In this document: piece after piece, positions 1 to 64,000 of the stretch | Layout: the number at the start of each line of letters is the position of its first letter | How positions within the stretch are numbered: position 1 is the stretch's first letter | IMG/VR virus record: IMGVR_UViG_3300012924_000001 | Coordinates: 1-64,000 of that record | From: a virus | DNA length: 64,000 nucleotides | Strand: one strand, 5' to 3' | Made by a program: the position numbers and the translations under genes | Notes under the pieces: generated by a model | Databases searched by the model: none | Seen by the model: only the letters and a program-made list of their open reading frames with translations | Told to the model about the DNA's origin: nothing

Positions 1-185
1 AATTCATATGCACAATCAGCTAGTGTCTCCTGCGCTAATGTATAGAAAAGTCCCTGTAAGGTTGGTTCGTTACGTTGTTCTTTTGCTTCATTGACGGCCT
101 GAAATAACCAGCGCTTGCCCTGCTTGTGTAGTGCTTCGCGGATGTCTTCCCAGCCTTCAGCAGATATTGATATTGACCATGCCAT
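1..185 (-). CDS. hypothetical protein, runs off window (MAWSISISAEGWEDIREALHK...)
   Basis: Hand-translated open frame from ATG at 185; in series with other leftward ORFs; not in ORF track. Confidence 0.6.
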   Translation of the reverse strand, partial: MAWSISISAEGWEDIREALHKQGKRWLFQAVNEAKEQRNEPTLQGLFYTLAQETLADCAYE

Positions 186-196
186 AGTAATGTAGT

Positions 197-373
197 TTAC
201 AGGTTATTAATAGTGTTACGCTCAGCAACCAGCTTACACATACGTACCTGATTGTTCAGCGCACGTGTACGCTTTATCAGCCCAGCACGGGTAGACTTAG
301 GCGCAATGAGTAGGCGAAGCAACAAGAGCGCTGAGCGCCGTTGAAGGATGGGTAACTGTTCGTGTGGTGTCAT
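197..373 (-). CDS. small basic hypothetical protein (58 aa, MTPHEQLPILQRR...)
   Basis: Hand-translated; packs tightly between neighbouring leftward ORFs. Confidence 0.55.
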   Translation of the reverse strand: MTPHEQLPILQRRSALLLLRLLIAPKSTRAGLIKRTRALNNQVRMCKLVAERNTINNL

Positions 374-391
374 GGTAATGTGGTTTAGAGA

Positions 392-613
392 TTAAAGTTT
401 ACGGTAGTGGCCGCTATCTGTAATGATCCAATAGTCTTTTACCTGAATAGTACAGGGCTTACGACATTTATTGCACACATGATAAGGATCATATGTTTTA
501 TTAGCGGCTGCCTTCCCAGGGATAAAGGATACTGAACTTTGACAGCAATCGCTAAGCGTTGCCTTTACCAGCTTGCCGCTGTCCGGATGGGGTAATGAAT
601 TGGTTGCTTTCAT
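392..613 (-). CDS. small Cys-rich, putative Zn-binding protein
   Basis: SDCC...CNKCRKPC motifs; operon packing. Confidence 0.6.
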   Translation of the reverse strand: MKATNSLPHPDSGKLVKATLSDCCQSSVSFIPGKAAANKTYDPYHVCNKCRKPCTIQVKDYWIITDSGHYRKL

Positions 614-617
614 ATGC

Positions 618-875
618 CTATGCGTCTAGTGTTTGGATAAATCTTAATGCGTCCTTTATCTCCCCCGTGCGGCTTAGGTTACCGCAATACAATACTGGCT
701 CCTCTTCCAGTATACCGCTTGCAGCACTGGTAGCGGTACATAATGCCTGTCTAATGTCGTCGTCTGGTTTATTCAGGCCTAATAGCTGCGCCTGTGCCTT
801 CATGTTGAAGTAAGCGGACGCATTGCGGGCAGCGTTGAACAGTAGTTGCATGATAGCGCGTTCTTTGGTAGTCAT
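618..875 (-). CDS. hypothetical protein
   Basis: First ORF after leftward promoter; A-rich start context. Confidence 0.65.
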   Translation of the reverse strand: MTTKERAIMQLLFNAARNASAYFNMKAQAQLLGLNKPDDDIRQALCTATSAASGILEEEPVLYCGNLSRTGEIKDALRFIQTLDA

Positions 876-918
876 ATGTGTATATTTTATAATGTAAGTA
901 ATCAGGTTATTCTACAAG

Positions 919-950
919 CAAAGGTATATACTATATAAGTCAATAGATGT
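919..950 (-). promoter_or_regulatory. Bacteroidota primary-sigma promoter for leftward genes
   Basis: TACCTTTG (-7 consensus TAnnTTTG) at 919-926 on the minus strand. Confidence 0.65.
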
Positions 951-1125
951 TATCAACTGTCATATTTGTGTCAGATTCCTAAAAATAATGTACCAGGGAA
1001 GGGCCTGAGAATCGCGTATACGGAAGCAAAGAAGGCTGTCGTACGCTATAGCGCAAAGTGCAGTATGTTGATAGACAATGAGTTGTGAGATAATGGTTTG
1101 AAATCAAACTAATCTAGCGGAAAAT

Positions 1126-1139
1126 ATACCGATCGGTAT
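1126..1139. promoter_or_regulatory. 14-bp perfect palindrome ATACCGATCGGTAT, possible operator
   Basis: Palindrome read directly, in non-coding region. Confidence 0.4.
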
Positions 1140-1283
1140 GGAAACGGAAATTGTGGGGAATAAGGGACGATCAGAGCAACGCGAAGCGGTGGAAAAAGGG
1201 TAGTAGCGATACAAAGGAGACTTAGTTACTAATAATAACTGACATAGACTGTCATTGTGCATAATCATCGATTTAGACATGCA

Positions 1284-1352
1284 GCCTGTAACGAGCCATG
1301 GTAGCGAGTCTTGTGGTGTGATGATATGTTGTATGCCTAAGTGTATGCCTAA
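1284..1352 (-). repeat. inverted copy of integrase arm-type repeat plus core-like site
   Basis: Reverse complement of 1329-1352 (TTAGGCATACACTTAGGCATACAA) matches 53743-53766 at 23/24; GCTACCATGGCT follows at nearly the same spacing as GCCACCATGGCT after the 53527 arm. Confidence 0.75.
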
Positions 1353-1615
1353 GCTCAGAGTGTTTGTCTCAGTATCAGTGTTTTATACTTACAATAATTA
1401 TGTAATGAATATAATCATCATCTTCAATCAGTAATGGATTAGTTTATGTTTGTGTAATACGTTTGCTATTGATAATCAATTGATATTGCGAATATCTTTC
1501 ACATGATCGAGACCCACCCGGTCAAAAGTTTTCGGTTCCCCTGTGGCGGCCATCGATCAGGCGCAGGGGGTTAACCCTAAGCACATAAACTGTTTCTACT
1601 ATTTTACCCATATAC

Positions 1616-1692
1616 CCTACGTCTACGACTCGGTTATGCTTTTACTCTCTCCCCATGTGTGTTCTGCGTATACCTACGTCTACGACTCGGTT
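1616..1692 (+). repeat. 20-bp direct repeat CCTACGTCTACGACTCGGTT x2
   Basis: Exact copies at 1616-1635 and 1673-1692. Confidence 0.85.
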
Positions 1693-1850
1693 CTATTCCC
1701 TGGTAGTACCCCATTTGTATTTCCGTCCCCGTACCCACTACGTTGTACCCCTATCCGGGTACTCTATCTCTAAGCGAGTACTCATGTTATACTCTCCTGG
1801 GTCTGTTTGTATATTTTGGGATATCCTTATCTTGCATATAAACTTGTTTT

Positions 1851-2162
1851 ATGGACTTATCGGATATTGAATACAGTAGGCGTGTATGGGATACGGCGGA
1901 GGAGCTTGCCAAGGTGACTAATCCTGCGTTATGGGCTACGCTGGTAACCAGTTATGGTAATGATGCCATTGCTGCGCTTTCTACGCCCTTTAATAAGACG
2001 ATGCGTAAGAAGTGGAATAACTATGTCAAGAAGATGGAGGCAGCGGCTCATTTGGCTATTAAATGGCGAATAGAGGGTATTTTAGACGGGATTTGCATGG
2101 CAAAAGATCCTGATGGGGAGGATCTGGATGATTATTTGAAAAGACGGGGTTATGTTTCTTGA
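1851..2162 (+). CDS. hypothetical protein
   Basis: ORF directly downstream of TTTG...TATCTTGC promoter. Confidence 0.75.
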   Translation: MDLSDIEYSRRVWDTAEELAKVTNPALWATLVTSYGNDAIAALSTPFNKTMRKKWNNYVKKMEAAAHLAIKWRIEGILDGICMAKDPDGEDLDDYLKRRGYVS

Positions 2163-2196
2163 TTTGCGTTATATCCCTTATCTTAGAAATAAAAAC

Positions 2197-2430
2197 ATGA
2201 GACTTACACGACCTAAAGACTTTGTTTCGGATTTGGATTTTATCAATGTATATGACAGGGATATTCATAAGTTACTGGAGGCATACGGGAAGTATGTCCG
2301 GGATTGTACGATTATATGGGCTGCTGAGAATGTAACGGCGAAGCTAGAGCATGATGAAGGTCGGTCTTTTTGCAACGTAGATATAATGACGTTGCTTGAA
2401 GGAAAAAACTCTGAGGATTTAAGGATATGA
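2197..2430 (+). CDS. hypothetical protein
   Basis: ORF track 2152..2430; start moved to ATG preceded by AAATAAAAAC. Confidence 0.65.
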   Translation: MRLTRPKDFVSDLDFINVYDRDIHKLLEAYGKYVRDCTIIWAAENVTAKLEHDEGRSFCNVDIMTLLEGKNSEDLRI

Positions 2431-2478
2431 GTTGTGTATATTTAATGCTATATCTCTTATCTTTCACATAAAAACACT

Positions 2479-2643
2479 ATGACAGCACAGACAATTATTG
2501 ATCAGGTTAAGTTCTTGTTGTTTCAGCAGACAGCACATCTTTCGCGTAAGGAGTATAGGGATTTGCTGGAAGAGGTAGGCAGTGATATAAATAATGCTTT
2601 GGAAGCGCTAGAGACAGATGAGGATGAGGAAGATCCCTATTGA
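2479..2643 (+). CDS. small acidic protein (54 aa, MTAQTIIDQVK...ETDEDEEDPY)
   Basis: Hand-translated; own promoter-like TATCTTTC and A-rich start; below ORF-track cutoff. Confidence 0.7.
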   Translation: MTAQTIIDQVKFLLFQQTAHLSRKEYRDLLEEVGSDINNALEALETDEDEEDPY

Positions 2644-2666
2644 GGATAATGACTAAAAAACCATAA

Positions 2667-2975
2667 ATGAACGATACTTTACTTTTGAAGTATGTAGGTT
2701 ACCAGATACAGCAGCGGCGTATACAAAAGGGGCTAACCCAAAGAGAGCTATGTTTGCATATCTCCTTGTCAAGGAGCGCATTAAGTAATATTGAAAAAGG
2801 CAGGCATTGGATGAACATAGAGGCGCTATGGAAGCTTACGCAGGCATTAGGCTGTAAGATAGATGATTTGTTTCCTGATGAGATGCCTGTTGAAATGATA
2901 GTGAAAGTAATAGATATCCCGGTTACTACAATCAAGAAAAAGCGTATAGTGAGCTTCAAAAGCCGTAATACATGA
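2667..2975 (+). CDS. XRE-family HTH transcriptional regulator
   Basis: RIQKGLTQRELC...SRSALSNIEKGRH...LTQALGC HTH_3 pattern. Confidence 0.85.
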   Translation: MNDTLLLKYVGYQIQQRRIQKGLTQRELCLHISLSRSALSNIEKGRHWMNIEALWKLTQALGCKIDDLFPDEMPVEMIVKVIDIPVTTIKKKRIVSFKSRNT

Positions 2976-3403
2976 GTAAAAAAGAAAGCTTTATCATAAA
3001 GCTGCATGATACATCTTACCATAAAGGTGAAGTAGTAATGACATCATGCGGTAGCGTGATGATAGTAGACAGGGAATATAATAAAGTATGGTGGCGTAGA
3101 TTGTTACTTTATATAGGAATAAAAACCAGTCGGTATAATAATATACGTCTTACAGAATATAAAAAAAATAAGCTGATGAGTAAACATTCGCAGGAAACGT
3201 ACCAGATATCAAATCTTATCAGGTTGGTAACAGTGTTACCTCACACGCTAAAAGTAGCCTCCGTGCGAGTAAGGGTAGAGGGATTGTGGACTAATGAGGA
3301 TATCCAGCAGTTAACAGAGGCTGGGTATGTAGTAGATATAACGGGGTTTGACTTTGAGACTTGTAGTGATTTTCTGGAGTTGATATTACCAAAGGCTTTG
3401 TAA
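2972..3403 (+). CDS. hypothetical protein
   Basis: ATGA-coupled to upstream ORF. Confidence 0.6.
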   Translation: MSKKESFIIKLHDTSYHKGEVVMTSCGSVMIVDREYNKVWWRRLLLYIGIKTSRYNNIRLTEYKKNKLMSKHSQETYQISNLIRLVTVLPHTLKVASVRVRVEGLWTNEDIQQLTEAGYVVDITGFDFETCSDFLELILPKAL

Positions 3404-3414
3404 ACCACTTATTT

Positions 3415-3630
3415 ATGGAAGACTATACACACAAGTGGAGTAGGGATATACTATCCTTATCTAAGCTAATATCTCCTAAGTCAGCGGAGCGTTACCGTAG
3501 AGGGATGTTGCTATCGGGAAGAGTTTGTGAGGAGTTACAGGTGTTCGGATTAACCACCGATCAACTAACTGTGATCTCTACATCTATAGAGACCACCTTT
3601 TTCGGGTTGGACTTGGATGAGTGGAAGTAA
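3415..3630 (+). CDS. hypothetical protein
   Basis: ORF in operon packing. Confidence 0.55.
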   Translation: MEDYTHKWSRDILSLSKLISPKSAERYRRGMLLSGRVCEELQVFGLTTDQLTVISTSIETTFFGLDLDEWK

Positions 3631-4034
3631 AAAATCAAACTGTTTTCATGCAAAAAATATATTTTACTGAGTATCTTTCTGTCTCTGGAAATATTTGTGA
3701 CGGTGATACTTATAGGTTTAAAGGCGTTGTGAGGTGTTGTAGGCAGGCTATTCTGCCTGTACTTGAACAGTATTATGGTAGGGAATTGTATGAGTATCAG
3801 AAAGTAGCCTTGTTCCTTTGTTATTTAGATATTGAGATAGGGAGCAGTATCACTATACCCGTAGAGTATAGGATTGATCCTGATTTATATTATACAACAG
3901 AGGGTATAGTAACAGAGATAAATCACAAAAATAATGTTGTTCATTTTGACGCACCCTGTACGGTTGGGGGTACTATACACTCAGGTGTGTATATGAGGGA
4001 TCTTCCCTTTAAGATCAGGTTTAAAGTGTGGTAA
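3621..4034 (+). CDS. hypothetical protein (start may be ATG 3648)
   Basis: ORF in operon packing. Confidence 0.55.
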   Translation: MEVKNQTVFMQKIYFTEYLSVSGNICDGDTYRFKGVVRCCRQAILPVLEQYYGRELYEYQKVALFLCYLDIEIGSSITIPVEYRIDPDLYYTTEGIVTEINHKNNVVHFDAPCTVGGTIHSGVYMRDLPFKIRFKVW

Positions 4035-4222
4035 GCGCATGCGTAATCTTCCAGTCTTTAAAAATATTGCAATAATACTAAATAGAGACGATGTAATCGG
4101 TTGATTAGTAAGTAGTTGAAAATCTACGAAATATTCGTATTGGATACTAAGAGTATACATTTTGGATAGTCAGTATAAATGAGATAACTTGGGATATCAT
4201 ATATCTAATTCACTGTTGAGTC

Positions 4223-4252
4223 CCTTCTGCTTGTTTAAGCGGGAGGTTTTTT
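4223..4252 (+). terminator. intrinsic terminator
   Basis: CCTTCTGCTT-gttt-AAGCGGGAGG followed by T6. Confidence 0.75.
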
Positions 4253-4285
4253 ATTTATATTGCAAATTTTACAGGAATATAATGG

Positions 4286-4477
4286 TTGGTACTTATGAAA
4301 AGAGAAAGAGCAATAATCGTTATGGTACTTGTTTGTATTATGAACATGGTATTACTGCGTATTGCATACCAAATAGTAGACGAGTGTCCTTTATTAGTTT
4401 ATATTATGGGAGTTTTTAGCTGGATCGTGGGTGCTGCTGTTAATATATACTGGAAAGATAGGGGAAGAAAATATTAA
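4286..4477 (+). CDS. small two-TM membrane protein
   Basis: Two hydrophobic stretches; TATATTGC promoter at 4256-4263. Confidence 0.6.
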   Translation: MVLMKRERAIIVMVLVCIMNMVLLRIAYQIVDECPLLVYIMGVFSWIVGAAVNIYWKDRGRKY

Positions 4478-4487
4478 TTTATAACAT

Positions 4488-4937
4488 ATGCATATGAGAC
4501 CTTTGTTAATTGATGAAAAAGCCAGGGCGGCTATAAAGGTGCTAAAGGAGAATGCAGAGAAAAACATTCTCACAGTTAGAGACATATTGGATATGTGGGA
4601 AGGAAGACAGTCTGTTTGGGGGGACAGGCCCGGTAATAGTATCAACCTGTTGGTGGGTTATAAAGTGGTCTTTGGTATGGAACAACAAAAAATAGGATTG
4701 TGTAGGCATCTTTCTGTATCCGTGAATAGCGGCAATAGAATACCAAGTTCTCATGCTATGGAAGTGTTGTTGAAAGAGTTTGGCTTCACAAATACACTCA
4801 AAGATTGCCTCCTAAGAATAGAACCAAATGATGCATTTTATGCTATAGAATGCGTAGATCCTGTAGCACATGAAAAAGTCCTTAACAATATGCATAGAAT
4901 AAAGCATCTTCCAAAAAACAACAGTAGCCCCAATTAA
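4488..4937 (+). CDS. hypothetical protein with RHLSVS motif (resembles 14219 protein)
   Basis: CRHLSVSVNSGNRIPS vs WEHVSVSIIPQMRCPT. Confidence 0.65.
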   Translation: MHMRPLLIDEKARAAIKVLKENAEKNILTVRDILDMWEGRQSVWGDRPGNSINLLVGYKVVFGMEQQKIGLCRHLSVSVNSGNRIPSSHAMEVLLKEFGFTNTLKDCLLRIEPNDAFYAIECVDPVAHEKVLNNMHRIKHLPKNNSSPN

Positions 4938-4963
4938 GGAAAGAGAAAGATCTATATTGCAAG

Positions 4964-5035
4964 ACTAAGCTGTATATATGGGTCTGGGGGGCATACCGAG
5001 AAGCATCCATGTCTGGGTTCGGGATATAGCTTAGT
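4964..5035 (+). ncRNA. structured RNA or 5' leader directly after promoter
   Basis: TATATTGC at 4953-4960; ACTAAGCTGTAT/ATATAGCTTAGT closing stem and ATATGGGT/ATCCATGT inner stem, both with G-U pairs on + strand. Confidence 0.55.
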
Positions 5036-5072
5036 AGGCTGATTTACTTTTATAATAAACACACATTGTCTT

Positions 5073-5264
5073 ATGGAAACAAAGATTTTTTGGTTAGATG
5101 GCCTTGAAAAAGAACAACGCAAGGGTTTTTATGGTTCTAAGGAGATCGCTCCCGCTGATTTATTGAAGGAGCTTTCTGAATTGCGTCCTGGTATTTCGCT
5201 TGCTGCAATACAGATACCTGTTGATTTAACGCAAAATAAAATAGTAATAATTGTACGTAAATAA
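5073..5264 (+). CDS. hypothetical protein
   Basis: ORF track; plausible start context. Confidence 0.6.
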   Translation: METKIFWLDGLEKEQRKGFYGSKEIAPADLLKELSELRPGISLAAIQIPVDLTQNKIVIIVRK

Positions 5265-5273
5265 CATAGGCAT

Positions 5274-5705
5274 ATGAAACAAAATATTGAAGATTACTTT
5301 AAGGTAGATCCTGCTACAAGGAGACAAATGCATATAGATAAGCTTAGGGAATCAGGGTGGTTACAAGGAGCTGAAAAAATATTTAATTCATCTACTATGG
5401 AGGAAAATAACTTTAAAGCACAACAAATGAATAAGATCCAGCCGGAAACAATTATTGCCCTGGTAAAAAACGTTGGTAGAGACATTTCCACCGAAGAGGC
5501 CATTCGCCTACTGGAAGCCATGGAGACAATGGTGGAGATAGCAGGAACCGCCCCTGTGATCACAAAACAGGTATTAGATCCCGTAGACAATGAGCGCGTG
5601 ATGAATGCCCGGAGAAATGAGACAGATGATACCCTTCTCCGTATGCAGCTTCTCCAGCTACATTACGTTGTGCAGGACTTAATTGCAGGATGGATAGTAA
5701 GCTAG
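5274..5705 (+). CDS. hypothetical protein
   Basis: ORF track; followed by hairpin at ~5745-5775. Confidence 0.7.
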   Translation: MKQNIEDYFKVDPATRRQMHIDKLRESGWLQGAEKIFNSSTMEENNFKAQQMNKIQPETIIALVKNVGRDISTEEAIRLLEAMETMVEIAGTAPVITKQVLDPVDNERVMNARRNETDDTLLRMQLLQLHYVVQDLIAGWIVS

Positions 5706-5808
5706 GAATCGGTATAATTTAATTTTACGTATAATTGTCATGATAACCCCGTGGCTAATCCTGGCCCTGGGTTTTATATAATGATCATTGTCTTTTAATA
5801 TAAATAAA

Positions 5809-6228
5809 ATGAAGCAGCTAGAAGAAATAATCAAGAGTTATAAATCACAGGCATTAGATGGCCGTGATGTATTACGGCTTACACAATTTTTAACAGAAGA
5901 GCAGATGTCTATAGTTGGGTGGGCACCTATTAACCTGGGGGAATGGGAGCGTGTACCATTTACCAAGGAGAATGTTTTGGTTCAACTTGAAAAAGATATA
6001 GCTTTTGGTTTTGAAAAGGCGCTCAATAAGCGTAGTCTATCTGCTGCGTCTATGTTTGAAACGGTTAAGATGTGGAATTGGATCTTAGAAGAAGGGTTGG
6101 AGAACTGGGAAGAAGATCAATACGCCATGTATGGTCTGCCACTTTTTAAGGCAACTGCAATAAAATATGGATTTGATAATCCTATAGGAGAAGACTCAGG
6201 CAGTGAGCTTAAATACAACGAAGAGTAG
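5809..6228 (+). CDS. hypothetical phage protein
   Basis: ORF track 5788..6228; ATG after TAAATAAA. Confidence 0.75.
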   Translation: MKQLEEIIKSYKSQALDGRDVLRLTQFLTEEQMSIVGWAPINLGEWERVPFTKENVLVQLEKDIAFGFEKALNKRSLSAASMFETVKMWNWILEEGLENWEEDQYAMYGLPLFKATAIKYGFDNPIGEDSGSELKYNEE

Positions 6229-6261
6229 TTTGAATGAGTATAATTTACTTATCTTGCGACT

Positions 6262-6326
6262 ATGTTTTTTTTTATTTAGAAAAATGAGAGATGGCACCCC
6301 CTGGCTATTTTTAGCTGGGGGTTTTT
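6262..6326 (+). ncRNA. candidate sRNA A
   Basis: TTTG(6229)-N17-TATCTTGC(6250); terminator 6296-6326. Confidence 0.6.
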
Positions 6327-6392
6327 GTCTCTGTGGTCCAGTATTAACTATCTGATTTGGATAGTATGGGTAGAGTAAGTATATTTGGAAAG

Positions 6393-6450
6393 TTATTTAA
6401 TTTATTTTATTATGTTTATGTGAAACATCCTACTTTTCCAAGTGGGGGGT
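6393..6450 (+). ncRNA. candidate sRNA B
   Basis: TTTG(6356)-N20-TATATTTG(6380); hairpin 6429-6446, weak U tract. Confidence 0.5.
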
Positions 6451-6468
6451 TGGCTTATTTTGCACTGT

Positions 6469-6525
6469 ATAGTGCAATGTTTATACACAACGAATCGCCC
6501 AGGTCAGTTTTGGTCTGGGCTTTTT
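6469..6525 (+). ncRNA. candidate sRNA C
   Basis: TATTTTGC(6456); terminator GCCCAGGTCA-gttt-TGGTCTGGGC-T5. Confidence 0.55.
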
Positions 6526-6575
6526 ATAGTTTATCCTACTTTCATTATTTTACAATAAACAATAAAGATAAATTT

Positions 6576-6836
6576 ATGGGCAATAAAGAAAGAGAATCAC
6601 GTCTAGTTTATCGTATGAATACATACTGTATTATGTATGTCGATAGCGCTACTAACGACTCAATAAAAGTATTAGAAGTGCTAACACTTCCACATTATAG
6701 GTTAGATCAAGATATAATAATTGATGGGATTATGTATAAGGTTATTGATACGGCTGATCACATTGACACCGAAGATTTTTCATACATAATATCTGTTCTG
6801 GTTGAACTTGTGGATGATTCCGAATTAGAAGATTGA
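6576..6836 (+). CDS. acidic hypothetical protein
   Basis: 3' part of ORF 6357..6836; ATG after A-rich leader; upstream part overlaps sRNA cassettes. Confidence 0.6.
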   Translation: MGNKERESRLVYRMNTYCIMYVDSATNDSIKVLEVLTLPHYRLDQDIIIDGIMYKVIDTADHIDTEDFSYIISVLVELVDDSELED

Positions 6837-6839
6837 ATT

Positions 6840-7079
6840 ATGGACAATATTGCAATTTTCAAGACTCGTTTAAGGCGATTGGGGATTGAGGTAGAGTTTT
6901 TCAGCAACTATCCTTGGATCTACCTGGAAAAGGTAAATGGAATAAGAGTAAATGAGCGATACCATGCCAATCATGGATTCACGGCATTCTGGTACACCAA
7001 AGACGGGCCTGAGATATCTGACATTGGAGAGGTGTTCAAGGTCATAAGAAAAACACTTTTATCGAAGGATTTTACGTAA
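6840..7079 (+). CDS. hypothetical phage protein (NYPWIYL motif)
   Basis: ORF track; tight packing. Confidence 0.7.
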   Translation: MDNIAIFKTRLRRLGIEVEFFSNYPWIYLEKVNGIRVNERYHANHGFTAFWYTKDGPEISDIGEVFKVIRKTLLSKDFT

Positions 7080-7120
7080 AAATTAGGTTATAAAATATCC
7101 TTTCAGTATTATTGCAATAA

Positions 7121-7180
7121 TAGATATAAAAAATAAGGTTATGAACGATATCCCGGTATTCTTATCGGGATACATTTATT
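7121..7180 (+). ncRNA. candidate sRNA D, or leader hairpin of the HigA-like gene
   Basis: Weak ATTATTGC promoter; TATCCCGGTA-ttct-TATCGGGATA hairpin at 7149-7172. Confidence 0.35.
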
Positions 7181-7201
7181 TATGTTACAAATACAATAAC
7201 C

Positions 7202-7543
7202 ATGGATAAATCATTTGACCCTCATGATGAGCGAACCGTGCTATCCTGTCCTGGAGATACGCTTTTAGAGACTATGGAGATTTATGGCATAAGTAAAGAA
7301 GCGTTGGCTCATAGTTTAAAGATGTCTACAGGGCAGGCTCAGCAATTATTGGATGGTGTGCTTCCACTTACCGAAGAGATCGCAATAGGGCTGGAAAGGC
7401 TTGTTAAAATTGATAAGCAGTTTTGGATTAACAGTGAGGAGCTTTATAGAGAAAAATTAAAACAGATCACTCAGGCTGAGAATGAACAGACACTGGATTG
7501 TGTAGGGAATAAGATATATCAACTTGGCCGAAAAAAGAAGTAA
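7202..7543 (+). CDS. HigA/VapI-like antitoxin HTH protein (orphan)
   Basis: PGDTLLETME..ISKEALA..LLDG..LTEEIAIGLERL..QFWINSE..Y pattern. Confidence 0.8.
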   Translation: MDKSFDPHDERTVLSCPGDTLLETMEIYGISKEALAHSLKMSTGQAQQLLDGVLPLTEEIAIGLERLVKIDKQFWINSEELYREKLKQITQAENEQTLDCVGNKIYQLGRKKK

Positions 7544-7546
7544 CAA

Positions 7547-8071
7547 ATGACTGATCATGATGTGTTTATTCAAGAGATTGCAGACTTACTCTTAGAAAAA
7601 GCAAAAATTGAAAGAGAAAAGCAAGCACTACCTCCATCTTGTACTATAATTGGAATGGATAAAAATGGACACTCTGCCGTTGCCCCACTAATCGGCACTC
7701 CTGATTTTTTCAGTGGTCATCTGAGTATAAAATACCGATTCCCTGCAATAGTAAGAAAGTGTTGTCAGGGATTGAAGACGAAGGGGGTTACGCCAATAGG
7801 AATTATTACCATCATAGATATATGGTTTACGTATTACCTTACTCCAGGGAAAGGAGAAATTGTATTTGAGAAGACTATGCCGTCTCAATCTCCAAATAAA
7901 ATGGAAGCACTTGTGCGAAGAATCGATAAAAAAAATCAAGCTATTTTTTTATTAACCCCTTATGAGTCGATTGACAAAAAAATAGTGTATTCAAGCAGTA
8001 TTCAGCCTGATGCACAGACAGGGATGGCGTTTGTAGATTTACCAAAATATCTTTTCCCTTCAGACTTATAA
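7547..8071 (+). CDS. hypothetical protein
   Basis: ORF track. Confidence 0.7.
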   Translation: MTDHDVFIQEIADLLLEKAKIEREKQALPPSCTIIGMDKNGHSAVAPLIGTPDFFSGHLSIKYRFPAIVRKCCQGLKTKGVTPIGIITIIDIWFTYYLTPGKGEIVFEKTMPSQSPNKMEALVRRIDKKNQAIFLLTPYESIDKKIVYSSSIQPDAQTGMAFVDLPKYLFPSDL

Positions 8072-8088
8072 AGGAAATATCTGTATAT

Positions 8089-8295
8089 ATGACAAGAACC
8101 CTTATTAAATTTCGCGTAGTGACAGATGGAATGGCTGTTCATCATGAATACTGGCACAGACTTTTTTGGTTTGTAGGCTATTGGTTGCCATATAAAAGTA
8201 CTGCGTATAACAATCGAGATCAGATAAGAGAAATAGAAAGAATAATAGCCGCGTTTGTGAAAGATCCAGATGGAAAAGACATCCCTGTTATATAA
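8089..8295 (+). CDS. hypothetical protein
   Basis: ORF track. Confidence 0.55.
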   Translation: MTRTLIKFRVVTDGMAVHHEYWHRLFWFVGYWLPYKSTAYNNRDQIREIERIIAAFVKDPDGKDIPVI

Positions 8296-8356
8296 CAAAA
8301 CACCTCCCAAGAAAAGGAGGTGCAGAAGGTATGGTGATAATTCAAAAGAAAAATTA
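8296..8356 (-). ncRNA. candidate sRNA E (minus strand)
   Basis: Minus-strand TTTG-N19-TATATTTA (8392 to 8362); hairpin CACCTCC/GGAGGTG followed by TTTT. Confidence 0.6.
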
Positions 8357-8466
8357 CGATGTAAATATAGGATATCCGGAGATATTGACAAAATAAAAAG
8401 CATCAATAAACATGACCCATTTTAAAATACAGTTTTGGTAGTTTATTAACTATTAAAACTGGCTCA

Positions 8467-8712
8467 ATGAAAAGACCTTATTATCTTAGAGATTCTGCTA
8501 AGAGGAACAGATGGGTAAAGGCTCATACTATTCGTAAATATAGGCATAGGATTAATCAGCTGGTAAGTCTGTATTGTAGAAACAAAAGGTATCTACTATT
8601 TTATCAGTCTGATCTGGAATGGGAGAACGAACCTGCTGATCCTATACATGGCTGGAATGAGTTACATCTGCCGCAATGGAAAGATATTAATGATCCCTGG
8701 TCTTGGGATTAA
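8467..8712 (+). CDS. hypothetical protein with basic N-terminus
   Basis: ORF track; terminator at ~8738-8772. Confidence 0.6.
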   Translation: MKRPYYLRDSAKRNRWVKAHTIRKYRHRINQLVSLYCRNKRYLLFYQSDLEWENEPADPIHGWNELHLPQWKDINDPWSWD

Positions 8713-8803
8713 AAACTTTATATAGTTGGATTTATGCTCTCTGGCTAATCTTGGCCGGGGGATTTTATTTTTGGAGATAAGAAAAAAGGTTATCTTTGAC
8801 ATC

Positions 8804-8862
8804 TTCGAACAAATCACTCTATAACGAATATGATAGCCCCCAATAGGTCTCTATTGGGGGGA
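8804..8862 (+). ncRNA. candidate sRNA G, or leader hairpin
   Basis: TTTG(8770)-N17-TATCTTTG(8791); 10-bp stem at 8837-8860 without U tract. Confidence 0.45.
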
Positions 8863-8871
8863 AATTAAATC

Positions 8872-9540
8872 ATGTTAGGGCCTAGTAATATGAAACATAT
8901 GAGCGTATCACCGTTGGAGTTGTTACTATTGGACAAGGTTCTATTAAATGAAGATGGTCTTCCCAAAATATTACCCGCTGCAACGTATAACAATATTCCA
9001 CATGAACTGCTCCAAGCTTGGACTAATATACGAGGTATTTATCAGGTAATTACAAAAGAACAAGTAGAGTGGACAAAAATGAAAATTGCTGATAGGTCTG
9101 CAATTGAAATATGTGCTGGATATGGCACCCTGGGACGAGCATTGCAGATTCCTTTTACAGATGTTAAATTACAAGAGGATGAATCTATCGCTTCAATATA
9201 TAGAAAGCACAAAACGTTTACTATCAACTATCCAAAAGATGTAATTAAAATGGAGGCTATTGAGGCTATAAGGCATTATAGACCACAGGTAGTAATAGGT
9301 TGTTTTGTTACTCAATGGGGGTCACATGAAATGCCCCTTGCGCCGTCATCTCCCTATGGACCAAAAGAATGGGAATTTTTTGATGAAGGGGTAGAGACTT
9401 ATATAAACTTTGGCAACAAGGCACCTCATTTTAATAAACGCCTTTATGCAATGCCGCACGAAGAACTTTGGCTTCCGTGGTTGGTAACAAGGTGTAATTA
9501 TCCAAATTTAAATCGCGTATGGATCTTTAATAAAAAATAA
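8872..9540 (+). CDS. putative class I SAM-dependent methyltransferase-like protein
   Basis: Motif-I-like AIEICAGYGTLGRAL. Confidence 0.55.
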   Translation: MLGPSNMKHMSVSPLELLLLDKVLLNEDGLPKILPAATYNNIPHELLQAWTNIRGIYQVITKEQVEWTKMKIADRSAIEICAGYGTLGRALQIPFTDVKLQEDESIASIYRKHKTFTINYPKDVIKMEAIEAIRHYRPQVVIGCFVTQWGSHEMPLAPSSPYGPKEWEFFDEGVETYINFGNKAPHFNKRLYAMPHEELWLPWLVTRCNYPNLNRVWIFNKK

Positions 9541-9582
9541 AATGTTGTTTTTTATTTATAATAAAGTATTATATTGCACGTA

Positions 9583-9647
9583 TTATTAACAACCGGGGAA
9601 TAAGCATTTAAACAGGCCTCACCTAGAAATAGGTGAGGTTTTCTTTT
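9583..9647 (+). ncRNA. candidate sRNA H
   Basis: TATATTGC(9570); terminator CCTCACCTA-gaaa-TAGGTGAGG-TTTTCTTTT. Confidence 0.6.
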
Positions 9648-9681
9648 ATAGAAGATTTTGTTATATTGCAATAAACATCTA

Positions 9682-9987
9682 ATGCGCTCACCAATACCGG
9701 GATACGAGTCTTATACTATCACAGAAGAGGGCAAAGTATATAATAAGCATGGTCGTCAAGTTCATCCTTATGTACATGAATCCGGATATCTGCGCCTCCA
9801 ATTAAGAAAAGAGCATAAGACCAAGCCACTTTTTGTCCATAAGCTCGTTGCCCTTACCTTCATACCCGATCCAGGCGATCTGCCGAATTTGAGGCCAATA
9901 GACGGCAATAAACGTAATCTGCGTTATTCGAATTGGGAGCGGTATCAAAAGAATAAAATTAGTCTCTGTAGTGATATTGCTGAATAG
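9682..9987 (+). CDS. degenerate NUMOD4/HNH endonuclease-like protein
   Basis: IPGYESYTITEEGKV..GYLRLQL..VHKLVALTFI; catalytic HxDGNKxNN reads PIDGNKRNL. Confidence 0.75.
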   Translation: MRSPIPGYESYTITEEGKVYNKHGRQVHPYVHESGYLRLQLRKEHKTKPLFVHKLVALTFIPDPGDLPNLRPIDGNKRNLRYSNWERYQKNKISLCSDIAE

Positions 9988-10032
9988 TCAATTTTATTTT
10001 TTTGTTCTCTAAATAAATTTTACTTTAGATCA

Positions 10033-10102
10033 TTGCACCTAAAGGCTGCAATAAATATTGATTACAAAGAACGGCCCCGCTAAATCTTTAGTGGGGGATT
10101 TA
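10033..10102 (+). ncRNA. candidate sRNA I
   Basis: TTTG(10001)..TACTTTAG(10021); 5' hairpin plus CCCCGCTAAA/TTTAGTGGGG stem. Confidence 0.45.
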
Positions 10103-10168
10103 AAAAATTACACCTCCCAAGAAAAGGAGGTGTTTTGTGTAACGCCGTAAGACCTCATAGAAATCTTG
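10102..10168 (-). ncRNA. candidate sRNA J (minus strand, convergent with I)
   Basis: Minus-strand TACCTTGC (10174-10181); same 23-bp hairpin as sRNA E. Confidence 0.55.
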
Positions 10169-10210
10169 CATTTGCAAGGTAATATTTTCTAACAAATAAA
10201 AACATATAAA

Positions 10211-10435
10211 ATGAGCGACAAAATAATCGGTCCATTAGAGGTGACTCCGACTCCAGATGATGCCTTTAAAAAGTTAGAACTTTTGGATCGTAGCTTTATG
10301 ATAAGCAAGATATTTCACGATTTTGTTTTAGATCACCTTTTTACTTCAGAGGATGAGGAGATTTCCACATTAGCAAATAAAATTTCTGAAGACCTGGGCG
10401 AATTATATCAGCTTATTGGCGCAAAGGCTATGTAA
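10211..10435 (+). CDS. small acidic hypothetical protein
   Basis: ORF track; A-rich start context. Confidence 0.7.
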   Translation: MSDKIIGPLEVTPTPDDAFKKLELLDRSFMISKIFHDFVLDHLFTSEDEEISTLANKISEDLGELYQLIGAKAM

Positions 10436-10478
10436 AAAAGATTTTGTGGTTATTATTATATCCCATAACTTCGCTTTG

Positions 10479-10557
10479 TTGTTCTCTACCTCCGTAGATA
10501 ATTAACGAAACTGCGAAAATATTCCTCAGTCCTTTTTAGGTACTGAGGTTTTTTTTT
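10479..10557 (+). ncRNA. candidate sRNA K
   Basis: TTTG(10443)-N19-TAACTTCG(10466); terminator 10524-10557 with T9. Confidence 0.65.
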
Positions 10558-10591
10558 GAGAAAGCGAAAGACCAACCATAAGTTGCTCATG

Positions 10592-10692
10592 TGCAGCTCT
10601 CCAGACCCCGTAAGGTTTGGACTTTTTATTTTGGCACTCTATAAATACGTGGAATTTTTATCGCCCTGGCAGATTTCTGCTAGGGTTTTTCT
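10592..10692 (+). ncRNA. candidate sRNA L
   Basis: TTTG(10555)-N20-TAAGTTGC(10579); hairpins 10600-10621 and 10664-10685, each followed by a T run. Confidence 0.6.
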
Positions 10693-10740
10693 TTTGAGAT
10701 TCTGAGAAAGGAATGGATTTTTTACTTTATCTTACAGTTC

Positions 10741-10839
10741 TTCCAATTGTGGAACTTTGGGATAGTGCTCTTTATTGTCAGAGCTTTGGTCATAGTAACA
10801 GTAACATAAGACTGCGCTTATTCTTGGGCGCAGTTTTTT
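10741..10839 (+). ncRNA. candidate sRNA M
   Basis: TATCTTAC(10728); two small hairpins and terminator 10811-10839. Confidence 0.6.
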
Positions 10840-10876
10840 ATTTGGTAGAATCAAATAATTTTTTATATTTACGCTG

Positions 10877-10958
10877 AATTGGTTTAAATCCTTTTTATAG
10901 ATAGGGACTTTTCTATTATTATAGAATTGAATAACCTGGATTTTTATCCGGGTTTTTT
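10877..10958 (+). ncRNA. candidate sRNA N
   Basis: TTTG(10841)-N19-TATATTTA(10864); terminator 10933-10958. Confidence 0.65.
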
Positions 10959-11027
10959 ACTATATAATTTGTATAATAATAGTTGGAATCTTTTCCGTAT
11001 ATTCGACCCGTTATAATAATACTCAAA

Positions 11028-11432
11028 ATGACTATCTCAACTTCGGGCCTCCTGACATCTGTATGTCTTATTATAATTCTCATCTCCGTACTTGGGTCAC
11101 ACTTCTTTTTTAAGATAAGGATATTGAGACGTCAACTGGACAAGTACAAGAAAAAGATAATATTTGCCGATGAGAAGGATCTGAATGAGTATGTTAACTC
11201 AAAAGTTATCCATATCAAAAACGCTACGTATAATTTGGCTTTTGAGCAAGCTACGGCGGCAGTAAAGAGCTATCCAGCTGTAACAGATACAAATGCTCTT
11301 GCAAAAACTATTTGTTCTTTGTTAGAAAAAAAGTCTTTTTATACTGAAGAGCAAGCTAAACAATTAGCATTAATGGCTTTTACTTGGGATCGTGATTTTG
11401 AATCTTTTTGGGAAGGCAATGAGGAGATATAG
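11028..11432 (+). CDS. membrane-anchored hypothetical protein
   Basis: N-terminal TM helix; promoter TATATTCG at 10998. Confidence 0.65.
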   Translation: MTISTSGLLTSVCLIIILISVLGSHFFFKIRILRRQLDKYKKKIIFADEKDLNEYVNSKVIHIKNATYNLAFEQATAAVKSYPAVTDTNALAKTICSLLEKKSFYTEEQAKQLALMAFTWDRDFESFWEGNEEI

Positions 11433-11790
11433 TACAGCATTTGAGCGAGATTTTTGTTGGTACTTATCTAAGCGGCATGTCTTTACATTTGATGGCCGCT
11501 TGCCCAGGGATATACCATTTGATAGAAACGGTATGGATGGTAGGAAGGCCTTCTTTCTTTATGATAGTCATGGAAAGGTAATGCCAACCAGACATCCACT
11601 TCTTGTGGCTTCTTTAATGCGTACAAAGGGATCTGTTAATTTACACATAAAAATGTGGGCAGAAGATCGCGCTAATGGCATTTTACCAAGAGTGCTGTTT
11701 GATGATATCTGTGTACAGTTGAATCTACTTGATTGGATCATAGAGGCTGTAGAAAAACAAAAGGGAAGATATTATACAAAAGCGGATTGA
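11419..11790 (+). CDS. hypothetical protein
   Basis: ORF track 11392..11790; ATG start chosen. Confidence 0.65.
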   Translation: MRRYSTAFERDFCWYLSKRHVFTFDGRLPRDIPFDRNGMDGRKAFFLYDSHGKVMPTRHPLLVASLMRTKGSVNLHIKMWAEDRANGILPRVLFDDICVQLNLLDWIIEAVEKQKGRYYTKAD

Positions 11791-12308
11791 TGCCTATAGA
11801 ATATTATCACAAAATATCTCCTTTCCGTAAGGACGTTAATAACTATCTGGACGCGGTGCGGAAAGAAACAAAGAGGGTAGTATATTTAATGGATCGTGAT
11901 TCGCATGAATTAATTATAGAACCAGGGAGTAGTGACTTGATGAGATTGGTTCATGTAAATGGGTCCAAGTTGAGTATAAATGATAACCAGCAATACATAA
12001 AGCTCTTTACTTCCGGATTACCATTGTTAAAGGAGTTGTCTGCTCCGGGGTTAAAAGTGTTTATCTGGATACTCGCTAATCTGAAGCCCAAACAAGACCT
12101 GATAATACTTGTACCAAACAAAGTAGCCAAAGAGTTAGCGTATAAGATAACAAAGCCTATACATGATGGTGTTAAGGAGTTGATTAATCATCAAATTATT
12201 GCTCGGGCGTATACAGGAAATAGAAATAACCCAGCTTATTACATAAACCCTGCTGTGATATTTAACGGGAATAGGAGACATCTGTGGGATGATAAATATC
12301 ATAAATAG
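11790..12308 (+). CDS. RepL-like winged-helix protein
   Basis: YIKLF..LSAPGLKVF..GVKELI..IIAR..YYINPAVIFNG pattern. Confidence 0.65.
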   Translation: MPIEYYHKISPFRKDVNNYLDAVRKETKRVVYLMDRDSHELIIEPGSSDLMRLVHVNGSKLSINDNQQYIKLFTSGLPLLKELSAPGLKVFIWILANLKPKQDLIILVPNKVAKELAYKITKPIHDGVKELINHQIIARAYTGNRNNPAYYINPAVIFNGNRRHLWDDKYHK

Positions 12309-12314
12309 TTAAAC

Positions 12315-12620
12315 ATGACAAAGAGAATAGACAATTTATTGCGGGTGGTTGCTCCTGATCAACAACAAGAGATCGATGTTAAGCGGGATATTGCCAGAGC
12401 CATATGTTATGGCATGAAGGCAAAGGGTTTAACGCAGGCACAGCTGGCGGTAGCGTTAGATAAGTATGATTCAACCATATCCATTTGGCTGAGTGGAAAG
12501 CATAACTTCACTATCGAAACATTATTGGAGATAGAGAAGGCTCTTGATATAAAACTCCTTTCTTATAATGATGATCAGGATAGGCATAATTGGCTCAAGG
12601 TCGATCCGAGAGAAATATAA
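12315..12620 (+). CDS. XRE HTH protein (antitoxin-like)
   Basis: KGLTQAQLA..ISIWLSGKHNFTIETLLEIEKALD. Confidence 0.8.
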   Translation: MTKRIDNLLRVVAPDQQQEIDVKRDIARAICYGMKAKGLTQAQLAVALDKYDSTISIWLSGKHNFTIETLLEIEKALDIKLLSYNDDQDRHNWLKVDPREI

Positions 12621-12951
12621 GATCTATGCACTATTAAATAAGATCTTTAGAAGGTATCCGGATGCCGAATTAGTATCTGGAGGTGCGGAAGGGCCTGATT
12701 CCTTTGCATATGATTATTGTATCGATTATGGCCATGATATTATGGTATGTGGTGCTGGTTGGAAGGTACATGGCAAGAAGGCTGGATTCATAAGAAATAT
12801 GCGTATTGCTAAAAGAGCCGATATAATAATAGCATTTTGGGATGATACGTCCGGTGGTACCAAGCATTGTATGGATTATGCTAAAAATATGGGCAAAAAA
12901 GTATACAAGTATGATTTTAAAACTGATAAATTAATTTTATATGGAGCTTAA
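12568..12951 (+). CDS. SLOG-family protein (YspA/DUF2493-like)
   Basis: IIGSR..VSGGAEGPD..GKKAGFIRN..IAFWD..SGGT motifs. Confidence 0.8.
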   Translation: MMIRIGIIGSRSIREKYKIYALLNKIFRRYPDAELVSGGAEGPDSFAYDYCIDYGHDIMVCGAGWKVHGKKAGFIRNMRIAKRADIIIAFWDDTSGGTKHCMDYAKNMGKKVYKYDFKTDKLILYGA

Positions 12952-13249
12952 TACCGCACTTGATGTTATTAAGAAAGAGCTTTCCCAGAATCAGGCTTTC
13001 TTCACTGCTTACGAAAGTATGATATTTTACTGTGTATATCGTGAAATTAATAAGCATGGCACATATGAAGTATTTACAGCCAATGAACAAGTTTTAAAGG
13101 ACATAATTTTGGAGGGAGCGAGAAATTTTCTGAAAGAATGGGTCGGTCTGGATGAAAGACCAATGATCTCCAGCTTAGCTGCTCTCAATGAACTCAAGCA
13201 GTCCCAGGATGAACCCTTAAAAAAAGACCTAAAGAGTAAAAAGAAGTAA
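12941..13249 (+). CDS. hypothetical protein
   Basis: ORF track; overlapping packing. Confidence 0.65.
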   Translation: MELNTALDVIKKELSQNQAFFTAYESMIFYCVYREINKHGTYEVFTANEQVLKDIILEGARNFLKEWVGLDERPMISSLAALNELKQSQDEPLKKDLKSKKK

Positions 13250-13253
13250 CACA

Positions 13254-13285
13254 GATATGGACGCTATGTTAAAACATAGCTTATG
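13254..13285 (+). repeat. 32-bp hairpin element, copy 1, abutting start codon
   Basis: GATATGGACGCTATGTTAAAACATAGCTTATG; 31/32 identical to 14665-14696. Confidence 0.85.
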
Positions 13286-13627
13286 GAAAAAGTAAAGCGG
13301 CCTGACCTCAGAGATCTTAAACCAGAGGTCGTAGCATATATTGAATGGTTAGAGAAGATTGTTGATGGTTTTAATGATAACGGCGCTGTATATCTTGTAG
13401 CTGCTCTTAACAATCAGCTTCGGGTATTAGCTGATCAGGTCCAGGTAATAGATATTGATGTTACAAAAACGGAAGATAAAGTATTTGATCGTTTTGTACA
13501 ACTGGTAAAACTTGCCAGGGATATGACAAGTGATTTTAAGTTTATGCTGAACGAGTATGGAGAGGTAATGAAGGTGAGCGATAAAGATGTGATCCCTCTC
13601 ATTGAAAGATTGGCACGTAAAAAATAA
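13283..13627 (+). CDS. helical protein, possible terminase small subunit
   Basis: Size, position upstream of TerL, and upstream element shared with TerL. Confidence 0.45.
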   Translation: MEKVKRPDLRDLKPEVVAYIEWLEKIVDGFNDNGAVYLVAALNNQLRVLADQVQVIDIDVTKTEDKVFDRFVQLVKLARDMTSDFKFMLNEYGEVMKVSDKDVIPLIERLARKK

Positions 13628-13631
13628 TTGT

Positions 13632-14219
13632 ATGCCACGAGTAAAAGATTATGTTTTATCAGAAAGGCTAATAGATAAGGTGCCAATAGCCGAACTCAGA
13701 AAGGAATACAGAAAACTCATGGCTCGGTATAAGATATACAAAACAGAATTGGGCAATAAGAAAAAAAGTGTAAGTAAATTCAAGACAAAAAGCGCCGTAA
13801 GGCATTTGATATATAGACAAGGGAAGGCTGATGGGAAACAAGCCGTCAAGGAGCATGTAAGACAAACCAGAAGAGGTGAAATTAATAGGAGTAATGTAGT
13901 AGACTCTATTGCGCGTACTGCCATTCTTATTAATAAGCTAACAATAGCTACCCATATATCCTCACAACACGTTGCTATATTGTTATGGGCTGGGGAGTAT
14001 GACACTTTCTTTTTTGCTGAGTTAAAGGCTGCGATGGAACTGATAGGTGAAACATTGGTATATAGCAAGGTAGCATTCTTGCGTAGAAAGAATTATATCC
14101 ACACAGTCGCTAGGATGGATAATACGGGAATTTGGGCATTAACTCCACTTGGAAAGGAGTTATATTTAAGGATGATGGCGTATATTAAAAAACATATTCA
14201 AGAAGTAAAACCTGTTTAA
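13632..14219 (+). CDS. basic protein with C-terminal winged helix (MarR-like)
   Basis: LRRKNYI..IWALTPLGKELY wing pattern. Confidence 0.6.
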   Translation: MPRVKDYVLSERLIDKVPIAELRKEYRKLMARYKIYKTELGNKKKSVSKFKTKSAVRHLIYRQGKADGKQAVKEHVRQTRRGEINRSNVVDSIARTAILINKLTIATHISSQHVAILLWAGEYDTFFFAELKAAMELIGETLVYSKVAFLRRKNYIHTVARMDNTGIWALTPLGKELYLRMMAYIKKHIQEVKPV

Positions 14220-14659
14220 TGAAAGTGCCAAATCAATATCGTATAGGACAAGCCATTAAATTTGGAGAAACGACTAACGATCCCCGTATAAAAGCCGCCT
14301 CTATTTATAATAGTACCGATGATGAGGGGAATAATGGGGCATTTGTATTACCAAGGCAGGGGTCAAAAGTGGGATTCTATTTCTTTATTATTGCATCCTC
14401 TGGAATGGATTGGGAGCATGTGAGCGTTTCTATTATACCACAAATGCGCTGCCCTACCTGGGAAGAGATGTGTTATATCAAATCTTTTTTCTGGGAAGAT
14501 GAAGATGCGGTCATGCAATTACATCCTCCCAAAAGCGAATGGGTAAATAATCATCCATATTGCTTACATCTTTGGAGGCCAATTCTTAAAGAAATACCTC
14601 TTCCTCCTAAAGGAATGGTTGGGCTTCAAAGAATGAATACAAAGAAAAACCTTACATGA
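14219..14659 (+). CDS. conserved phage protein (DUF7694-like)
   Basis: WEHVSVS..RCPTWEEM..QLHPPKSEWVNNHPYCLHLW. Confidence 0.75.
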   Translation: MKVPNQYRIGQAIKFGETTNDPRIKAASIYNSTDDEGNNGAFVLPRQGSKVGFYFFIIASSGMDWEHVSVSIIPQMRCPTWEEMCYIKSFFWEDEDAVMQLHPPKSEWVNNHPYCLHLWRPILKEIPLPPKGMVGLQRMNTKKNLT

Positions 14660-14664
14660 TATAT

Positions 14665-14696
14665 GATATGGAAGCTATGTTAAAACATAGCTTATG
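14665..14696 (+). repeat. 32-bp hairpin element, copy 2, abutting TerL start
   Basis: GATATGGAAGCTATGTTAAAACATAGCTTATG. Confidence 0.85.
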
Positions 14697-16733
14697 CAAA
14701 CAGTGCATGTATATGGAGTAGATTACAATACTCCCGCCTATCCTAAAAGAGAAACTGTCTCTAATTGTAGAGAGGTTTTGGGAGACCAAAAATGGATACG
14801 TGCTCCTATTCCCGAATCATTTGATGAAATAGAATTTGATGAGGAAGGGAATGCTATTCTTTCTCTTGAGCAGGAAGATTTTGTTGTCTCAGAACTTGAA
14901 CGAATAAATCACGGATTTTTCTTCTTTAACCGTGGAGAGTTAACCTATATTACAGGCGTTCATTATTTTTACTTACAGTACTATACTCTTGAGGACGGTA
15001 ATGCCCCTGATTACCGCGATGCAGACCGCAAATGGTTTTACTTTCTCGAACATTGTTACAGTAAGCCTTATATAAAAGGGATCATCCGCATTAAGAAGCG
15101 TAGGGAAGGTGCCAGCTCTCAAGCTGCATGTTTTCTACTATGGATGGCGCTCACTAATCCACAAAGCAACTGTGGTATTATTTCTAAGACAAGAGATGAT
15201 GCCAAGGCTGTTTTCTCAGATATGGTGGTCCGTGCCTTTAATTCGCTCCCTGCTTTCCTGCAACCCCGCGTAGAAGACTCAGAAAGTAAAAGCCAGCTTG
15301 TATTTGCAAAGCCCAAAAATAAAAAGAGAAATGTAATAAAAACTAAAGGGCAGCTGTATAATAAAGATCGTGGTTTGCAATCCAGGATCGATTATAAAGC
15401 TACGGCGCTTAATAGTTATGACTCTGGCCGTGTAACGCTGCTCATGTGTGATGAGTCTGGCAAATGGGGTGTAGAGGTGCCTATTAATCAGTATTGGCCC
15501 ATTGTGCGTAAGTGTCTTACCCAAGGTGCAAAGCGTGTAGGCTTTGCACTATTGATATCAACAGTGAATGATGCGGAGAACGGAGGTAGTGCTTACAAAG
15601 AAATATGGGATGAGTCTAACCATTTTGAAAATAAGATAACAGCTACAGGGTTATATAGATATTTTACTCCGGCTTACGAAGGCTTTGCAGGCTTTATTGA
15701 TCCTTATGGTTTTTCTATTATAGATAAAGCCACCCCATCAATGCGCAATATGTTTTCTGAGCAGTATGGTGTAGAGTATGATGGGGCTGTAGACTATTTG
15801 ATGAAGGAGCGTAAAGCGATCAAAGATCCTGTAGCGCTTTCTGAGTTGGTGCGTATGATGCCGTTCAATGAGAGAGAGGCATTTATGATCAGTCAAACAA
15901 AGTGCCACTTTTCAGTAAACAAACTTAACGAACAGATTGAGTATTTAATAGAAAATCCTCCCTACCTACGGAGAGGAAAGTTTTATCAAAAGGAAGATGG
16001 AACTGTTGATTTCCTTGATATGGAGGATGGGCCGTGGCATGTTTATAAATTTCCTACTAATGAAGAGCGCAATAGGCGCTTTATGACGGACAAGGGATGG
16101 AGTCCCGCAAATACAGCAAAGTATTGCAATGGCATTGACCCCCATCGGCATAATTTTACAAAAACTCAAAGGAGCCTTTCAAAAACTTCCGCCTGGATAG
16201 GAGAGCGCTTTGATTCTAATGATCCGGAAAATACTGGTATGCCTGTAGCATGGTACTATGACCGTCCTGCATTAAAGGCACAAATGTATGATCAAATGCT
16301 GTTTGCTGGTATTTTTTGGGGGACGCGAATGCATTTTGAAACAGATGCTGGAGATGACTACTATACTTATATCAAAAGTAAAGGGCATCTTAATTATATT
16401 CGCTGGACGCCTACTTGCGCTATTGATCCTTTAAAACCAGGACGGCGTGTTCCTGGGACCAGCTCAAGAGATCCATTTGCACTTTCTAAGCAGCTGGAGC
16501 TAGGGATTGCCTTTATTGAACATCATTGTCATAAAGTATTCTTTATTGCCTTTTTGAGGGAAGCGCTCCTTTATGAGCACGATGACAGGCAGATATATGA
16601 TACCGTTGTATCCTTTCTTATTATGCTTATTGATATGATGGGGGATACCAAGGCCAAAGTGGCAGATGAAAAGAGGGAAGTCCCAATCATAAATATATAT
16701 AATTTATTGAATGCGAACCCTCGCACTAATTAA
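14694..16733 (+). CDS. terL: terminase large subunit
   Basis: KKRREGAS Walker-A variant, LLMCDESGKW Walker B, GIDP and YDTVVS nuclease motifs; upstream of portal. Confidence 0.9.
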   Translation: MQTVHVYGVDYNTPAYPKRETVSNCREVLGDQKWIRAPIPESFDEIEFDEEGNAILSLEQEDFVVSELERINHGFFFFNRGELTYITGVHYFYLQYYTLEDGNAPDYRDADRKWFYFLEHCYSKPYIKGIIRIKKRREGASSQAACFLLWMALTNPQSNCGIISKTRDDAKAVFSDMVVRAFNSLPAFLQPRVEDSESKSQLVFAKPKNKKRNVIKTKGQLYNKDRGLQSRIDYKATALNSYDSGRVTLLMCDESGKWGVEVPINQYWPIVRKCLTQGAKRVGFALLISTVNDAENGGSAYKEIWDESNHFENKITATGLYRYFTPAYEGFAGFIDPYGFSIIDKATPSMRNMFSEQYGVEYDGAVDYLMKERKAIKDPVALSELVRMMPFNEREAFMISQTKCHFSVNKLNEQIEYLIENPPYLRRGKFYQKEDGTVDFLDMEDGPWHVYKFPTNEERNRRFMTDKGWSPANTAKYCNGIDPHRHNFTKTQRSLSKTSAWIGERFDSNDPENTGMPVAWYYDRPALKAQMYDQMLFAGIFWGTRMHFETDAGDDYYTYIKSKGHLNYIRWTPTCAIDPLKPGRRVPGTSSRDPFALSKQLELGIAFIEHHCHKVFFIAFLREALLYEHDDRQIYDTVVSFLIMLIDMMGDTKAKVADEKREVPIINIYNLLNANPRTN

Positions 16734-16788
16734 TCTATAAAATTGGTATATTTGTTTTAACTAAATTTGTTACAACAAATATTAGGAG

Positions 16789-19152
16789 ATGATTGATAAC
16801 AGGCTTATTGAGTTCCATAAAGGTACGAACAGGGACAAGGAAGACCCCCGTTTTGGGATTAAGCTGGCCCAGGCGATCAGTTCTACAGTTGATAGGGGAT
16901 ATAACGGGTATTATACGCGCCGCAATGGTAAGATCAAGATTAGCCGTGATATCGCAGCGGGGCATCAAAGCATGACCCAGTTTCTTGACTTAATGAACAT
17001 CGATGGAAAAAAAGCCTTTGTTAACCTGGACCTTAGTCCTCCCTGTATAGCCCCCAAATTTATGGATATCATGACGCAGCGTTTTATGGAGCGCAGCGAA
17101 GAGGTCAAAGTATCTGCAATTGATCCGCTATCCATGCGCAAACAGGCGCGTGAAAAAGAGGAAGCTGAATTCAGGATGGGGAACAAGGATCTAATTAATG
17201 CTATCCAGCAGGAAGCGGGTGTTCCTGTAGAAGATCCTACCGCGTATACTCCAGAAGATAAGGACGACCTTGAATTTTACTTTGGATATGAATATCAGCT
17301 TCCAGAGGAAATAAAGTTTGAGAAGGCAGTGTCGTATGTTTTAATTGATAATGATTGGTTACCCGTTTGTAAACGTAAGATCATCGAAGATATGGAGGAA
17401 ACTCCCTTCGCGGCCACACGTACCTATGTTGATGTTAATGGTAAAATAAAGATAAGAGTCTGTGAACCAGAAAATACTTTTTACTCTTGGAGTAAATTTA
17501 ATGATCTCAGGGATATAGCATGGTGTGGAGAGTTGTATAAAATGAAGGTCACAGAATACCGTGCTAGATTTGCAGAGGACTATATAAGGAAATATGGACC
17601 TGAAGAAGCTGAGAAAAAATTGTTTGAAGATGTAATGACAGCCGCGAGTCAGTTCCCTGACTATACCGCTCTTAGTTGGAACTATGATTGGTCCTTTTCT
17701 TATTACCGGCCTTATGATGATTGGGAAATTGAGGTAATGGATTTTGAGTTTAAGACCGTGGATAATGATATTTATACTACAAAAACTAATAAATACGGTA
17801 ACCTTATTGCCGTTGATAAAAGGAATAAAATTCCACAAAATTTAGGCGAAAGTAAAGAAATAGTCTCCAAGCAGGTATATAATGTATACAGGGGATATTA
17901 TGTGCGCAAACTGGATAAACTTTTTTGCTGGGGGCTGGCCAAGAACATGATCCGTCCTCAGAGCAACCTGAGTGATGTCTATTTCTCCTACAGCTTCTAT
18001 ATGCCTAAAAACCGGAACATGGATAATGTCACGCTTCCGGAAAGAATGAAGTCCTCTATAAACCAAATGACGCTCTCCCACTTGAAGATTCAGCAGCTCA
18101 TCGCCAAAATGCGTCCCGCTGGTATCCTGGTGGATATAAATGGACTACAGGATATAGACCTTGGCTTAGGCCATACCGTAACTCCCCTGGAGATGCAGGC
18201 TGTTTATGATCAAACAGGTAATGTTTACTATAGAAGTATAAAAGAGGACGGAGAGACCCGTCAAATAGTCCCTATCCAGGAACTGCCGAATGCTGGCTCA
18301 GTTGCCCAAATCCAGAACTGTATTAATATATACAACTTCTACCTGGAACGTTTGCGTCAAGACCTTGGCACTAACGAATATGTGGAGGGGCAGTCTGTCA
18401 ATCCAAAGCTCGGACTTGGTGTAATGGAAAATCAAATGGCCTCTTCTAACCGGGCAACAGCATATATATATGAAGGTTATCTTTCTCTTATGCAGAACAC
18501 CTGTAGAAAGGTGGCCATGTTGCTCTGGGACAATGTTATGTTCGGCGGTAAGGAATACAGGCATTTTATCGGTGATGAAGAGCTAGAGGATAAATATTTT
18601 GATGTAAACATTGAAATGTTGCCTGATGAGATGGAACGTGCTAAGATCGATCAGAAGGTAGAAACGGCACTTTCTGCTGGGATCATTGAGTTCCAGGATG
18701 CCTTCAAGATCAATAACATCAAGAACGTTAAACTGAAGGAGCTTTATTTGTCTCGTGCTCAGAAGCGTAACCAGCAAATGAAGATTCAGGAGAATCAGGC
18801 CAACATCAAAGCGACCTCAGACGCTCAAATTGCTTCAGCCCAGGCAACTACCCAGGGTAAACAGCAGGAGCTTCAAACTGACTATAGGGGTAAGGCTGTT
18901 ATTGCTCAGATGAATGCGGATGCTAGTTCAAAATTGGAACTACAAAAGTTCGTTCAGCAGTTACAGTTAGTATCTTTTGAAACAGGGACGCCGATCCCTG
19001 CGGACATGCAAGCTATTGTTGATGGTTTCTATGATTCAATGGCTGAACAGGAAACGCAGCAACAGGAAATGGCTGATTCTGTGATGGAAGCGGATGAACA
19101 GCAGCAGCAGCAGCAACAAATGCAACCAGGACAAGCACCACAAATGGCATAA
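16789..19152 (+). CDS. portal protein
   Basis: 787 aa after TerL; P22-like size with Q-rich coiled-coil C-terminus. Confidence 0.85.
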   Translation: MIDNRLIEFHKGTNRDKEDPRFGIKLAQAISSTVDRGYNGYYTRRNGKIKISRDIAAGHQSMTQFLDLMNIDGKKAFVNLDLSPPCIAPKFMDIMTQRFMERSEEVKVSAIDPLSMRKQAREKEEAEFRMGNKDLINAIQQEAGVPVEDPTAYTPEDKDDLEFYFGYEYQLPEEIKFEKAVSYVLIDNDWLPVCKRKIIEDMEETPFAATRTYVDVNGKIKIRVCEPENTFYSWSKFNDLRDIAWCGELYKMKVTEYRARFAEDYIRKYGPEEAEKKLFEDVMTAASQFPDYTALSWNYDWSFSYYRPYDDWEIEVMDFEFKTVDNDIYTTKTNKYGNLIAVDKRNKIPQNLGESKEIVSKQVYNVYRGYYVRKLDKLFCWGLAKNMIRPQSNLSDVYFSYSFYMPKNRNMDNVTLPERMKSSINQMTLSHLKIQQLIAKMRPAGILVDINGLQDIDLGLGHTVTPLEMQAVYDQTGNVYYRSIKEDGETRQIVPIQELPNAGSVAQIQNCINIYNFYLERLRQDLGTNEYVEGQSVNPKLGLGVMENQMASSNRATAYIYEGYLSLMQNTCRKVAMLLWDNVMFGGKEYRHFIGDEELEDKYFDVNIEMLPDEMERAKIDQKVETALSAGIIEFQDAFKINNIKNVKLKELYLSRAQKRNQQMKIQENQANIKATSDAQIASAQATTQGKQQELQTDYRGKAVIAQMNADASSKLELQKFVQQLQLVSFETGTPIPADMQAIVDGFYDSMAEQETQQQEMADSVMEADEQQQQQQQMQPGQAPQMA

Positions 19153-19153
19153 T

Positions 19154-19354
19154 ATGGCGACAATTCATGTAGTACCTATTGGAGAGACTGACAAACACAC
19201 AAGAGGAAAGGATTGTAAGTGTGTTCCTTTAGAATCGGACCATAATGGAGGTCTGCTTGTAATTCACATAGCCTTCGATAATTCCATGAACCGTTCTGAT
19301 TCTGTAAAGGAATTACTCGATAGACCAATGATGGCGCATTATATGCAAGAGTAA
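19154..19354 (+). CDS. small His/Cys-rich protein
   Basis: HVVP..H..CKCVP..VIHIAFD; ATG right after portal stop. Confidence 0.65.
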   Translation: MATIHVVPIGETDKHTRGKDCKCVPLESDHNGGLLVIHIAFDNSMNRSDSVKELLDRPMMAHYMQE

Positions 19355-19442
19355 AATTAATTTTTCACTATAATAAAAAATGATTATACTTTTGTTTAGT
19401 AAGTCTATTTTATAAACTTATTTATAACATAAACTAAATTCT

Positions 19443-20618
19443 GTGAATTTATTCAATCCTGCACCAGGAACGAGTTTTGATCAAAATGGAAGTGTTATAG
19501 CGCCTCCTGTAGAGACAGAGACGACTGAAACAGCTGAAGTAAAGATAGACACTCCAATAGCGCCCCCTGAAACCACTGAACAGAAGCCGGAGTCTATAGT
19601 TACTGAGCCTGCCGCTCCGATAGCACCAAGTTCTGATATCAACTGGGAGCAGGTATTGACAGAAAAAACAGGTGGAAAATTTAAGACCTGGGATGACGTT
19701 TCCGCAAAGCTTGCTGAAGAGAAACAGGATATTACCTTTTCAAATGAAGAATCCAAAAAGATCTTTGATTACCTGCGTGAAGGAAAGGTGGATGATGTAT
19801 TGCAAGTATACAATGAGCAGAAGCGTCTTTCTTCTCTGAAGGAGATGTCAGACGAAGAAGCGGTCAAGCTTTCCATGGAATATAAGCAAGCAGGATTGAA
19901 GGGTAGTGATATTGACGATGAGTTTTCTGTTATATATCAAATCGAAAGACCCGAGGCTCCTAATCCAGATGATTATTTAGATGAGGATGCACAGGCAAAG
20001 GCAGAAAAGACTTATCAGAAAGAGCTGAAGGCTTATGAAAAAGAACACAAAGCCTTACTTCGTAAGTTAAAACAAGACGCGGTAGATGCGCGTGATTATT
20101 TAGGTGGCCTTAAAAAAGACATTTTATTACCGGACATACATCCTAAGCAGGAACAAGAAGTCGATGAGGCTGAAATCAACCAAAGGGTCGAAGAAGCCAA
20201 TCGGGAACGGGAAAGATACCTCAATAGTCTCAACCAGACCTTTAACGAGTTCAAAGAAATACCATTAAAAGTAAATGACGGGGGAGTCAGCTTTGATGGG
20301 AAATTTGAAATTGAAGAAAGTGAAAGAGTGCAGTTAAAGAAGGATTTGGCTGAAAAAAATGTTATTGATCTTTTGTTATCTCGCTATGTCAAGGAGGACG
20401 GCTATGATACCAAGCAACTAATGGAGGATGTCTATTTGTTGCAGAATAAAGAAAAGATCATTAACAGTATTATCAAGCAAGCCGTATCAAAGGGGAAACT
20501 TGAGAAGATCAAGGAAGCCAAGAACGTTGACCTTGATTCGACCAGCAAAGGTAATTTCGAACCGTCCAAGGAGGCTGAATATAAAGAGTTCAGCCGCAAT
20601 TTTCTTTTAGCGAGATAA
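19443..20618 (+). CDS. putative capsid scaffolding protein
   Basis: Acidic and helical, between portal and MCP; TACTTTTG promoter at 19387. Confidence 0.7.
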   Translation: MNLFNPAPGTSFDQNGSVIAPPVETETTETAEVKIDTPIAPPETTEQKPESIVTEPAAPIAPSSDINWEQVLTEKTGGKFKTWDDVSAKLAEEKQDITFSNEESKKIFDYLREGKVDDVLQVYNEQKRLSSLKEMSDEEAVKLSMEYKQAGLKGSDIDDEFSVIYQIERPEAPNPDDYLDEDAQAKAEKTYQKELKAYEKEHKALLRKLKQDAVDARDYLGGLKKDILLPDIHPKQEQEVDEAEINQRVEEANRERERYLNSLNQTFNEFKEIPLKVNDGGVSFDGKFEIEESERVQLKKDLAEKNVIDLLLSRYVKEDGYDTKQLMEDVYLLQNKEKIINSIIKQAVSKGKLEKIKEAKNVDLDSTSKGNFEPSKEAEYKEFSRNFLLAR

Positions 20619-20650
20619 TTTATTTTTAACTCAAATTAACCATTAATATC

Positions 20651-22021
20651 ATGGCCGCTCCTCTAATGCCATCCGGTATATCGCTGCCCGTAGCCAACCG
20701 GGCGCTCCTTTTGACGGACATACAAATGCTGGCTCCGCATTGTTACAAGGATTTTGTAGAAATATATGGTCAGCAAAGCTGGATAACAATTCTTGACCTC
20801 CTGGGTAAGAAAGAGTTTGTTCCTGGCCGTGACTTCTTCCATTTTGAATCACGCGGTAAGCTCCACCAAAAAGTAACTGTTCAGACAGCTGTAGTAGCTC
20901 CTGCTGCTGGCGCTGACGTTACCGTAGTAGCAATTGCCGGGGATCACTTTAACAGTGGTACACAATCACCATGGCGCGTGAACGAAGTCGTTAGGATTTC
21001 TTCTAGCGGTATAGAGGGTAAGGTCGTGAGTGTGAATAAAACCACTCCTAACGCCCACTCTGCCGTTATACGCCCAGAGAAAACAACTGCCGCTTTTGTT
21101 TCTGCCGGTTCTGCCAACCTGTTAGCAGGTGAGATGTTGGAATTCAAAGGCGTTACTGAAGCTGGAGAACGTTCAGATGCTCCTGATCCGATCATCAACC
21201 TGACCAACAAGATATCAAATACCACCACGGAGATCCGGGAGGTATGGCGTGAAACTGACCGCTCCATGATTGAGGAACTGATGTTCAATTATGACGGGCA
21301 GCCTTATTATAAGTATAAGGGTATGGATGAGTCTCAGAGGAAGTTCCTGAATAACAAAGCATTCAAGTTGTTCATGGGCGACACTGCTGACAACCTTGGT
21401 GCTTTGGGCGGTTCTGTGGGTACACAGGGACTTATTCCTCGCGTGCGGACAGGTGGACAGACCCTTACTTATACTGCCGGTTCCTTGGATATCCCCAAGA
21501 TCCATGAAGTAACACGCACCCTGGATTTCTACGGTGGTGCTCAGGAATATCACTGGCTCCCGGATGTATACCAAAACCAGGAGTTCAATGATGAGCTATT
21601 CACTCAGTATAACGGTGGTGCGATCATCTGGAACAGTGTTGGTGGATCTGCTGATATCGCAATCGGCTATGGTTTCTCCAGTGTTGCCATTGATGGGTTT
21701 GTGTTCCACGTACGGAAGGAACTGATATTTAGTCCGGAAGCTGTATATGGTGCTGCTCCTACCGTAGGGGTTCCTGAGTTCCGCAACTTTGGTCTTTTCG
21801 TACCGCAGAAGAACTTCACTGACCCGGTTCGTAAACAAACTATACCGGCTGCGCAGTTGATTTACAATGCAGTGGAAGGGAATAGCGAAATAAAGGTTTG
21901 GGAGACTGGCGGATATGCAAAAATTCCGAACACAAACATCGCTGAAGTGTGTATCAATTGGTTGCAATACTGCGGCCTTCGCGTATTCGGTGCAAATCAG
22001 TTCCTTATTCTCGAAGCATAA
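20651..22021 (+). CDS. major capsid protein
   Basis: 456 aa, position, GTQGLI and terminal GLRVFGANQF patterns of Bacteroidota podovirus/crAss-like MCPs; hairpin follows. Confidence 0.85.
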   Translation: MAAPLMPSGISLPVANRALLLTDIQMLAPHCYKDFVEIYGQQSWITILDLLGKKEFVPGRDFFHFESRGKLHQKVTVQTAVVAPAAGADVTVVAIAGDHFNSGTQSPWRVNEVVRISSSGIEGKVVSVNKTTPNAHSAVIRPEKTTAAFVSAGSANLLAGEMLEFKGVTEAGERSDAPDPIINLTNKISNTTTEIREVWRETDRSMIEELMFNYDGQPYYKYKGMDESQRKFLNNKAFKLFMGDTADNLGALGGSVGTQGLIPRVRTGGQTLTYTAGSLDIPKIHEVTRTLDFYGGAQEYHWLPDVYQNQEFNDELFTQYNGGAIIWNSVGGSADIAIGYGFSSVAIDGFVFHVRKELIFSPEAVYGAAPTVGVPEFRNFGLFVPQKNFTDPVRKQTIPAAQLIYNAVEGNSEIKVWETGGYAKIPNTNIAEVCINWLQYCGLRVFGANQFLILEA

Positions 22022-22031
22022 TAATCATAAT

Positions 22032-22061
22032 AGCATAGCGTACTCATTAGTACGCTATGCT
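22032..22061 (+). terminator. hairpin after MCP
   Basis: AGCATAGCGTACT-catt-AGTACGCTATGCT. Confidence 0.7.
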
Positions 22062-22091
22062 CATTGTAGGACAAGGTAAAAATTTATAGTC

Positions 22092-22619
22092 ATGGCAGAA
22101 CAACGTTTAAGGATATTACCTGGAAGTGGCGCTGTAACATTCGATGCGGATTTTGCATCGAAAGGATTTGCTACACTTACAGGTAACATGACGCTCACTC
22201 TGACAGGTATGAATATTGGCAAACAAGTGACTCTTTGGTTTACCCAAGATGGCACTGGTAGCAGAACGCTAACGCTGACCGCTTTTTCAGGAGGCGCAAA
22301 CGTGACTGTAGGTACGAATACATTTAATGGTGCAGCTGGTACAACCACAAAAGTAATGTTGATTAATATTAACAACATTTTGTTTGTCGAATATGGCGGC
22401 GCTGGCGGCAGCGCATCTTCTGTTCCATTTGCTAATGTTACGGGTAAGCCTACCACACTGGTGGGATATGGTATCACAGATGCGATTCCTACCACGCAAA
22501 AGGGCGCTGCGAATGGTGTTGCCACTTTGGATGCAACGACTCATGTGCCGACTGCTCAATTGGGAAGTGGGTCAGCAACTAACGTAACAACGCTGCATGG
22601 AGATAATAGCTGGAGTTGA
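22092..22619 (+). CDS. putative capsid decoration/head fibre protein
   Basis: G/T-rich; TQDGTGSRT domain and fibre-like PTTLVGYGITD, KGAANGVATLD motifs. Confidence 0.65.
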   Translation: MAEQRLRILPGSGAVTFDADFASKGFATLTGNMTLTLTGMNIGKQVTLWFTQDGTGSRTLTLTAFSGGANVTVGTNTFNGAAGTTTKVMLININNILFVEYGGAGGSASSVPFANVTGKPTTLVGYGITDAIPTTQKGAANGVATLDATTHVPTAQLGSGSATNVTTLHGDNSWS

Positions 22620-22637
22620 TTCGTTAAATCTTACATC

Positions 22638-22961
22638 ATGGCAGAGCCAAGAATAAGGATACTTACTGGGACAGGCATTGTAAATTTTGATATCACCTTT
22701 TCGCGCAGGGCTAAGATTACCTTGACGGGTAATGTTGTGTTCACTTTTAGCGGAATGACGGAAGGAGCTACCGCGATTGTATATATTCAGCAAGATGCAA
22801 CTGGCGGTCGTACAGTTGGGGTACTTCCCCCATTGGGCACGCAACTGGTGATCCTGGGAGATCAAACAGATATTTCCACAACCGCCAGCGGCCGTTCAAT
22901 AATTACAGTCACATTGGCACAAGGAGCTTATGAGGTAACTTTTGCACCGCAAGCTCCATAA
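22638..22961 (+). CDS. paralog of the upstream decoration domain
   Basis: Aligns by eye with N-terminal ~100 aa of 22092 ORF (LTGN..QDxTGxRT). Confidence 0.65.
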   Translation: MAEPRIRILTGTGIVNFDITFSRRAKITLTGNVVFTFSGMTEGATAIVYIQQDATGGRTVGVLPPLGTQLVILGDQTDISTTASGRSIITVTLAQGAYEVTFAPQAP

Positions 22962-22987
22962 TATATTTTTTACTTAAATAATAGTTT

Positions 22988-23893
22988 ATGGCCGGACCGG
23001 GCAGACCTCCTAAGACCATTCAGGATCTGGATGCTCAATTAGGAGCAGATGGACAAATTCAAGAGGTGGATGTTTTAGAGCCTCCTAAGAAAAATAGACA
23101 AAAGGATCGTGCAACTTATACGTTTGAGATGGTGGGACCATTCCCCAAAGATCCTCAGAACGGTACAATAAGATATCCTGGGTTAAGCCTGGATAACTGT
23201 CAGGTAGTGTTTGATGAAGAAACAGGAGTCCAGCGGACTGCGAGACTTATTCGCGGCCTTAATACGTTTTGGATGGATGAACAAAAGGACATCGATCCAA
23301 AATATATTGCCCGTAATAAGCCTACATTGAGCTTTAACAACGGCCAGATACACATACCGGCTACAGAAGCGCTTACTGTACGTTTTCTCATGCTTCGTTC
23401 GGATTTTGTTGGTTGTAAACAGCCAACTGTAAATCGTAAGCCACGCTATAAGCTGGTGGACACCGAAGCTGAAGAGGCTTTAATATTCGATTTGAAGAAA
23501 AAGGTTAAAGATGCTGCTGACAAAGCCTGGGGAACGAGGATGGAAGATCTTATCCCGCACGCTGAATACCTGGGTATACGTATGATCAACGATAAGGGCT
23601 TCCCTAAGTCTGAGGATGCATTGCGTACAGACTATGTAAATAAAGCGGAGGCACAGCCAGATCTTTTCCTTCGTACCTATGAGAACCCCAAGGTGAAAAT
23701 GTATGGTCTTGTGAAGAAGGGATTTGAGCAGAACGTGGTTATCTACCTGGAAGGTCAGGCGCTCTGGGCTGATACAAAGTCTATGATTTGTCAAGTTCCT
23801 CATTCCAGGCAGGACAATGTGGCCGACTATCTGGCCGAATTGATGCTGACCAAGGAAGGGTACGCGCTCAGGTCACGTTTAGAAAAAGCATAG
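22988..23893 (+). CDS. hypothetical protein of the capsid module
   Basis: 301-aa ORF followed by terminator. Confidence 0.75.
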   Translation: MAGPGRPPKTIQDLDAQLGADGQIQEVDVLEPPKKNRQKDRATYTFEMVGPFPKDPQNGTIRYPGLSLDNCQVVFDEETGVQRTARLIRGLNTFWMDEQKDIDPKYIARNKPTLSFNNGQIHIPATEALTVRFLMLRSDFVGCKQPTVNRKPRYKLVDTEAEEALIFDLKKKVKDAADKAWGTRMEDLIPHAEYLGIRMINDKGFPKSEDALRTDYVNKAEAQPDLFLRTYENPKVKMYGLVKKGFEQNVVIYLEGQALWADTKSMICQVPHSRQDNVADYLAELMLTKEGYALRSRLEKA

Positions 23894-23931
23894 TTTCCGT
23901 ATCTGAAATATGTAAGTAGATTAGGTCTATT

Positions 23932-23958
23932 ACCCCGGATTTTTATCCGGGGTTTTTA
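23932..23958 (+). terminator. intrinsic terminator
   Basis: ACCCCGGAT-tttt-ATCCGGGGT plus T run. Confidence 0.8.
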
Positions 23959-23973
23959 TTTACGGAGGGCAAT

Positions 23974-24054
23974 AAAAAACCCCCTCCTATAAAGGAAAGG
24001 GGCGTTTCACACCACACCTTTAACATCCATGTAAAATCGCCGGACATTAAAGTA
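23974..24054 (-). ncRNA. candidate sRNA O, or 3' UTR of GroES-like gene
   Basis: Minus-strand TAAATTTAC promoter-like (24059-24067); terminator 23974-24002. Confidence 0.45.
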
Positions 24055-24088
24055 CAGTGTAAATTTAGTGTTTTATTTAAAATAAAAA

Positions 24089-24727
24089 TCAAAATTCATA
24101 TTCTAATCCTTCCACCGTAGCTCCCAAGAAATCCCGATCAAAGTTTACTCTTATAATAGACTGGTGAACATTCTCCCAAACATACTTCAGTTCTACGTCT
24201 GCATGTTTGGCTATCGCAATAACATCCCCTTTCTTTATCTCATCGACCTGATCAGGCACCTGTTCTACATATACAAGGTTATCCCATTTTTCTTTTGTAA
24301 TACCGCCTATCACTCCTGAAGGAGTAATAGGGATGGGTTTGTAGATACGCCTGCAAATGACGCTCTTATCGATGCAGTAAATCTCTCCGGTAGGCTTCAC
24401 TCCAAGCCAACATAAGGGCTTTTCAATAGCAAACAACCTTTCGCCCTCATCTAACAGTGATCCCATCCCAAAGACCTCTTTCCGCTCGTTTTCAAAGGCA
24501 TTGTGCTGCGTAAGGACATAATCTCCCATTTCTATCTCATCGCAGGATGTAACAGCACGCCCTACAGTAGGATTGCCATCCCATCCATTTTCTTTCCAAT
24601 CCTTTTCTCCCATGTAGATATCCAGGTGAGAGCCATCTAGCATCTTAATTCTATGGCTTGTTTTTTGGGCAGGCCATACCGCAACCAAAAGTCGCTTTTG
24701 GTTAATGTGATTATTAGGTACTTGCAT
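24089..24727 (-). CDS. GroES-like co-chaperonin (tandem domains)
   Basis: Two GroES-like units: IEMGDYV..HNAF and TPSGVI..IKKGDVI. Confidence 0.65.
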   Translation of the reverse strand: MQVPNNHINQKRLLVAVWPAQKTSHRIKMLDGSHLDIYMGEKDWKENGWDGNPTVGRAVTSCDEIEMGDYVLTQHNAFENERKEVFGMGSLLDEGERLFAIEKPLCWLGVKPTGEIYCIDKSVICRRIYKPIPITPSGVIGGITKEKWDNLVYVEQVPDQVDEIKKGDVIAIAKHADVELKYVWENVHQSIIRVNFDRDFLGATVEGLEYEF

Positions 24728-24731
24728 TTGT

Positions 24732-24899
24732 TTATCCTTTACCTTTACCGCTTACTTTTTTTAATGCAGGATTGGCGGCCTTTGCGGCAGGAGATGCCTC
24801 ACGGGTTTTCTTAGCCAGAATGGCACCCGCTGCTGCTTTAGAATAACCTTCTTTTTGGATCTTTTTTTGTACGGCACCAAAGCCAGGATGGTTTTTCAT
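24732..24899 (-). CDS. small basic Ala/Lys-rich protein (55 aa)
   Basis: Hand-translated MKNHPGFGAVQKKIQKEGYSKAAAGAILAKKTREASPAAKAANPALKKV...; below track cutoff. Confidence 0.75.
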   Translation of the reverse strand: MKNHPGFGAVQKKIQKEGYSKAAAGAILAKKTREASPAAKAANPALKKVSGKGKG

Positions 24900-25045
24900 T
24901 TCCCTTTCTTTTTAACGGTTATTGGTTTGGGAGGAGCTGCTTTCTCCACAGGCATTTCACGCGATCCCATAAGGGCGCGCCCTTTCTTGTTCATCTCTTT
25001 GAGGGACTTATTGGTCTTTGCGATCCCTTTGCCATAGTTGATCAT
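24896..25045 (-). CDS. small basic protein (49 aa)
   Basis: Hand-translated MINYGKGIAKTNK...KKKGK; ATGA-coupled to next ORF. Confidence 0.65.
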   Translation of the reverse strand: MINYGKGIAKTNKSLKEMNKKGRALMGSREMPVEKAAPPKPITVKKKGK

Positions 25046-25137
25046 AGCCCAAGGTTTTCTCAAATGTAATATAAAATATTGTCATTCTTATACAGAATTG
25101 TATAATTTCTATCAACCAAAAAAATTATATTTGTGTA

Positions 25138-25806
25138 ATGGATATAAATGAAATATATTCCTTGGTTCGGTTCATTGCCAATAAATCCCAATCCGGATAC
25201 ATCACGCCGGAGGAGTTTAACAATGCCTTTAATCTATCCCAGGATCAATATTTTCATCAACTCATAGAGGCGCTTCAGGGATGGGACGCAAATAGACGGC
25301 GCATTCGTTTGCCAATGGGGAATGCCCAACAAGTCATCCAGAAACTTGCTCCATTTATCGTAAAAGATACATCTGTTGTTGTTCCTGGTACAGGAGTATA
25401 TCCAAAACCGGGAGACCTGTCAAATCTTCTTGCAATAAGAAGCGCTGATAATACGCAGCGTGTATGGCGCGTGGAGCACGACCGGGTTTTTTCTCATGCC
25501 TCCTCTACAATTGATCTCCCGGAGGAGACTCCCTTTTACACGGAATACAATAATAACTACCAGATCTATCCCATCACGATTGGTACTATCAATGTAGATT
25601 ATTTACGTACTCCTCCGAATGCGCTATGGGCGTATACAGTAGTCAGTGGCAGACCTGTATATGATATAGGGAGTAGTATACAACCATTATGGCAAGACAC
25701 GGAGATTACAGAGTTGATTATTCGTATCCTTTTTATGTTTGGTATAAGTATTCAGGCAAGTCAGCTAGTTCAATATTATGGTAGCGTAAAAAATGATGGT
25801 CAATGA
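25138..25806 (+). CDS. tail ring/tubular protein
   Basis: IANKSQSGYITPEEFN..Q and DYLRTP..W patterns of crAss-like/Bacteroidota podovirus ring proteins. Confidence 0.7.
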   Translation: MDINEIYSLVRFIANKSQSGYITPEEFNNAFNLSQDQYFHQLIEALQGWDANRRRIRLPMGNAQQVIQKLAPFIVKDTSVVVPGTGVYPKPGDLSNLLAIRSADNTQRVWRVEHDRVFSHASSTIDLPEETPFYTEYNNNYQIYPITIGTINVDYLRTPPNALWAYTVVSGRPVYDIGSSIQPLWQDTEITELIIRILFMFGISIQASQLVQYYGSVKNDGQ

Positions 25807-25853
25807 CAGGATATATCTATATGGGCATCGTAAAAATAAAACTGATTTAATAT

Positions 25854-26492
25854 ATGCCGACTAGCAGGTTACAGGTTTTAGAAACCGTTCAGAGATTATT
25901 GTTAGGGGGAATGGCCTCTGATGATACTGAATTGACGCTTGCCCTTATTAATCAACATCTCAATGCAGCCATAGGTTACGCAGCAAAGACAAACTATAAA
26001 GAAGAGATTGAGCTAAATGGTATCGAGAATGTAGCCGATGCTTTTTATGCTGACTTTAAGAGCATCACAATTACTAAGGACAATACAACAGGACTATATA
26101 CAGCAACGCTGCCGCAACAACCAGTAGGATTAGGTGCAGGGTGGGACATTTCTACTTTTATGTTAATAACAGGCAGTGGAGCAAAGATGTTTGCACATGC
26201 CATTTCCCCGCGAGAGGTTGAATTCCTTTATAATACATCGGGATCGTGCAGTGAGGTTTTTTATTGGATTACTGGATTGACAGTATCTCTACATGCCTGT
26301 AAGGACATTACGCAGTACAAGGCAAATATAAGAATGATCAGCTCACAAGCAACGGATTGGACAACTCCTGTTACGCTTCCTGATGGATATCTCCCACTTG
26401 TAGTGGAATATATGACAAAGGTATTGGGAGTAGAAGTTCAAAGGCCTATTGATATTTCAAGCGATGGTGTAGAAACTCCTCAAGTAAAATGA
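25854..26492 (+). CDS. putative tail ring protein
   Basis: Size and position. Confidence 0.6.
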   Translation: MPTSRLQVLETVQRLLLGGMASDDTELTLALINQHLNAAIGYAAKTNYKEEIELNGIENVADAFYADFKSITITKDNTTGLYTATLPQQPVGLGAGWDISTFMLITGSGAKMFAHAISPREVEFLYNTSGSCSEVFYWITGLTVSLHACKDITQYKANIRMISSQATDWTTPVTLPDGYLPLVVEYMTKVLGVEVQRPIDISSDGVETPQVK

Positions 26493-26493
26493 A

Positions 26494-27273
26494 ATGGGCG
26501 AGACAGCAAGACATAAAGAACTAAAAGACATCATTTATGATTACATGGATGAGGCAAAACAGAACTCATCGGTGTTCAGGCGCTTGTGGCGTATAGCCGT
26601 TAGGGGCGTCACGGATTTATCTTTAGATATAATCCCTAATATAAAAAGTCGCAGACTGTGCGTAGATGGAAATAAAACTGTTCAGCTACCTGTAGACTAT
26701 ATCGATTGGAGGAAGGTTGGCGTATTAAACGCAATGGGGGAAGTGTGTACGTTAAAATATAACAGCACCTTGACCTTGTATGGCGCTACGGATGTTAACA
26801 GGTTGAGTAAGAATACAGATTCAGTGGGTATTGATCTGAACCGGATCTCTGATCTTTTCTACCTTAATTATTTTGATTATGCTTATGGCTATGGTCAGAT
26901 TAATCTTTTTGGGATATCTGGTAATGAAGCCTTAAAGGTGGGCGATTTTAGGATTGATGATCAGTGTGGGATACTCATTCTTGATAACAGCTTCCCGACA
27001 GACTACATTATCATAGAATACTTGGCAGCTCCTTCTGAAGAGGATGGTATAAAGGTGCCGGTACAAGTATATGAAGCCATGATTGCTTGGCTTTCCTGGA
27101 AGGATAATATTCAATTGGCAGCCTCCAGGAAGGTTAGCATATACGATAAGACTGCTAGGAGGCGAGAATACTATGCACAAAAAGAGCTTTCCAGGAATAG
27201 GATGAAGCCCTTCAGGATACAAGATGCAATTAATGTTTGTCAAGACGCAATAAGGTTAGTTCCTAAAAATTAA
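26494..27273 (+). CDS. putative tail ring protein
   Basis: LPVDYIDW..IIEYL pattern; position. Confidence 0.65.
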   Translation: MGETARHKELKDIIYDYMDEAKQNSSVFRRLWRIAVRGVTDLSLDIIPNIKSRRLCVDGNKTVQLPVDYIDWRKVGVLNAMGEVCTLKYNSTLTLYGATDVNRLSKNTDSVGIDLNRISDLFYLNYFDYAYGYGQINLFGISGNEALKVGDFRIDDQCGILILDNSFPTDYIIIEYLAAPSEEDGIKVPVQVYEAMIAWLSWKDNIQLAASRKVSIYDKTARRREYYAQKELSRNRMKPFRIQDAINVCQDAIRLVPKN

Positions 27274-30200
27274 TGAATGAGGTAAAAATATTTACAGGAG
27301 GCGGTCTCAATTATGATACTGAACTGCATTTGCTGCCAAATGGGGATTGGATAGATGCTTTAAATAGTCGTATGGCTGCCTCTGATGAGCGACAGGAGGG
27401 CGCTGACTCTAATATCGAAGGAAATGTAAGAATAGGCAATTACAATTATCCTGATGGAGATAATAAATGCATTGGTGCGTTTGCCGATGAGTTTAGAAAT
27501 GTGATCTATGCTTTTATCTCTAACTCATTTCAAAGTGATGAGATTGTTGAGATCAATCCTGAAACGGGTATAATTACGCCTGTTTTTAGAAATCTTGTTT
27601 GGACGAATGCAGCAGATGTAACACAGTTTGAACCCTGGATCAAGATACCAAGTATTGATGTTATTCATCGAACGGATGAGGAAGGGGATCTTATGTTTTG
27701 GACTGAAGGGAATACTCGCCCCAGAAAGATAAACATAAAGAGAGCCAAGGCCTTTGGTTCTCCGGATGGATATCCCTCTCCTATTGTCATGGCTTATACG
27801 CTTGTAGCCAAAGCACCTCCTCCTTCCCCTTCAATACTTGGGGGATACGCCAGTGATTTTAATCGTACAGTAAATAATTTACGTGGAAGATTATTTCAGT
27901 TTCAGATACGGTACGTTTATGATGATTTTGAGAAATCTACTTGGAGCGGTTGGGCTGATTTCGATATTCCCCCCCGTCCATTTGCTCCGGACCGTGATAG
28001 TGATCCGGCGGTTAATAATGAAATATTTGTAGCTGTTTTCACAGGAGGCCCACAAGTCAAAAAGATAGAGGTGGCATTCAGACAAAATATCGGTTCTGTA
28101 TGGGGAGATGCTTATCTGTTTGAAACTATGGACAAGGTGGCTCAAGATATAGATGACAATGTTGTCTACGCACTTCCTTTCTATAATGACACAATAGGCG
28201 TTTTACAGCCCCCCGAGAAGGTGAATCAGGTATGGGATTTTGTTCCAACGAAAGCAGGAAGCCAAGCGCTTGTAAATGGGAATACGCTTGTTTATGGGGA
28301 CGTTACAGAGGGCTTACAGTTCACTGGTCCGCTAACTGTTACGATTGATGTCCTGATGAATTTGTTAGTCCAAGACTTTGGCAATGACTTTTTATTTTGG
28401 AAACTAAATGGGAAGTATCGATTGGGACTCGTTTACTTTGATGAGTTTAAACGGACTGATGGGGTGCATACATATACAACTGGCCAAGGAGATAACAATG
28501 ATTTTGAAGTAACCATCCCTGCCTATGATGATGATAATGCCACAGATAATTACAGTATTTACGCGGCAACGTTAAATGCTGCTATATATCATATACCCCC
28601 TATTTGGGCCAGAACCTTTAAATGGGTTAGAACGCCGTGCTTAACCTATACGCGCTTCTTTTACTATATCATGCACCTCATCAAGACGGATGATTTAGAG
28701 AATATGTATTTTGAAATAAATCCATTCGTCAATTCTGTAGCGCTTAACGGACAAAATGTTATATCATACAGTACGTTCACGCCAGGGGATCGTTGTCGGA
28801 TAGTACGCAAGATGGATACAAAGGTGCCTCCGGATACCTTTCCTGGCTTCATAGTAAATGTAGACCTGCCCATACAGAATCTCGTAACAGATCCAACAAT
28901 AGTAAATACCGACTATATAGGCACATATTTAGTGGTAAAGCGTAATAGCACTGTTGATGACTATGGTCCGGCTCTTTTTTTACTTGAGATATACAATACG
29001 CTCAAGACGGGCAATACTTCAGAATTCTTTTATGAGTTTGACAGAGAATATCCTATATTAAGTCCAGGCGATGTCAATAACATGCGTCATGGTGGAATGA
29101 TTCAAAATCAATCACGTCCTTCCAACACTCCTGCTACGTTTGCTTTTGACAAAGGAGACGTGTATGTTAGAGAGCGTGATAAGATGGAATATAAAAGTCC
29201 CGATTCAGCAGATCATTGGAATCTTATAAATATTCCTATTGAAGATCCTAATTTTTCTGACAAGTATCCGAGTGCTGTTAATGGGAATGGAAGAGGTTAC
29301 ATCGTTGATGATAATCAAAAAGAACAGCGATTACCATCATTTATCAGGTTTGGTGGAGCATATATACAAGACACTTTTATAAATGAAACTAATAATTTCC
29401 CGGCTGGAAGTTTTGTAGATAATTGTGATAGATCATTTGGCACTATTAAAAGGATGACAGTTAGAGACCGCCAACTTAGAATCTTTCAGGAGATGAAGTG
29501 TGGATGGATACCTATCTCACAAAATGTGCTTCAAACCACAACCGGAAACCAGATCGTTTCACAAAGCGAACAGTTACTTAATAACATACAATATTATGAA
29601 GGCGATTTTGGAATAGGCAACGCACCGTGTTCTTTGGCAACTAAAAATTTTGCTGATTACTTTCATGATACTAATCGGGGGGCGATATTAAGACTGTCCA
29701 GGGATGGGTTGACTCCTATATCTATTACGACCAGAATGAACAGGTTTGCGATTATAGAAGATTTAAAATATAAGAATACAGTTTATTTGGGGGAATATCC
29801 GGTCAACGCAAGTGACATTCCGGGACGTGCTCAGATATATGGTGTATTTGATACAAAAAACAATGAGTACGTATCCGCTTATGAAGAGATTGCTTCCTAT
29901 GAATTGGTCGTAGACCCTCCAGGAATTATAAGAACAGTTGTTAGTCCGGCAAAAACACTCGCATGGGATGAGGTGCGTAATAGATTTGTTTCATTCTATT
30001 CTTATGATCCGGAGTGGATGATATCATTGAAGAATGACCTTATAACCTTTAAGCAAGGTATACCATATATTCATAACGACAAAGAGAATAGAAGTACTTT
30101 TTATGGTATTAACTATGATTGGTATATAGAGCTTGTGTTCAATGATAAGTTTACACTGAAGAAGACTTTTGAGGCTATTGATATTATCTCGAACATAGCT

Positions 30201-30473
30201 CTTGAATGCCCGTCAATAATAACATCATTAACGGAGCCGGATAACATTACCCTTCAGGAATCTAATTTAATAACTTCAGATTTTCAGCAGCTGGAAGGCC
30301 ATTTTCATGCTGTGTTTCAGCGAGACATTAATAGTCCCGGTGGAATTATAAATGGTGATGTGCTGAAGGGGAGTTATATCAGAATACAAATACGGTCTGC
30401 CAATACGCAAGAATTAGTTTCTTTGCGATCCGCAGCGGTACGATATATAAGTAGTCAACTCGATAACCAGTAA
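27273..30473 (+). CDS. tail stabilisation (muzzle/nozzle) protein
   Basis: GGLNYD..DALN, FWTEG..PRKIN, FQIRYVYDD..S, GNTLVYG, GLVYFDE motifs; 1066 aa. Confidence 0.8.
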   Translation: MNEVKIFTGGGLNYDTELHLLPNGDWIDALNSRMAASDERQEGADSNIEGNVRIGNYNYPDGDNKCIGAFADEFRNVIYAFISNSFQSDEIVEINPETGIITPVFRNLVWTNAADVTQFEPWIKIPSIDVIHRTDEEGDLMFWTEGNTRPRKINIKRAKAFGSPDGYPSPIVMAYTLVAKAPPPSPSILGGYASDFNRTVNNLRGRLFQFQIRYVYDDFEKSTWSGWADFDIPPRPFAPDRDSDPAVNNEIFVAVFTGGPQVKKIEVAFRQNIGSVWGDAYLFETMDKVAQDIDDNVVYALPFYNDTIGVLQPPEKVNQVWDFVPTKAGSQALVNGNTLVYGDVTEGLQFTGPLTVTIDVLMNLLVQDFGNDFLFWKLNGKYRLGLVYFDEFKRTDGVHTYTTGQGDNNDFEVTIPAYDDDNATDNYSIYAATLNAAIYHIPPIWARTFKWVRTPCLTYTRFFYYIMHLIKTDDLENMYFEINPFVNSVALNGQNVISYSTFTPGDRCRIVRKMDTKVPPDTFPGFIVNVDLPIQNLVTDPTIVNTDYIGTYLVVKRNSTVDDYGPALFLLEIYNTLKTGNTSEFFYEFDREYPILSPGDVNNMRHGGMIQNQSRPSNTPATFAFDKGDVYVRERDKMEYKSPDSADHWNLINIPIEDPNFSDKYPSAVNGNGRGYIVDDNQKEQRLPSFIRFGGAYIQDTFINETNNFPAGSFVDNCDRSFGTIKRMTVRDRQLRIFQEMKCGWIPISQNVLQTTTGNQIVSQSEQLLNNIQYYEGDFGIGNAPCSLATKNFADYFHDTNRGAILRLSRDGLTPISITTRMNRFAIIEDLKYKNTVYLGEYPVNASDIPGRAQIYGVFDTKNNEYVSAYEEIASYELVVDPPGIIRTVVSPAKTLAWDEVRNRFVSFYSYDPEWMISLKNDLITFKQGIPYIHNDKENRSTFYGINYDWYIELVFNDKFTLKKTFEAIDIISNIALECPSIITSLTEPDNITLQESNLITSDFQQLEGHFHAVFQRDINSPGGIINGDVLKGSYIRIQIRSANTQELVSLRSAAVRYISSQLDNQ

Positions 30474-30477
30474 AGAC

Positions 30478-31191
30478 ATGATACTCTTTTTCATTTATTT
30501 AGTATTTATCATAATACTTTCTGTGCATTATTCTTTAAATAAGAAAGAATATGAAGGAAGGCTTATGTTCTTACCTGCTCTTATTCCATTAATAATTACG
30601 GCCGGAAGTGCCATATATCAAGGGATCAAAGGGGCGAAACAGAAGAAGGAGGCCCGTAAGATGCAAGAGAAGGCAGACCAAATGGACGCTTCAAATCTTG
30701 CAGAGTCGCGGCGTATTGCTTTATCGGGACTTCCTACAGAAGAATATCAACAGGCATTACAACAGATCTACCGTAATCAGGCGGTCTCACTTTCTGCGCT
30801 CCGTGATAGACGTATGGCATTAGCAGGGGCAACAAACGTACAGCAGGCGACAAATGATGCTTTGCAAGGCTTAGCCTCTCAAGATGCAAAAATGCGTTTA
30901 CAGAATCAGTACAATGCATTGGGACAGGGTAATAGAGCGGCGGCGATACAGGGAGATCGTGCCGCTCAGGAGAGGTACAGTGGTGAAGCTTTAACTGGCG
31001 CTGCCATGCAGAACGCCTTTAATGCTGCCGGATCAGCTGCTTCATTAATGGGTAGTGGAGATAATAACTCTTCAGGAGGAGGATTGTTTGGCAACTCAAA
31101 AGGATTTGGCGGCTTCAAACCATTGGATAGTTCTTTATATGGAAAGGGTGGCTATAAGGGGGGATTGGGCAAGTATTCAAAAGCTTTTTAA
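30478..31191 (+). CDS. internal virion/ejection (pilot-like) protein; start may be 30565
   Basis: Hydrophobic N-terminus, A/Q-rich coil, Gly-rich tail. Confidence 0.65.
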   Translation: MILFFIYLVFIIILSVHYSLNKKEYEGRLMFLPALIPLIITAGSAIYQGIKGAKQKKEARKMQEKADQMDASNLAESRRIALSGLPTEEYQQALQQIYRNQAVSLSALRDRRMALAGATNVQQATNDALQGLASQDAKMRLQNQYNALGQGNRAAAIQGDRAAQERYSGEALTGAAMQNAFNAAGSAASLMGSGDNNSSGGGLFGNSKGFGGFKPLDSSLYGKGGYKGGLGKYSKAF

Positions 31192-31194
31192 AAA

Positions 31195-31902
31195 ATGCCA
31201 GATAACGAAAAAATCAAGAAAACCGCTGCTCAGGATCAGTCAATAAAAGACTGGATGAGTTCCTATGTTGGATCGCCCAAGTATAAGGAACGCCTTTCTA
31301 ATTTTTATAAGTACCCTGATTATATTAAAAATCAACGCGCAAAAATAATAAGCGGTCTCACGATAAAAGATGATACCAAAGGAGATTCGGGATATGATGA
31401 TAACTTGAATCAAATAAAAATAAATCCCAATGAAATAAAGGGATTAGGGTCTACGAGAGAAGAGGCTTTGGTGCATGAAGCGGGTCATAGTTTAAACGTA
31501 AACGAGAAGAACAAAGCAGCTTTTTTAAATACACCAGAGCGGCGATTTATTATTCAACGTAACAAGGCGTTAATACCAGAATTAAAAGAAAGTGTATTGG
31601 AGTCCTCTTCTAATCCGGATGCTGCATCAAGATTAAGTAATAGCGTTATGCATGACGTAGCTCCTGCCGAAAACAAAAGCGATATCGATGCTTTCCGTTT
31701 CCTATTGAAACAACGTAATATCTATGATGCCGGAACACAAAATATCACTCCTGAGATACTGGAGAAAGCAAAGAAAGATCCTGTACTAAGGAGATCTTTT
31801 ATATTTAAACGTTTAAAAGAATCTTTTAATGATGATAGCCTGATGGATATTATGAACAAAGTGGCTAAGAATAAAAGTAAAAAACAATCAAATACTGCAT
31901 AA
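31195..31902 (+). CDS. zincin-like metallopeptidase
   Basis: LVHEAGH plus downstream PAENKSD third-ligand motif. Confidence 0.65.
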   Translation: MPDNEKIKKTAAQDQSIKDWMSSYVGSPKYKERLSNFYKYPDYIKNQRAKIISGLTIKDDTKGDSGYDDNLNQIKINPNEIKGLGSTREEALVHEAGHSLNVNEKNKAAFLNTPERRFIIQRNKALIPELKESVLESSSNPDAASRLSNSVMHDVAPAENKSDIDAFRFLLKQRNIYDAGTQNITPEILEKAKKDPVLRRSFIFKRLKESFNDDSLMDIMNKVAKNKSKKQSNTA

Positions 31903-33342
31903 ATGGCGAAGGGGAATTACGGTAATCCGGAAGCAGTTGTTTTAAATCCGCAGGCATACACTAACTTTTTCTTGAAGCAACAGCAACAGAAAAAGTTAGA
32001 GAGGCAGGCATTGGACAAACAAGTCAGCGATGATATAGCAAAGTTATCTCCGGACGGTATCCGTCAACCGGACGTAGAACCTTTTTTAAAACAATACCAA
32101 TACTTAAAGAATTTATCTATACAATACAAGGATGCCATCCGCAATCCTAATAAGAATCCACAAGTATGGCAAGAGTACCAGAATTCTAAGGCAAAGCTAA
32201 TGGGTCTCATTGCCGAGTCAAAAGCTGCCAAGGAGAATAAGAAAGCTCTTATTGACTTCTATGGCAAGAATGTAGATAGGGTTGACACTGATAAGTTTAG
32301 GCAATCATTAGCGGATTACGATGCTCCAATTGGTTCACCTGAATATGAAAAGATGAAAAGCTTTGATCCTACGGACGTGTTGCTCAAAGCGCCTAAGACG
32401 GATCTTAATAAGCTGTTTCAACCACTCAATCAATTAAAGCCAGAGGAGAACCAGGAGGAAATAAAGTTACCTAGTGGAGAAACAAGAAAGATAAGGACAA
32501 AGCAAGTTAATCCGGGACTTGTGGCAAATCATATGGGGCTTCTCTATGACTCTGATCAATTAAATGCTAAGAGTTTCTTCGATAATGAGTTCAACAATAC
32601 TTCTGAAGATCGTATCTCCAAACTGGAGGATTATGCGCAGAAGAATTATGATCCTGATTTTGTGATAAAGGATGCCAGGGATTTGGCCATTGCTAGTGGA
32701 TTGTATGGCCGCGTGAATAAAAATGTGATTAGTGATTTAACAGGATCTGATATAAGCCGAAGGGAAGCATTCCAGCAGCGTATGCAGAACCAGCGCCTTG
32801 ATCGTGCTGATCTTCGAGCAGAACGTACTGCTGCCCGTAAGGATGCTAAGGATAGTTATATCTGGGAGAATGATATAGCCAATGCTATGCAGAACGGTGA
32901 TACTGAAAACGTAAGAAGATTGGCTTCCAGATTAGATACTTCTACCCCAGGCGTGGAAAAGGTTTTTCTGAAAGAAGGACAAACCACCCAAGGTGCCATG
33001 AAAACATTTATGCGTGAGCTTAGGGAACGGGGATTAGATGGTAAAACTAAAAACTTGAAGCCAGCAGATTTTAAGGCGGGTGTGTTAGTCGTTGCTGTAC
33101 CCAAAACGGATAAAGAGGGGAAAAGAATAAAGAATAAAAATGGATTGGACGAATTTGAGTACTTAGCAGTTTCGTCACGAGATCAATATATACAAAGCAG
33201 GTTGAATAAGTTAAAATCTTATGCAGCTGGGACATCCCTTAAAGGACTTCCAGATAAAGCCTTCAAACAGCAGGAAGCTGTTGTCCCAACCTTTGAAGAG
33301 GATGGTTATGAGCTTGATCCAACAAATGAAGAAGAACAATAA
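31903..33342 (+). CDS. putative internal virion protein
   Basis: Helical, Q/K-rich; position. Confidence 0.65.
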   Translation: MAKGNYGNPEAVVLNPQAYTNFFLKQQQQKKLERQALDKQVSDDIAKLSPDGIRQPDVEPFLKQYQYLKNLSIQYKDAIRNPNKNPQVWQEYQNSKAKLMGLIAESKAAKENKKALIDFYGKNVDRVDTDKFRQSLADYDAPIGSPEYEKMKSFDPTDVLLKAPKTDLNKLFQPLNQLKPEENQEEIKLPSGETRKIRTKQVNPGLVANHMGLLYDSDQLNAKSFFDNEFNNTSEDRISKLEDYAQKNYDPDFVIKDARDLAIASGLYGRVNKNVISDLTGSDISRREAFQQRMQNQRLDRADLRAERTAARKDAKDSYIWENDIANAMQNGDTENVRRLASRLDTSTPGVEKVFLKEGQTTQGAMKTFMRELRERGLDGKTKNLKPADFKAGVLVVAVPKTDKEGKRIKNKNGLDEFEYLAVSSRDQYIQSRLNKLKSYAAGTSLKGLPDKAFKQQEAVVPTFEEDGYELDPTNEEEQ

Positions 33343-36300
33343 TGCCCGATAAAAAATACATACAGAAGGTTTATGATTTTATGAATACTGCCTATGGTGA
33401 AAAGGGGGCAGTAACAAAAGGTGTTTTCCGGGGATCTTTTAATGATTTCTATGACAGAATAAATACTGATTCCAAGTACGCCGATAAAATATACGGTGCG
33501 CTTTCAAAAGCTTATGGACCAATGGGGTCTTTGAAGAGAGATGCATTCTCTTCTGATATTACAGGATTTCGAGAGAGGGTATTAGCGCCATCAGGGACAC
33601 AACCAACTACTAGGGATATTCCTACGGGTCTTCCTGAAGAAAACCCCGTACAGGCAGTTTTACAAACGGGCAAAGATCTTTCTATTCCTGAGCAACAACG
33701 TCCTGGTTACTTCCAGGATATCAAAGCTTTTGAGCCGGATATCCAAGCAACTGAACTTGTAAAACAAGCACAATCAGAGCAGGCTTCCCGGAACGCAGAA
33801 AAGTATTTATTGCAAGATCAGTCCGTTGTTCCTATAAACATGGCCGGGCAGCTGAATGGAGAGCAAACACGTACTTTAATAGATAAAAACCTGAACGATC
33901 CTAATGTTCAGTATCGCAATAATATTAAACAGGTCTTAGAAAAAGTTGATGAGGAAGATAAGAACAGACTTGCTAATCAGCAGGTAGCTGATGAGATGTA
34001 TAAAACTCCACAGGGTAAGTTCTATTATGATTTTGTTCGCCCTGTCTATAAAGAAGCGCTTAATGTAGGCAAGAATACAGCGGCCTTTGGTGCCAGGGCC
34101 GTGGGTGCTGACAAGGTAGCCGATAAGATAATCGATTATTTTGACTTCGATAGATTGGCGCGGGAAGGTAATCCCACAGCAGCCCTGAATATGGAGCCTT
34201 CTAAGCAACAGGGAAAACTAGGCATGAACAACATCCTTCCAAGAACCATGGAGGGCCTGACTAATATGGCGGCCCTTATGGGTGGTTCGTCATTATTAGG
34301 AGGGGGAAACGCTGCGCTTATGGCTACTTCCTTTGTAAGCCAGTACGAAGACTACAGAAAAACGGCGAAACAAAACGGGCTGAGTGATGCGGACGCTGAC
34401 AAGTTTGCTACAGTGAGCGCCGGTCTTAATTCAGCGCTTGAATTAGTGTCTCCTAATAAGGTCATTACAAAAGAGCTGCCGCAGGCGCTTACTAAAAAGG
34501 AGATATTCAATTACATTAAAAATGGAGCAAGTGCAAAGGATGCGATAAAAAAGTTCATTGTCCGCAGCGGAGATGAGGTATTAAAAGAGAATATGCAGGA
34601 GTTCGCTCAGAACATGGGAGACAAGACCGCGAAGTATGCTTTTGATAAGTATGTCTTAGATGATCCCCGCTTTGGCGAAGAGACAATATTGCCTTCTTTA
34701 CAGGAGTCTTTAGAAACAGCGGTTATTACTACGCTGGTTACGGGCCTTATGTCCTCTCCGCATCTGGTAGCACGCAATAAGCCTTCCAGTCTTGAACGTA
34801 GCGCCTGGGCTGCCGCAGCACAGAATCCTGGAATCATAGAAGGGGGTTTAAAGAATGCAGTGGCACAAGGGCAATTAACAGAAGCGAAGGCAGACCAGAT
34901 TAAACAGAATGTAGGGGAATACACAGAGATATATGACGCTCTTTCTGCTAAGGGATATAATCCTGAGATGGTGGAGAGAGTTGCTATGAACGCCTTTAGA
35001 GCTAAAAAACTGGATGAACATAATAAACCTTTGTCTGGAATTGAAATTCTGACGCCTATCACAGCACAGGATGATGCTACAAAGATTGATCTTGAGAAAG
35101 GAGTTTTATCCGCTATAGCTGGGGAATCAGAAACGGATTATGATACAGAACCTGAAAGTAAAAAAGTTACAGTTCAGCAGCCTGAAGAGGTATCACACCC
35201 GCAAGTTATTGCTGTTGGGCAAAAAATTACTGAACCATCTCAACCTGAACAAAATGCCATTCAAGAGCAAACAGCAAGAAAAAGCGTGCTACGCGAAGAA
35301 AGACCCGAACTGGGATTGCAAGAAGTGGGCGAAGGAAACGCCGAGTCCCAAATCCCTCCCACAGAAAGTGAAACAGAGCAGCCCAAAGTCCAAGAAGAAG
35401 TAAAAGTAAAATCAGGAACTAAGGAAAGCCGGGATCAGGCGGTTGCCAACTTAAAAAATAAGTTTGATCCTTATAAACACGTTGGTATTATAAGCGATCC
35501 TAAGCAGAACCTGAAACGAGATAAAGAATTTTATTCTGCTTTGGCAAATTACATTAAAGAAGAAATTCTGTATCGTGCAAATCAAGTGAAGGGCTTTGCC
35601 AATGAAAAGAAGGCAAAAATTAAAAGAATGATCACTTCTTCTCTTAAAGAAGAAGGAATGACCATTCAGGATCTTTCTATGCTGAATGATGCATTTGATG
35701 ATGCCTTTTCTCAGATAAAGAAAATACCTGGCGTATTACCAGAGCAGCCGAACGATAGGATTTCATTTAAGGATTATGTGCGTGATAGGATAAAGGTTAG
35801 AGAGGCAGGTTTTAAGGAAGGGAGTAAGGGGCCAACAGGACGGATAAAGGCGGTAAGGGCTGTCATTGGTGATATGTTGAAGGGGAAGCAAATTAATTTA
35901 AACATTACGCAATTACGTTCAATAACTTCTCTTTTACAAAAAGCGGTTGGCACAAAAGATAAGATTGAGAATACTGAGCGTACTGTAAAGACAATAACCA
36001 ATATTCTTTGGCAGGCACGTAATAAGCAAAAGATATCAAGAACAAAGGGACTCATGAGGTCTCTGGGAAAGCTGAAACGGTCTAAGTCAATGGTCGCTCA
36101 GGATATAGATTGGATCAAAGGCCTGCAACTTCCTTCCCCTTCAAAGGTGGACGACCTGGATTCCTATATGGATATGCTGAAGGATTTTATTGACTCCAGA
36201 AAAGGGAACGAGCTAAATCAAAAATATACTAAAGAAGAAATCTCTGAGTTTGTAGATCAGGAAAATGACCGGATATATACAGAGCGTAAAGAGTCAATGC

Positions 36301-39191
36301 AGGATGACCTGGATGATCTCAAAGAAGAGGGAATTATACCGAAGGATGTTACTTTGGATGAGTATATGGGAATGTTAAGCAATGAAAAGCCGCCAAAGCT
36401 TTCTGAAGGTATAAGTAAAAAGGAAGAGATTTTAAAGCAAGAATTAAAAAAGAAACTTGGTTATTTAAAGAATCGGCTACCTGAGTTTTATGGATATGAA
36501 AGAGATCTTGCTACACAGTTAGCAGATGTAGATCCTTCATATCTGAAAGGGCCTGATTTGATCAAGCTGAATAATGTATTAAACAATATTGCAGAATTCG
36601 GTTCCTTGGATTCAGCCGGAGATATTGTCACTTCATATGAAGCACAAAAAGCAAATGAATCGCTGATAGCTGGAGGAGAGAAGATACGGGAACTGGCGCA
36701 TGAAGATGTTATCAGTAAGAAGAATCTTTCCAATATCATGGCGGGATTGTTTTATAACGATAATGCTGTTGCCGCTTTCAGATCTAAAACGATAGGTCCA
36801 ATTGAAAGAAAGCTTTCTCCTGTGTTTAGAAAAACTCAAAATGTTGTAAAGGCATTTGTCAATCTTAACAAAAAACATAAAATAGGAGCGGCAGCCAATG
36901 CGCGGCTCCATGCATATGCTTATCTTAATCAATACAAAGGCATAGAAAGCGGTGAGGTTTCAGATAACCTGTCTCAGCGCCTGGATGATTTAGTGGATGA
37001 TGCAAAATATTTTATTGAGGAAGCCAATAGGATTCGGCCAGCTGTACGTAAGAAGTACCTGGAAAATGCTACAGACCGGCTGGACGCATTGAAGGACTTT
37101 GGATTAATTGATTATGGGATATCAAAATCACAAGTTGAAGATGAAGGGAAGACAATTAGGGGTAAGCCACGTAAGAAAACTAAATTTGACTTATGGGTCA
37201 AGGTCAACGATAATTTTGATAGTCAAGATCCTACAAAATCGCTTGAGACTGCTTGGGATAAAATGAGTGCGGGAGAAAAAGAGGTTTATGATTTTGCTCG
37301 TAATGCTTACGACGAATTGACCGATAAGGTTGAGTTTGTTACCCGCGCTTATGCGGGTAAAGACTTCCAGAGAGAACGAAACTATATTTCCCTGGTAGCC
37401 AGAAAAAAAACTGGAGAAAATTTTGCCGACACAGAATTATCAGATCAAACGGATCTAACATATGATTTGCGTTCTATAAACAGCAAGCCAGCGGGAATGA
37501 CAATGCGGAGGGTGGCTAAGAAGCCTGAGAACATCTATTATGACGGTGACTTCTTTTCAAATTTTGTTAATCGGTATTATCAATCGCTATATACTGCTGA
37601 GGTGTTGCCGGGATTGCAGGTCGTGGCCAAGACTGTTAATAATCCTGATTTTAAGCGCTATATAACGGGGCAGCTGGACATAGGGTTTAACAAAGAAAAG
37701 GGAGCACCTAATTATGATAAGTTTAAGAACAAACTTATCCAGGCTGTTAACCAGGGCAAGTATGCTCCTTTCTTTAAACCCAATCCCAAAAGTGCGCTTG
37801 ATAATGCAGCCACTCAACTGATGAGTGCGGGAGTAAAGATGGCCCTTCATAATATATGGCAAGGACCGGCACAGTTGGCACCCGCGCTACTTCATACTGT
37901 TGCTATCTCTAACGCGAAAGCAACCGCTCTTGCATTAGGTACGGGCTTTAGAGCTTTGGTGGATGGGCAATACGCGAAAAATCGAGCAAAATTTCTGGAG
38001 AACTTCACAGCAGTAAAAAGGAGCGCTTTAGGATCGGATGCATTTAATTCATATGTTAAAAGACTAGGAGATGAACCAGGATGGTGGACAGATACCAAAG
38101 GATATGCAAATAAAATGCAAAAGATATCTGCTTTTTCTTTAGAGAAGGGAGATCAGGCAGCACAGAATACAGCCTTGATAAGTGGTTATATTACATCTCT
38201 CCTTCGCCAAGGCAAGATAAAGGCTGTTAGTGAGTTCGATTTTGCTAAGGAGGCTAAGAATCCTAACAACGAAGCATTAGCATTTGCCGAGCAAACGGCA
38301 TCTGCTGTAAATAATGAGTCTGCCAGAGAGTATAAACCTGATGTGCTCAAGGATTCTGAGAAGGCTAAATATTTATGGATGTTGCAGGGATTCTCTTTGA
38401 ATGCCTATCAAAATGCCATGAACAAGGCTAAAATTATGTTCGACAATAGGCGAACCACTCAGGAGAGAAATGAAGCACGTTTGCATTTTGCAGGATATTT
38501 AGGAGAGATGGCGGCCTATCAATTTGTCAAACATGCTTCTCGTGGTTTTCAATTAGCGCTTGCTGGTGCGCTTGTTTCTGCGTTGTTCGGTATAAAGCAT
38601 GAAGAGGATGAAGAAGAAAAGAGGAAAAGGAAAGAAAAGGAGGCTATCCGCACTGCTACAAATATCTTAGCAGATATTACATTATCAAATACAAATGCGC
38701 TTGTCCAAGGTGGCGCAAAAAATTTGATTAATCAGGGCTATAAAGAATGGGCTAAAGCAAAGGTACGAGAGAAGAAGAAAGCGGCGAAAGAAATGGGTAA
38801 GAAGTTTGATCCACGTGGAACTTATCTCAGTCCTTATTTTGCTCCCTATTATGGAGTTGAAGGAGCAGGAGGTGGGGTAGAGTTCTACACTTCAGCCGGG
38901 GAGAAGGCCGTTAAATTAATGTCCAGTGTAATGGGATGGTCTGATGATCCGGATGCACAAAAGAAAAAGTCTGAAGAAAAGAAAAGAATTGAGGATATAA
39001 GTAAAAAGACAAACGTTACATTGAACGCAGCGGCAATGCTTCTGCGCTCTAGTGATTTGATAATTCTCAATAACAGGATACAGCAGCAATTGCAAGCAGC
39101 AGGCAAGAAGAAAGCCCCTACGGGCGCAGCGACTACTAGAGGAGCCTCAAGGAGCAGAAGAGCGAAACGAAGAAATACAAATAAGAGATAA
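33342..39191 (+). CDS. large internal virion/ejection protein (1949 aa)
   Basis: Size and position; E.LKENMQEFAQ motif and hydrophobic G/A-rich helices; no RNAP motif seen. Confidence 0.7.
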   Translation: MPDKKYIQKVYDFMNTAYGEKGAVTKGVFRGSFNDFYDRINTDSKYADKIYGALSKAYGPMGSLKRDAFSSDITGFRERVLAPSGTQPTTRDIPTGLPEENPVQAVLQTGKDLSIPEQQRPGYFQDIKAFEPDIQATELVKQAQSEQASRNAEKYLLQDQSVVPINMAGQLNGEQTRTLIDKNLNDPNVQYRNNIKQVLEKVDEEDKNRLANQQVADEMYKTPQGKFYYDFVRPVYKEALNVGKNTAAFGARAVGADKVADKIIDYFDFDRLAREGNPTAALNMEPSKQQGKLGMNNILPRTMEGLTNMAALMGGSSLLGGGNAALMATSFVSQYEDYRKTAKQNGLSDADADKFATVSAGLNSALELVSPNKVITKELPQALTKKEIFNYIKNGASAKDAIKKFIVRSGDEVLKENMQEFAQNMGDKTAKYAFDKYVLDDPRFGEETILPSLQESLETAVITTLVTGLMSSPHLVARNKPSSLERSAWAAAAQNPGIIEGGLKNAVAQGQLTEAKADQIKQNVGEYTEIYDALSAKGYNPEMVERVAMNAFRAKKLDEHNKPLSGIEILTPITAQDDATKIDLEKGVLSAIAGESETDYDTEPESKKVTVQQPEEVSHPQVIAVGQKITEPSQPEQNAIQEQTARKSVLREERPELGLQEVGEGNAESQIPPTESETEQPKVQEEVKVKSGTKESRDQAVANLKNKFDPYKHVGIISDPKQNLKRDKEFYSALANYIKEEILYRANQVKGFANEKKAKIKRMITSSLKEEGMTIQDLSMLNDAFDDAFSQIKKIPGVLPEQPNDRISFKDYVRDRIKVREAGFKEGSKGPTGRIKAVRAVIGDMLKGKQINLNITQLRSITSLLQKAVGTKDKIENTERTVKTITNILWQARNKQKISRTKGLMRSLGKLKRSKSMVAQDIDWIKGLQLPSPSKVDDLDSYMDMLKDFIDSRKGNELNQKYTKEEISEFVDQENDRIYTERKESMQDDLDDLKEEGIIPKDVTLDEYMGMLSNEKPPKLSEGISKKEEILKQELKKKLGYLKNRLPEFYGYERDLATQLADVDPSYLKGPDLIKLNNVLNNIAEFGSLDSAGDIVTSYEAQKANESLIAGGEKIRELAHEDVISKKNLSNIMAGLFYNDNAVAAFRSKTIGPIERKLSPVFRKTQNVVKAFVNLNKKHKIGAAANARLHAYAYLNQYKGIESGEVSDNLSQRLDDLVDDAKYFIEEANRIRPAVRKKYLENATDRLDALKDFGLIDYGISKSQVEDEGKTIRGKPRKKTKFDLWVKVNDNFDSQDPTKSLETAWDKMSAGEKEVYDFARNAYDELTDKVEFVTRAYAGKDFQRERNYISLVARKKTGENFADTELSDQTDLTYDLRSINSKPAGMTMRRVAKKPENIYYDGDFFSNFVNRYYQSLYTAEVLPGLQVVAKTVNNPDFKRYITGQLDIGFNKEKGAPNYDKFKNKLIQAVNQGKYAPFFKPNPKSALDNAATQLMSAGVKMALHNIWQGPAQLAPALLHTVAISNAKATALALGTGFRALVDGQYAKNRAKFLENFTAVKRSALGSDAFNSYVKRLGDEPGWWTDTKGYANKMQKISAFSLEKGDQAAQNTALISGYITSLLRQGKIKAVSEFDFAKEAKNPNNEALAFAEQTASAVNNESAREYKPDVLKDSEKAKYLWMLQGFSLNAYQNAMNKAKIMFDNRRTTQERNEARLHFAGYLGEMAAYQFVKHASRGFQLALAGALVSALFGIKHEEDEEEKRKRKEKEAIRTATNILADITLSNTNALVQGGAKNLINQGYKEWAKAKVREKKKAAKEMGKKFDPRGTYLSPYFAPYYGVEGAGGGVEFYTSAGEKAVKLMSSVMGWSDDPDAQKKKSEEKKRIEDISKKTNVTLNAAAMLLRSSDLIILNNRIQQQLQAAGKKKAPTGAATTRGASRSRRAKRRNTNKR
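35254..35403 (+). CDS. nested out-of-frame small basic protein (49 aa, MPFKSKQQEKACYAKKDPNWDCKKWAKETP...)
   Basis: Resembles, from memory, MPFKSxAQ..W..ETP..LP phage proteins; A-rich start context; host frame is a low-complexity linker here. Confidence 0.65.
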   Translation: MPFKSKQQEKACYAKKDPNWDCKKWAKETPSPKSLPQKVKQSSPKSKKK

Positions 39192-39240
39192 AACTATAGG
39201 CATTTTTTAGTACATTTGTTTCAACAAATATTCCCTCAAA

Positions 39241-39810
39241 ATGGCTGAAGCCTGGAAAGACATAGAAGGCTATGAAGGTCTATATCAGATTAGCTCCAAT
39301 GGAAGATTAAAAGCTCTTTCTAAACAAGTATTCCCCTCTACGCATCCTTGGAGAATAAGAAGTTATCCCGAAAGGATAGTTGATCTGCTGCAAAACGAGT
39401 GCGGATATAATTTTTACTATTTAAGTAAAGGTGGAACCAGTAGTAAGCGGACTATTCACCGTTTAGTTGCTAAAGCTTTTATGGCAAATCCTCTAAATAA
39501 ACCTCACGTAAACCATAAAAACGGGAATAAGATCGATAATAATATTTCTAATCTTGAATGGGCGACTCCAAAAGAAAATATGGTTCATGCAAGACGTAAT
39601 GGATTGATAAAATGTGGCGAAAATGCAGCAAATGCAAAACTGACAAATAAACAAGCTGAAGACATTAGAAATAGTGTTGAAGGGCCGCTTGCATTATCAA
39701 AAAAATATAATGTGACTCAGACTATTATAATAAATATCAGACAAAACAAAACATATATGCCGAATATATATTTTGGAGAATTGCCGGCTATTATGAGTTC
39801 AAGATATTAA
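39241..39810 (+). CDS. NUMOD4-HNH homing endonuclease
   Basis: WKDIEGYEGLYQISSNGR; VNHKNGNKIDNNISNLEW intact. Confidence 0.9.
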   Translation: MAEAWKDIEGYEGLYQISSNGRLKALSKQVFPSTHPWRIRSYPERIVDLLQNECGYNFYYLSKGGTSSKRTIHRLVAKAFMANPLNKPHVNHKNGNKIDNNISNLEWATPKENMVHARRNGLIKCGENAANAKLTNKQAEDIRNSVEGPLALSKKYNVTQTIIINIRQNKTYMPNIYFGELPAIMSSRY

Positions 39811-39823
39811 AACAGATATTATT

Positions 39824-40330
39824 ATGGCATTTTTAGTCAGTTTTTCTGTTTCACAAAGCGCTGACGGTTCTGTAATCACACTGACCGATTTGAGTAACTA
39901 CGGTGATGGGTCTGCCTTTCATAAGGTTGATTTTACTTCCCGTACATTATATATAACACGTGGCGATACGCTTATAGAAGAAACTGTGCCCTTCCCGTAT
40001 ACAAACACAGTTGACAGTACGCAAGATGTATATACTTGGACCATTGATCAGGATTATGTTTACTCTATAAGAATGGTACTGGTGGATAATACAGCGGTTA
40101 CCTATACTTTTATTGCGCAGGCGATTACCACTGAATTTACATTGAAAAAACTCCGACAGATACTTTCCGAATTCTCTACCTGTGGATGTGATTCTGAATG
40201 CCGTATTGCGCAACAGATCCAGTGTGGGATAGATGCTGCAACGGCTAGAACCTGTGCCGGAGATATTGCCGAAGCGCAGCAAATACTTTTCTATATAAAT
40301 GAGTTAGCGGATAACCATATCAATTGTTAG
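39824..40330 (+). CDS. putative tail hub/structural protein
   Basis: Beta-rich N-terminus, Cys-rich helical C-terminus; position. Confidence 0.55.
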   Translation: MAFLVSFSVSQSADGSVITLTDLSNYGDGSAFHKVDFTSRTLYITRGDTLIEETVPFPYTNTVDSTQDVYTWTIDQDYVYSIRMVLVDNTAVTYTFIAQAITTEFTLKKLRQILSEFSTCGCDSECRIAQQIQCGIDAATARTCAGDIAEAQQILFYINELADNHINC

Positions 40331-40333
40331 AGA

Positions 40334-41164
40334 ATGCCTTATATAGATGCAACAAAAGCAAAACAAATAGTAGCAATTGCCAAGGACTATATTGGCACTA
40401 CCTACTATTCGTATGTTGCCAAGGCTGCAAATGGGTGTGGAAAAGGAGATTGGAATTCCCTTCTTTGCTTTTATGAACTATACCGGGTAGCGGGACACAA
40501 TGTTGACGATCTGATAGATGAGGAATCCTATCAAAATATAATTTTAAAACTACTTTCTAAGGTAGCGCTTACTCCAAATTACTCTCTTGCGACTTGCAAT
40601 AACAGTGTGATAGTGACAAGCGGAGGATGTGGTTGTCAGGGGGGATCTAGTACGACTGGCCCGGTATCAGGGTGTACAGATAGTATTCTTCCTTTCCACA
40701 TGAATTTTGGAGAGGTTTCGTTTAGCAATCCCCAGCTGATAGGAGTGGATATCTTGATAGCGATCCGGGAAGGAATGGTAATGAGAGCGAACCCGGCTGC
40801 GATTGATGGTTTTTTATTCGATAATGTAACAGGAACGTTTATTCCAAACGCACCTGTCTCAGATGGAGGAGAGGATTTTATCATCCTTTATAAGGATTGC
40901 AATACTGGTGGTGTTCCGGTCCCTCCTATAGGACTCGTTACGGGTACTTCTATTTTTTCTGGAGATGGGGTTACTACGCAGTTTCTCATAGTTCATGGAA
41001 GCAGCAGTCCAACACCGCCAGATTTTTATATTGTAGGTGCAGGATCTGTAGGAGCATTGGGTTGGACTACCTTATCTATTGACATAACAAATATAATTGT
41101 GAACTATGATGTTGCGCCTCCTGCTGGATCTGGCAACATCATTTTAACCTGGGCAGCTAGATAA
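40334..41164 (+). CDS. putative tail hub/fibre-attachment protein
   Basis: Cys-rich; FSGDGVTTQF motif; position. Confidence 0.55.
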   Translation: MPYIDATKAKQIVAIAKDYIGTTYYSYVAKAANGCGKGDWNSLLCFYELYRVAGHNVDDLIDEESYQNIILKLLSKVALTPNYSLATCNNSVIVTSGGCGCQGGSSTTGPVSGCTDSILPFHMNFGEVSFSNPQLIGVDILIAIREGMVMRANPAAIDGFLFDNVTGTFIPNAPVSDGGEDFIILYKDCNTGGVPVPPIGLVTGTSIFSGDGVTTQFLIVHGSSSPTPPDFYIVGAGSVGALGWTTLSIDITNIIVNYDVAPPAGSGNIILTWAAR

Positions 41165-41394
41165 TGGCATACAGTGGAGCGACACGAACGTTTGATACGA
41201 TAACCGATTTGCGGTTGCAGAAAGGTACTCCAAATGTAAGAGTAAATATACTTGGAGGAACAACCATATCGGATGGCTTGGGTGGAGATTTTTATTGGAA
41301 TAATGTTTCAACGGCTGCTGATGATAATCAAAGTGTAATTCAAGTAACGGGAGTCGTCACAGGACGGTGGATACGTGTTGGTGTTTCTCCCTAA
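41164..41394 (+). CDS. stand-alone tailspike N-terminal-type module
   Basis: [22 protein letters not shown]. Confidence 0.6.
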
Positions 41395-41408
41395 GATTTT
41401 CCCTCAAA

Positions 41409-44400
41409 ATGATCAGATATTTAACCATATCCCTTTTACTGCTTCTTACATTATCTGTAAGGTCTCAGACTGCTGTGCCAATAGTACAAGGTGGCAAGTA
41501 TTATGAGTTTAGAAATGCAGCTCGCTTTGATTCGGCTTTTTTCTTGCCACGTCGAGATACCGGAAACAATGATCCTACCTTACTGGCTCCTGGTGAGATA
41601 ATCTACCGGGTTGCGGATGATAAGCTCTATTACCGGAAGGGAACAGCTATGACTCCCCTGGCGGAGGCCACTGGAAATGTAGTCGATAGAGTATTTACGG
41701 TAGCGCAACTAATGGCATATGCTGGAACGGCTACGGCTGTCTTTGTGGTTGATAGCTTCAGAGGGGGATATTTTAATTATGTACCGGCAGGCCCTTCTGC
41801 TCCAGCTGTAGACAGTGGGATCGTATTTCCGGCAACAGGTAAGGGAGGTGGTGTATGGCAACGTCCGTGGGACCGGATGACGGTGAACGCAAACTGGTAC
41901 GGCGTACTGCCTGATGGCAATGATTACAGTTATAGACTACAAAGGATCATTGATAAATTCTCTTTCCCAACGCTGTCAGATACCGTAGGAATTGCCATCT
42001 TATTGCCAAAAGGAATATATCGCTTTAAAGATGTTTTAATAAAAAGAGGAATAAAGCTCTATTCAGAACAAAGGAGCAAGAATAACGTAAACGCATACGT
42101 CCCCAGTAAAATATATCCTGCACCTGGAGCGATATACGTTTTTGATTTTGTAGATACCTGTTTGAATGCGGAACTGTCACATCTCTATATAGATGGAGAT
42201 TATACTAATAATCCAAATCTTCAAGCTGCGATTAGGTTGAGGGGATATTCCAATGTCCTCAATGATCTGAATGTCATTAATTGTCCAAATCATGCATTAT
42301 ACGGAGTGCTGGGCCTCAACGGTAGGGTAGAGCATAGTAATTTCCAGGGGATGTTCGCTCCGAATATTCCCTTTACCGGGTTCAATGACTTCCATGGCGC
42401 AGTTCATTTTACTGCTATGGGAGATGCTACTTTACACGATAATGAGATTGGGGCAGCGGCTCCTTATCTTATAGGTCAAGTACCAAATCCTATTGACATT
42501 ATTCGTGATCCGGTTAACTACAGGATCGTTTCTTTCTGTGGTGATATTGTAGTTAATAGTTGGATTACAAACAACTTTTTTGAAAATGGAGATCAGGGAT
42601 GTGTAATAAAAGCTGGAGTCCATAATAATTTTGGCAAGAACAGATATGAAATGAATGCCTTCAGGGGTTTGCTCTTGAAGGGTATGCAATCAAGTTTATT
42701 TACAGATGAAGAATTTGCAAATAATTCTTTGGCCATAAATGGTGGTGGAGAAGATGTTCGCCTAGATACCGGCGCAGTTGCTTTTTGCGATTTCAAGAGT
42801 CCCACATTTTTAAAGCTAGTAAGTCCGATCATTCCTTCCAGTACGTTTAAAGTAAAATATAATATCGTAAACTATTCCGGGACAGGAGGGAATTCTTTAT
42901 ATGAGCCTACCTTTTCTGATACTTCATTACTTGCCCGTTATGATAGTTTAGGTCATTTCGATACTACTTCTCAATCTGTAAAATTCCGGCAAGTATCCGG
43001 CCAGCTAGACCCGGACAATCCGGCATTCAGTTCTATTGGTGTAGGCCGTACTGGTATTATTGATCCCTGGAAGACAAAACCTTACAAGGGAGGGATAGAT
43101 ATTGGTGCCGGGACCGATGCGGCCAATGGTAGCCGGGTGGGTATTATTAGGGCCTTTAAACCCAACGAGAGTGTTCCTTGGCAAATCGGGTTCGACAATG
43201 GCAACGATATGACGTTTGCCATCTTCAATCCTTTAGGGCGATACATATTTGGAGGAGGCGAAGCTGTCTTTGCAAAAAACGGTGCAAGTGGTATCTCGAT
43301 CCAAAGCAACGATGGTCTTGCGGATACTCATATTAATTTGTATTCGGACCCGGCTTTAACGTTTAATGCAGGATTGTCACTTGACCGGAATACAGGAGGG
43401 TTAAATATTATATCTTCAAACGGTATAACTTATACGAGTGCGGTAGCAAGCACTGCAACCTTTATTAATACTGGATTTACTGTTGCCAAAGTGAATGGTG
43501 TTCCTGTAAACCTGATTTCTAATAATCTGGGCTTTACGGATGTCGCTTTTTCTTCTGATCCTATTCCCACCAGATCTGCAAGGATAAGGTTTGATAATAC
43601 AAATGGTGATTTCTCATTAACGGGAAGCGGTAATATATACATTGGAGCGAACAATAATTGGCGATTTAATTTTGATGGATCAAACGCTATTCCGGTGCCT
43701 CCTGCCCCCGCTCCTGCCGCAGCTGGTGATACGACGACATCATTTGTGCTGCGTACAAATAATGGTGGCTTGTTGAGAGTAAGGCCGAATGTATATTGGG
43801 ATAGCACACAAGTGAAGCATTATGCAGATAGTGTTAGCGCCGCAGCAGGGGCCGTCGATCTTCAGGCAGTTACAGATGTTGGTAATACTACCTCTAATCC
43901 GATAATTGTAAATAAAATAGGCGTAAATACTACACCTATTAACCATCTGGATGTGGACGGGTCCATAGGCTTTCCTCTGTTTATTTTTTCCACAGATAAT
44001 TTGCCATTTGGCAGCAGTGATTATGCATTAGGTATAAATAATACCGGGACGGGGACCGTCACTTTGCCAGATGCTACCTTATATCCGAATAGAATTTGTG
44101 AAGTAAAAAAGGTTAGTGCTACCGGCATTATTGTAAACATTGTTACGTTAGGAGGGCAGACTATTGATGGGGCAGCATCTAAAACGCTCACGGTTCAAAA
44201 TAGTTGGGGACGTTTTCAATCGGATGGGAGCAATTGGCATGTTATGGGTGAAACACTCCTTTCAAGTGTACCTACTTCCAGACTTATAAATACAACGTCT
44301 CCACTTGCCGGTGGCGGCGACTTATCTGCCGATAGAACGTTGTCGATAGCCAACGCAGCAGCAGACGGCACAACAAAGGGAGCCGCAAGCTTTACAGCGA

Positions 44401-45488
44401 ATGATTTTGATGCGACCGCTGGGAATATAGGTATAGATTATACGAATGGGCAAACGGCTGGAACAGCCACAAAAGGATTCCTTTCTGCAACAGATTGGAA
44501 TACTTTTAACAATAAGATCGGTACATTAAATACGCTGACTGGTGCTTCACAAACATTTGCTACTGGAACTGCCGGTACAGATTTCGCAATAAGCTCTGTT
44601 GGAACCACACATACTTTCAATCTACCGGACGCTTCTGGCACTGCTCGTGGATTGATGACTACAGGTGCTCAAACTTTTGCCGGTACGAAGACTTTTGCTA
44701 CTGCGAATGCCACCACTTTTGGAGCAACGACTTCTTTAACGTGTTCCTCTAACAGTGCAAATATTTTTATTCCTCTTTCTTCTTCAGCTCAATCAGTAAG
44801 TGCCACTGATAAATATAATAGTTGGGGTGGTTCGTCTGTTGCCTTTTTACGTGTGGGTTTTGCGGGGGCGACATCAACAACTTTAACGGCTAATGCAAGT
44901 TATGCCAATGTGATTGTCGGAAAAACTGATATCACGACAGCAGCTACCGGCACTCATCCCTTTATGGCAAATTTCGTAGCGCTCAAGCCAACAAGAACAA
45001 GTGGTGGCGCTACTATAACTAACTTTGCAAATATCCTTACGCTCAGCGCTCCTACAGGAGGAACAAATAACTATACGCTATATGCTGATAGCGGAAACGT
45101 AGCGCTGTCACCAACTTCCGGAAATGTCGGCGTTGCAACAAATGCTCCAACTTCAAGGCTGCATGTGGGAGGATCATTTGCGCTACCCATTACGACAGTA
45201 ACGACAACCACTACGCTGGATGCCACGCACGGTACTGTCGTTGTTAATAATACTGGTGGCGCGGCAACGATAAATCTGCCAACAGCTGTTGGCATCTCAG
45301 GACGGATTTATGTAATCAAAAAGATATCAGGTGCAGCGTTGAATGTTACCATTGACGGAGCCGGTGCTGAACTCATAGATGGCGCGGCTACTAAAACGTT
45401 AACACTACAATACTCGTCAATGATTATACAAAGTGATAATGTGGGCTGGCAGATACTTGGCGCTTTTGGTACAGGGATAACGCTTTAA
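41409..45488 (+). CDS. tailspike/fibre with pectin-lyase-like beta-helix (putative depolymerase) and N-terminal signal peptide
   Basis: [24 protein letters not shown] beta-helix cap; duplicated LP..G/NR...KK...IDG...QSD..W domain; [20 protein letters not shown]. Confidence 0.8.
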
Positions 45489-45498
45489 AACTAATTAT

Positions 45499-45999
45499 AT
45501 GCTTACGGTTCCTTTTTGCTTAGACGTCCTTAGTGACCTTTTATTTTATGATTCTTTTCCAGATGGGTTCATAATTTTTATAACTAATAGCCAGAATAAA
45601 CCACCTGTTCCTTATAGATGGGATTTGACATCTACGGCTACAGTAGACGGTGTTAATGTTATAAAGCCCACTACCATTATTTCAGGTGATCCCGGAAGGT
45701 GGATCAATCAGATTGGTGGCAATACAAGGGTGGAAATTATTACCGGAACAACGGACGCCAATGGTAATATAACAACAACATGGGCGACTGCGTTTGCGGG
45801 TATTCCTCATCTGTCCCCTACTATTGAAGGAGGAGCGGCAAATCAAACCTTAACAGTGACTAGTAACACGGCCTCTGGATTTACTGTAAATGTAAAACAA
45901 AGGAACAGTGTTTCCTTGCTCGGAATAGATGTATTATTGTCCACCACTGTGAATGTGGCTGGAATATTCGTTAGGATAATGGCAACAGAAAAAATATAA
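45499..45999 (+). CDS. short fibre/adaptor protein
   Basis: YRWD.TSTATVDG..VI...GRW module plus beta-rich C-terminal domain. Confidence 0.6.
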   Translation: MLTVPFCLDVLSDLLFYDSFPDGFIIFITNSQNKPPVPYRWDLTSTATVDGVNVIKPTTIISGDPGRWINQIGGNTRVEIITGTTDANGNITTTWATAFAGIPHLSPTIEGGAANQTLTVTSNTASGFTVNVKQRNSVSLLGIDVLLSTTVNVAGIFVRIMATEKI

Positions 46000-46003
46000 T
46001 GTC

Positions 46004-46264
46004 ATGGCAGACAAAAAAACAATCATCAGTATTCTGCATCCTACGCCTGCATGGGCTAATTGGGCCTTTAGGATTGTTTTCCTATTAAATAAGGTAGTGA
46101 TTGGTATGGTTGCATCAGATCCAGGAATTGATGCAGAAACAAAAGTGCGTATAGGGTTGTATCTCTCAGGCCTGGATACCTTTGTATGGGGTATTAGTAG
46201 GATTTTTGGAGTGAAAGTACAAGATGAGGAAGCCCCTAAGCCAGAAAACACACAAATTAAATGA
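46004..46264 (+). CDS. holin-like small membrane protein
   Basis: TPAWA motif, two hydrophobic segments, charged tail; position after tail genes. Confidence 0.5.
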   Translation: MADKKTIISILHPTPAWANWAFRIVFLLNKVVIGMVASDPGIDAETKVRIGLYLSGLDTFVWGISRIFGVKVQDEEAPKPENTQIK

Positions 46265-47217
46265 GAATATTATTATTGTTATGTAGTCTTTTGCAGTTAA
46301 ATATTTGTTTTGCTCAGGGCTATGAGTTGATTAAGATTCCGACAGACTCTTATCATGGTGTCTATACTATGATAGCTACCCCTCCTGACTATAAGGATAG
46401 TGTTGATAAGACATATCCAACGATCATTTATTTTCATGGTGGTGGCGCTAAGGGGACAGACGGAACAAAGTTATTTATTGAAGCAATCCCGCAGCGCATA
46501 AAAAATGGTTGGCAACCCCAGGCCATTAGTCCCTTGACCGGAAAATTAGAATACTTTATTGTAATCGCAGCCCAGGATCAATGGGGCACCCCGTGGCCTT
46601 CTACGATGACTCCAGTAATGAAGTACCTCAAAGAGGTGAAACATCTCCGTATTGACACAAATAGGCTCTATACGACCGGCCTTAGCTTCGGCGGCTCCGG
46701 ATGTATGCTTTTTGCCGGATGGGACTCTATAGCGCCTAAAAAGGTGGCCGCTGTGCTTTCCTGTTCACCTACGGCAGATGTTAACCTGATCCAACCCAAC
46801 TTTAAATATATTGCAAAAGAGAATTTCCCTGTTTGGTTTTACTGTGGTAACCAGGATGGATCTGCTACAGAAAATGCTACACGTTATAGCAAGGAGTTAA
46901 ACCATTTGGCAGACAGCTTAGGAAATGGTCCAGAATCGTGGGTCCAGATGTATGCAGGTGGCCATTGTTGTTGGAATGATCTGTATAATTCAAAAGTAAA
47001 AACCAACTTCAATGGAGAGCAGATCGATATGTATCAGTGGTTTTTGACCAATAGTAAAAAAGTTCTTCCTCCCGATCCTACCCCTACCGACTATCAAATT
47101 TGTATTGGGAATGCGCAGGATATAAAGAAGGTGATCGTATTGCTAAAAAGTGGGAAGTACGTAGAATATGATAGTAGTGCGCTATCCATTCCTAAAATAC
47201 AGATTCAGCTAAAATGA
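46261..47217 (+). CDS. secreted alpha/beta-hydrolase (esterase)
   Basis: Signal peptide ending CFA-Q; YFHGGG, TGLSFGG nucleophile elbow, GNQD, GGH. Confidence 0.85.
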   Translation: MRILLLLCSLLQLNICFAQGYELIKIPTDSYHGVYTMIATPPDYKDSVDKTYPTIIYFHGGGAKGTDGTKLFIEAIPQRIKNGWQPQAISPLTGKLEYFIVIAAQDQWGTPWPSTMTPVMKYLKEVKHLRIDTNRLYTTGLSFGGSGCMLFAGWDSIAPKKVAAVLSCSPTADVNLIQPNFKYIAKENFPVWFYCGNQDGSATENATRYSKELNHLADSLGNGPESWVQMYAGGHCCWNDLYNSKVKTNFNGEQIDMYQWFLTNSKKVLPPDPTPTDYQICIGNAQDIKKVIVLLKSGKYVEYDSSALSIPKIQIQLK

Positions 47218-47348
47218 CCGCTTGCCCTAAATTTTTTTTCGTATTTAATATAAATAACCTAAATTTAAAGCCAGATTTTAACCTATCGGCTTGGAAGACA
47301 TTACATAAAATCCTATGTTTATTATTCTTCACCTCTAAAATAAGGGTT

Positions 47349-47675
47349 ATGCATGTTGGTAATCTGCTTATAGATCGAGAAACATTATCAATAAGGATAC
47401 CAGGAACAGACCTAGCAAAAGAATGCACCCTGCGCGAGTTTCAGATATTAGAATTTTTATCTAATCATCAAAATCAGGCGGTATTATTTTCAGATCTAAT
47501 TGAAAAAGTGTTCCCAGTAGGAGACTTTTATGCAAAAAGGACCACTGAAGTCTATTTAAATATGCTTCGGAAGGTATTGTGCTGGGATGGCGGCCATTTC
47601 ATTAATATAATAAAAAAGGACAATATAATATCACTTACCGTTTCCCCCATTGCTGCTGAACGGCCGACAGTATAA
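47349..47675 (+). CDS. stand-alone OmpR/PhoB-type winged-helix DNA-binding protein
   Basis: TLREFQILEFL..LIEKVF..RTTEVYLNMLRK; no receiver domain. Confidence 0.75.
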   Translation: MHVGNLLIDRETLSIRIPGTDLAKECTLREFQILEFLSNHQNQAVLFSDLIEKVFPVGDFYAKRTTEVYLNMLRKVLCWDGGHFINIIKKDNIISLTVSPIAAERPTV

Positions 47676-47795
47676 GTTTTTTATCTTCACTATATGTACA
47701 GATTATTTGGTTAATCCTGAATAATCCAGTAATTTTCATAACTCAATAACCTACTCTACTCACGCTTTGTTTTTTTAAGAAAAAATACATTAAAT

Positions 47796-48347
47796 ATGAT
47801 GCAGGCATTTTCAGCTCCTACAGCGAGAGCTATTATTACACATGCAAAGAACAACTTGACAGATCTATTAATTGACATCACAAAGATTAGTGATTACGAA
47901 CGCCACAAGGATGCGCGTTCTGTTAATGAAAAGATACTCGCAGCAACCAGGACATTACACGATATAGACAAGCAGTTGTTCCAGCAGATAATGATAAGGC
48001 TCGAAGAAATAGAAACATCTGAGAACAAACGAGCTATCATGTATATTAATGGGAAGGGTATACTCCAGTTAACGGAGTATTTTTTTATGTCTACACATCT
48101 TGAGTCCGGGTTGAAGTTTCTCCCTCATATCAATAAAGAGAACGAAAGGGATAATGCTATATACTTCGTTGAGGCTACGGATGGTTTTCGTCTGGGCGAA
48201 AAGACAATGAATTTAGCGTCTGTTCTGGAACGCACCCATATATCATGCCCCAGTAAAGTCTTGTGGTCTCCGGTTAATGAGACAATTGAACAACATGAAG
48301 GGCAAAGAGCTTTTCGCTTAGAATTTTCGCAACCAATTTACGCATGA
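47796..48347 (+). CDS. hypothetical protein
   Basis: ORF track; A-rich start. Confidence 0.65.
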   Translation: MMQAFSAPTARAIITHAKNNLTDLLIDITKISDYERHKDARSVNEKILAATRTLHDIDKQLFQQIMIRLEEIETSENKRAIMYINGKGILQLTEYFFMSTHLESGLKFLPHINKENERDNAIYFVEATDGFRLGEKTMNLASVLERTHISCPSKVLWSPVNETIEQHEGQRAFRLEFSQPIYA

Positions 48348-49243
48348 GTACAAAGATACAGAATGAAGGGCAACTTCAGATCACCAAACGTCATCTACGC
48401 AGCTTTAAGGAATCGTGGCGGCAACTAATAACAGAGCCTATTCCTGAGAGCGTTCACCCTCTCGTGCATCAGGCGCAGATAGATGCTATTGAATACAAGA
48501 TAAAGGATTTTGAGCAAGAGATTGATGAATATAATAGGTATCAAGAATCATTAAATAAAAAGACCTTACTTACAATTAAACCCGTACAGATGTTAAAACT
48601 TAAACCTTTAGCCGTACCCTGGAGGCCTTCTAAAGATTTTGATCGAATTACTATTAATGAAATAGGTCGAATCAATTTTTGGTCTAGCAAGATTATGAAT
48701 GAGTTTGAATTTAATGGAGTAGAATTCTTTTCGTTTGCCATGGATACAGCTGATGAGGCTTCTAATAGTTCTGCCGTATTTTTGATGCCGAATTATGATC
48801 CTGAACAAAACAGTAGAATTAATCTTAACAGGACTGATAAACAGCAACCTTATATTATCATGAAAACACCATTGGATGTGTATCGTATACATTATCCAGC
48901 TACGGTTGATTACTCTATCATAAAATACCCTATCTTTGAATGGAGTGAAGAGGAGCAGAAGGAGGTATGGGCTTATGATATACCTGTGATAAAGCTGGAT
49001 ACTTCCTTTAGGAAGGCTAATAGTATACCTCTCACTAGAGATGAAATAGTTCAGCATAAAGGGACATTAGCGGCAAGCACTGAGCCACCACCACCACCAC
49101 CTCCTCCTTCACCAGAAAGCACTAAACCAAATCTGCCCCTCCCGCCACCACCTCCTCCTAAAAGAGCAATAGCAAAGACAACCGGAAAGAGCGCACAACA
49201 AAAAGGAAAAAAAAGAGGCCCATATAAGAAAGGGAAGAGCTAA
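48344..49243 (+). CDS. mosaic protein: antitoxin-like N-terminal coil, unknown domain, poly-Pro and basic tail
   Basis: IQNEGQLQITK..HPLVHQAQIDAI..EQEIDEY; PPPPPPP; KKRGPYKK. Confidence 0.6.
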   Translation: MSTKIQNEGQLQITKRHLRSFKESWRQLITEPIPESVHPLVHQAQIDAIEYKIKDFEQEIDEYNRYQESLNKKTLLTIKPVQMLKLKPLAVPWRPSKDFDRITINEIGRINFWSSKIMNEFEFNGVEFFSFAMDTADEASNSSAVFLMPNYDPEQNSRINLNRTDKQQPYIIMKTPLDVYRIHYPATVDYSIIKYPIFEWSEEEQKEVWAYDIPVIKLDTSFRKANSIPLTRDEIVQHKGTLAASTEPPPPPPPPSPESTKPNLPLPPPPPPKRAIAKTTGKSAQQKGKKRGPYKKGKS

Positions 49244-49259
49244 TTCATTATCTTTGGAA

Positions 49260-49325
49260 TATGGGTTGTGACAGGAAACGCCCATAACAAATGATAATGC
49301 CCACTGTAACAGGTGGGCATTTTTT
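49260..49325 (+). ncRNA. candidate sRNA P
   Basis: TATCTTTG(49249); ATGGG/CCCAT hairpin; terminator AATGCCCAC/GTGGGCATT plus T run. Confidence 0.55.
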
Positions 49326-49360
49326 AGATTCAATATTCACAACTCATAATATATAAAACA

Positions 49361-49897
49361 ATGTCTCCCACTGATAATAACAAACAGATCAAGGATTACT
49401 CATTTAATAATGGGGCGATATGCCTTTCATTTAAAAATGGCGATACTGTAAGATTACCGCTCATTGATATTTTGCAATCACGCGCTGGTGCGGATGTTAT
49501 AGCAAAAACAATGGTGAATATTGAGGAGTGGGGCATTTCCATCAATATTCCTCAAATTGATATCAATGTAGATGCCATTAGATTACTTTCTGACAAAGAG
49601 GGCTACATAAAGATAAAGATTGAAGAGGCGAAAAGTGAAGCAAAAAAGGTAGGAGCGAAGATCCAGTTTATCCGTGAAGAACGAAAAATATCAAAACAGA
49701 CTGTTGCTTCCTTCATAGATAGATCATATCAACATATATCCAAAATAGAAGCGGGGAAAGCTGATTTAACGTATCAGGATCTATTACAGATTCAGGCAGT
49801 TTTGGGATATTCTGAAGAGGAGTTCCTAGCTTTTGAATTGCCTTCGAAGACAGAAGAAACATCTCTGAAAGAAGAAGACCCTGAATTAGAGAAATGA
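49361..49897 (+). CDS. DUF2442-like domain fused to XRE HTH
   Basis: LSFKNGDTVRLPL..I.IPQIDINVD; IREERKISKQTVA..ISKIEAG. Confidence 0.6.
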   Translation: MSPTDNNKQIKDYSFNNGAICLSFKNGDTVRLPLIDILQSRAGADVIAKTMVNIEEWGISINIPQIDINVDAIRLLSDKEGYIKIKIEEAKSEAKKVGAKIQFIREERKISKQTVASFIDRSYQHISKIEAGKADLTYQDLLQIQAVLGYSEEEFLAFELPSKTEETSLKEEDPELEK

Positions 49898-49997
49898 TTT
49901 TGTCTATCTATTGGCTATATACCCGCTTCGGCGGGTATTTTTTAAACACATGCATATGGTTTTCGAAAGGCGTAAATCCGAATCAACTTTCCGACTA

Positions 49998-50414
49998 TTA
50001 TTTAACAGTGACATTTTTTATCATACGCAATTCATCTTCTTCTATTACGAAGGAATCACCTATAACTCGCGATATCATATCTATCAATAATCCCCAATTT
50101 TTTCCATCACTAATAACGGAAACACCTTTCCTTACATAAGGTGGAAATATTTTATTGATATGGGTCTCTCCATTATCAAAATCAATTCTCTTTGCAAAGA
50201 AAAAGACCATATCTTCAGGTGCATTTTTTTGGAGCGGGTCTGCTATTTTAATCAATAATTCCTGTGGAGTGATATTCTCATCGATCCTTCCTTCGATTTT
50301 TATTATTTCAAATTTCCCTATTACTTTAAACTGTTCAAAAACGTCCGCAGCCTGCATCAAAGATGTCATTTTTTTATGCTTAAAAATACAAGAAGCAATT
50401 AAAGTGAACTTCAT
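49998..50414 (-). CDS. hypothetical protein
   Basis: ORF track; operon packing. Confidence 0.6.
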   Translation of the reverse strand: MKFTLIASCIFKHKKMTSLMQAADVFEQFKVIGKFEIIKIEGRIDENITPQELLIKIADPLQKNAPEDMVFFFAKRIDFDNGETHINKIFPPYVRKGVSVISDGKNWGLLIDMISRVIGDSFVIEEDELRMIKNVTVK

Positions 50415-50415
50415 A

Positions 50416-51141
50416 TTAACGTTCTTTTATTCCCGGATAAAGATCTGTTACAAAATCGGATTGCCAGTATTCATGAGTATCCACGTCCATAATGGTAAGT
50501 TTACCATCCCATCCAGCCCCTGTATCTAAGTTCCATACGCCACCAGCATATAGTGGTTTCGCCTCTTTATTATTCCCGTTGTTAACGGCAGTGTGTCCGA
50601 TAAATATTTCAGAGAAATCATCAACAGTTTTAAGCTTGTTATTTTCACCTTTAACGCTTTGTGCTTTCTCCCAAAGGGATCTGTCCCAATAGTATATGTC
50701 TTCTGGTTGTCCTATAAATTGTATTTCCCTGTTGAAGCCTCCATGTACAAAGCATCTTCTTTTGTCATCTATATAGAACAATCTTTGTTTTTTAAAGAAC
50801 ATGCGATGTGACTTAGGGAAGCAATCTGGATTACATATTCCGTTTTCTTCAGAATATGACTTTAATGTTCCTAATCCTCCCTGTCTCCAAAAATCAGGAT
50901 GAAAATATGTTTCAAAGAATGCCCTAAGCCATTCATCGTGATTACCTCTTATAGCTATAAGGTTCTCTATTTTTAAAAGCTCATCTACACATTGTCTTAC
51001 TTCTGCCCATCCATCCGCAATATCACCTAATGGAATAAGTGTATCATTTTGATAGTCAAACGCGCATCTTTCAAGACACTGCATAAGCGCTTTGTAGGCT
51101 CCATGTATATCACCTATTGCAAGTGTGCGGCCTTTCTTCAT
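50416..51141 (-). CDS. calcineurin-like metallophosphoesterase (lambda Ser/Thr phosphatase-like)
   Basis: GDIHG, LGDIADG, RGNHD, VHGG, GHT, LDTG motifs. Confidence 0.9.
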   Translation of the reverse strand: MKKGRTLAIGDIHGAYKALMQCLERCAFDYQNDTLIPLGDIADGWAEVRQCVDELLKIENLIAIRGNHDEWLRAFFETYFHPDFWRQGGLGTLKSYSEENGICNPDCFPKSHRMFFKKQRLFYIDDKRRCFVHGGFNREIQFIGQPEDIYYWDRSLWEKAQSVKGENNKLKTVDDFSEIFIGHTAVNNGNNKEAKPLYAGGVWNLDTGAGWDGKLTIMDVDTHEYWQSDFVTDLYPGIKER

Positions 51142-51145
51142 TCAT

Positions 51146-51601
51146 TTATTGTTTTAACAGTAATGTTATAGCAGAGGGATTATAGTCCCATTTGTTTAAT
51201 GGATTATAGTTCCATTCGTTTAAGATTTTTAATCTCCTTACCCATATGGGTATCGCCGGGTTAAACTGTATTTTACATATTGTCTTCCATCCGCGTGGTA
51301 TTTCAGGCACTAGATTACCAAATTGTGTGAAGCAGTATAATATTTTTACTGAAAGAGCGCAAGGGTCAGATAATAACTGCATTTTGTCTTGTTCTATTAA
51401 GGACGCAAACGAACACCCTGTTGGGATACTTTCATAGGCATAATCAATAAAGAACCATCCTTCATTATATCTTGACATAAGCGCATCCACAATATCCTCT
51501 TTATTGAGCCTTCCCCATTTAAAGTGACCAGTTGCCAATAACGCAGGGAATACATGACCTTGTAATGTTAACGGATAGTATACGGCATCTTCATTTTGCA
51601 T
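51146..51601 (-). CDS. hypothetical protein
   Basis: ORF track. Confidence 0.6.
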   Translation of the reverse strand: MQNEDAVYYPLTLQGHVFPALLATGHFKWGRLNKEDIVDALMSRYNEGWFFIDYAYESIPTGCSFASLIEQDKMQLLSDPCALSVKILYCFTQFGNLVPEIPRGWKTICKIQFNPAIPIWVRRLKILNEWNYNPLNKWDYNPSAITLLLKQ

Positions 51602-52175
51602 ATGGTAAAATCATTTGATGTAAGCGGCCTTCCTTGTGAAAGCTTGTGATGGCTCCCATAAAGGCTTCCCGGTACAAATTAAAGGCTGTGATTGCCGGAA
51701 TAGCCTCTTTATTGTTTTTAATATCGCACAGTTCTGGAGGGCTAATTACATGATAAGACCTGCAAATTATGGGGCGTGCTTCATATATGGTACACTCATT
51801 GTCTTTAAGAAAGACACAGGCCGATACATCTGAGTGTAATAGCTTGTTAATAGAAAGTTTATTCTGACGTAACAAGTGGTTTTTATCTATGGCTATATTA
51901 TGTTTTCTGCAATACTCAACAATGATTGCCACCTCCTCCGTGTAAGTTGGAATATCATGATGACAACAAAAGGAGCATCCTTTTTTGCAAGAATATTGAA
52001 CCTTTGCGTTTGTGGATACCTCTTCATTAATATAATCTACTTTTGTAATAGCCCAACGAAATGCCTGCAACTTGCCAACCATTTTAATGAGTTGACCATA
52101 TTTTATTTTCCATTCAGCATACCAGTCTAATGATTCAGGATTATTTGCTATCCAGGATAAGATTTCTTTTTTCAT
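51591..52175 (-). CDS. YkgJ-family cysteine-cluster protein
   Basis: CKKGCSFCC..CVFL..CTIYEARPIICRSY. Confidence 0.85.
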   Translation of the reverse strand: MKKEILSWIANNPESLDWYAEWKIKYGQLIKMVGKLQAFRWAITKVDYINEEVSTNAKVQYSCKKGCSFCCHHDIPTYTEEVAIIVEYCRKHNIAIDKNHLLRQNKLSINKLLHSDVSACVFLKDNECTIYEARPIICRSYHVISPPELCDIKNNKEAIPAITAFNLYREAFMGAITSFHKEGRLHQMILPYAK

Positions 52176-52199
52176 AATAATATTGGTTTAGATGAAAAA

Positions 52200-52790
52200 G
52201 AAAAGGGGAACATAGCCCACGTTGCCGGATATTGCTCTCGGGTATCTTCCGACCCTCCGGAGGTTGATTTGGCCTTACGCTTTTGGACAGCTGCCTCAGC
52301 CATGTGGACGCACCCGCTATCAGCCCTTTCGGTATGTTCCCAAGAAAATTGGCCACCGTAGTTTTTCGGCATCTTTAGCTACTAGATGTTAGAATCTATC
52401 CGTTAGGACAAGCCCTGATTTTTGCGGCCAATATAATAAAGTGAAGAACTTTTAAAGATTCCTGAGCGTGTCCCTTCGGCAGTAAGCGCCGGACATCCTG
52501 CAAACCCGCCCTGACTTCGACAGTGTGCCAGACCGGAATAAATGGTTAAGAGAAAGACTACTTCCGCGGGCCTCTCCCATATTATTCTAGCTTCCTGGTA
52601 GTAACCCCCGCCGTCCTTACATTTCAGGCTGCCATTGGGATCATTAAATAAAGTTCCCGCATGATATACAGCTCTCAGGAATCCAATAAAATAAAGATCT
52701 TAAAGAAAACCCCCTCCGCACCTCATTTCTCTCAGCGCCGAGATATCCCCCATAAAGACGGATAGCGGAAGGGGTTTAGCAGGAATTGAC
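52200..52790 (-). ncRNA. large multi-domain structured RNA (~590 nt) or tandem structured RNAs
   Basis: Minus-strand TATCTTTA promoter at ~52794-52801; four closed domains separated by U-rich linkers; G-U pairs favour minus strand; GNRA-type loops. Confidence 0.7.
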
Positions 52791-52810
52791 GTTTAAAGAT
52801 AAGAGATTAT

Positions 52811-53140
52811 TTATTTTGTACCAACCTTATTACGAAAAGTATTGTAATCAGCAGCAGAAAGAAATCCTTTTTTACATCCTCCATTTAATGTCTTTTGATA
52901 TTGTACTATTCGGGGGCTGTTTTCTGGTAAAGGAGTCAAATCCGTGCGTAATTGATCAAGAACGCGCTGAAGTATCTTAGGAGGCACTTCTCCCTCTGCC
53001 AGGGTAGCAGTAGTGCAGGTTATGTGAAAGATACAGGCCTTATTAAGAATAAACGCCTTCGCTGTGCTCAGTCCAGGAACTGAATCTATTTTTCTTGCCT
53101 TTACGTGGATACCATCTACAGAAAAATTTGAATTACGCAT
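52811..53140 (-). CDS. hypothetical protein
   Basis: ORF track. Confidence 0.55.
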   Translation of the reverse strand: MRNSNFSVDGIHVKARKIDSVPGLSTAKAFILNKACIFHITCTTATLAEGEVPPKILQRVLDQLRTDLTPLPENSPRIVQYQKTLNGGCKKGFLSAADYNTFRNKVGTK

Positions 53141-53159
53141 AGTGATTGGGTTTAGTGAT

Positions 53160-53453
53160 TTAGTGCTTTAAAAGGTCAACCATATTGATTATTTCGGCTA
53201 ACCCATATTGAAAGAAAAGAAAGTCTTTATAGGGATTGGCCATTAGGGTGAAACGGACTTTTTTATCTGTCAATTCTTTTGCTATTGCTGCTTGTTCGGG
53301 AACTAAGTAAGTATATCTTTGGTTTTTCTCGGTGCCCCAAAGGATACAGGCCATTCCAGATGCCTTACATATTATTACCTTTCCTTCGAGTACTTGAGCG
53401 TAGTATTTGGAGGGTTTAGGAGACCGCAATTGGGAATCGGTATCTTGAGGCAT
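53160..53453 (-). CDS. hypothetical protein
   Basis: ORF track. Confidence 0.55.
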   Translation of the reverse strand: MPQDTDSQLRSPKPSKYYAQVLEGKVIICKASGMACILWGTEKNQRYTYLVPEQAAIAKELTDKKVRFTLMANPYKDFLFFQYGLAEIINMVDLLKH

Positions 53454-53526
53454 TTTGCGCTTTTTCCGTAATTTAATAATATTATATTATAAAATAGGTT
53501 TTTTGGAGTGAAAAATTATGAATACC

Positions 53527-53766
53527 TTGGGCATACAATTAGGCATACAGAAAAACATCGTTTTGAAGATAGGCCACCATGGCTGTCAGGCAAGAAAGTA
53601 GCTAAAATTCCACGTTATGCACAATACTTCCACTCAGTTCCACGTTATCTGCTAAAAATGGCCACAATAAAGGGTTATATGGGAATGGGACAAAAAATAA
53701 AGTGCTGCAAAATGTATTATAATTGAAAGAAAAGAGTTAGTTTTAGGCATACAATTAGGCATACAA
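53527..53766. mobile_element. attP-like region
   Basis: Tandem GGCATACA arm-type pairs at 53527-53550 and 53743-53766 directly upstream of the integrase; TTCCAC repeats at 53608, 53628, 53638. Confidence 0.75.
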
Positions 53767-53782
53767 ATAAACCTCTACAGAT

Positions 53783-55189
53783 ATGGCAGAAACTCCCACT
53801 CTCATTGTGATTAACAAGTATTACTCCGTTTCCTTTTATTGCGACGATCTCAAGCCGATGGACAACCGTTTACGCTACCCGACAGGAGTCAGGGCAACGG
53901 AGTCCATTTCGAAAGCGGGGCAGGAAAAAATAGATCAAATAAAGGATGATATTATGGAATATGTCTCCACCAGGAGGAGGCGAAAAAAAACAGTTCTCAA
54001 GCTGGAGTTAAAGACATTCCTTGACGAACAAAGAGGTATTTTTCTTCCGCTACCTTCTGAATCAATCGTAGCTTCAGAAGCTGAATCAAACGTAGCTTTA
54101 GAGGCCATTAAGGATCTTGTGCAAGATCACAAGGATATGATAGCCCAAATGCGGAAAGGGAATATCTTAAAAAAAGATGGCGGTGTCTATAGTCCCAATG
54201 CGTGTGATCAGTATGAGAGGATAAGAGCGCGTTGGCAAGACTGCGAGATAGCAACCAAAAACGCTGAAAATAAATTTACACTGTCCTATTTGATTACTAT
54301 TGACGACTGTAAGGCCTTACAATTGTGGCTGACCCAGCAAAAGTATAGCAAAAACACCATATATGATACGCTCAATGTTCTCAAGATATACTTGAAGTGG
54401 TCTCACAAAGAAAAATATCATCAAAACGAAGTTTTTAAAGAGATGTGTGACAGAATGAGCTTTTCCCCAGAGGTTGCTGATGCCATTGCTCCTTCTTTTG
54501 ATGAAGTTTATGCTTTATACACAAAGCATTTCGATAATACAAATGAAGAGCGTGCCAGAGACTTTTTTATTTTGGGCTGTTTTTTAGGGTTACGTGTAAA
54601 TGATCTGTATCGTATTAATGATTATTTGCTGCTCCTGCATTCTGATGGCTATTATTATTTTGATATCTTCACTCAAAAGGGGCAGAAGACAGTCTCTATT
54701 CCGGCCCACTATATAGCTCGTGAAATATATAATAAATACAGGGGCAATAAAAGTTTATGTGGGGATAATCAATTTGGGCCATTTGAACTATCAAGAATAC
54801 CAAAACAATGGCGTAAATTATACAAGCCTGGATTATTACCTGTATTCCATAAAAGCAATCTTGCTCAATATCTCCCTAAGATATGTAAAGAGACAATAAA
54901 AGGAAGCGCACTAATAACAATGACAAAAGGAGGTATAAAGGAAGCGCATCATTATGAAAGATGTGATCTAATGACTCCCCATACGATGAGGCGATTTTTT
55001 GCGACTTATATGTACTGTGATATGCATTTGTCTGCTGCGGAGGTAATGGAGTTTACTGGACACAAAACAGAAGAGAGCTTTTTTAGGTATATAAAAATAG
55101 ATCGCCAAAGAACAGTAAAGAAGGTTGCAAATATGATAGCTTTTACGGGACCAGTCGAACTTTCTTCCAATCTTTCCGTGGTAGCGTAA
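53783..55189 (+). CDS. int: tyrosine recombinase/integrase
   Basis: GLRVND, TQK, HTMRRFFAT, TGH..F.RYI catalytic set. Confidence 0.92.
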   Translation: MAETPTLIVINKYYSVSFYCDDLKPMDNRLRYPTGVRATESISKAGQEKIDQIKDDIMEYVSTRRRRKKTVLKLELKTFLDEQRGIFLPLPSESIVASEAESNVALEAIKDLVQDHKDMIAQMRKGNILKKDGGVYSPNACDQYERIRARWQDCEIATKNAENKFTLSYLITIDDCKALQLWLTQQKYSKNTIYDTLNVLKIYLKWSHKEKYHQNEVFKEMCDRMSFSPEVADAIAPSFDEVYALYTKHFDNTNEERARDFFILGCFLGLRVNDLYRINDYLLLLHSDGYYYFDIFTQKGQKTVSIPAHYIAREIYNKYRGNKSLCGDNQFGPFELSRIPKQWRKLYKPGLLPVFHKSNLAQYLPKICKETIKGSALITMTKGGIKEAHHYERCDLMTPHTMRRFFATYMYCDMHLSAAEVMEFTGHKTEESFFRYIKIDRQRTVKKVANMIAFTGPVELSSNLSVVA

Positions 55190-55418
55190 TCTCTTTCCCT
55201 GCTCGAAGGCCTTTAATGTTAAGTTTCTTCATCTTATTACGCAACGTCCTCTTACAACAGTTAAACTCCTCAGATGCTTGTCCAAGCGTAAGCTCCTCCC
55301 AATCGGGAGGAGCTTTTTGTTCTTCCTTCCACCCCTGTTTTGCTTTCTCTATGGCCTCATTGATCATATCCTGTAGATCACTACGAGTGAGGCCTATAAC
55401 TTCAATACGCTGGATCAT
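55143..55418 (-). CDS. excisionase-like HTH protein
   Basis: ELTLGQASEEFNCCKRTL..; converges on int. Confidence 0.7.
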   Translation of the reverse strand: MIQRIEVIGLTRSDLQDMINEAIEKAKQGWKEEQKAPPDWEELTLGQASEEFNCCKRTLRNKMKKLNIKGLRAGKEITLPRKDWKKVRLVP

Positions 55419-55420
55419 GG

Positions 55421-55852
55421 TTATAAATTTACTTGGATATCCAATTTATTTAGTTGCCGTATAATATATAAGCGTTCTGCTTCTTTGTGAGCGACTATTA
55501 CCCCCAGGATCTGAAGTACAATCACCTCCGAAAGTACTATTGAAAACAATTCTTTTTGTTGATCTTTTTTTTGGTTGCCAAGCGTATTCCATGTAGATGG
55601 AAACATTCCCGGTTGAAACATTGCTAAATCATTTAATAGTTGATTTTTATTCATTCCCATAATAAGGCTCCCGTCATCATCAAAAAGGTCTTTTTTTATT
55701 TCTTCCTGTTTTGTGTGCGATAGATCCATTTTTATCTTCAGATCGTTGTCTTTAATATTTGATGCATACTTTGCAAGTGAATTGATTTCTTTGCTTATGA
55801 TTTCAAGGTTACGAAAGAGTAGATTGGCGCTTTCTAAGTCTGTTATTTTCAT
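55421..55852 (-). CDS. hypothetical protein
   Basis: ORF track. Confidence 0.65.
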   Translation of the reverse strand: MKITDLESANLLFRNLEIISKEINSLAKYASNIKDNDLKIKMDLSHTKQEEIKKDLFDDDGSLIMGMNKNQLLNDLAMFQPGMFPSTWNTLGNQKKDQQKELFSIVLSEVIVLQILGVIVAHKEAERLYIIRQLNKLDIQVNL

Positions 55853-55862
55853 GTATTTTATT

Positions 55863-56105
55863 TTACCAAGAAATAATATGTTCAGTTTCGTTATTATGAG
55901 TCATTGTTTTTACATGGTATTCAGCAGCTTCTAACATTGATATTACTTGAAACGGCAACGGCCCGTCTATATTGATGCTATAAGCTTCTACACGTTGTAG
56001 TAGCTCTCTTATCATATCAATTATAAGGGCATATTCTTTTATGTGTTGAGCACTTATTTTCAATGCCATTTCTGTTGCCATTTTTCTAGCTTCTTTTGCG
56101 TCCAT
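55863..56105 (-). CDS. hypothetical protein
   Basis: ORF track. Confidence 0.65.
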   Translation of the reverse strand: MDAKEARKMATEMALKISAQHIKEYALIIDMIRELLQRVEAYSINIDGPLPFQVISMLEAAEYHVKTMTHNNETEHIISW

Positions 56106-56106
56106 A

Positions 56107-56448
56107 TTAATTAACTATATAGTTTAAGAATTTTAGTTGCACTTTTATCTTTGTAATCTCATGTTCCTCCTGCCATTTCTTTAATACCTTCTTTTCTTCC
56201 GGATTCTTACTGTCCAGATATGGACACTTCTCCATAAGATCATTATACTTTTGTTTCAGAGCACGTATTGATCCTGTTATATATTCGGCTTTAGGCGAAC
56301 TTTCCAAATATATTACCACTTTGTTCAAGAACTGCAATCGTTTCTTAGCGGCAGAGATAGCACGTTTGCCATCCGTAACCGGGCTAAGTTGAAGTGCAAG
56401 TTCATGCTGCTCCATGAAGGCTTGTTTAACATCGAGAAGTGTTTTCAT
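56107..56448 (-). CDS. hypothetical protein
   Basis: ORF track. Confidence 0.65.
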   Translation of the reverse strand: MKTLLDVKQAFMEQHELALQLSPVTDGKRAISAAKKRLQFLNKVVIYLESSPKAEYITGSIRALKQKYNDLMEKCPYLDSKNPEEKKVLKKWQEEHEITKIKVQLKFLNYIVN

Positions 56449-56457
56449 GAGTATTTT

Positions 56458-56901
56458 TTATAGTCCAAATACTAATCGTGCGGCGTCTCTTATTTCTGGA
56501 TTGGTACGAGACTGCACGCCTGTTATTTTTTTAAATACATCTGCGTCCCATTTTTTTTGTGTAGGCCTAATGACATGATGAGGTATCATTTCTAGTTCAC
56601 AATATTCCACTAGCAGTTTGCCTACAGCATGATTTTCGCCCACCCTTTTGGCAATAACCTCTCTCACGCTGGCTCCCTGTGCTTTATGGAAATTACTTTT
56701 TACGTTTAACCAGCCACCCTCAATGTATATTTTAACGTCAGGTTCATTACCCTCCATTAGCGCTTCCATTTTTTTAAACTCCAGATAGTCTATCAGCTCA
56801 AAAAAACGCATTATCCCAAGCTGAATGAATTCTTTCCCGTTCCAGGTAGCGACCCCTGATTTGATCAGGTCCGGATCTATCCCTATACATATCTTACCCA
56901 T
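56458..56901 (-). CDS. RuvC-like Holliday junction resolvase
   Basis: IGIDPD..SGVA, YIEG, RDAA motifs. Confidence 0.7.
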   Translation of the reverse strand: MGKICIGIDPDLIKSGVATWNGKEFIQLGIMRFFELIDYLEFKKMEALMEGNEPDVKIYIEGGWLNVKSNFHKAQGASVREVIAKRVGENHAVGKLLVEYCELEMIPHHVIRPTQKKWDADVFKKITGVQSRTNPEIRDAARLVFGL

Positions 56902-57776
56902 TATTCAAATATTCTTTTTTTACCTGCACCTTTCCATACCTTGAAGAGGTCGAGAAGAGCTATTCGCTTGGCGCAATTGATAACCCATTTTTTTTCTGAA
57001 ATAGGTATCTCATTTTTTGCATAATCTGCTAGCAATTGCTTTACCTCTTTATATTCTTGCACATGGGCTATGGACTGTTCATTGAGTATATGCAAACGAA
57101 GCCCCTGAGCCTCTTCCATAAACTTCTTTTTTTGATCTACAGAATAAGAGATTAGTTGAAACTTATCTAAGATATCATAGATCCAATGCGCGTATTCCGG
57201 GCTAACGAATGAAAATTCTTTATTAATATATTTTCTATAATACTCATTGGCTATGTTCTTGTCTTCCATTTCCTGTTCTTCTTTGGTTAATTGAGGTGCT
57301 TCTATCATAAGGTACTCTTCTTCGCGTATTTTCTTGGCCAGATTTGCCCTCTTTTGCATATAGCGAAACAAGATGCCGCCGACATGCTCAATAGTCAAGG
57401 ATGACCCATAGAAATCTATTTTATCCGTCTCCTTCCCGTTGGATGATCCCGGTAACTCCCCCGCAGCATTTAGCGTAAAAGCTAACACTATTTCGCTCGG
57501 AGTGATATTTGCATAGTGAGCATGGATGAACTTGTTGAAAAGCTTCGTGAACTCTTTGCTTACTCCTTCATCCACTTTTAACCCGGTTATCAAGCAAATC
57601 TCCTTGAGGATATCCCCCATTTTAGCCACAAAGGATTGAGCGGGATATTCCCTAATCTTCTGGCTGCTGGCGTGCTGCCTCATCAATATCTCGTATGAGG
57701 TCAGCCGTGGCCCTGTCGATTGCTTGGATGCTATCCGTAGTTGTCGATACTCTTCCGCGTCCATGGTTTTTTTCAT
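56901..57776 (-). CDS. replication-associated protein (possible helicase loader); start uncertain
   Basis: Immediately after initiator; TPSEIVLAF...GEL...FYG pattern. Confidence 0.5.
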   Translation of the reverse strand: MKKTMDAEEYRQLRIASKQSTGPRLTSYEILMRQHASSQKIREYPAQSFVAKMGDILKEICLITGLKVDEGVSKEFTKLFNKFIHAHYANITPSEIVLAFTLNAAGELPGSSNGKETDKIDFYGSSLTIEHVGGILFRYMQKRANLAKKIREEEYLMIEAPQLTKEEQEMEDKNIANEYYRKYINKEFSFVSPEYAHWIYDILDKFQLISYSVDQKKKFMEEAQGLRLHILNEQSIAHVQEYKEVKQLLADYAKNEIPISEKKWVINCAKRIALLDLFKVWKGAGKKRIFE

Positions 57777-58413
57777 TTTCGTGATAATTCACGATAAAGT
57801 TATTTGCATTAGAAGCCCAATTTCGAATAGGCGATCCACGTATTTCCCACTGAACACCCTCCCTGGCATTCCAATATTTTTTTGCCATCTCCTCCGTAGC
57901 CCCAGCACCACGAAAAAATCGGACGACTTCTTCAAGCGATGGAATGTTTGCTTTCGGGCGCGTAATATCTCCCTTCCCTTCCTTTCCCTTCCCTTCCCTT
58001 CCTGTCGTCCTGGGTATTTCCAAAGTGTTTCCAAAGTGATCCGAAGTGTTTCCTCCCGTTTGTTCACTCTTTTGAGCGGCTTTAGGCGGGGCCGGTAAGA
58101 CACTTTCGGATTGGGCCTCAGAACCTGTTATTCTTTGGTGGACTGTAAAATTCTTGATTTGTATCACTTTCAGTTCGCCAACTTCATATCTTTCAATAAA
58201 GCCTGCACTTTGAAGCCGTGATAATTCAACATCAAGATTTACATTGCTGTAAGGGAAAATTTCTGCTTTTAACCTTTTGGGCCGATCCAGCAACCTACCT
58301 TCCTTATCTGCTTGTGTCCAAAGACCTATGAAAAGTAATCTCACAATGGCAGAGAGATCGGCTAAATCTTCATTTAAAAAAAAACTCGGTTTTATAGATC
58401 TTATCCGTGCCAT
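57652..58413 (-). CDS. phage replication initiator (replisome organiser)
   Basis: MARIRSIKPSFF..RLLFIGLWTQADKEGR; GKGKEGKG linker; PSLEEV...NW C-terminus. Confidence 0.8.
   Translation of the reverse strand: MARIRSIKPSFFLNEDLADLSAIVRLLFIGLWTQADKEGRLLDRPKRLKAEIFPYSNVNLDVELSRLQSAGFIERYEVGELKVIQIKNFTVHQRITGSEAQSESVLPAPPKAAQKSEQTGGNTSDHFGNTLEIPRTTGREGKGKEGKGDITRPKANIPSLEEVVRFFRGAGATEEMAKKYWNAREGVQWEIRGSPIRNWASNANNFIVNYHENEKNHGRGRVSTTTDSIQAIDRATADLIRDIDEAARQQPED
57970..58053. repeat. iteron-like repeats within initiator (candidate origin)
   Basis: TTTCCAAAGTG x2 plus ATCCGAAGTG (58017-58048), next to (CCCTT)n run. Confidence 0.5.
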
Positions 58414-58422
58414 TGATCGTTT

Positions 58423-58704
58423 TTAATATAAACACGCTTTCGCCCATCCATTTGCATCGAAGTACCCGTTCTTCTCCCACGGTGCTTTCTTTTCAAAGTC
58501 AAATGGTTCTTCCAGAAGTGGAGGGATACCATCTCCATTGTAAGAGTATATATATCCTCCCCAGAAATTTTCATCCTGAACAAGATGCCTAAACTTAGAA
58601 ACATCCATTCTGATAGAGGCAGCCCCTTCTTTAATAGAAGCGAAGCTATCTATCAACTCTCCTTTTACGTTATACTTAAAAACGGGGATGCCTATTTTTG
58701 ACAT
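58423..58704 (-). CDS. NUMOD1-domain DNA-binding protein
   Basis: PVFKYNVKGELIDSFASIKEGA..GYIYSY. Confidence 0.7.
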   Translation of the reverse strand: MSKIGIPVFKYNVKGELIDSFASIKEGAASIRMDVSKFRHLVQDENFWGGYIYSYNGDGIPPLLEEPFDFEKKAPWEKNGYFDANGWAKACLY

Positions 58705-58970
58705 TATTCCTGTACTAATTTGTATTTTTTACACCTAATCTTATTACCCTGCGAATCCATTACAGTTATCATCTTACCCTCTATATTAATTTTACTTCGA
58801 TGTCGGAGGTCGGCAATTCTACTGTTTAAATAATGTATACGATACAATCGTAAGGCTGAAAGGAAAGTAATTGTTTTCCCACTCGCTAAATGCTGATAAA
58901 TTAATCTGTTCTGTCTTTCTAATTTATCAACATTAATAGGACTTGCAGTTGTCATTTTGAGGGTTGCCAT
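58704..58970 (-). CDS. winged HTH protein
   Basis: IYQHL.SGKTIT.LSA..LNSRIADLR..YKL. Confidence 0.75.
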   Translation of the reverse strand: MATLKMTTASPINVDKLERQNRLIYQHLASGKTITFLSALRLYRIHYLNSRIADLRHRSKINIEGKMITVMDSQGNKIRCKKYKLVQE

Positions 58971-58982
58971 GGTACAAGCTGT

Positions 58983-59393
58983 TTAATATGGAATAGGTTC
59001 TTCTTTATACATTATATCGTGCCAATTTTGAGGAACACCGTTGTGTAATAACCAAAGTATCCTCTTAGCAGCTCCTACAGGAGTATTGTCAGTTCGTTCC
59101 CAATCGGCATCAAAGCACCATCTCCACGCAATAGTAGAGGCTACTATGTTAAGACCAAAGACCCGCGTAATGTATTGACTCCATGTTTCACTGTCATACT
59201 TAGGGATACCGGCATGGGGACCATGTCCCGCAGCGCATCCGATAGTACCACATTCTACGGAATAATCATCATGATCCCAATCAGAATATGCTACCATATC
59301 GAACTTGGCCTTTAATTCTGGCCGCAGGAGATATTCAGCAAGCTTTCTTAGATTATGTTCATGTTGCTGTGAAAGCTTAATTACATTTCCCAT
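58983..59393 (-). CDS. hypothetical phage protein (FDM..CGT.GCA.G motif)
   Basis: ORF track; motif. Confidence 0.7.
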   Translation of the reverse strand: MGNVIKLSQQHEHNLRKLAEYLLRPELKAKFDMVAYSDWDHDDYSVECGTIGCAAGHGPHAGIPKYDSETWSQYITRVFGLNIVASTIAWRWCFDADWERTDNTPVGAAKRILWLLHNGVPQNWHDIMYKEEPIPY

Positions 59394-59395
59394 GC

Positions 59396-59647
59396 TTATA
59401 TATTTTGAAGTTGTTTAGCACCTCCTATCTTATCTCCTTTATAATGTTGTCCTTTTATTACTCCTCCTGTGGCGTTAAACATCTGGTTAAACATACTAAT
59501 GTTGGCCCAATGCTTTCTTTGGTTAATAGGGTCATATAACAGATACATATCCTCTCCATTGTTAGAGAGCATGTCTATTACTTTACGGAAGATTTGCTTT
59601 CCGTTATGTTTGTAGCTAAAGGTGCGATCTTTAAGAGAAATGTCCAT
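59396..59647 (-). CDS. hypothetical protein
   Basis: ORF track. Confidence 0.6.
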   Translation of the reverse strand: MDISLKDRTFSYKHNGKQIFRKVIDMLSNNGEDMYLLYDPINQRKHWANISMFNQMFNATGGVIKGQHYKGDKIGGAKQLQNI

Positions 59648-59649
59648 GA

Positions 59650-60063
59650 TTATAGGGTATTGTTGTTTTGTGAATAAGCTTTGTTCTCTTCTTTTAATGC
59701 AGAAATAGCGGTACGGAGGAAATCAAGTATATGCACACAGGTTCGGTTTGTTCTTTCAATAGACTCCCAAATTGCCTCATAATTACCTGCTTTGGCTGTG
59801 GCGTACCTATTTGCAAGAGTAGCCTGTATCTGCATCCCCTGTGCCATCTTACTGAATATATGGTTATCATATGCTTTTGCGGTTTCATTTCTCCATATCC
59901 TTTTTGCTACCGACATCTGTTCCCCTGTATAAGCAATCCAGGAAGAAAGGACTCCACCCAGATCAATCAATTGGCCTATCGATTGAGTAGAAGTGATGAC
60001 AGTGTTTATGTTTTCCAGTTCTGTCTGGATATCCCTTAATCTGTATAAATGTTCTTGGGTCAT
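59650..60063 (-). CDS. helical protein, possibly UvsY-like recombination mediator
   Basis: Coiled pattern ending LDFLRTAISALKEE; recombination context. Confidence 0.45.
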   Translation of the reverse strand: MTQEHLYRLRDIQTELENINTVITSTQSIGQLIDLGGVLSSWIAYTGEQMSVAKRIWRNETAKAYDNHIFSKMAQGMQIQATLANRYATAKAGNYEAIWESIERTNRTCVHILDFLRTAISALKEENKAYSQNNNTL

Positions 60064-60452
60064 TTCTTATTATTTAATGCATTTTCACAAAGCCTTACAA
60101 CCGTTTTACATTGCTGTTCGTCAAACATGCCCATATGTGTCATCTCTCGCGGTATTCCCATCTGTATAGATAGCCAGTAATATGCATTCTCTCTTGTAAG
60201 CCGTTTGGTTGTCCATATTTTATCAAATGATTCATGCGCTTTAATCTTCCATTGTCGTAAGCTCTTTTTTGCCACCCTCCCAAGCGCTTGATTTGTTCCT
60301 TTGTGTACACCAACCCAGGCCTTACACTTCCTACATATATACATCATCCCATAAGACTTACAATACACCTCTACACTATCGATATACTCTGTTGGTTTAT
60401 TACAATACGGACACTGGTGACCAAGCATTATAGGATCATCAGGTAGTATCAT
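60060..60452 (-). CDS. DUF3268-like zinc-finger protein
   Basis: CPYC..C..C.AWVGVH.GT..LGR.A..AH..FD..W..AY.WL..HMGMF. Confidence 0.8.
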   Translation of the reverse strand: MILPDDPIMLGHQCPYCNKPTEYIDSVEVYCKSYGMMYICRKCKAWVGVHKGTNQALGRVAKKSLRQWKIKAHESFDKIWTTKRLTRENAYYWLSIQMGIPREMTHMGMFDEQQCKTVVRLCENALNNKK

Positions 60453-60988
60453 TTGGGCAACGTGATTTTGTAAGAGCTTTTTGATGATTTACTCGGACCT
60501 ATATAAGTTTCTCCTGTCTGTTCATCAACCAGGAGTTTCCCGGCAGGAATGGTTTTTAATTTGTCCTCTAATGCTCTCATCTGTGCCTTGATCTCGCCTT
60601 CTTTTTCAGAAAGCTCTCTCCATTCTGAGTTAAGCGAATAATCATATCTGGTGCCGAATTCTGCCAGTTCAAACTTTACGCCACGCTCTGAGATATAATC
60701 CCTGCCGTGCTTAGATATCTCAGAAGTTATAAAATCCAACAGTTCTTTATCATCACTAATAAACTCTTTTAGCTTAAACATTAACTGTAGGGTTTCCAGA
60801 TACCTGAACATAGTGTCTCCCCCTTCTAAAATGGCCGCTTTTACCATTCCGTAAAACATCCCTACCATTTCTTTATTGAAGCCGGACAACATAGAATAGG
60901 AGAATCTGTTCGTATCCAAAAGACGTTGATCCTGATCAGGATTTTTACTGAACCTAGCTTGTTCATCAAAAAAAAGATCTTTACTCAT
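60449..60988 (-). CDS. hypothetical protein of the recombination module
   Basis: GTRYDYS..VDEQTGE motif; next to ERF. Confidence 0.65.
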   Translation of the reverse strand: MSKDLFFDEQARFSKNPDQDQRLLDTNRFSYSMLSGFNKEMVGMFYGMVKAAILEGGDTMFRYLETLQLMFKLKEFISDDKELLDFITSEISKHGRDYISERGVKFELAEFGTRYDYSLNSEWRELSEKEGEIKAQMRALEDKLKTIPAGKLLVDEQTGETYIGPSKSSKSSYKITLPK

Positions 60989-60990
60989 GG

Positions 60991-61584
60991 TTATTGAGGT
61001 TTAGTATTTATCATAATTTCAGAATGGCGTTTTATCCCAGCGGCTTTCACCTCTTGATCTTTTGCAAATAGATCTGGATACATTTCCTTTAAAATCGTGA
61101 GGTCTTTTGCCTCCTGGCTCTTTTCGATAAGAAATAAGACCTCTCCTTTCCTGGAGATAATTTCATGTGTTTCCTCTTCGGTATCCTTCTTGTCCTCTGT
61201 GGGAATAAGAAACATCTGCAATAGCACATATTTTAGAGCAGCGCTCATAGCCTTGTTACATCCTTTGTCTCCACTGTCCATTGCCTCCCCGATCATCGTA
61301 GCTTGGATATTGCTACCATCTTGTGTATAGAATGTAAATTCCACATGCACAAGGGTCCATATAAGTGCTTTATCTTTAGAACTTTGACGTTCTTCGCGGT
61401 CAAGCTTTATAACCTTTGGAGATATGAATACATCATTTTTTGCAAAGATGGGATGCAGCTCGTTATAGACATCATCAATGCCCCTGAAGTTATAGTTCTG
61501 TGTTTGATTCCTTTTATCCTTCCCGATAAAATCAATAGCATTGAGGATATTAATGATGCGTTGATATATAAAAGACGGTTCCAT
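60991..61584 (-). CDS. ERF-family ssDNA-annealing protein
   Basis: YNFRGIDDV..GEAMDSGDKGCNKAMSAALKY; start moved to 61584 because the upstream part is tRNA-like. Confidence 0.85.
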   Translation of the reverse strand: MEPSFIYQRIINILNAIDFIGKDKRNQTQNYNFRGIDDVYNELHPIFAKNDVFISPKVIKLDREERQSSKDKALIWTLVHVEFTFYTQDGSNIQATMIGEAMDSGDKGCNKAMSAALKYVLLQMFLIPTEDKKDTEEETHEIISRKGEVLFLIEKSQEAKDLTILKEMYPDLFAKDQEVKAAGIKRHSEIMINTKPQ

Positions 61585-61599
61585 AATAAGATAAGTATG

Positions 61600-61667
61600 A
61601 GCTATGTCCAGGGGTCGAACCCGGATCTCCTCCTTCAGGAAGAATCTTGCCATTAGACCAACACAGC
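61600..61667 (-). tRNA. tRNA-like element with 4-nt anticodon loop (no assignable anticodon, no CCA)
   Basis: GCTGTGT-TG-GTCT AATGGCA AGAT-T-CTTCC TGAA GGAGG-AGAT-CCGGG TTCGACC CCTGG-ACATAGC-T. Confidence 0.75.
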
Positions 61668-61678
61668 TACCATGAGAG

Positions 61679-62038
61679 CTAAAGAGAAGTTGAAGGAGGA
61701 TTAGTCGTAGCAGCTTTTACTGCCCACATTGCCCCTTCTTCATAAGCGGTTTGCGCCAAGCTGGCCAATCTCCCGTCAAGAGACTTTAGTCTTTCACAGA
61801 GATCAATTAAATCAGCTGACTTTTGTTTGATGTCATCTACGAGTGAGTTACTTGAGGGATTGAAAGAGACCCGAACACGCCGCTGCCCGATAGAGATAGG
61901 AGCGGTGTTTGTTTCCGGTGTTACTGTTAATGGTTCTGAGGAGGTGATCATTGCTGTTTTTTTTATGGATTTATCGATTACATATGTTAAAGCGAATAGC
62001 GCAAAAAGAGACGCTGCGAACTGTATAATTATATCCAT
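61679..62038 (-). CDS. Acb2/Tad1-like helical-hairpin protein (candidate signal sponge), possibly with N-terminal TM
   Basis: IKQKSADLID..GRLASLAQTAYEEGAMWAVKAAT. Confidence 0.6.
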   Translation of the reverse strand: MDIIIQFAASLFALFALTYVIDKSIKKTAMITSSEPLTVTPETNTAPISIGQRRVRVSFNPSSNSLVDDIKQKSADLIDLCERLKSLDGRLASLAQTAYEEGAMWAVKAATTNPPSTSL

Positions 62039-62116
62039 TTTGTTTTTTTAAAAACCAGAGCTGAGAACAGCCCCGGCATTTACAATTAATCATGTGTGAA
62101 AATATACCCTTATACA

Positions 62117-62428
62117 CTACTGAGGATAAAAAAGAGGATGATCATTGTTAATGATATCGCTAACACCGTGCCGGTCCAAAAAAGTATCCTGTCCTGTCTC
62201 CGGCTGTTCATCCGGAGTGATGTATATCGCGGATATCTTCTCATACTTGTTTATTGCTTCTTCTATAATATAATACCTGTAAACTTTTGAACGGTAGGCT
62301 TTATTCACCACTTCCTTTCCGTCTACCTCTATCCTTATCCGACCAGATATGCGGCTCTCTGAGGTAGATGTATCTGGCGGGATAAGAAAAAGCCGCTGCA
62401 TGTATGTGATGAGTTTTTGGAAGATCAT
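62117..62428 (-). CDS. hypothetical protein
   Basis: ORF track. Confidence 0.55.
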   Translation of the reverse strand: MIFQKLITYMQRLFLIPPDTSTSESRISGRIRIEVDGKEVVNKAYRSKVYRYYIIEEAINKYEKISAIYITPDEQPETGQDTFLDRHGVSDIINNDHPLFYPQ

Positions 62429-62510
62429 AACAATAGTTTTAAGGTTTAAAATAATACCGGCTGATAGGAATAAAAGCCGGATTACAATACCGTGTAAATA
62501 ACCCTACTGT

Positions 62511-62663
62511 TTATCTGCGGTAATCAGAGTACGCTATACCTCCTATAGTAGCTGAAATGATCAGCCCAATAAGAGTGGGATATAATGAAGTCACATATAT
62601 ACCTAATAACAAGGAGATGGAGAAAAACACTCCTGCAAGGAGAATGATGATTCTACGTTTCAT
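62511..62663 (-). CDS. small two-TM protein (50 aa)
   Basis: Hand-translated MKRRIIILLAGVFFSISLLLG...DYRR. Confidence 0.6.
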   Translation of the reverse strand: MKRRIIILLAGVFFSISLLLGIYVTSLYPTLIGLIISATIGGIAYSDYRR

Positions 62664-62821
62664 TCTTCGTCTGAGGTGTCCAATGGTGCAGGCGCTTGTA
62701 CAGAAAGTTCTACCCAGCCTCCTTTATCGTGTATGGATTCTATTTCGTCCTGGTTCTCATCCGTTACATCTGCCTCCGGATTAACCTGTTTAAGTAAATC
62801 AATAAGTTCTTTTGCTTTCAT
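62660..62821 (-). CDS. small acidic protein (53 aa, MKAKELIDLLKQVNPEADV...)
   Basis: Hand-translated; ATGA-coupled to next ORF. Confidence 0.7.
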   Translation of the reverse strand: MKAKELIDLLKQVNPEADVTDENQDEIESIHDKGGWVELSVQAPAPLDTSDEE

Positions 62822-62855
62822 GATGTATATTTTGAGAGAAAAATGTCTGATATGA

Positions 62856-63107
62856 TTACAGGGCCAGAACAGCCTTTATCTTAGCCTTATATGCCGTTCG
62901 GAATTCGTTAATCCTTTTTACTACATCCAGGTCAAACGTTTTTTGATGAGAAAGCGTGAGGTAGTTGGTAACCACCTGTCTCTTAACACCTATCTCACGG
63001 GCTATCTGGCTATAGGGAACAGCTTCCAGGTCTTTAGCAGCTGCCGCGCTCCAACCTATTAACGATTCTTTAACAACTTTTATTTGACATTTGCAATCCA
63101 TTTGCAC
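62856..63107 (-). CDS. Cro-like HTH protein
   Basis: YSQIAREIGVKRQVVTNYL; divergent from repressor. Confidence 0.65.
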   Translation of the reverse strand: MQMDCKCQIKVVKESLIGWSAAAAKDLEAVPYSQIAREIGVKRQVVTNYLTLSHQKTFDLDVVKRINEFRTAYKAKIKAVLAL

Positions 63108-63258
63108 TATATTAGCGTTGTGTTTGCAACAGGTGATGATGATTATTCTGCGCGATTGTGATGATTTAGCTACACGATGATGACAAATATGCGCTGTAGA
63201 ATTGATAATAACAAATTTATTTTCTGTTTTTTTACATATTTTTAACTGTAATATATTT
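63108..63258. promoter_or_regulatory. divergent switch region
   Basis: Minus-strand TTTG..CATATTTG promoter; GATGAT-containing repeats near 63134, 63159, 63176. Confidence 0.5.
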
Positions 63259-63705
63259 ATGACAAAAGGACAAAGAATTTCAGCAGCAAGGCGCGCTAAA
63301 AGCCTTACTCAGCAACAGTTAGCAGATGCGTGTGGAGTTACTAAGAATACGGTTTCCCGGTGGGAGATTGGTAAGAATAATCCAGATCAGGAGCGGATAG
63401 TTCAAATTGCCACTGCTGTGGGCTTTGATGTTGCTTATTTTGATTTTGAAGATGATATCTCAGTTGGCCATACACCGTTATTAGATATAACTGTTACACC
63501 CGAACGAGCCGTTATGATAATGATAGTCTCTTCGATCTTGGATTTAGGTGAAGCAGTGCAAGATTTATCAATGCAAATAATCGATATGAGGGAAGTGCTT
63601 CTATTTACCGAGCAGGGGGAGACTGGTCAGAAGAAAAAGCAGCAGATGGAGAAGATGGAGCTAAAGATGGAAATGATAAGAAAAGCCATGCAAGCGCTTC
63701 AATAG
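63259..63705 (+). CDS. CI-like XRE repressor without S24 peptidase domain
   Basis: ARRAKSLTQQQLADACGVTKNTVSRWEIGKNNP; coiled C-terminus. Confidence 0.8.
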   Translation: MTKGQRISAARRAKSLTQQQLADACGVTKNTVSRWEIGKNNPDQERIVQIATAVGFDVAYFDFEDDISVGHTPLLDITVTPERAVMIMIVSSILDLGEAVQDLSMQIIDMREVLLFTEQGETGQKKKQQMEKMELKMEMIRKAMQALQ

Positions 63706-64000
63706 CCGATTTACGGCTACTTTCACAGGGGGCAGGGAATTGCTCATCCTTAGATGATTTCATCTTTTTTGAGGGCCTCTTGTTCGTCATAACTTAAATG
63801 TTTACTGGTGTGTAAGCTTGTTACATATCGGTTGTAGGGACAGCCGTTAAGGAAATAAGATTAGAATAGTTAGAAAACAGGATTGTATCAATAAGATCAG
63901 GACAACTAATGTAAGAAAAAGGATTTGATATAACAAGGAAAAAAAATAAAACCTTTAAAAAAATAAAATTGGACTAATGGATGATCTCTTTATGAAGCTA

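Follow-up and report, generated by a model that had tools for sequence, protein, structure and literature searches.

In tmRNA (SsrA), a tRNA-like top half consisting of the acceptor stem and T arm surrounds a larger functional insert. YrlA and bacterial Y RNA-like RNAs, as well as the tRNA-miRNA units of murid herpesvirus 68, also join a tRNA-like module to another with its own function, and maturation of YrlA and the herpesvirus units by tRNA-processing enzymes is presumed. ROOL and GOLLD, which are phage-borne, are often located beside tRNA genes. In addition, a bulk survey of IMG/VR describes about 8,500 unnamed candidate RNA motifs, tRNA-like ones included (PMC10690425).

We analysed a window of 64,000 nucleotides from a complete phage genome of 78 kb (IMG/VR record IMGVR_UViG_3300012924_000001). 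On the minus strand, a gene-free gap of 635 bases (52176-52810) separates an ORF at 52811-53140 from a CxxCxxCC/YkgJ-like ORF. An earlier note had interpreted this gap as a single large, multi-domain structured RNA, likened to GOLLD and ROOL, or as a polycistronic RNA precursor, composed of four domains each closed by its own stem. All four closing stems are indeed present (Table 1), and the G+C content of the gap exceeds that of its flanks (0.47-0.50 versus about 0.33-0.41), as claimed. Long-range stems of at least 9 bp show a modest excess over dinucleotide shuffles (5 versus 1.75 ± 1.34, with 11 of 300 shuffles reaching 5). Four stem-closed domains tiling a gap do not by themselves constitute evidence for one large RNA. 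We lean towards the view that the gap comprises two separate things, namely a trans-acting small RNA derived from tRNA-Leu (domain 4) and a lineage-specific insert (domains 1-3).

Table 1. Features in and around the gene-free gap, in window positions
Feature	Position	Strand	Description
Promoter-like box TATCTTTA	52794..52801	minus	near match to Bacteroidota -7 promoter box; read directly, putative promoter role
Block with domains 1-3	52348..52784	minus	437 nt, CAAT at both edges
Domain 1	52707..52777	minus	Y-shaped hairpin, 13-bp stem, A run before, U run after
Domain 1 closing stem	52777/52707	minus	13 bp, one G-U
Domain 2	52457..52683	minus	227 nt, perfect 10-bp closing stem
Domain 2 closing stem	52683/52457	minus	perfect 10 bp, or 11 bp with one G-U
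Domain 3	52348..52432	minus	85-nt cloverleaf-shaped fold, 9-bp closing stem, U run after
Domain 3 closing stem	52432/52348	minus	9 bp, one G-U
66-aa ORF over domain 4	52172..52372	minus	ATGA overlap onto next gene
Domain 4	52206..52341	minus	136 nt: closing helix P1, small GAAA hairpin, 110-nt conserved core
Domain 4 closing stem	52341/52206	minus	9 bp, perfect
P1	52333..52341 and 52206-52214	minus	GGGAACAUA pairs with UAUGUUCCC; read directly
Extra hairpin	52325..52332	minus	CC-GAAA-GG, lineage-specific
J1/2	52310..52324	minus	single strand GCUGAUAGCGGGUGC; conserved in alignments A3, A4, A7
P2	52304..52309 and 52215-52220	minus	GUCCAC pairs with GUGGGC; 98% of cells paired
P3a hairpin	52279..52291	minus	3-bp stem GCU/AGC, conserved loop GUCCAAA
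P4 around P5	52225..52260	minus	CCGGA/UCCGG, plus one-sided purine-rich loop GAGAGCAAUA
Invariant 30-nt core	52228..52257	minus	GAGGGUCGGAAGAUACCCGAGAGCAAUAUC; identical in 9/10 members
U-rich run	52195..52205	minus	CUUUUCUUUUU; directly after P1
CxxCxxCC (YkgJ-like) gene	51591..52175	minus	Pfam PF03692, E 1e-7; start 31 nt after P1

Judged by comparison with a close relative, domains 1-3 are an insert of 437 nt that is specific to this phage lineage. In a closely related contig of 57,308 nt (run X3), position 52785 is joined to 52347 and the intervening 437 nt are skipped, with four ambiguous letters at the joint. This relative retains domain 4, and its similarity to our phage ends just past that domain, at 52201. 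No homologue of domains 1-3 was detected by 31-mer, BLAST or model searches, and the block shows no similarity to the rest of the genome or to any of the retrieved loci. The claim of a single large RNA thus gives way to one in which only the 136-nt domain 4 is conserved. We consider it highly improbable that the whole 570-nt stretch acts as one GOLLD/ROOL-like RNA or as an obligate four-part precursor. Such an RNA would fit the tiling of the gap by four stem-closed modules with U-rich linkers between them, the location of the sole promoter-like box ahead of domain 1, and an indel that ends exactly at the last base of the domain 3 closing stem, as expected of modular RNA cassettes. However, it is contradicted by the near relative, comparable upstream domains occur in none of the nine other members of the domain 4 family, Rfam returns no large RNA, GOLLD and ROOL included, and the gap as a whole folds no better than its shuffles (z +0.6).

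The three domains of the insert differ in their predicted stability. Domain 1 folds with -33.9 kcal/mol (z -4.1, none of 200 shuffles being as good) and its stem is followed by UUUUCUUU; its 45-nt branched loop falls outside the definition used by our terminator scan, which did not list it. A probable role for domain 1 is to terminate transcription of the upstream gene, and it may alternatively be a small RNA. Domain 2 folds no better than shuffles (z -0.7) and has neither a homologue nor an Rfam match. Domain 3 folds better than most shuffles (z -2.3, 3 of 200 as good), which lends its structure weak support, and ARAGORN does not call it as a tRNA. Judging from their closing stems alone, domains 2 and 3 could represent additional small-RNA cassettes, and a polycistronic RNA precursor is possible in the source phage. 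As to initiation, the box described ahead of the domains is present at 52801-52794 (TATCTTTA), although as only a near match to the Bacteroidota consensus TAnnTTTG; an exact copy is missing from the minus strand of the gap, and sigma-70 and terminator scans performed at chance level. In the relative without domains 1-3, going by the joint in the X3 contig, this box would sit approximately 17 nt before domain 4.

Domain 4 belongs to a family with 10 independent members, found in phages, in a provirus and in a Mucilaginibacter MAG. A 20-22-mer from the core retrieved one GTDB genome, 10 metagenome contigs and one IMG/VR contig, and a second pattern retrieved a further member (L017). The count of 10 excludes duplicates and L005, which resembled a second, divergent copy; this contig is error-prone, folds back on itself and comes from the same phage. 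Since all members were collected through the invariant core itself, its invariance partly reflects the retrieval. Some 19 public runs also contain core 31-mers, in dissimilar flanks; their samples came from soil, sediment, wastewater and mine drainage, and no RNA dataset was listed among the public runs. Carriers contain one copy per genome: the covariance model R1 finds domain 4 (129 bits, E 4e-35) as the sole copy in the 78-kb genome, and a second R1 match in L017 (16.7 bits), apparently within coding sequence, was discarded. Across 150 Sphingobacteriaceae genomes R1 matched only the MAG that was already known, and further pattern scans of IMG/VR yielded no member beyond L014 and L017. BLAST found no match for the gap among GenBank phages or for domain 4 among plasmids. 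Synteny searches yielded no locus with the CxxCxxCC protein and one short contig with a 679-aa protein.

The members support a common structure by compensatory changes. In an alignment of seven sequences made with MAFFT, 97.2% of cells pair and compensatory changes occur at 11 of 21 pairs, a result matched by 0 of 500 shuffles and compared with 20-56% in slid controls. With all 10 sequences, 96.7% of cells pair (74.5% in shuffles, 16-51% in slid controls) and 14 of 22 pairs are compensatory; fitting this larger alignment to the model favours the structure, and the MAFFT alignment gives the same picture. Ten G-U cells in the 10-sequence alignment fix the strand. Helices thus change in a compensatory manner across independent sequences, as in conserved structured RNAs generally, and the earlier proposal of a structured non-coding RNA on the minus strand is borne out for domain 4. 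The homologue collection it had envisaged is what revealed this covariation, and the comparison with Rfam covariance models, likewise envisaged, matched no known family. Rfam 15 gave no match at the gathering score in the 64-kb window, two chance matches at E ≤10 in 51900-53100, both outside domains 1-4, and nothing on the element in L003 and L007-L012. Together with ARAGORN, these searches agree with the earlier remark that it could not be matched to tmRNA, RNase P, SRP or an intron. Suspected likenesses to 5S rRNA, SRP helix 8 and the 16S 790 loop found no support from Rfam models, and a literature search for the core sequence and related terms returned no paper describing the motif. From this comparative evidence we conclude that domain 4 is a gene for a small structured RNA whose family is absent from Rfam.

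The same alignments bear on whether selection acts on DNA or protein instead, which we regard as very improbable. The locus might serve at a mosaic boundary as an att-type or recombination site, given that otherwise unrelated phages have the same 30-nt core, that similarity to the X3 relative halts at 52201 like a mosaic joint, and that the integrase gene lies 1.4 kb away; alternatively, the ATGA-coupled 66-aa ORF, which runs into the next start codon and is open in the source phage, L012, L008 and L006, could encode a protein. Neither version accounts for 14 compensatory pairs and ten strand-specific G-U pairs, nor for the tRNA framing of two members described below. The frame is interrupted by an in-frame TGA upstream of the invariant core in L009, L010 and L017 and is lost in L011, L007 and L003, and variable columns are distributed over the codon positions as 11/13/8, without third-position bias. 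A small protein-coding gene was therefore rejected, since its frame is not kept across homologues.

The conserved unit of about 110 nt starts with the single strand J1/2 and continues into a three-way junction closed by P2. One arm, P3, ends in the hairpin with the GUCCAAA loop; the other, P4/P5, carries the invariant GGAA-tetraloop hairpin, a UA bulge and a purine-rich one-sided loop. Outside this unit, P1 varies in sequence and keeps its complementarity in L012, L010, L009 and L011, and is replaced by a tRNA acceptor stem in L008 and L017. The extra GAAA hairpin is missing from L012, L010 and L009, and a loose contig end from run X3 has CUC-GAAA-GAG at its position. Both-side changes affect all six pairs of P2 and all three of P3a (GCU/AGC, GGG/CCU, GCC/GGC, AGA/UCU, ACU/GGU, GCA/UGC). 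P4 is 100% paired, with two covarying pairs (CCGG/CCGG, CCUG/CAGG, UCUG/CAGA, CCG/CGG). P5 forms the hairpin GGG-UC-GGAA-GA-(UA bulge)-CCC and contains one compensatory change, U:A to C:G, in L017, the two positions at which the L017 core differs being paired with each other. An alternative pairing of the invariant hairpin by RNAalifold (UCGG/CCGA) was dropped, as the double change in L017 fits GGG-UC-GGAA-GA-UA-CCC. The sequences also contain a candidate pseudoknot that could form between CGGGU in J1/2 and ACCCG, which L011 would weaken. The thermodynamic z-score of domain 4 (-0.8) is unremarkable.

Two members reveal where this RNA came from. In L008 and L017 the conserved core is framed by features of bacterial class II tRNA-Leu: a 7-bp acceptor stem, U8-G9, a Leu-type D arm (GGCG(G/A)AAUUGGU(U)AGACGC), a T arm with UUCGAAU or UUCGAUU, and A73. 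The acceptor stems covary between the two (GGUAUGG/CCAUACC and GAACAGA/UCUGUUC), and in four Sphingobacteriaceae genomes all eight matches to their D-arm motif are tRNA-Leu genes. J1/2 aligns with ..GAGGGGGUGG.. of a host tRNA-Leu(GAG), reading NAG-C-GGGUG against GAG-G-GGGUG, and looks like a remnant of the tRNA-Leu anticodon loop and the 3′ strand of the anticodon stem. On the strength of these shared features we conclude that the domain 4 family descends from class II tRNA-Leu. It differs from its ancestor in lacking an anticodon stem and in carrying a three-way-junction RNA of about 95 nt at the site of the variable arm, and no member is called by ARAGORN or the Rfam tRNA model unless an intron is allowed; Rfam RF00005 is silent on L008 and L017. 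Domain 4 itself preserves the J1/2 remnant only and has no acceptor, D or T arm, and ARAGORN makes no call at 52206-52341 whether introns are allowed or not. The top half of the tRNA is replaced by the plain helix P1 in the source phage and five other members, and functions that need a tRNA shape are excluded for these P1-closed forms because the acceptor, D and T arms are missing. The origin is unusually clear: the lower half of a tRNA-Leu has been turned into a different machine, and tRNA-framed intermediates survive in nature.

A tRNA interrupted by an insert could also be read as a tRNA gene with an intron. Under this explanation, the core would be an intron-like or self-processing element, such as a small ribozyme, in a phage tRNA-Leu gene, with L008 and L017 giving mature tRNAs and the P1-closed forms having escaped or decayed. 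ARAGORN calls both framed members as tRNAs only if inserts of 86-91 nt are allowed, and strictly invariant unpaired nucleotides resemble a catalytic core. However, the two calls conflict in isotype and position, L017 being read as tRNA-Leu(CAG) with a 91-nt insert at position 31-32 and L008 as Ala AGC with an 86-nt insert at position 38-39, and the predicted exon junction falls within P4, a covarying helix. Group I introns are far larger than 86-91 nt, and Rfam ribozyme and intron models do not match. Moreover, six members without tRNA exons keep covarying P1 and P2 helices, and the core is therefore selected for its own sake. We find the intron explanation improbable.

The genomic setting of the RNA varies between members. 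The genes beside it differ at every locus: some are unknowns, and the others encode a DNA methylase, NinB, an IS1595 transposase and the CxxCxxCC protein. The L009 copy forms part of a tRNA array, where four TAGAAT boxes in tandem precede it and a tRNA follows. A search for shared partners found no protein common to all three carrier phage genomes. The earlier note had tied the RNA to a YkgJ/phosphoesterase operon; the CxxCxxCC gene is the first of four co-oriented genes, the third of which matches PF00149 metallophosphoesterase, but the tie does not hold, as the downstream genes differ in the near relative and in all other members.

In four of the ten members (the source phage, L010, L012 and L011), 14-40 nt separate the RNA from the start of a co-oriented ORF, with no room for a promoter, so that there the RNA is physically a 5′ leader. 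Domain 4 could accordingly be a cis-acting riboswitch, attenuator or processive antiterminator, with P1 and the U run serving as a conditional terminator for the downstream gene. A U run follows the closing helix in five of the eight full-length members (also in L012, L010, L011 and L008, and not in L009 and L017) and CUUUUCUUUUU may be an attenuator or else mark where the RNA ends on its 3′ side. Next to its covarying helices, the RNA has invariant nucleotides in junctions and loops, as is typical of aptamers, and GGG of P5 might have a rival for ACCC(G) in the CGGGU of J1/2, a candidate switch-like arrangement. Against a leader, the genes that follow the RNA are unrelated to one another, comprising CxxCxxCC, NinB, a methylase, a tRNA and unknowns, rather than of one kind at a consistent place, and the element in L017 is on the opposite strand to both neighbouring genes and thus has no gene to regulate. 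In addition, a separate hairpin terminator follows the element in L003, and the acceptor and T arms of the two framed members fit a processed, stable RNA. Taken together, we think a cis-acting role is unlikely, and we judge it somewhat more probable than not, from the comparative evidence, that domain 4 functions as a mobile, stand-alone, trans-acting small RNA.

How such a trans-acting RNA might work can be sketched. Domain 4 RNA would be transcribed within an early or accessory transcript, and a stable RNA could be freed by termination at the U run past P1; the tRNA-framed forms would instead be released by RNase P and RNase Z. As the family moves between phages that share no common proteins, it probably acts on something universal in the host, and the invariant core would probably work in trans upon a conserved host component. 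Most plausibly, the RNA would be a mimic or a decoy aimed at a factor dealing with tRNA-Leu or class II tRNAs, for example a tRNA-targeting defence nuclease or a tRNA-binding enzyme, an idea suggested by its ancestry alone. The RNA gene itself would be a mobile accessory gene passed among unrelated phages. It is tempting to speculate further that a tRNA-Leu body, with its anticodon and variable region rebuilt into a catalytic or a ligand- or protein-binding domain, represents a new class of tRNA-derived RNA whose framed forms would still be processed, CCA-tailed and perhaps leucylated. We hold this to be doubtful; if true, it would be the second natural chargeable tRNA chimera after tmRNA, and phages would employ it against tRNA-directed defence or to subvert translation. 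Strongly covarying phage small RNAs without a known function are rare and offer a way into new biology, and the domain 4 family is a candidate host-takeover or anti-defence RNA, whose small size (110 nt) and invariant 30-nt module make it easy to test.

Compared with the systems described at the outset, the family shares with tmRNA the architecture only. Its frame is Leu-type with a true D stem, in contrast to the Ala-type acceptor with G3:U70 of tmRNA, it measures 110-170 nt instead of about 350 nt, and it has neither the pseudoknot series nor a conserved tag reading frame; consistently, the ARAGORN tmRNA search was negative and Rfam RF00023 did not match the element. YrlA has its tRNA-like part in the interior and joins its 5′ and 3′ ends in the Ro-binding stem, whereas in the domain 4 family the ends form the acceptor stem or P1; the Rfam YrlA model does not match the element, and no Ro/Rsr gene was noted near it. 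Like GOLLD and ROOL, the family is phage-borne, non-coding and of unknown function, and in L009 it likewise adjoins tRNA genes, but its conserved unit of 110 nt contrasts with 500-800 nt and it has no Rfam match. The main text of the IMG/VR survey names no motif with the features of the domain 4 family, and the family could be among the candidates of that survey (PMC10690425).

The window is the initial 64 kb of an IMG/VR virus record that is complete at 78,334 bp and has direct terminal repeats. No convincing gene is present over the 635 nt that follow the minus-strand ORF bounding the gap, whose G+C content exceeds that of its flanks, in agreement with the GC-richer domains described in the earlier note. 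All four closing stems that it proposed were recovered in place; the gap holds five stems of this quality against 1.75 ± 1.34 in dinucleotide shuffles (about threefold), and five were reached in 11 of 300 shuffles. Folding energy was better than in shuffles for domain 1 (z -4.1) and, more weakly, domain 3 (z -2.3), and no better for domain 2, domain 4 or the whole gap. The proposed novelty withstood a search of the gap against Rfam 15 (no family reached its gathering score, and even at E up to 10 nothing of relevance appeared), and ARAGORN found no tRNA or tmRNA there. Outside the gap, the integrase-like protein scored below the Pfam cut-offs only (PF00589, 17 bits; PF13102, 20 bits) and is best annotated as a putative, rather divergent tyrosine recombinase.

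Features of the gap, the domain 4 RNA and its loci (window coordinates unless another record is named)
Feature	Position	Strand	Remark
ORF	52811-53140	-	upstream of gap
Gap	52176-52810	-	gene-free
CxxCxxCC (YkgJ-like) gene	start 52175	-	downstream of gap
Metallophosphoesterase gene			two genes beyond CxxCxxCC gene
Tyrosine-integrase-like gene	53783-55189	+	468 aa
Domain 4	52206-52341	-	
Core	52228-52257		30 nt, invariant
P1, window's copy			GGGAACAUA/UAUGUUCCC
J1/2			conserved single strand 5' of P2
P2			closing helix of three-way junction
P3			helix, 3 bp, bears P3a
P3a			hairpin, 3 bp, loop GUCCAAA
P4			surrounds P5
P5			invariant hairpin, GGAA tetraloop, UA bulge
66-aa ORF	52172-52372		spans domain 4
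ARAGORN "tRNA-???"	61599-61667	-	two-base anticodon (ga)
Neighbours, window			CxxCxxCC and phosphoesterase genes
Neighbour, L010			NinB
Neighbour, L008			large DNA methylase
Neighbour, L003	1601-2500 of L003	+	IS1595-type transposase, PF12762, E 5e-38
RNA, L003	2511-2624 of L003	+	
TAGAATA heptads, L009	3300-3332 of L009	+	four in tandem
~85-aa protein, window's phage	58704-58970 of G000	-	
~85-aa protein, L008/L014 provirus	44051-44305 of G002	-	

When public runs were searched by 31-mers, the complete gap stretch turned up in the probable source sample alone, and portions of it in one other soil run. Two or three 31-mer words apiece were shared by some 19 runs, which came from soil, sediment, sludge, wastewater, mine drainage and water; in the four runs examined, the common words all fell within 52218-52306, inside domain 4, and their flanks were unlike the window. 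In a related-phage contig of 57,308 nt (run X3), which is 95-97% identical to the window where the two match, position 52785 is followed at once by 52347; the contig thus keeps domain 4 and the last part of the upstream gene but not the 437-nt block of domains 1-3, which has CAAT at both bounds. Its likeness to the window ends at 52201, which implies a different downstream gene. Domain 4 is therefore separable from domains 1-3, and one giant RNA, the single multi-domain molecule of the earlier note, is a less likely reading of the gap. The X3 contig also repeats 46 nt of the upstream gene region (window 52826-52871) in inverted orientation, at a distance of about 8.4 kb (record positions 13144-13189 and 4666-4780). 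No similarity to domains 1-3 was found in the rest of the genome, the fetched loci, GenBank phages or other runs. Domain 1 has the look of a branched terminator serving the upstream gene, while the closing stems are the sole points in favour of domains 2 and 3; the indel boundary coincides exactly with the final base of the domain 3 stem, a hint of modular cassettes.

Among 185,579 species genomes, exact 20-22-mers of the core occurred in one contig, that of a Mucilaginibacter MAG (L003); ten JGI metagenome contigs and one IMG/VR contig also carry them, and a second pattern gave one more IMG/VR contig, L017. Duplicates were left out (L014 equals L008; L004, L006 and L013 are one sequence), as was L005 (Ga0137414_1239839), in which sequence from the window's own phage is folded back and full of errors, leaving ten independent members. 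The 5.8 kb of L005 run from window position 53612 to 50666 and then in reverse from 50750 to 53612, at 92-96% identity with many indels, and are an assembly or long-read artefact. In sample Ga0315900, the source of L004, L006 and L013, the contigs have the element and about 55 nt downstream in common before diverging, and two of the three start within the element; in that community's assembly graph the RNA seems to mark a repeat or a strain boundary. There is one copy per genome, and R1, the covariance model of the family, had no match in 150 further Sphingobacteriaceae genomes.

The structure of the family was derived by hand, with the core lying between helices that change in sequence and keep their complementarity. 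In a MAFFT alignment of seven members, 97.2% of cells are paired and 11 of 21 pairs are compensatory; none of 500 shuffles was as good, and slid controls reached 20-56% paired. R1, built on this alignment, gives the members scores of 66-137 bits. With P5 corrected, the ten model-aligned sequences have 96.7% of cells paired and 14 of 22 pairs compensatory (slid controls, 16-51%), values that favour the structure because this alignment is fitted to R1, and that agree with the MAFFT-only result. P5 was corrected because the two changes in the L017 core (U:A to C:G in GGG-UC-GGAA-GA-(UA)-CCC) fit the corrected pairing; they would break the alternative offered by RNAalifold. Ten G-U cells in the larger alignment place the RNA on the window's minus strand. 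The earlier suggestion of a structured minus-strand RNA, to be checked by covariation among homologues, thus stands for domain 4, on compensatory changes and G-U cells, but not for the four-domain unit.

A small protein is a less likely product of domain 4. The TGA of the 66-aa ORF does overlap the next ATG; in homologues, a TGA interrupts the frame ahead of the core in L009, L010 and L017, the frame is lost in L011, L007 and L003, and variable columns fall 11/13/8 by codon position, so that we rejected it as a gene. A DNA site is also less likely, as compensatory changes and G-U pairs count against a purely DNA-level constraint. Comparative evidence shows domain 4 to be a conserved, strand-specific, non-coding RNA of predicted structure, unknown to Rfam.

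Two members, the 53-kb provirus L008 and the 30-kb viral contig L017, carry tRNA parts around the core in place of the closing helix P1: covarying 7-bp acceptor stems (GGUAUGG/CCAUACC and GAACAGA/UCUGUUC, respectively), UG, D arm, T arm (UUCGAAU or UUCGAUU) and A73. Default ARAGORN misses both; with introns allowed it calls tRNAs with inserts of 86-91 nt, which would suit an intron, but the two calls conflict on isotype and insert position. The core was therefore rejected as a tRNA intron, and an intron or ribozyme is considered less likely. In four Sphingobacteriaceae genomes the D-arm motif GGCGRAATTGGTAGACGC was found at eight places, all of them within tRNA-Leu genes (8/8). J1/2 (NAG-C-GGGUG) aligns with the anticodon of tRNA-Leu(GAG) and the 3' strand of its anticodon stem, and in alignments with tRNA-Leu genes the three-way junction occupies the place of the long variable arm. 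The P1 5' strand of L012 and L010 (GGCGGUUAG-CUGAUAGCGGGUG) can be read as that D arm and J1/2 with an internal deletion. The window's copy has lost all parts of the tRNA frame and has an additional GAAA hairpin, with a counterpart (CUC-GAAA-GAG) in one X3 contig. At the level of sequence, these comparisons show that the domain 4 RNA derives from tRNA-Leu. The "tRNA-???" of the window's phage, a cloverleaf with a shortened anticodon loop and the sole tRNA-like ARAGORN call of the 78-kb genome, is thus a second tRNA-derived oddity beside domain 4.

The place ahead of the YkgJ/phosphoesterase operon is not conserved: neighbours vary at every locus, also in the X3 relative, and include unknowns besides those tabulated. 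The main rival reading, a cis-acting leader or attenuator, suits four members including the window, where a co-oriented ORF begins 14-40 nt past the closing helix. It does not suit L003 or the tRNA frames, nor L017, where the RNA lies on the opposite strand to both neighbouring genes, nor L009, where tRNA genes surround it in an array (Phe, Val, Ala, Trp, element, Val). Comparison of the loci shows the predicted RNA to be independent of neighbour genes and separable from domains 1-3. In L009 the TAGAATA heptads, directly 5' of the RNA in the phage tRNA array, look like stacked -10 boxes. The L003 RNA of the Mucilaginibacter MAG, the most divergent member, follows the transposase stop codon by 11 nt, and its own hairpin terminator comes next.

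No protein is common to all three carrier phage genomes. Varied neighbours, single copies and the lack of a common protein point to a rare accessory gene moving between unrelated phages, and carrier-genome comparisons suggest an RNA with no visible phage-encoded partner. BLASTP matched only four proteins of the window's phage with the L008/L014 provirus, among them the ~85-aa protein (40% identity over 65 aa), which in the provirus is encoded about 2.5 kb away from the RNA gene and is absent from the third carrier.

We infer that the RNA is set free as a stable molecule: in P1 forms via termination at the U run, which most members have after the helix, and in L008 and L017, the framed forms, via RNase P and RNase Z. 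It would act in trans, with its invariant module of hairpin and loop engaging a conserved host factor; as P1 forms are without the tRNA top half, function must reside in the core. Given the RNA's ancestry, the factor would most plausibly be a handler of tRNA-Leu or class II tRNAs, with a tRNA-targeting defence nuclease decoyed by the RNA and a tRNA-binding enzyme sequestered by it as candidates.

No paper containing the core sequence was found in the literature searched, and a bulk survey of IMG/VR motifs (PMC10690425) may hold the family unnamed. The domain 4 family is grouped with small RNAs such as tmRNA and YrlA, which, like it, are tRNA-derived or tRNA-framed.

Follow-up and report, generated by a model that had tools for sequence, protein, structure and literature searches.

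Between an Acb2-like gene and the gene of an ERF single-strand annealing protein, the phage DNA analyzed here carries a 68-nt gene with the complete shape of a tRNA and an anticodon loop of only four nucleotides. The explanation we favor, to which we give an even chance, is that the element is a non-decoding, tRNA-derived RNA which would be under selection for its full L-shape and which RNase P and the enzymes of tRNA 3'-end formation would cut out of the early operon. Taken as a whole, it is probably a tRNA-like RNA that does not decode, and the comparison with related phages gives reasonable support for its maintenance.

The window, i.e., the whole stretch of 64,000 nt that was analyzed, comprises the first 64 kb of a complete phage genome of 78,334 bp, which has direct terminal repeats and was recovered from a soil metagenome. 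In cultured genomes the nearest ERF genes are those of Chitinophaga (49-53%).

Structure and setting of the tRNA-shaped element

The element lies on the minus strand, with its 5' end at 61667 and the discriminator U at 61600 (Table 1), and is the sole tRNA-type match in the 78,334-bp genome. ARAGORN classifies it as tRNA-??? and assigns a 2-nt 'anticodon' to it. The Rfam family RF00005 scores it with 38.6 bits (gathering score 29), which corresponds to E-values of 4.8e-6 on 2.3 kb and 3.9e-8 across the whole 78-kb genome; with the Rfam fast filters and a whole-window scan the match is lost. Our own tRNA model, built from 19 Chitinophaga tRNAs, gives 32.9 bits. Together with the sequence, ARAGORN and RF00005 bear out the cloverleaf with a 4-nt TGAA loop that had been described in the sequence-only reading.

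The acceptor stem GCUGUGU/ACAUAGC has 7 bp including one G.U pair and is followed by U8 and G9; position 26 is a U. In the anticodon arm CUUCC-UGAA-GGAGG the stem is formed by 61642-61638 and 61633-61629 and encloses the loop at 61637-61634. The pair U26-A44 can add a sixth pair to this stem, and opening of the closing C-G pair would extend the loop to CUGAAG. The variable region is AGAU (4 nt), and at the 3' end the discriminator U is followed by CAU. All 21 stem pairs of the window copy are standard. The D stem of 4 bp with G18 and G19, the 5-bp T stem, the UUCRA loop and the contacts 15-48 and U8-A14 complete the tRNA shape, and the nucleotides of the tertiary fold are all present (U8, A14, A15/U48, G18, G19, G53-C61, U54, U55, C56 and A58). 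A decoding loop is absent, as the element has no 7-nt loop, no U33, no three-base anticodon and no purine 37. In thermodynamic folding of the element by itself the z-score of -1.4 is not significant, and the cloverleaf is less stable than the minimum free energy structure by 1.4-2.8 kcal/mol. tRNAs commonly have their cloverleaf above the minimum free energy.

Table 1. The tRNA-shaped element, its arms and its neighbors (window coordinates)
Feature	Positions	Strand	Evidence
tRNA-shaped gene, 68 nt	61600..61667	-	ARAGORN, Rfam RF00005, own tRNA model, orthologues with covarying stems
D arm GUCU-AAUGGCA-AGAU, with G18 and G19	61644..61658	-	sequence
Anticodon arm, 14 nt (usually 17)	61629..61642	-	sequence
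T arm CCGGG-UUCGACC-CCUGG	61608..61624	-	sequence
ORF with Acb2/Tad1 hairpin (C-terminal)	61679..62038	-	Pfam PF24729, 2.9e-13
Spacer, 11 nt, Acb2-like stop codon to element 5' end	61668..61678	-	sequence
Spacer, 15 nt, A/U-rich, discriminator to ERF start codon, begins CA	61585..61599	-	sequence
ERF single-strand annealing protein gene, 197 aa, start MEPSF	60991..61584	-	Pfam PF04404, 2.1e-19

The short anticodon loop is real and not caused by misassembly. Logan independently assembled the probable source run (X1) and obtained, at depth 31, the same sequence as that of the window element, and a contig of 151 nt from an unrelated freshwater run of 2025 (X2), covering 61568-61718, has the same 4-nt loop UGAA. 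The only difference between X2 and the window, at 61604, turns the wobble G4.U69 into a G-C pair. Since it recurs in unrelated samples, the short loop cannot be put down to faulty assembly, nor can it clearly be called a recent lesion.

The leftward early operon with the Acb2-like gene, the tRNA-like element and the ERF gene diverges from a gene for a CI-like repressor (63202-63705). The Pfam matches of both neighbors confirm the placement between an Acb2-like gene and ERF that had been proposed before. The true start of the Acb2-like ORF is uncertain, because in the related contig L028 a small ORF of its own encodes the N-terminal membrane-like segment. The close ERF homologues all start with MEP or MEE. 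A longer ORF, which runs from an ATG in the D loop (61653) into ERF, was discarded as spurious on the basis of these starts and of the related contig X4, where two 1-nt insertions break its frame.

Tight spacing on the same strand, with 11 nt before and 15 nt behind the element, suggests that the Acb2-like gene, the element and ERF are most likely co-transcribed as one polycistronic RNA. No terminator-like site was found between the Acb2-like gene and ERF, and no promoter of the Bacteroidota-type consensus near the element. A sigma-70-like promoter within the element (61610-61583) was rejected, as its -10 box runs into the start codon of ERF and this consensus is not used by the host group. 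Among public runs, none is listed as an RNA run covering the element.

Elsewhere in the genome (genome positions 67716-67776), a compact three-way junction resembling an acceptor/T-arm is located 13 nt upstream of another start codon in a same-strand gene array; it folds with a z-score of -3.4, and 0 of 200 shuffles fold equally well. Hammerhead core motifs can also be seen by eye elsewhere in the genome, and these candidates gave no match to an Rfam family even at E<=10.

Orthologues, compensatory changes and the threonine-type body

An orthologous element was found in the identical slot and orientation in two further lineages, X4 and L028. X4 is a soil contig of 19,142 nt that encodes the closest ERF homologue (P0001, 92% identical; the next are P0002 with 72% and P0003 with 66%) and whose DNA is ~88% identical to the window over 61300-62000. 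The X4 copy was rebuilt from tables of its differences to the window, in which 27 differences are unlisted; we take the element as complete, since the listed differences follow one another in sequence as far as 61676 and the rebuilt copy gives a perfect fold. L028 is a metagenome contig of 74.6 kb with an ERF of 68% identity; from the repressor to past ERF its genes are arranged as in the window. The common order is Acb2-like stop codon, 11-14 nt (14 nt in L028), tRNA-like element, 13-16 nt (15 nt in the window, 16 nt in X4 and 13 nt in L028) and ERF start codon. In other ERF relatives the slot is filled differently: an HNH endonuclease gene occupies it in L032 (ERF 71%), and no tRNA-like sequence is present upstream of ERF in L029, L030 and L031 (ERF 56-59%) or in L108 (49%). 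The DNA pattern of the element gave 0 matches in a metagenome scan, and its DNA has no match in the phage GenBank collection, where ERF relatives stay below 48% identity.

When window, X4 and L028 were compared by tRNA position, double compensatory changes were seen at 8 of the 21 stem pairs, namely at acceptor pairs 4 and 5, D-stem pairs 3 and 4, anticodon-stem pairs 2 and 5 and T-stem pairs 1 and 2. The two D-stem pairs are doubly changed in L028, and the two T-stem pairs show double changes from C-G to U-A in X4 and L028. One compensation is a double transversion from U-A to A-U, for which a wobble intermediate is impossible. No copy has more than two broken pairs, and X4 keeps 20 of its 21. 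The nucleotides of the tertiary fold are unchanged in all lineages; the T loop is the same in window and X4 and differs in L028 at a single base, position 60 (UUCGACU). Among the 57 positions that can be compared, 20 differ between window and L028. In simulations, in which the observed numbers of transitions and transversions were placed at random, two or fewer broken pairs arise by chance with P = 0.003 to 5e-6, depending on the direction. The argument that intact stems speak against random decay, made before from the window copy, is thereby upheld, as the orthologues in X4 and L028 hold every arm by compensatory changes. Between window and X4, with 8 changes in 57 positions including one complete compensation from C-G to U-A, the simulations are suggestive of pair-preserving change rather than decisive.

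The anticodon loops are UGAA in the window and X2, UACCA in X4 and GCUGUGA in L028; no two of the three lineages share a loop, and none of the loops is canonical. As a control, a 7-nt loop with U33 is present in 20 of 20 sampled tRNAs of one Chitinophaga genome. The anticodon arm of X4 (CUUCG-UACCA-GGAAG) has 15 nt, and ARAGORN reads a 7-nt loop with the 'anticodon' ACC only in a shifted register, for which nucleotide 26 is dropped and the variable region shrinks to 3 nt. L028 has a 17-nt arm and the anticodon UGU together with the noncanonical C33 and G37. From window to X4, 3 substitutions and 1 indel fall in or beside the 4-nt loop, which makes it the fastest-changing part of the element. 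A normal 7-nt loop in reads or homologues had been named as the sign of an assembly error or recent deletion; the 4-nt loop stood in X1 and X2, and the loop of L028 is of normal length but not of normal sequence. The L028 loop suggests that the short loop of the window is the derived, deletion state of a threonine-type tRNA gene. As all three lineages are noncanonical, the relaxation of the loop probably predates their 35% divergence, with the cloverleaf preserved throughout (P 0.003 or lower). The simplest reading of these sequences is that decoding was already dispensable in the common ancestor, though it may have been lost independently.

By its sequence relationships the body of the element is threonine-type. 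Chitinophaga tRNA-Thr(GGU) shares with it the anticodon-stem strand CUUCC (opposite GGAAG, as in X4), the acceptor start GCUGU and the 3' end with acceptor AGC, U73, C74 and A, and 57 of 91 matches to a 3' signature derived from the orthologues are phage tRNA-Thr(UGU) genes. Both the likeness to tRNA-Thr(GGU) and these signature matches indicate the threonine type. In E. coli, G1-C72 and C2-G71 are threonine determinants. The element has both pairs and lacks the anticodon determinants; threonine identity depends on acceptor-stem pairs and anticodon nucleotides (review, PMC9976931). An origin from tRNA-Gln(UUG) by deletion of UUU was dropped in favor of threonine because of the L028 orthologue and the alignment with Chitinophaga tRNA-Thr. 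A BLAST comparison of the element with ~1000 phage tRNAs gave no clear isotype, and a close match to a host tRNA was not found, as no stretch exceeds 24 nt in two Chitinophaga genomes, which may not be those of the host.

The CAT that stands in place of CCA is as the sequence-only reading had described it; it is no oddity, however, since 17 of 20 sampled tRNA genes of one Chitinophaga genome do not encode CCA, and all 17 of these have a C after the discriminator. As CCA-less genes are usual in Chitinophaga, CAT at the 3' end follows the local norm, and such an end would imply 3' processing followed by CCA addition.

A slowly decaying pseudogene is less likely, in our view, but a serious rival, and several observations agree with it. 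A phage tRNA-Thr gene would have lost its loop by small deletions and would drift and persist, wedged between useful genes; it may even be excised by tRNA enzymes to no purpose. The divergence between the window and X4 elements (11 substitutions and 1 indel in 68 nt) is about equal to the synonymous rate, for which a hand estimate gives ~17%. The pair-preservation test of window against X4 is weak in one direction (P = 0.18; 0.003 in the other), the window has four G.U pairs where X4 has Watson-Crick pairs, and the slot is dispensable in other ERF relatives. Likewise, the 38.6 bits of the element lie below the scores of all 64 tRNAs of one Chitinophaga genome (41 bits or more). However, simple decay is contradicted by 21 intact pairs in the window and 20 in X4, by tertiary-fold nucleotides and a T loop that are unchanged everywhere except at position 60 of L028, and by a true double compensation from C-G to U-A between two copies that both have a short arm, though none of these is decisive. 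A pseudogene would probably also have had to keep its cloverleaf under noncanonical loops in every lineage over the whole divergence of the group, and phage genomes usually purge useless DNA.

Proposed processing from the early transcript and competing explanations

According to the favored reading of a structure-selected, processed RNA, host RNase P would cut at the 5' end of the element (61667), and the tRNA 3'-end machinery of the host would cleave in the manner of RNase Z near U73/C74 and then add CCA. The cuts would release a stable RNA of ~70 nt; they would also part the Acb2-like message from an ERF message with an unstructured leader of ~15 nt. Because decoding would not be required, the anticodon loop could drift freely while the remaining cloverleaf is maintained. 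Recognition by RNase P and RNase Z depends on the acceptor/T-arm and the elbow and not on the anticodon. In plant mitochondria, t-elements set mRNA ends via the same enzymes (PMC1920247). The layout is alike, as the phage element is flanked by same-strand coding regions in the window and likewise in X4 and L028.

An RNase P/Z processing signal in the early transcript was among the proposals of the sequence-only reading. It fits the site, which leaves no room for a promoter or terminator of the element's own, while cleavage itself is a prediction. The leader of 13-16 nt, which is kept in the orthologues, counts for processing. Counting against it, the D and anticodon stems are kept although a pure processing signal would not need them, and much of the strong covariation falls on the L028 branch, where the gene may still have been a working tRNA. 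The near-synonymous divergence between window and X4 and the slots of other ERF relatives without the element weigh on the same side.

Retention of the L-shape in full, with its D and anticodon stems, exceeds what a cleavage signal needs and would suit a tRNA mimic or decoy that acts in trans. As its primary function, such an RNA would titrate a host factor that binds tRNA bodies and could be an anti-defence partner of the Acb2-like sponge; the candidate targets include a defence effector that cleaves or modifies tRNAs, a sensor, and an enzyme that processes or charges them. We regard this as quite improbable. Its position next to an anti-defence-type gene in the early operon is in its favor, the rapid change at the loop end could reflect an arms race, and non-decoding tRNA-shaped genes recur in other phages. 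Phage tRNAs are also known to counter PARIS, retron and other tRNA nucleases (PMC11464382, PMC11555353, PMC10264068). These known counter-defence tRNAs, however, replace the cleaved host tRNA in decoding, which the element cannot do, and enzymes of the anticodon loop or arm such as PrrC, RloC, PARIS AriB and Schlafen (PMC13056530) would be faced with a foreign arm. Other Acb2-like genes do without such a neighbor: in 7 other phage contigs ARAGORN found no tRNA-like sequence beside them, with the sequence itself read for L211 only. Moreover, no candidate target is known in the host. The proposal made from sequence that the element is a decoy or inhibitor for anticodon nucleases or tRNA-sensing defences finds no link beyond the Acb2-like neighbor, and an RNA without the loop would be a poor mimic for enzymes by which this loop is read.

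It is very improbable that the element is an unconventional working tRNA, for example with a 6-nt loop for doublet reading or frameshifting, or by isoacceptor switching between relatives. For the window, ARAGORN allows a fold with a 5-bp stem and a loop of 6 nt, X4 in its shifted register offers a 7-nt loop with U33/A37 and the anticodon ACC, and L028 reads as Thr-UGU. However, this would put three 'anticodons' on one threonine-type body without matching changes in identity. L028 has C33 and G37, the X4 reading works only if nucleotide 26 is lost and the variable region has 3 nt, and in the window the C and G close the loop into the UGAA tetraloop.

Least probable of all is a feature of the DNA level, in which a partial copy of a host tRNA gene would be an attachment site or a hot spot of recombination. 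In favor of this, a likeness to Chitinophaga tRNA-Thr(GGU) is seen in the anticodon stem, at the start of the acceptor and in the 3' trailer, and the slot before ERF is a swap point that holds the HNH gene in L032. The element, however, is a full-length cloverleaf and not a 3' half, has no match above 24 nt in two Chitinophaga genomes (which may not be those of the host), shows compensatory changes among orthologues as an RNA-level signature, and lies mid-operon without an adjoining recombinase gene, ~6.4 kb from a 468-aa gene that was earlier taken for an integrase and has no Pfam hit.

Wider occurrence and comparison with known systems

Further tRNA-like sequences were found in other phages. 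In the unrelated phage of L145 and L155, a 65-nt tRNA-like sequence with a 4-bp stem and a UUU loop (RF00005 45.4 bits) is located 15 nt upstream of a small gene for a putative DNA-binding protein. Two sequences of 59 nt (L172:1287-1345 and L189:3264-3322) have no anticodon arm, the former within a tRNA array, and in L143:222-293 the anticodon arm is capped by a GAAA tetraloop. All these matches to the tRNA model are not called by ARAGORN. A prophage of Chitinophaga polysaccharea (L003/L109) has a tRNA-Gln-like gene with G33 directly upstream of ERF and, beside it, an 80-nt tRNA-like sequence with a loop region of 14 nt. Pattern scans of IMG/VR returned only unrelated tRNA-Gln/Glu genes and a weak tRNA-like sequence of 63 nt (L025/L027), which reaches 24 bits on our own model and has no Rfam match at E<=1.

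It is doubtful, though conceivable, that these sequences belong to a wider, undescribed class of phage RNAs, in which the top half of a tRNA (acceptor, T arm and elbow) with a truncated or replaced anticodon arm would be processed by the tRNA enzymes of the host and act without decoding, either as a decoy in trans or as a cut in cis. If the cis version were true, a licensing cut placed 13-16 nt ahead of the start codon would set the downstream message free in hosts without Shine-Dalgarno pairing; the trans version would provide a decoy for tRNA-binding defence or host factors, partnering the Acb2-like sponge. Phage tRNA genes are usually read as codon supplements or, lately, as replacements for tRNAs destroyed by defence systems. 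A non-decoding tRNA gene that keeps its fold points to a third use of the scaffold, as a cleavage mark in the early transcript or as a protein-binding mimic. Either use would matter for annotation, as such genes are reported as 'tRNA-???' or as pseudogenes or are missed, and would bear on gene expression in phages of Bacteroidota; it would also widen the search for RNA-based anti-defence factors.

With canonical bacterial and phage tRNA-Thr (RF00005) the element has in common the cloverleaf, the nucleotides of the tertiary fold, a variable region of 4 nt, the acceptor start GCUG, U73-C74 and the anticodon-stem strand CUUCC, which is found in Chitinophaga tRNA-Thr(GGU) and likewise in tRNA-Thr(UGU) genes of phages. 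It differs by its loop of 4 nt (UGAA) instead of 7 and by the lack of U33, an anticodon and A37.

A tRNA-like sequence that is most probably non-decoding and stands beside coding regions in a polycistronic transcript recalls the t-elements of plant mitochondria and the tRNA punctuation of organelles (PMC1920247). While t-elements often keep mainly the acceptor/T domain, the phage element keeps four arms, and its cleavage is predicted.

The consensus of SpF41, a small RNA of Streptococcus (RF02435), is tRNA-like and has at the anticodon position a 5-bp stem with a 4-nt loop, beside a GGUUCGAAUCC T arm. Membership of the element in this family was rejected, as RF02435 scores the window element with 19.8 bits (E 6.3) and the L145 element with 24.9 bits, far under the gathering score of 52. 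SpF41 also differs from the window element in lacking a D stem and in having a terminator hairpin.

The tRNAs by which phages counter defence systems, such as the tRNA-Lys of T5 against PARIS and tRNA-Tyr against retron and Septu nucleases (PMC11464382, PMC11555353, PMC13096335, PMC10264068), resemble the element in being phage genes of tRNA type that have a changed anticodon loop and stand among early or anti-defence genes. Those tRNAs decode and rescue translation, whereas the element does not: it has no anticodon, and its orthologues carry three different loops. Since it cannot decode, it could act in counter-defence by binding only.

Finally, the tRNA-like structure (TLS) of brome mosaic virus has a pseudo-anticodon loop of 4 nt (review, PMC9976931). 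Viral TLSs, however, are located at the 3' terminus of plant RNA virus genomes, have a pseudoknotted acceptor and are aminoacylated, whereas the element is an internal, DNA-encoded cloverleaf of a phage.

The slot upstream of ERF

In the window, the Acb2-like gene beside the 68-nt tRNA-shaped gene is a single ORF, in which an N-terminal hydrophobic segment is fused in frame to the Acb2/Tad1-hairpin domain. Its start as annotated is tentative. In L028, the metagenome contig with an orthologue of the tRNA-shaped gene, the counterpart of the hydrophobic segment is a separate 28-codon ORF with its own stop, and the frame of the hairpin domain lacks an ordinary start codon. A different gene was found in L032, a relative with 71% ERF identity. 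It is located between the small 'RIEVDG' gene and ERF, where it replaces both the Acb2-like gene and the tRNA-like, and from its sequence it looks like a putative homing endonuclease of the HNH/NUMOD type. Because this putative endonuclease gene is present there in L032, the slot upstream of ERF is taken to be a swap point.

In a prophage of Chitinophaga polysaccharea (L003/L109) one member of a pair of tRNA-type genes is tRNA-Gln(UUG)-like; it encodes its CCA and has a G at position 33 in place of U. The other is an 80-nt tRNA-like in which the 14 nt enclosed by the anticodon stem form a mini-hairpin. In a further relative, L009, the DUF2693 RNA motif was matched strongly.

Coordinates of the genes and structured elements; L022 is the part of the same phage genome beyond the window
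Feature	Location	Strand	Basis	Setting
Acb2/Tad1-hairpin ORF	61679-62038	minus		window
Putative HNH/NUMOD-type gene	L032:285-659			relative
Two tRNA-type genes	L003:2792-2946 (= L109:2292-2446)		Rfam, 54.5 and 44.9 bits	directly upstream of ERF gene
DUF2693 RNA motif	L009:2199-2360		Rfam, 145.7 bits	about 640 nt upstream of ERF gene
65-nt tRNA-like	L145:4767-4831 and L155:4292-4356		Rfam tRNA, 45.4 bits	phage contigs
Short tRNA-model matches, 57-72 nt	L172:1287-1345, L172:717-773, L189:3264-3322, L143:222-293, L025:9792-9854			phage contigs
tRNA-Thr(UGU)-like genes	L168:2428-2501, L172:3757-3830, L210:1582-1655		own tRNA model, 27-33 bits	phage
Compact three-way junction	genome 67716-67776 (L022:3716-3776)	minus	fold and shuffle test	outside window
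Hammerhead-motif element 1	L022:9226-9284 (genome about 73226)	minus	core motifs and pairing stems	outside window
Hammerhead-motif element 2	L022:11318-11375 (genome about 75318)	minus	core motifs and pairing stems	outside window

tRNA-like genes of other phages and host tRNA genes

The anticodon arm of the 65-nt tRNA-like, for which ARAGORN made no call, consists of a 4-bp stem and a UUU loop. This tRNA-like heads a rightward gene block, and 15 nt downstream starts a 63-aa gene that, judged from sequence, was taken for a putative DNA-binding protein. In the five short matches the anticodon arm is missing, is shorter than usual or ends in a GAAA tetraloop; both matches of L172 sit within a tRNA array. 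The three tRNA-Thr(UGU)-like genes, likewise missed by ARAGORN, have a normal anticodon loop (UUUGUAA) and an odd D region.

Among 20 sampled tRNA genes of Chitinophaga polysaccharea (L218-L237) 17 do not encode CCA, and all 17 carry a C directly after the discriminator. This suggests that C74 is left in place or used during 3' processing.

Structured elements elsewhere in the phage genome

In the three-way junction, a closing stem of 8 bp leads into two hairpins, a small one and one that resembles a T arm (GCGGU-UCAUU-ACCGC). The junction is flanked by two minus-strand genes, with a start codon 13 nt downstream. None of 200 shuffles folded as well (z -3.4), and neither Rfam nor our own tRNA model, built from 19 Chitinophaga tRNAs, gave a match. 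Neither of the other two elements was matched by a hammerhead family of Rfam when 2.3 kb were searched with a cut-off as loose as E<=10. These are look-alikes with three stems each, which differ in sequence but retain the pairing, and a start codon follows each of them 17-22 nt downstream. Both have hammerhead-type core motifs, CUGAUGA or CCGAUGA followed by GAAA.
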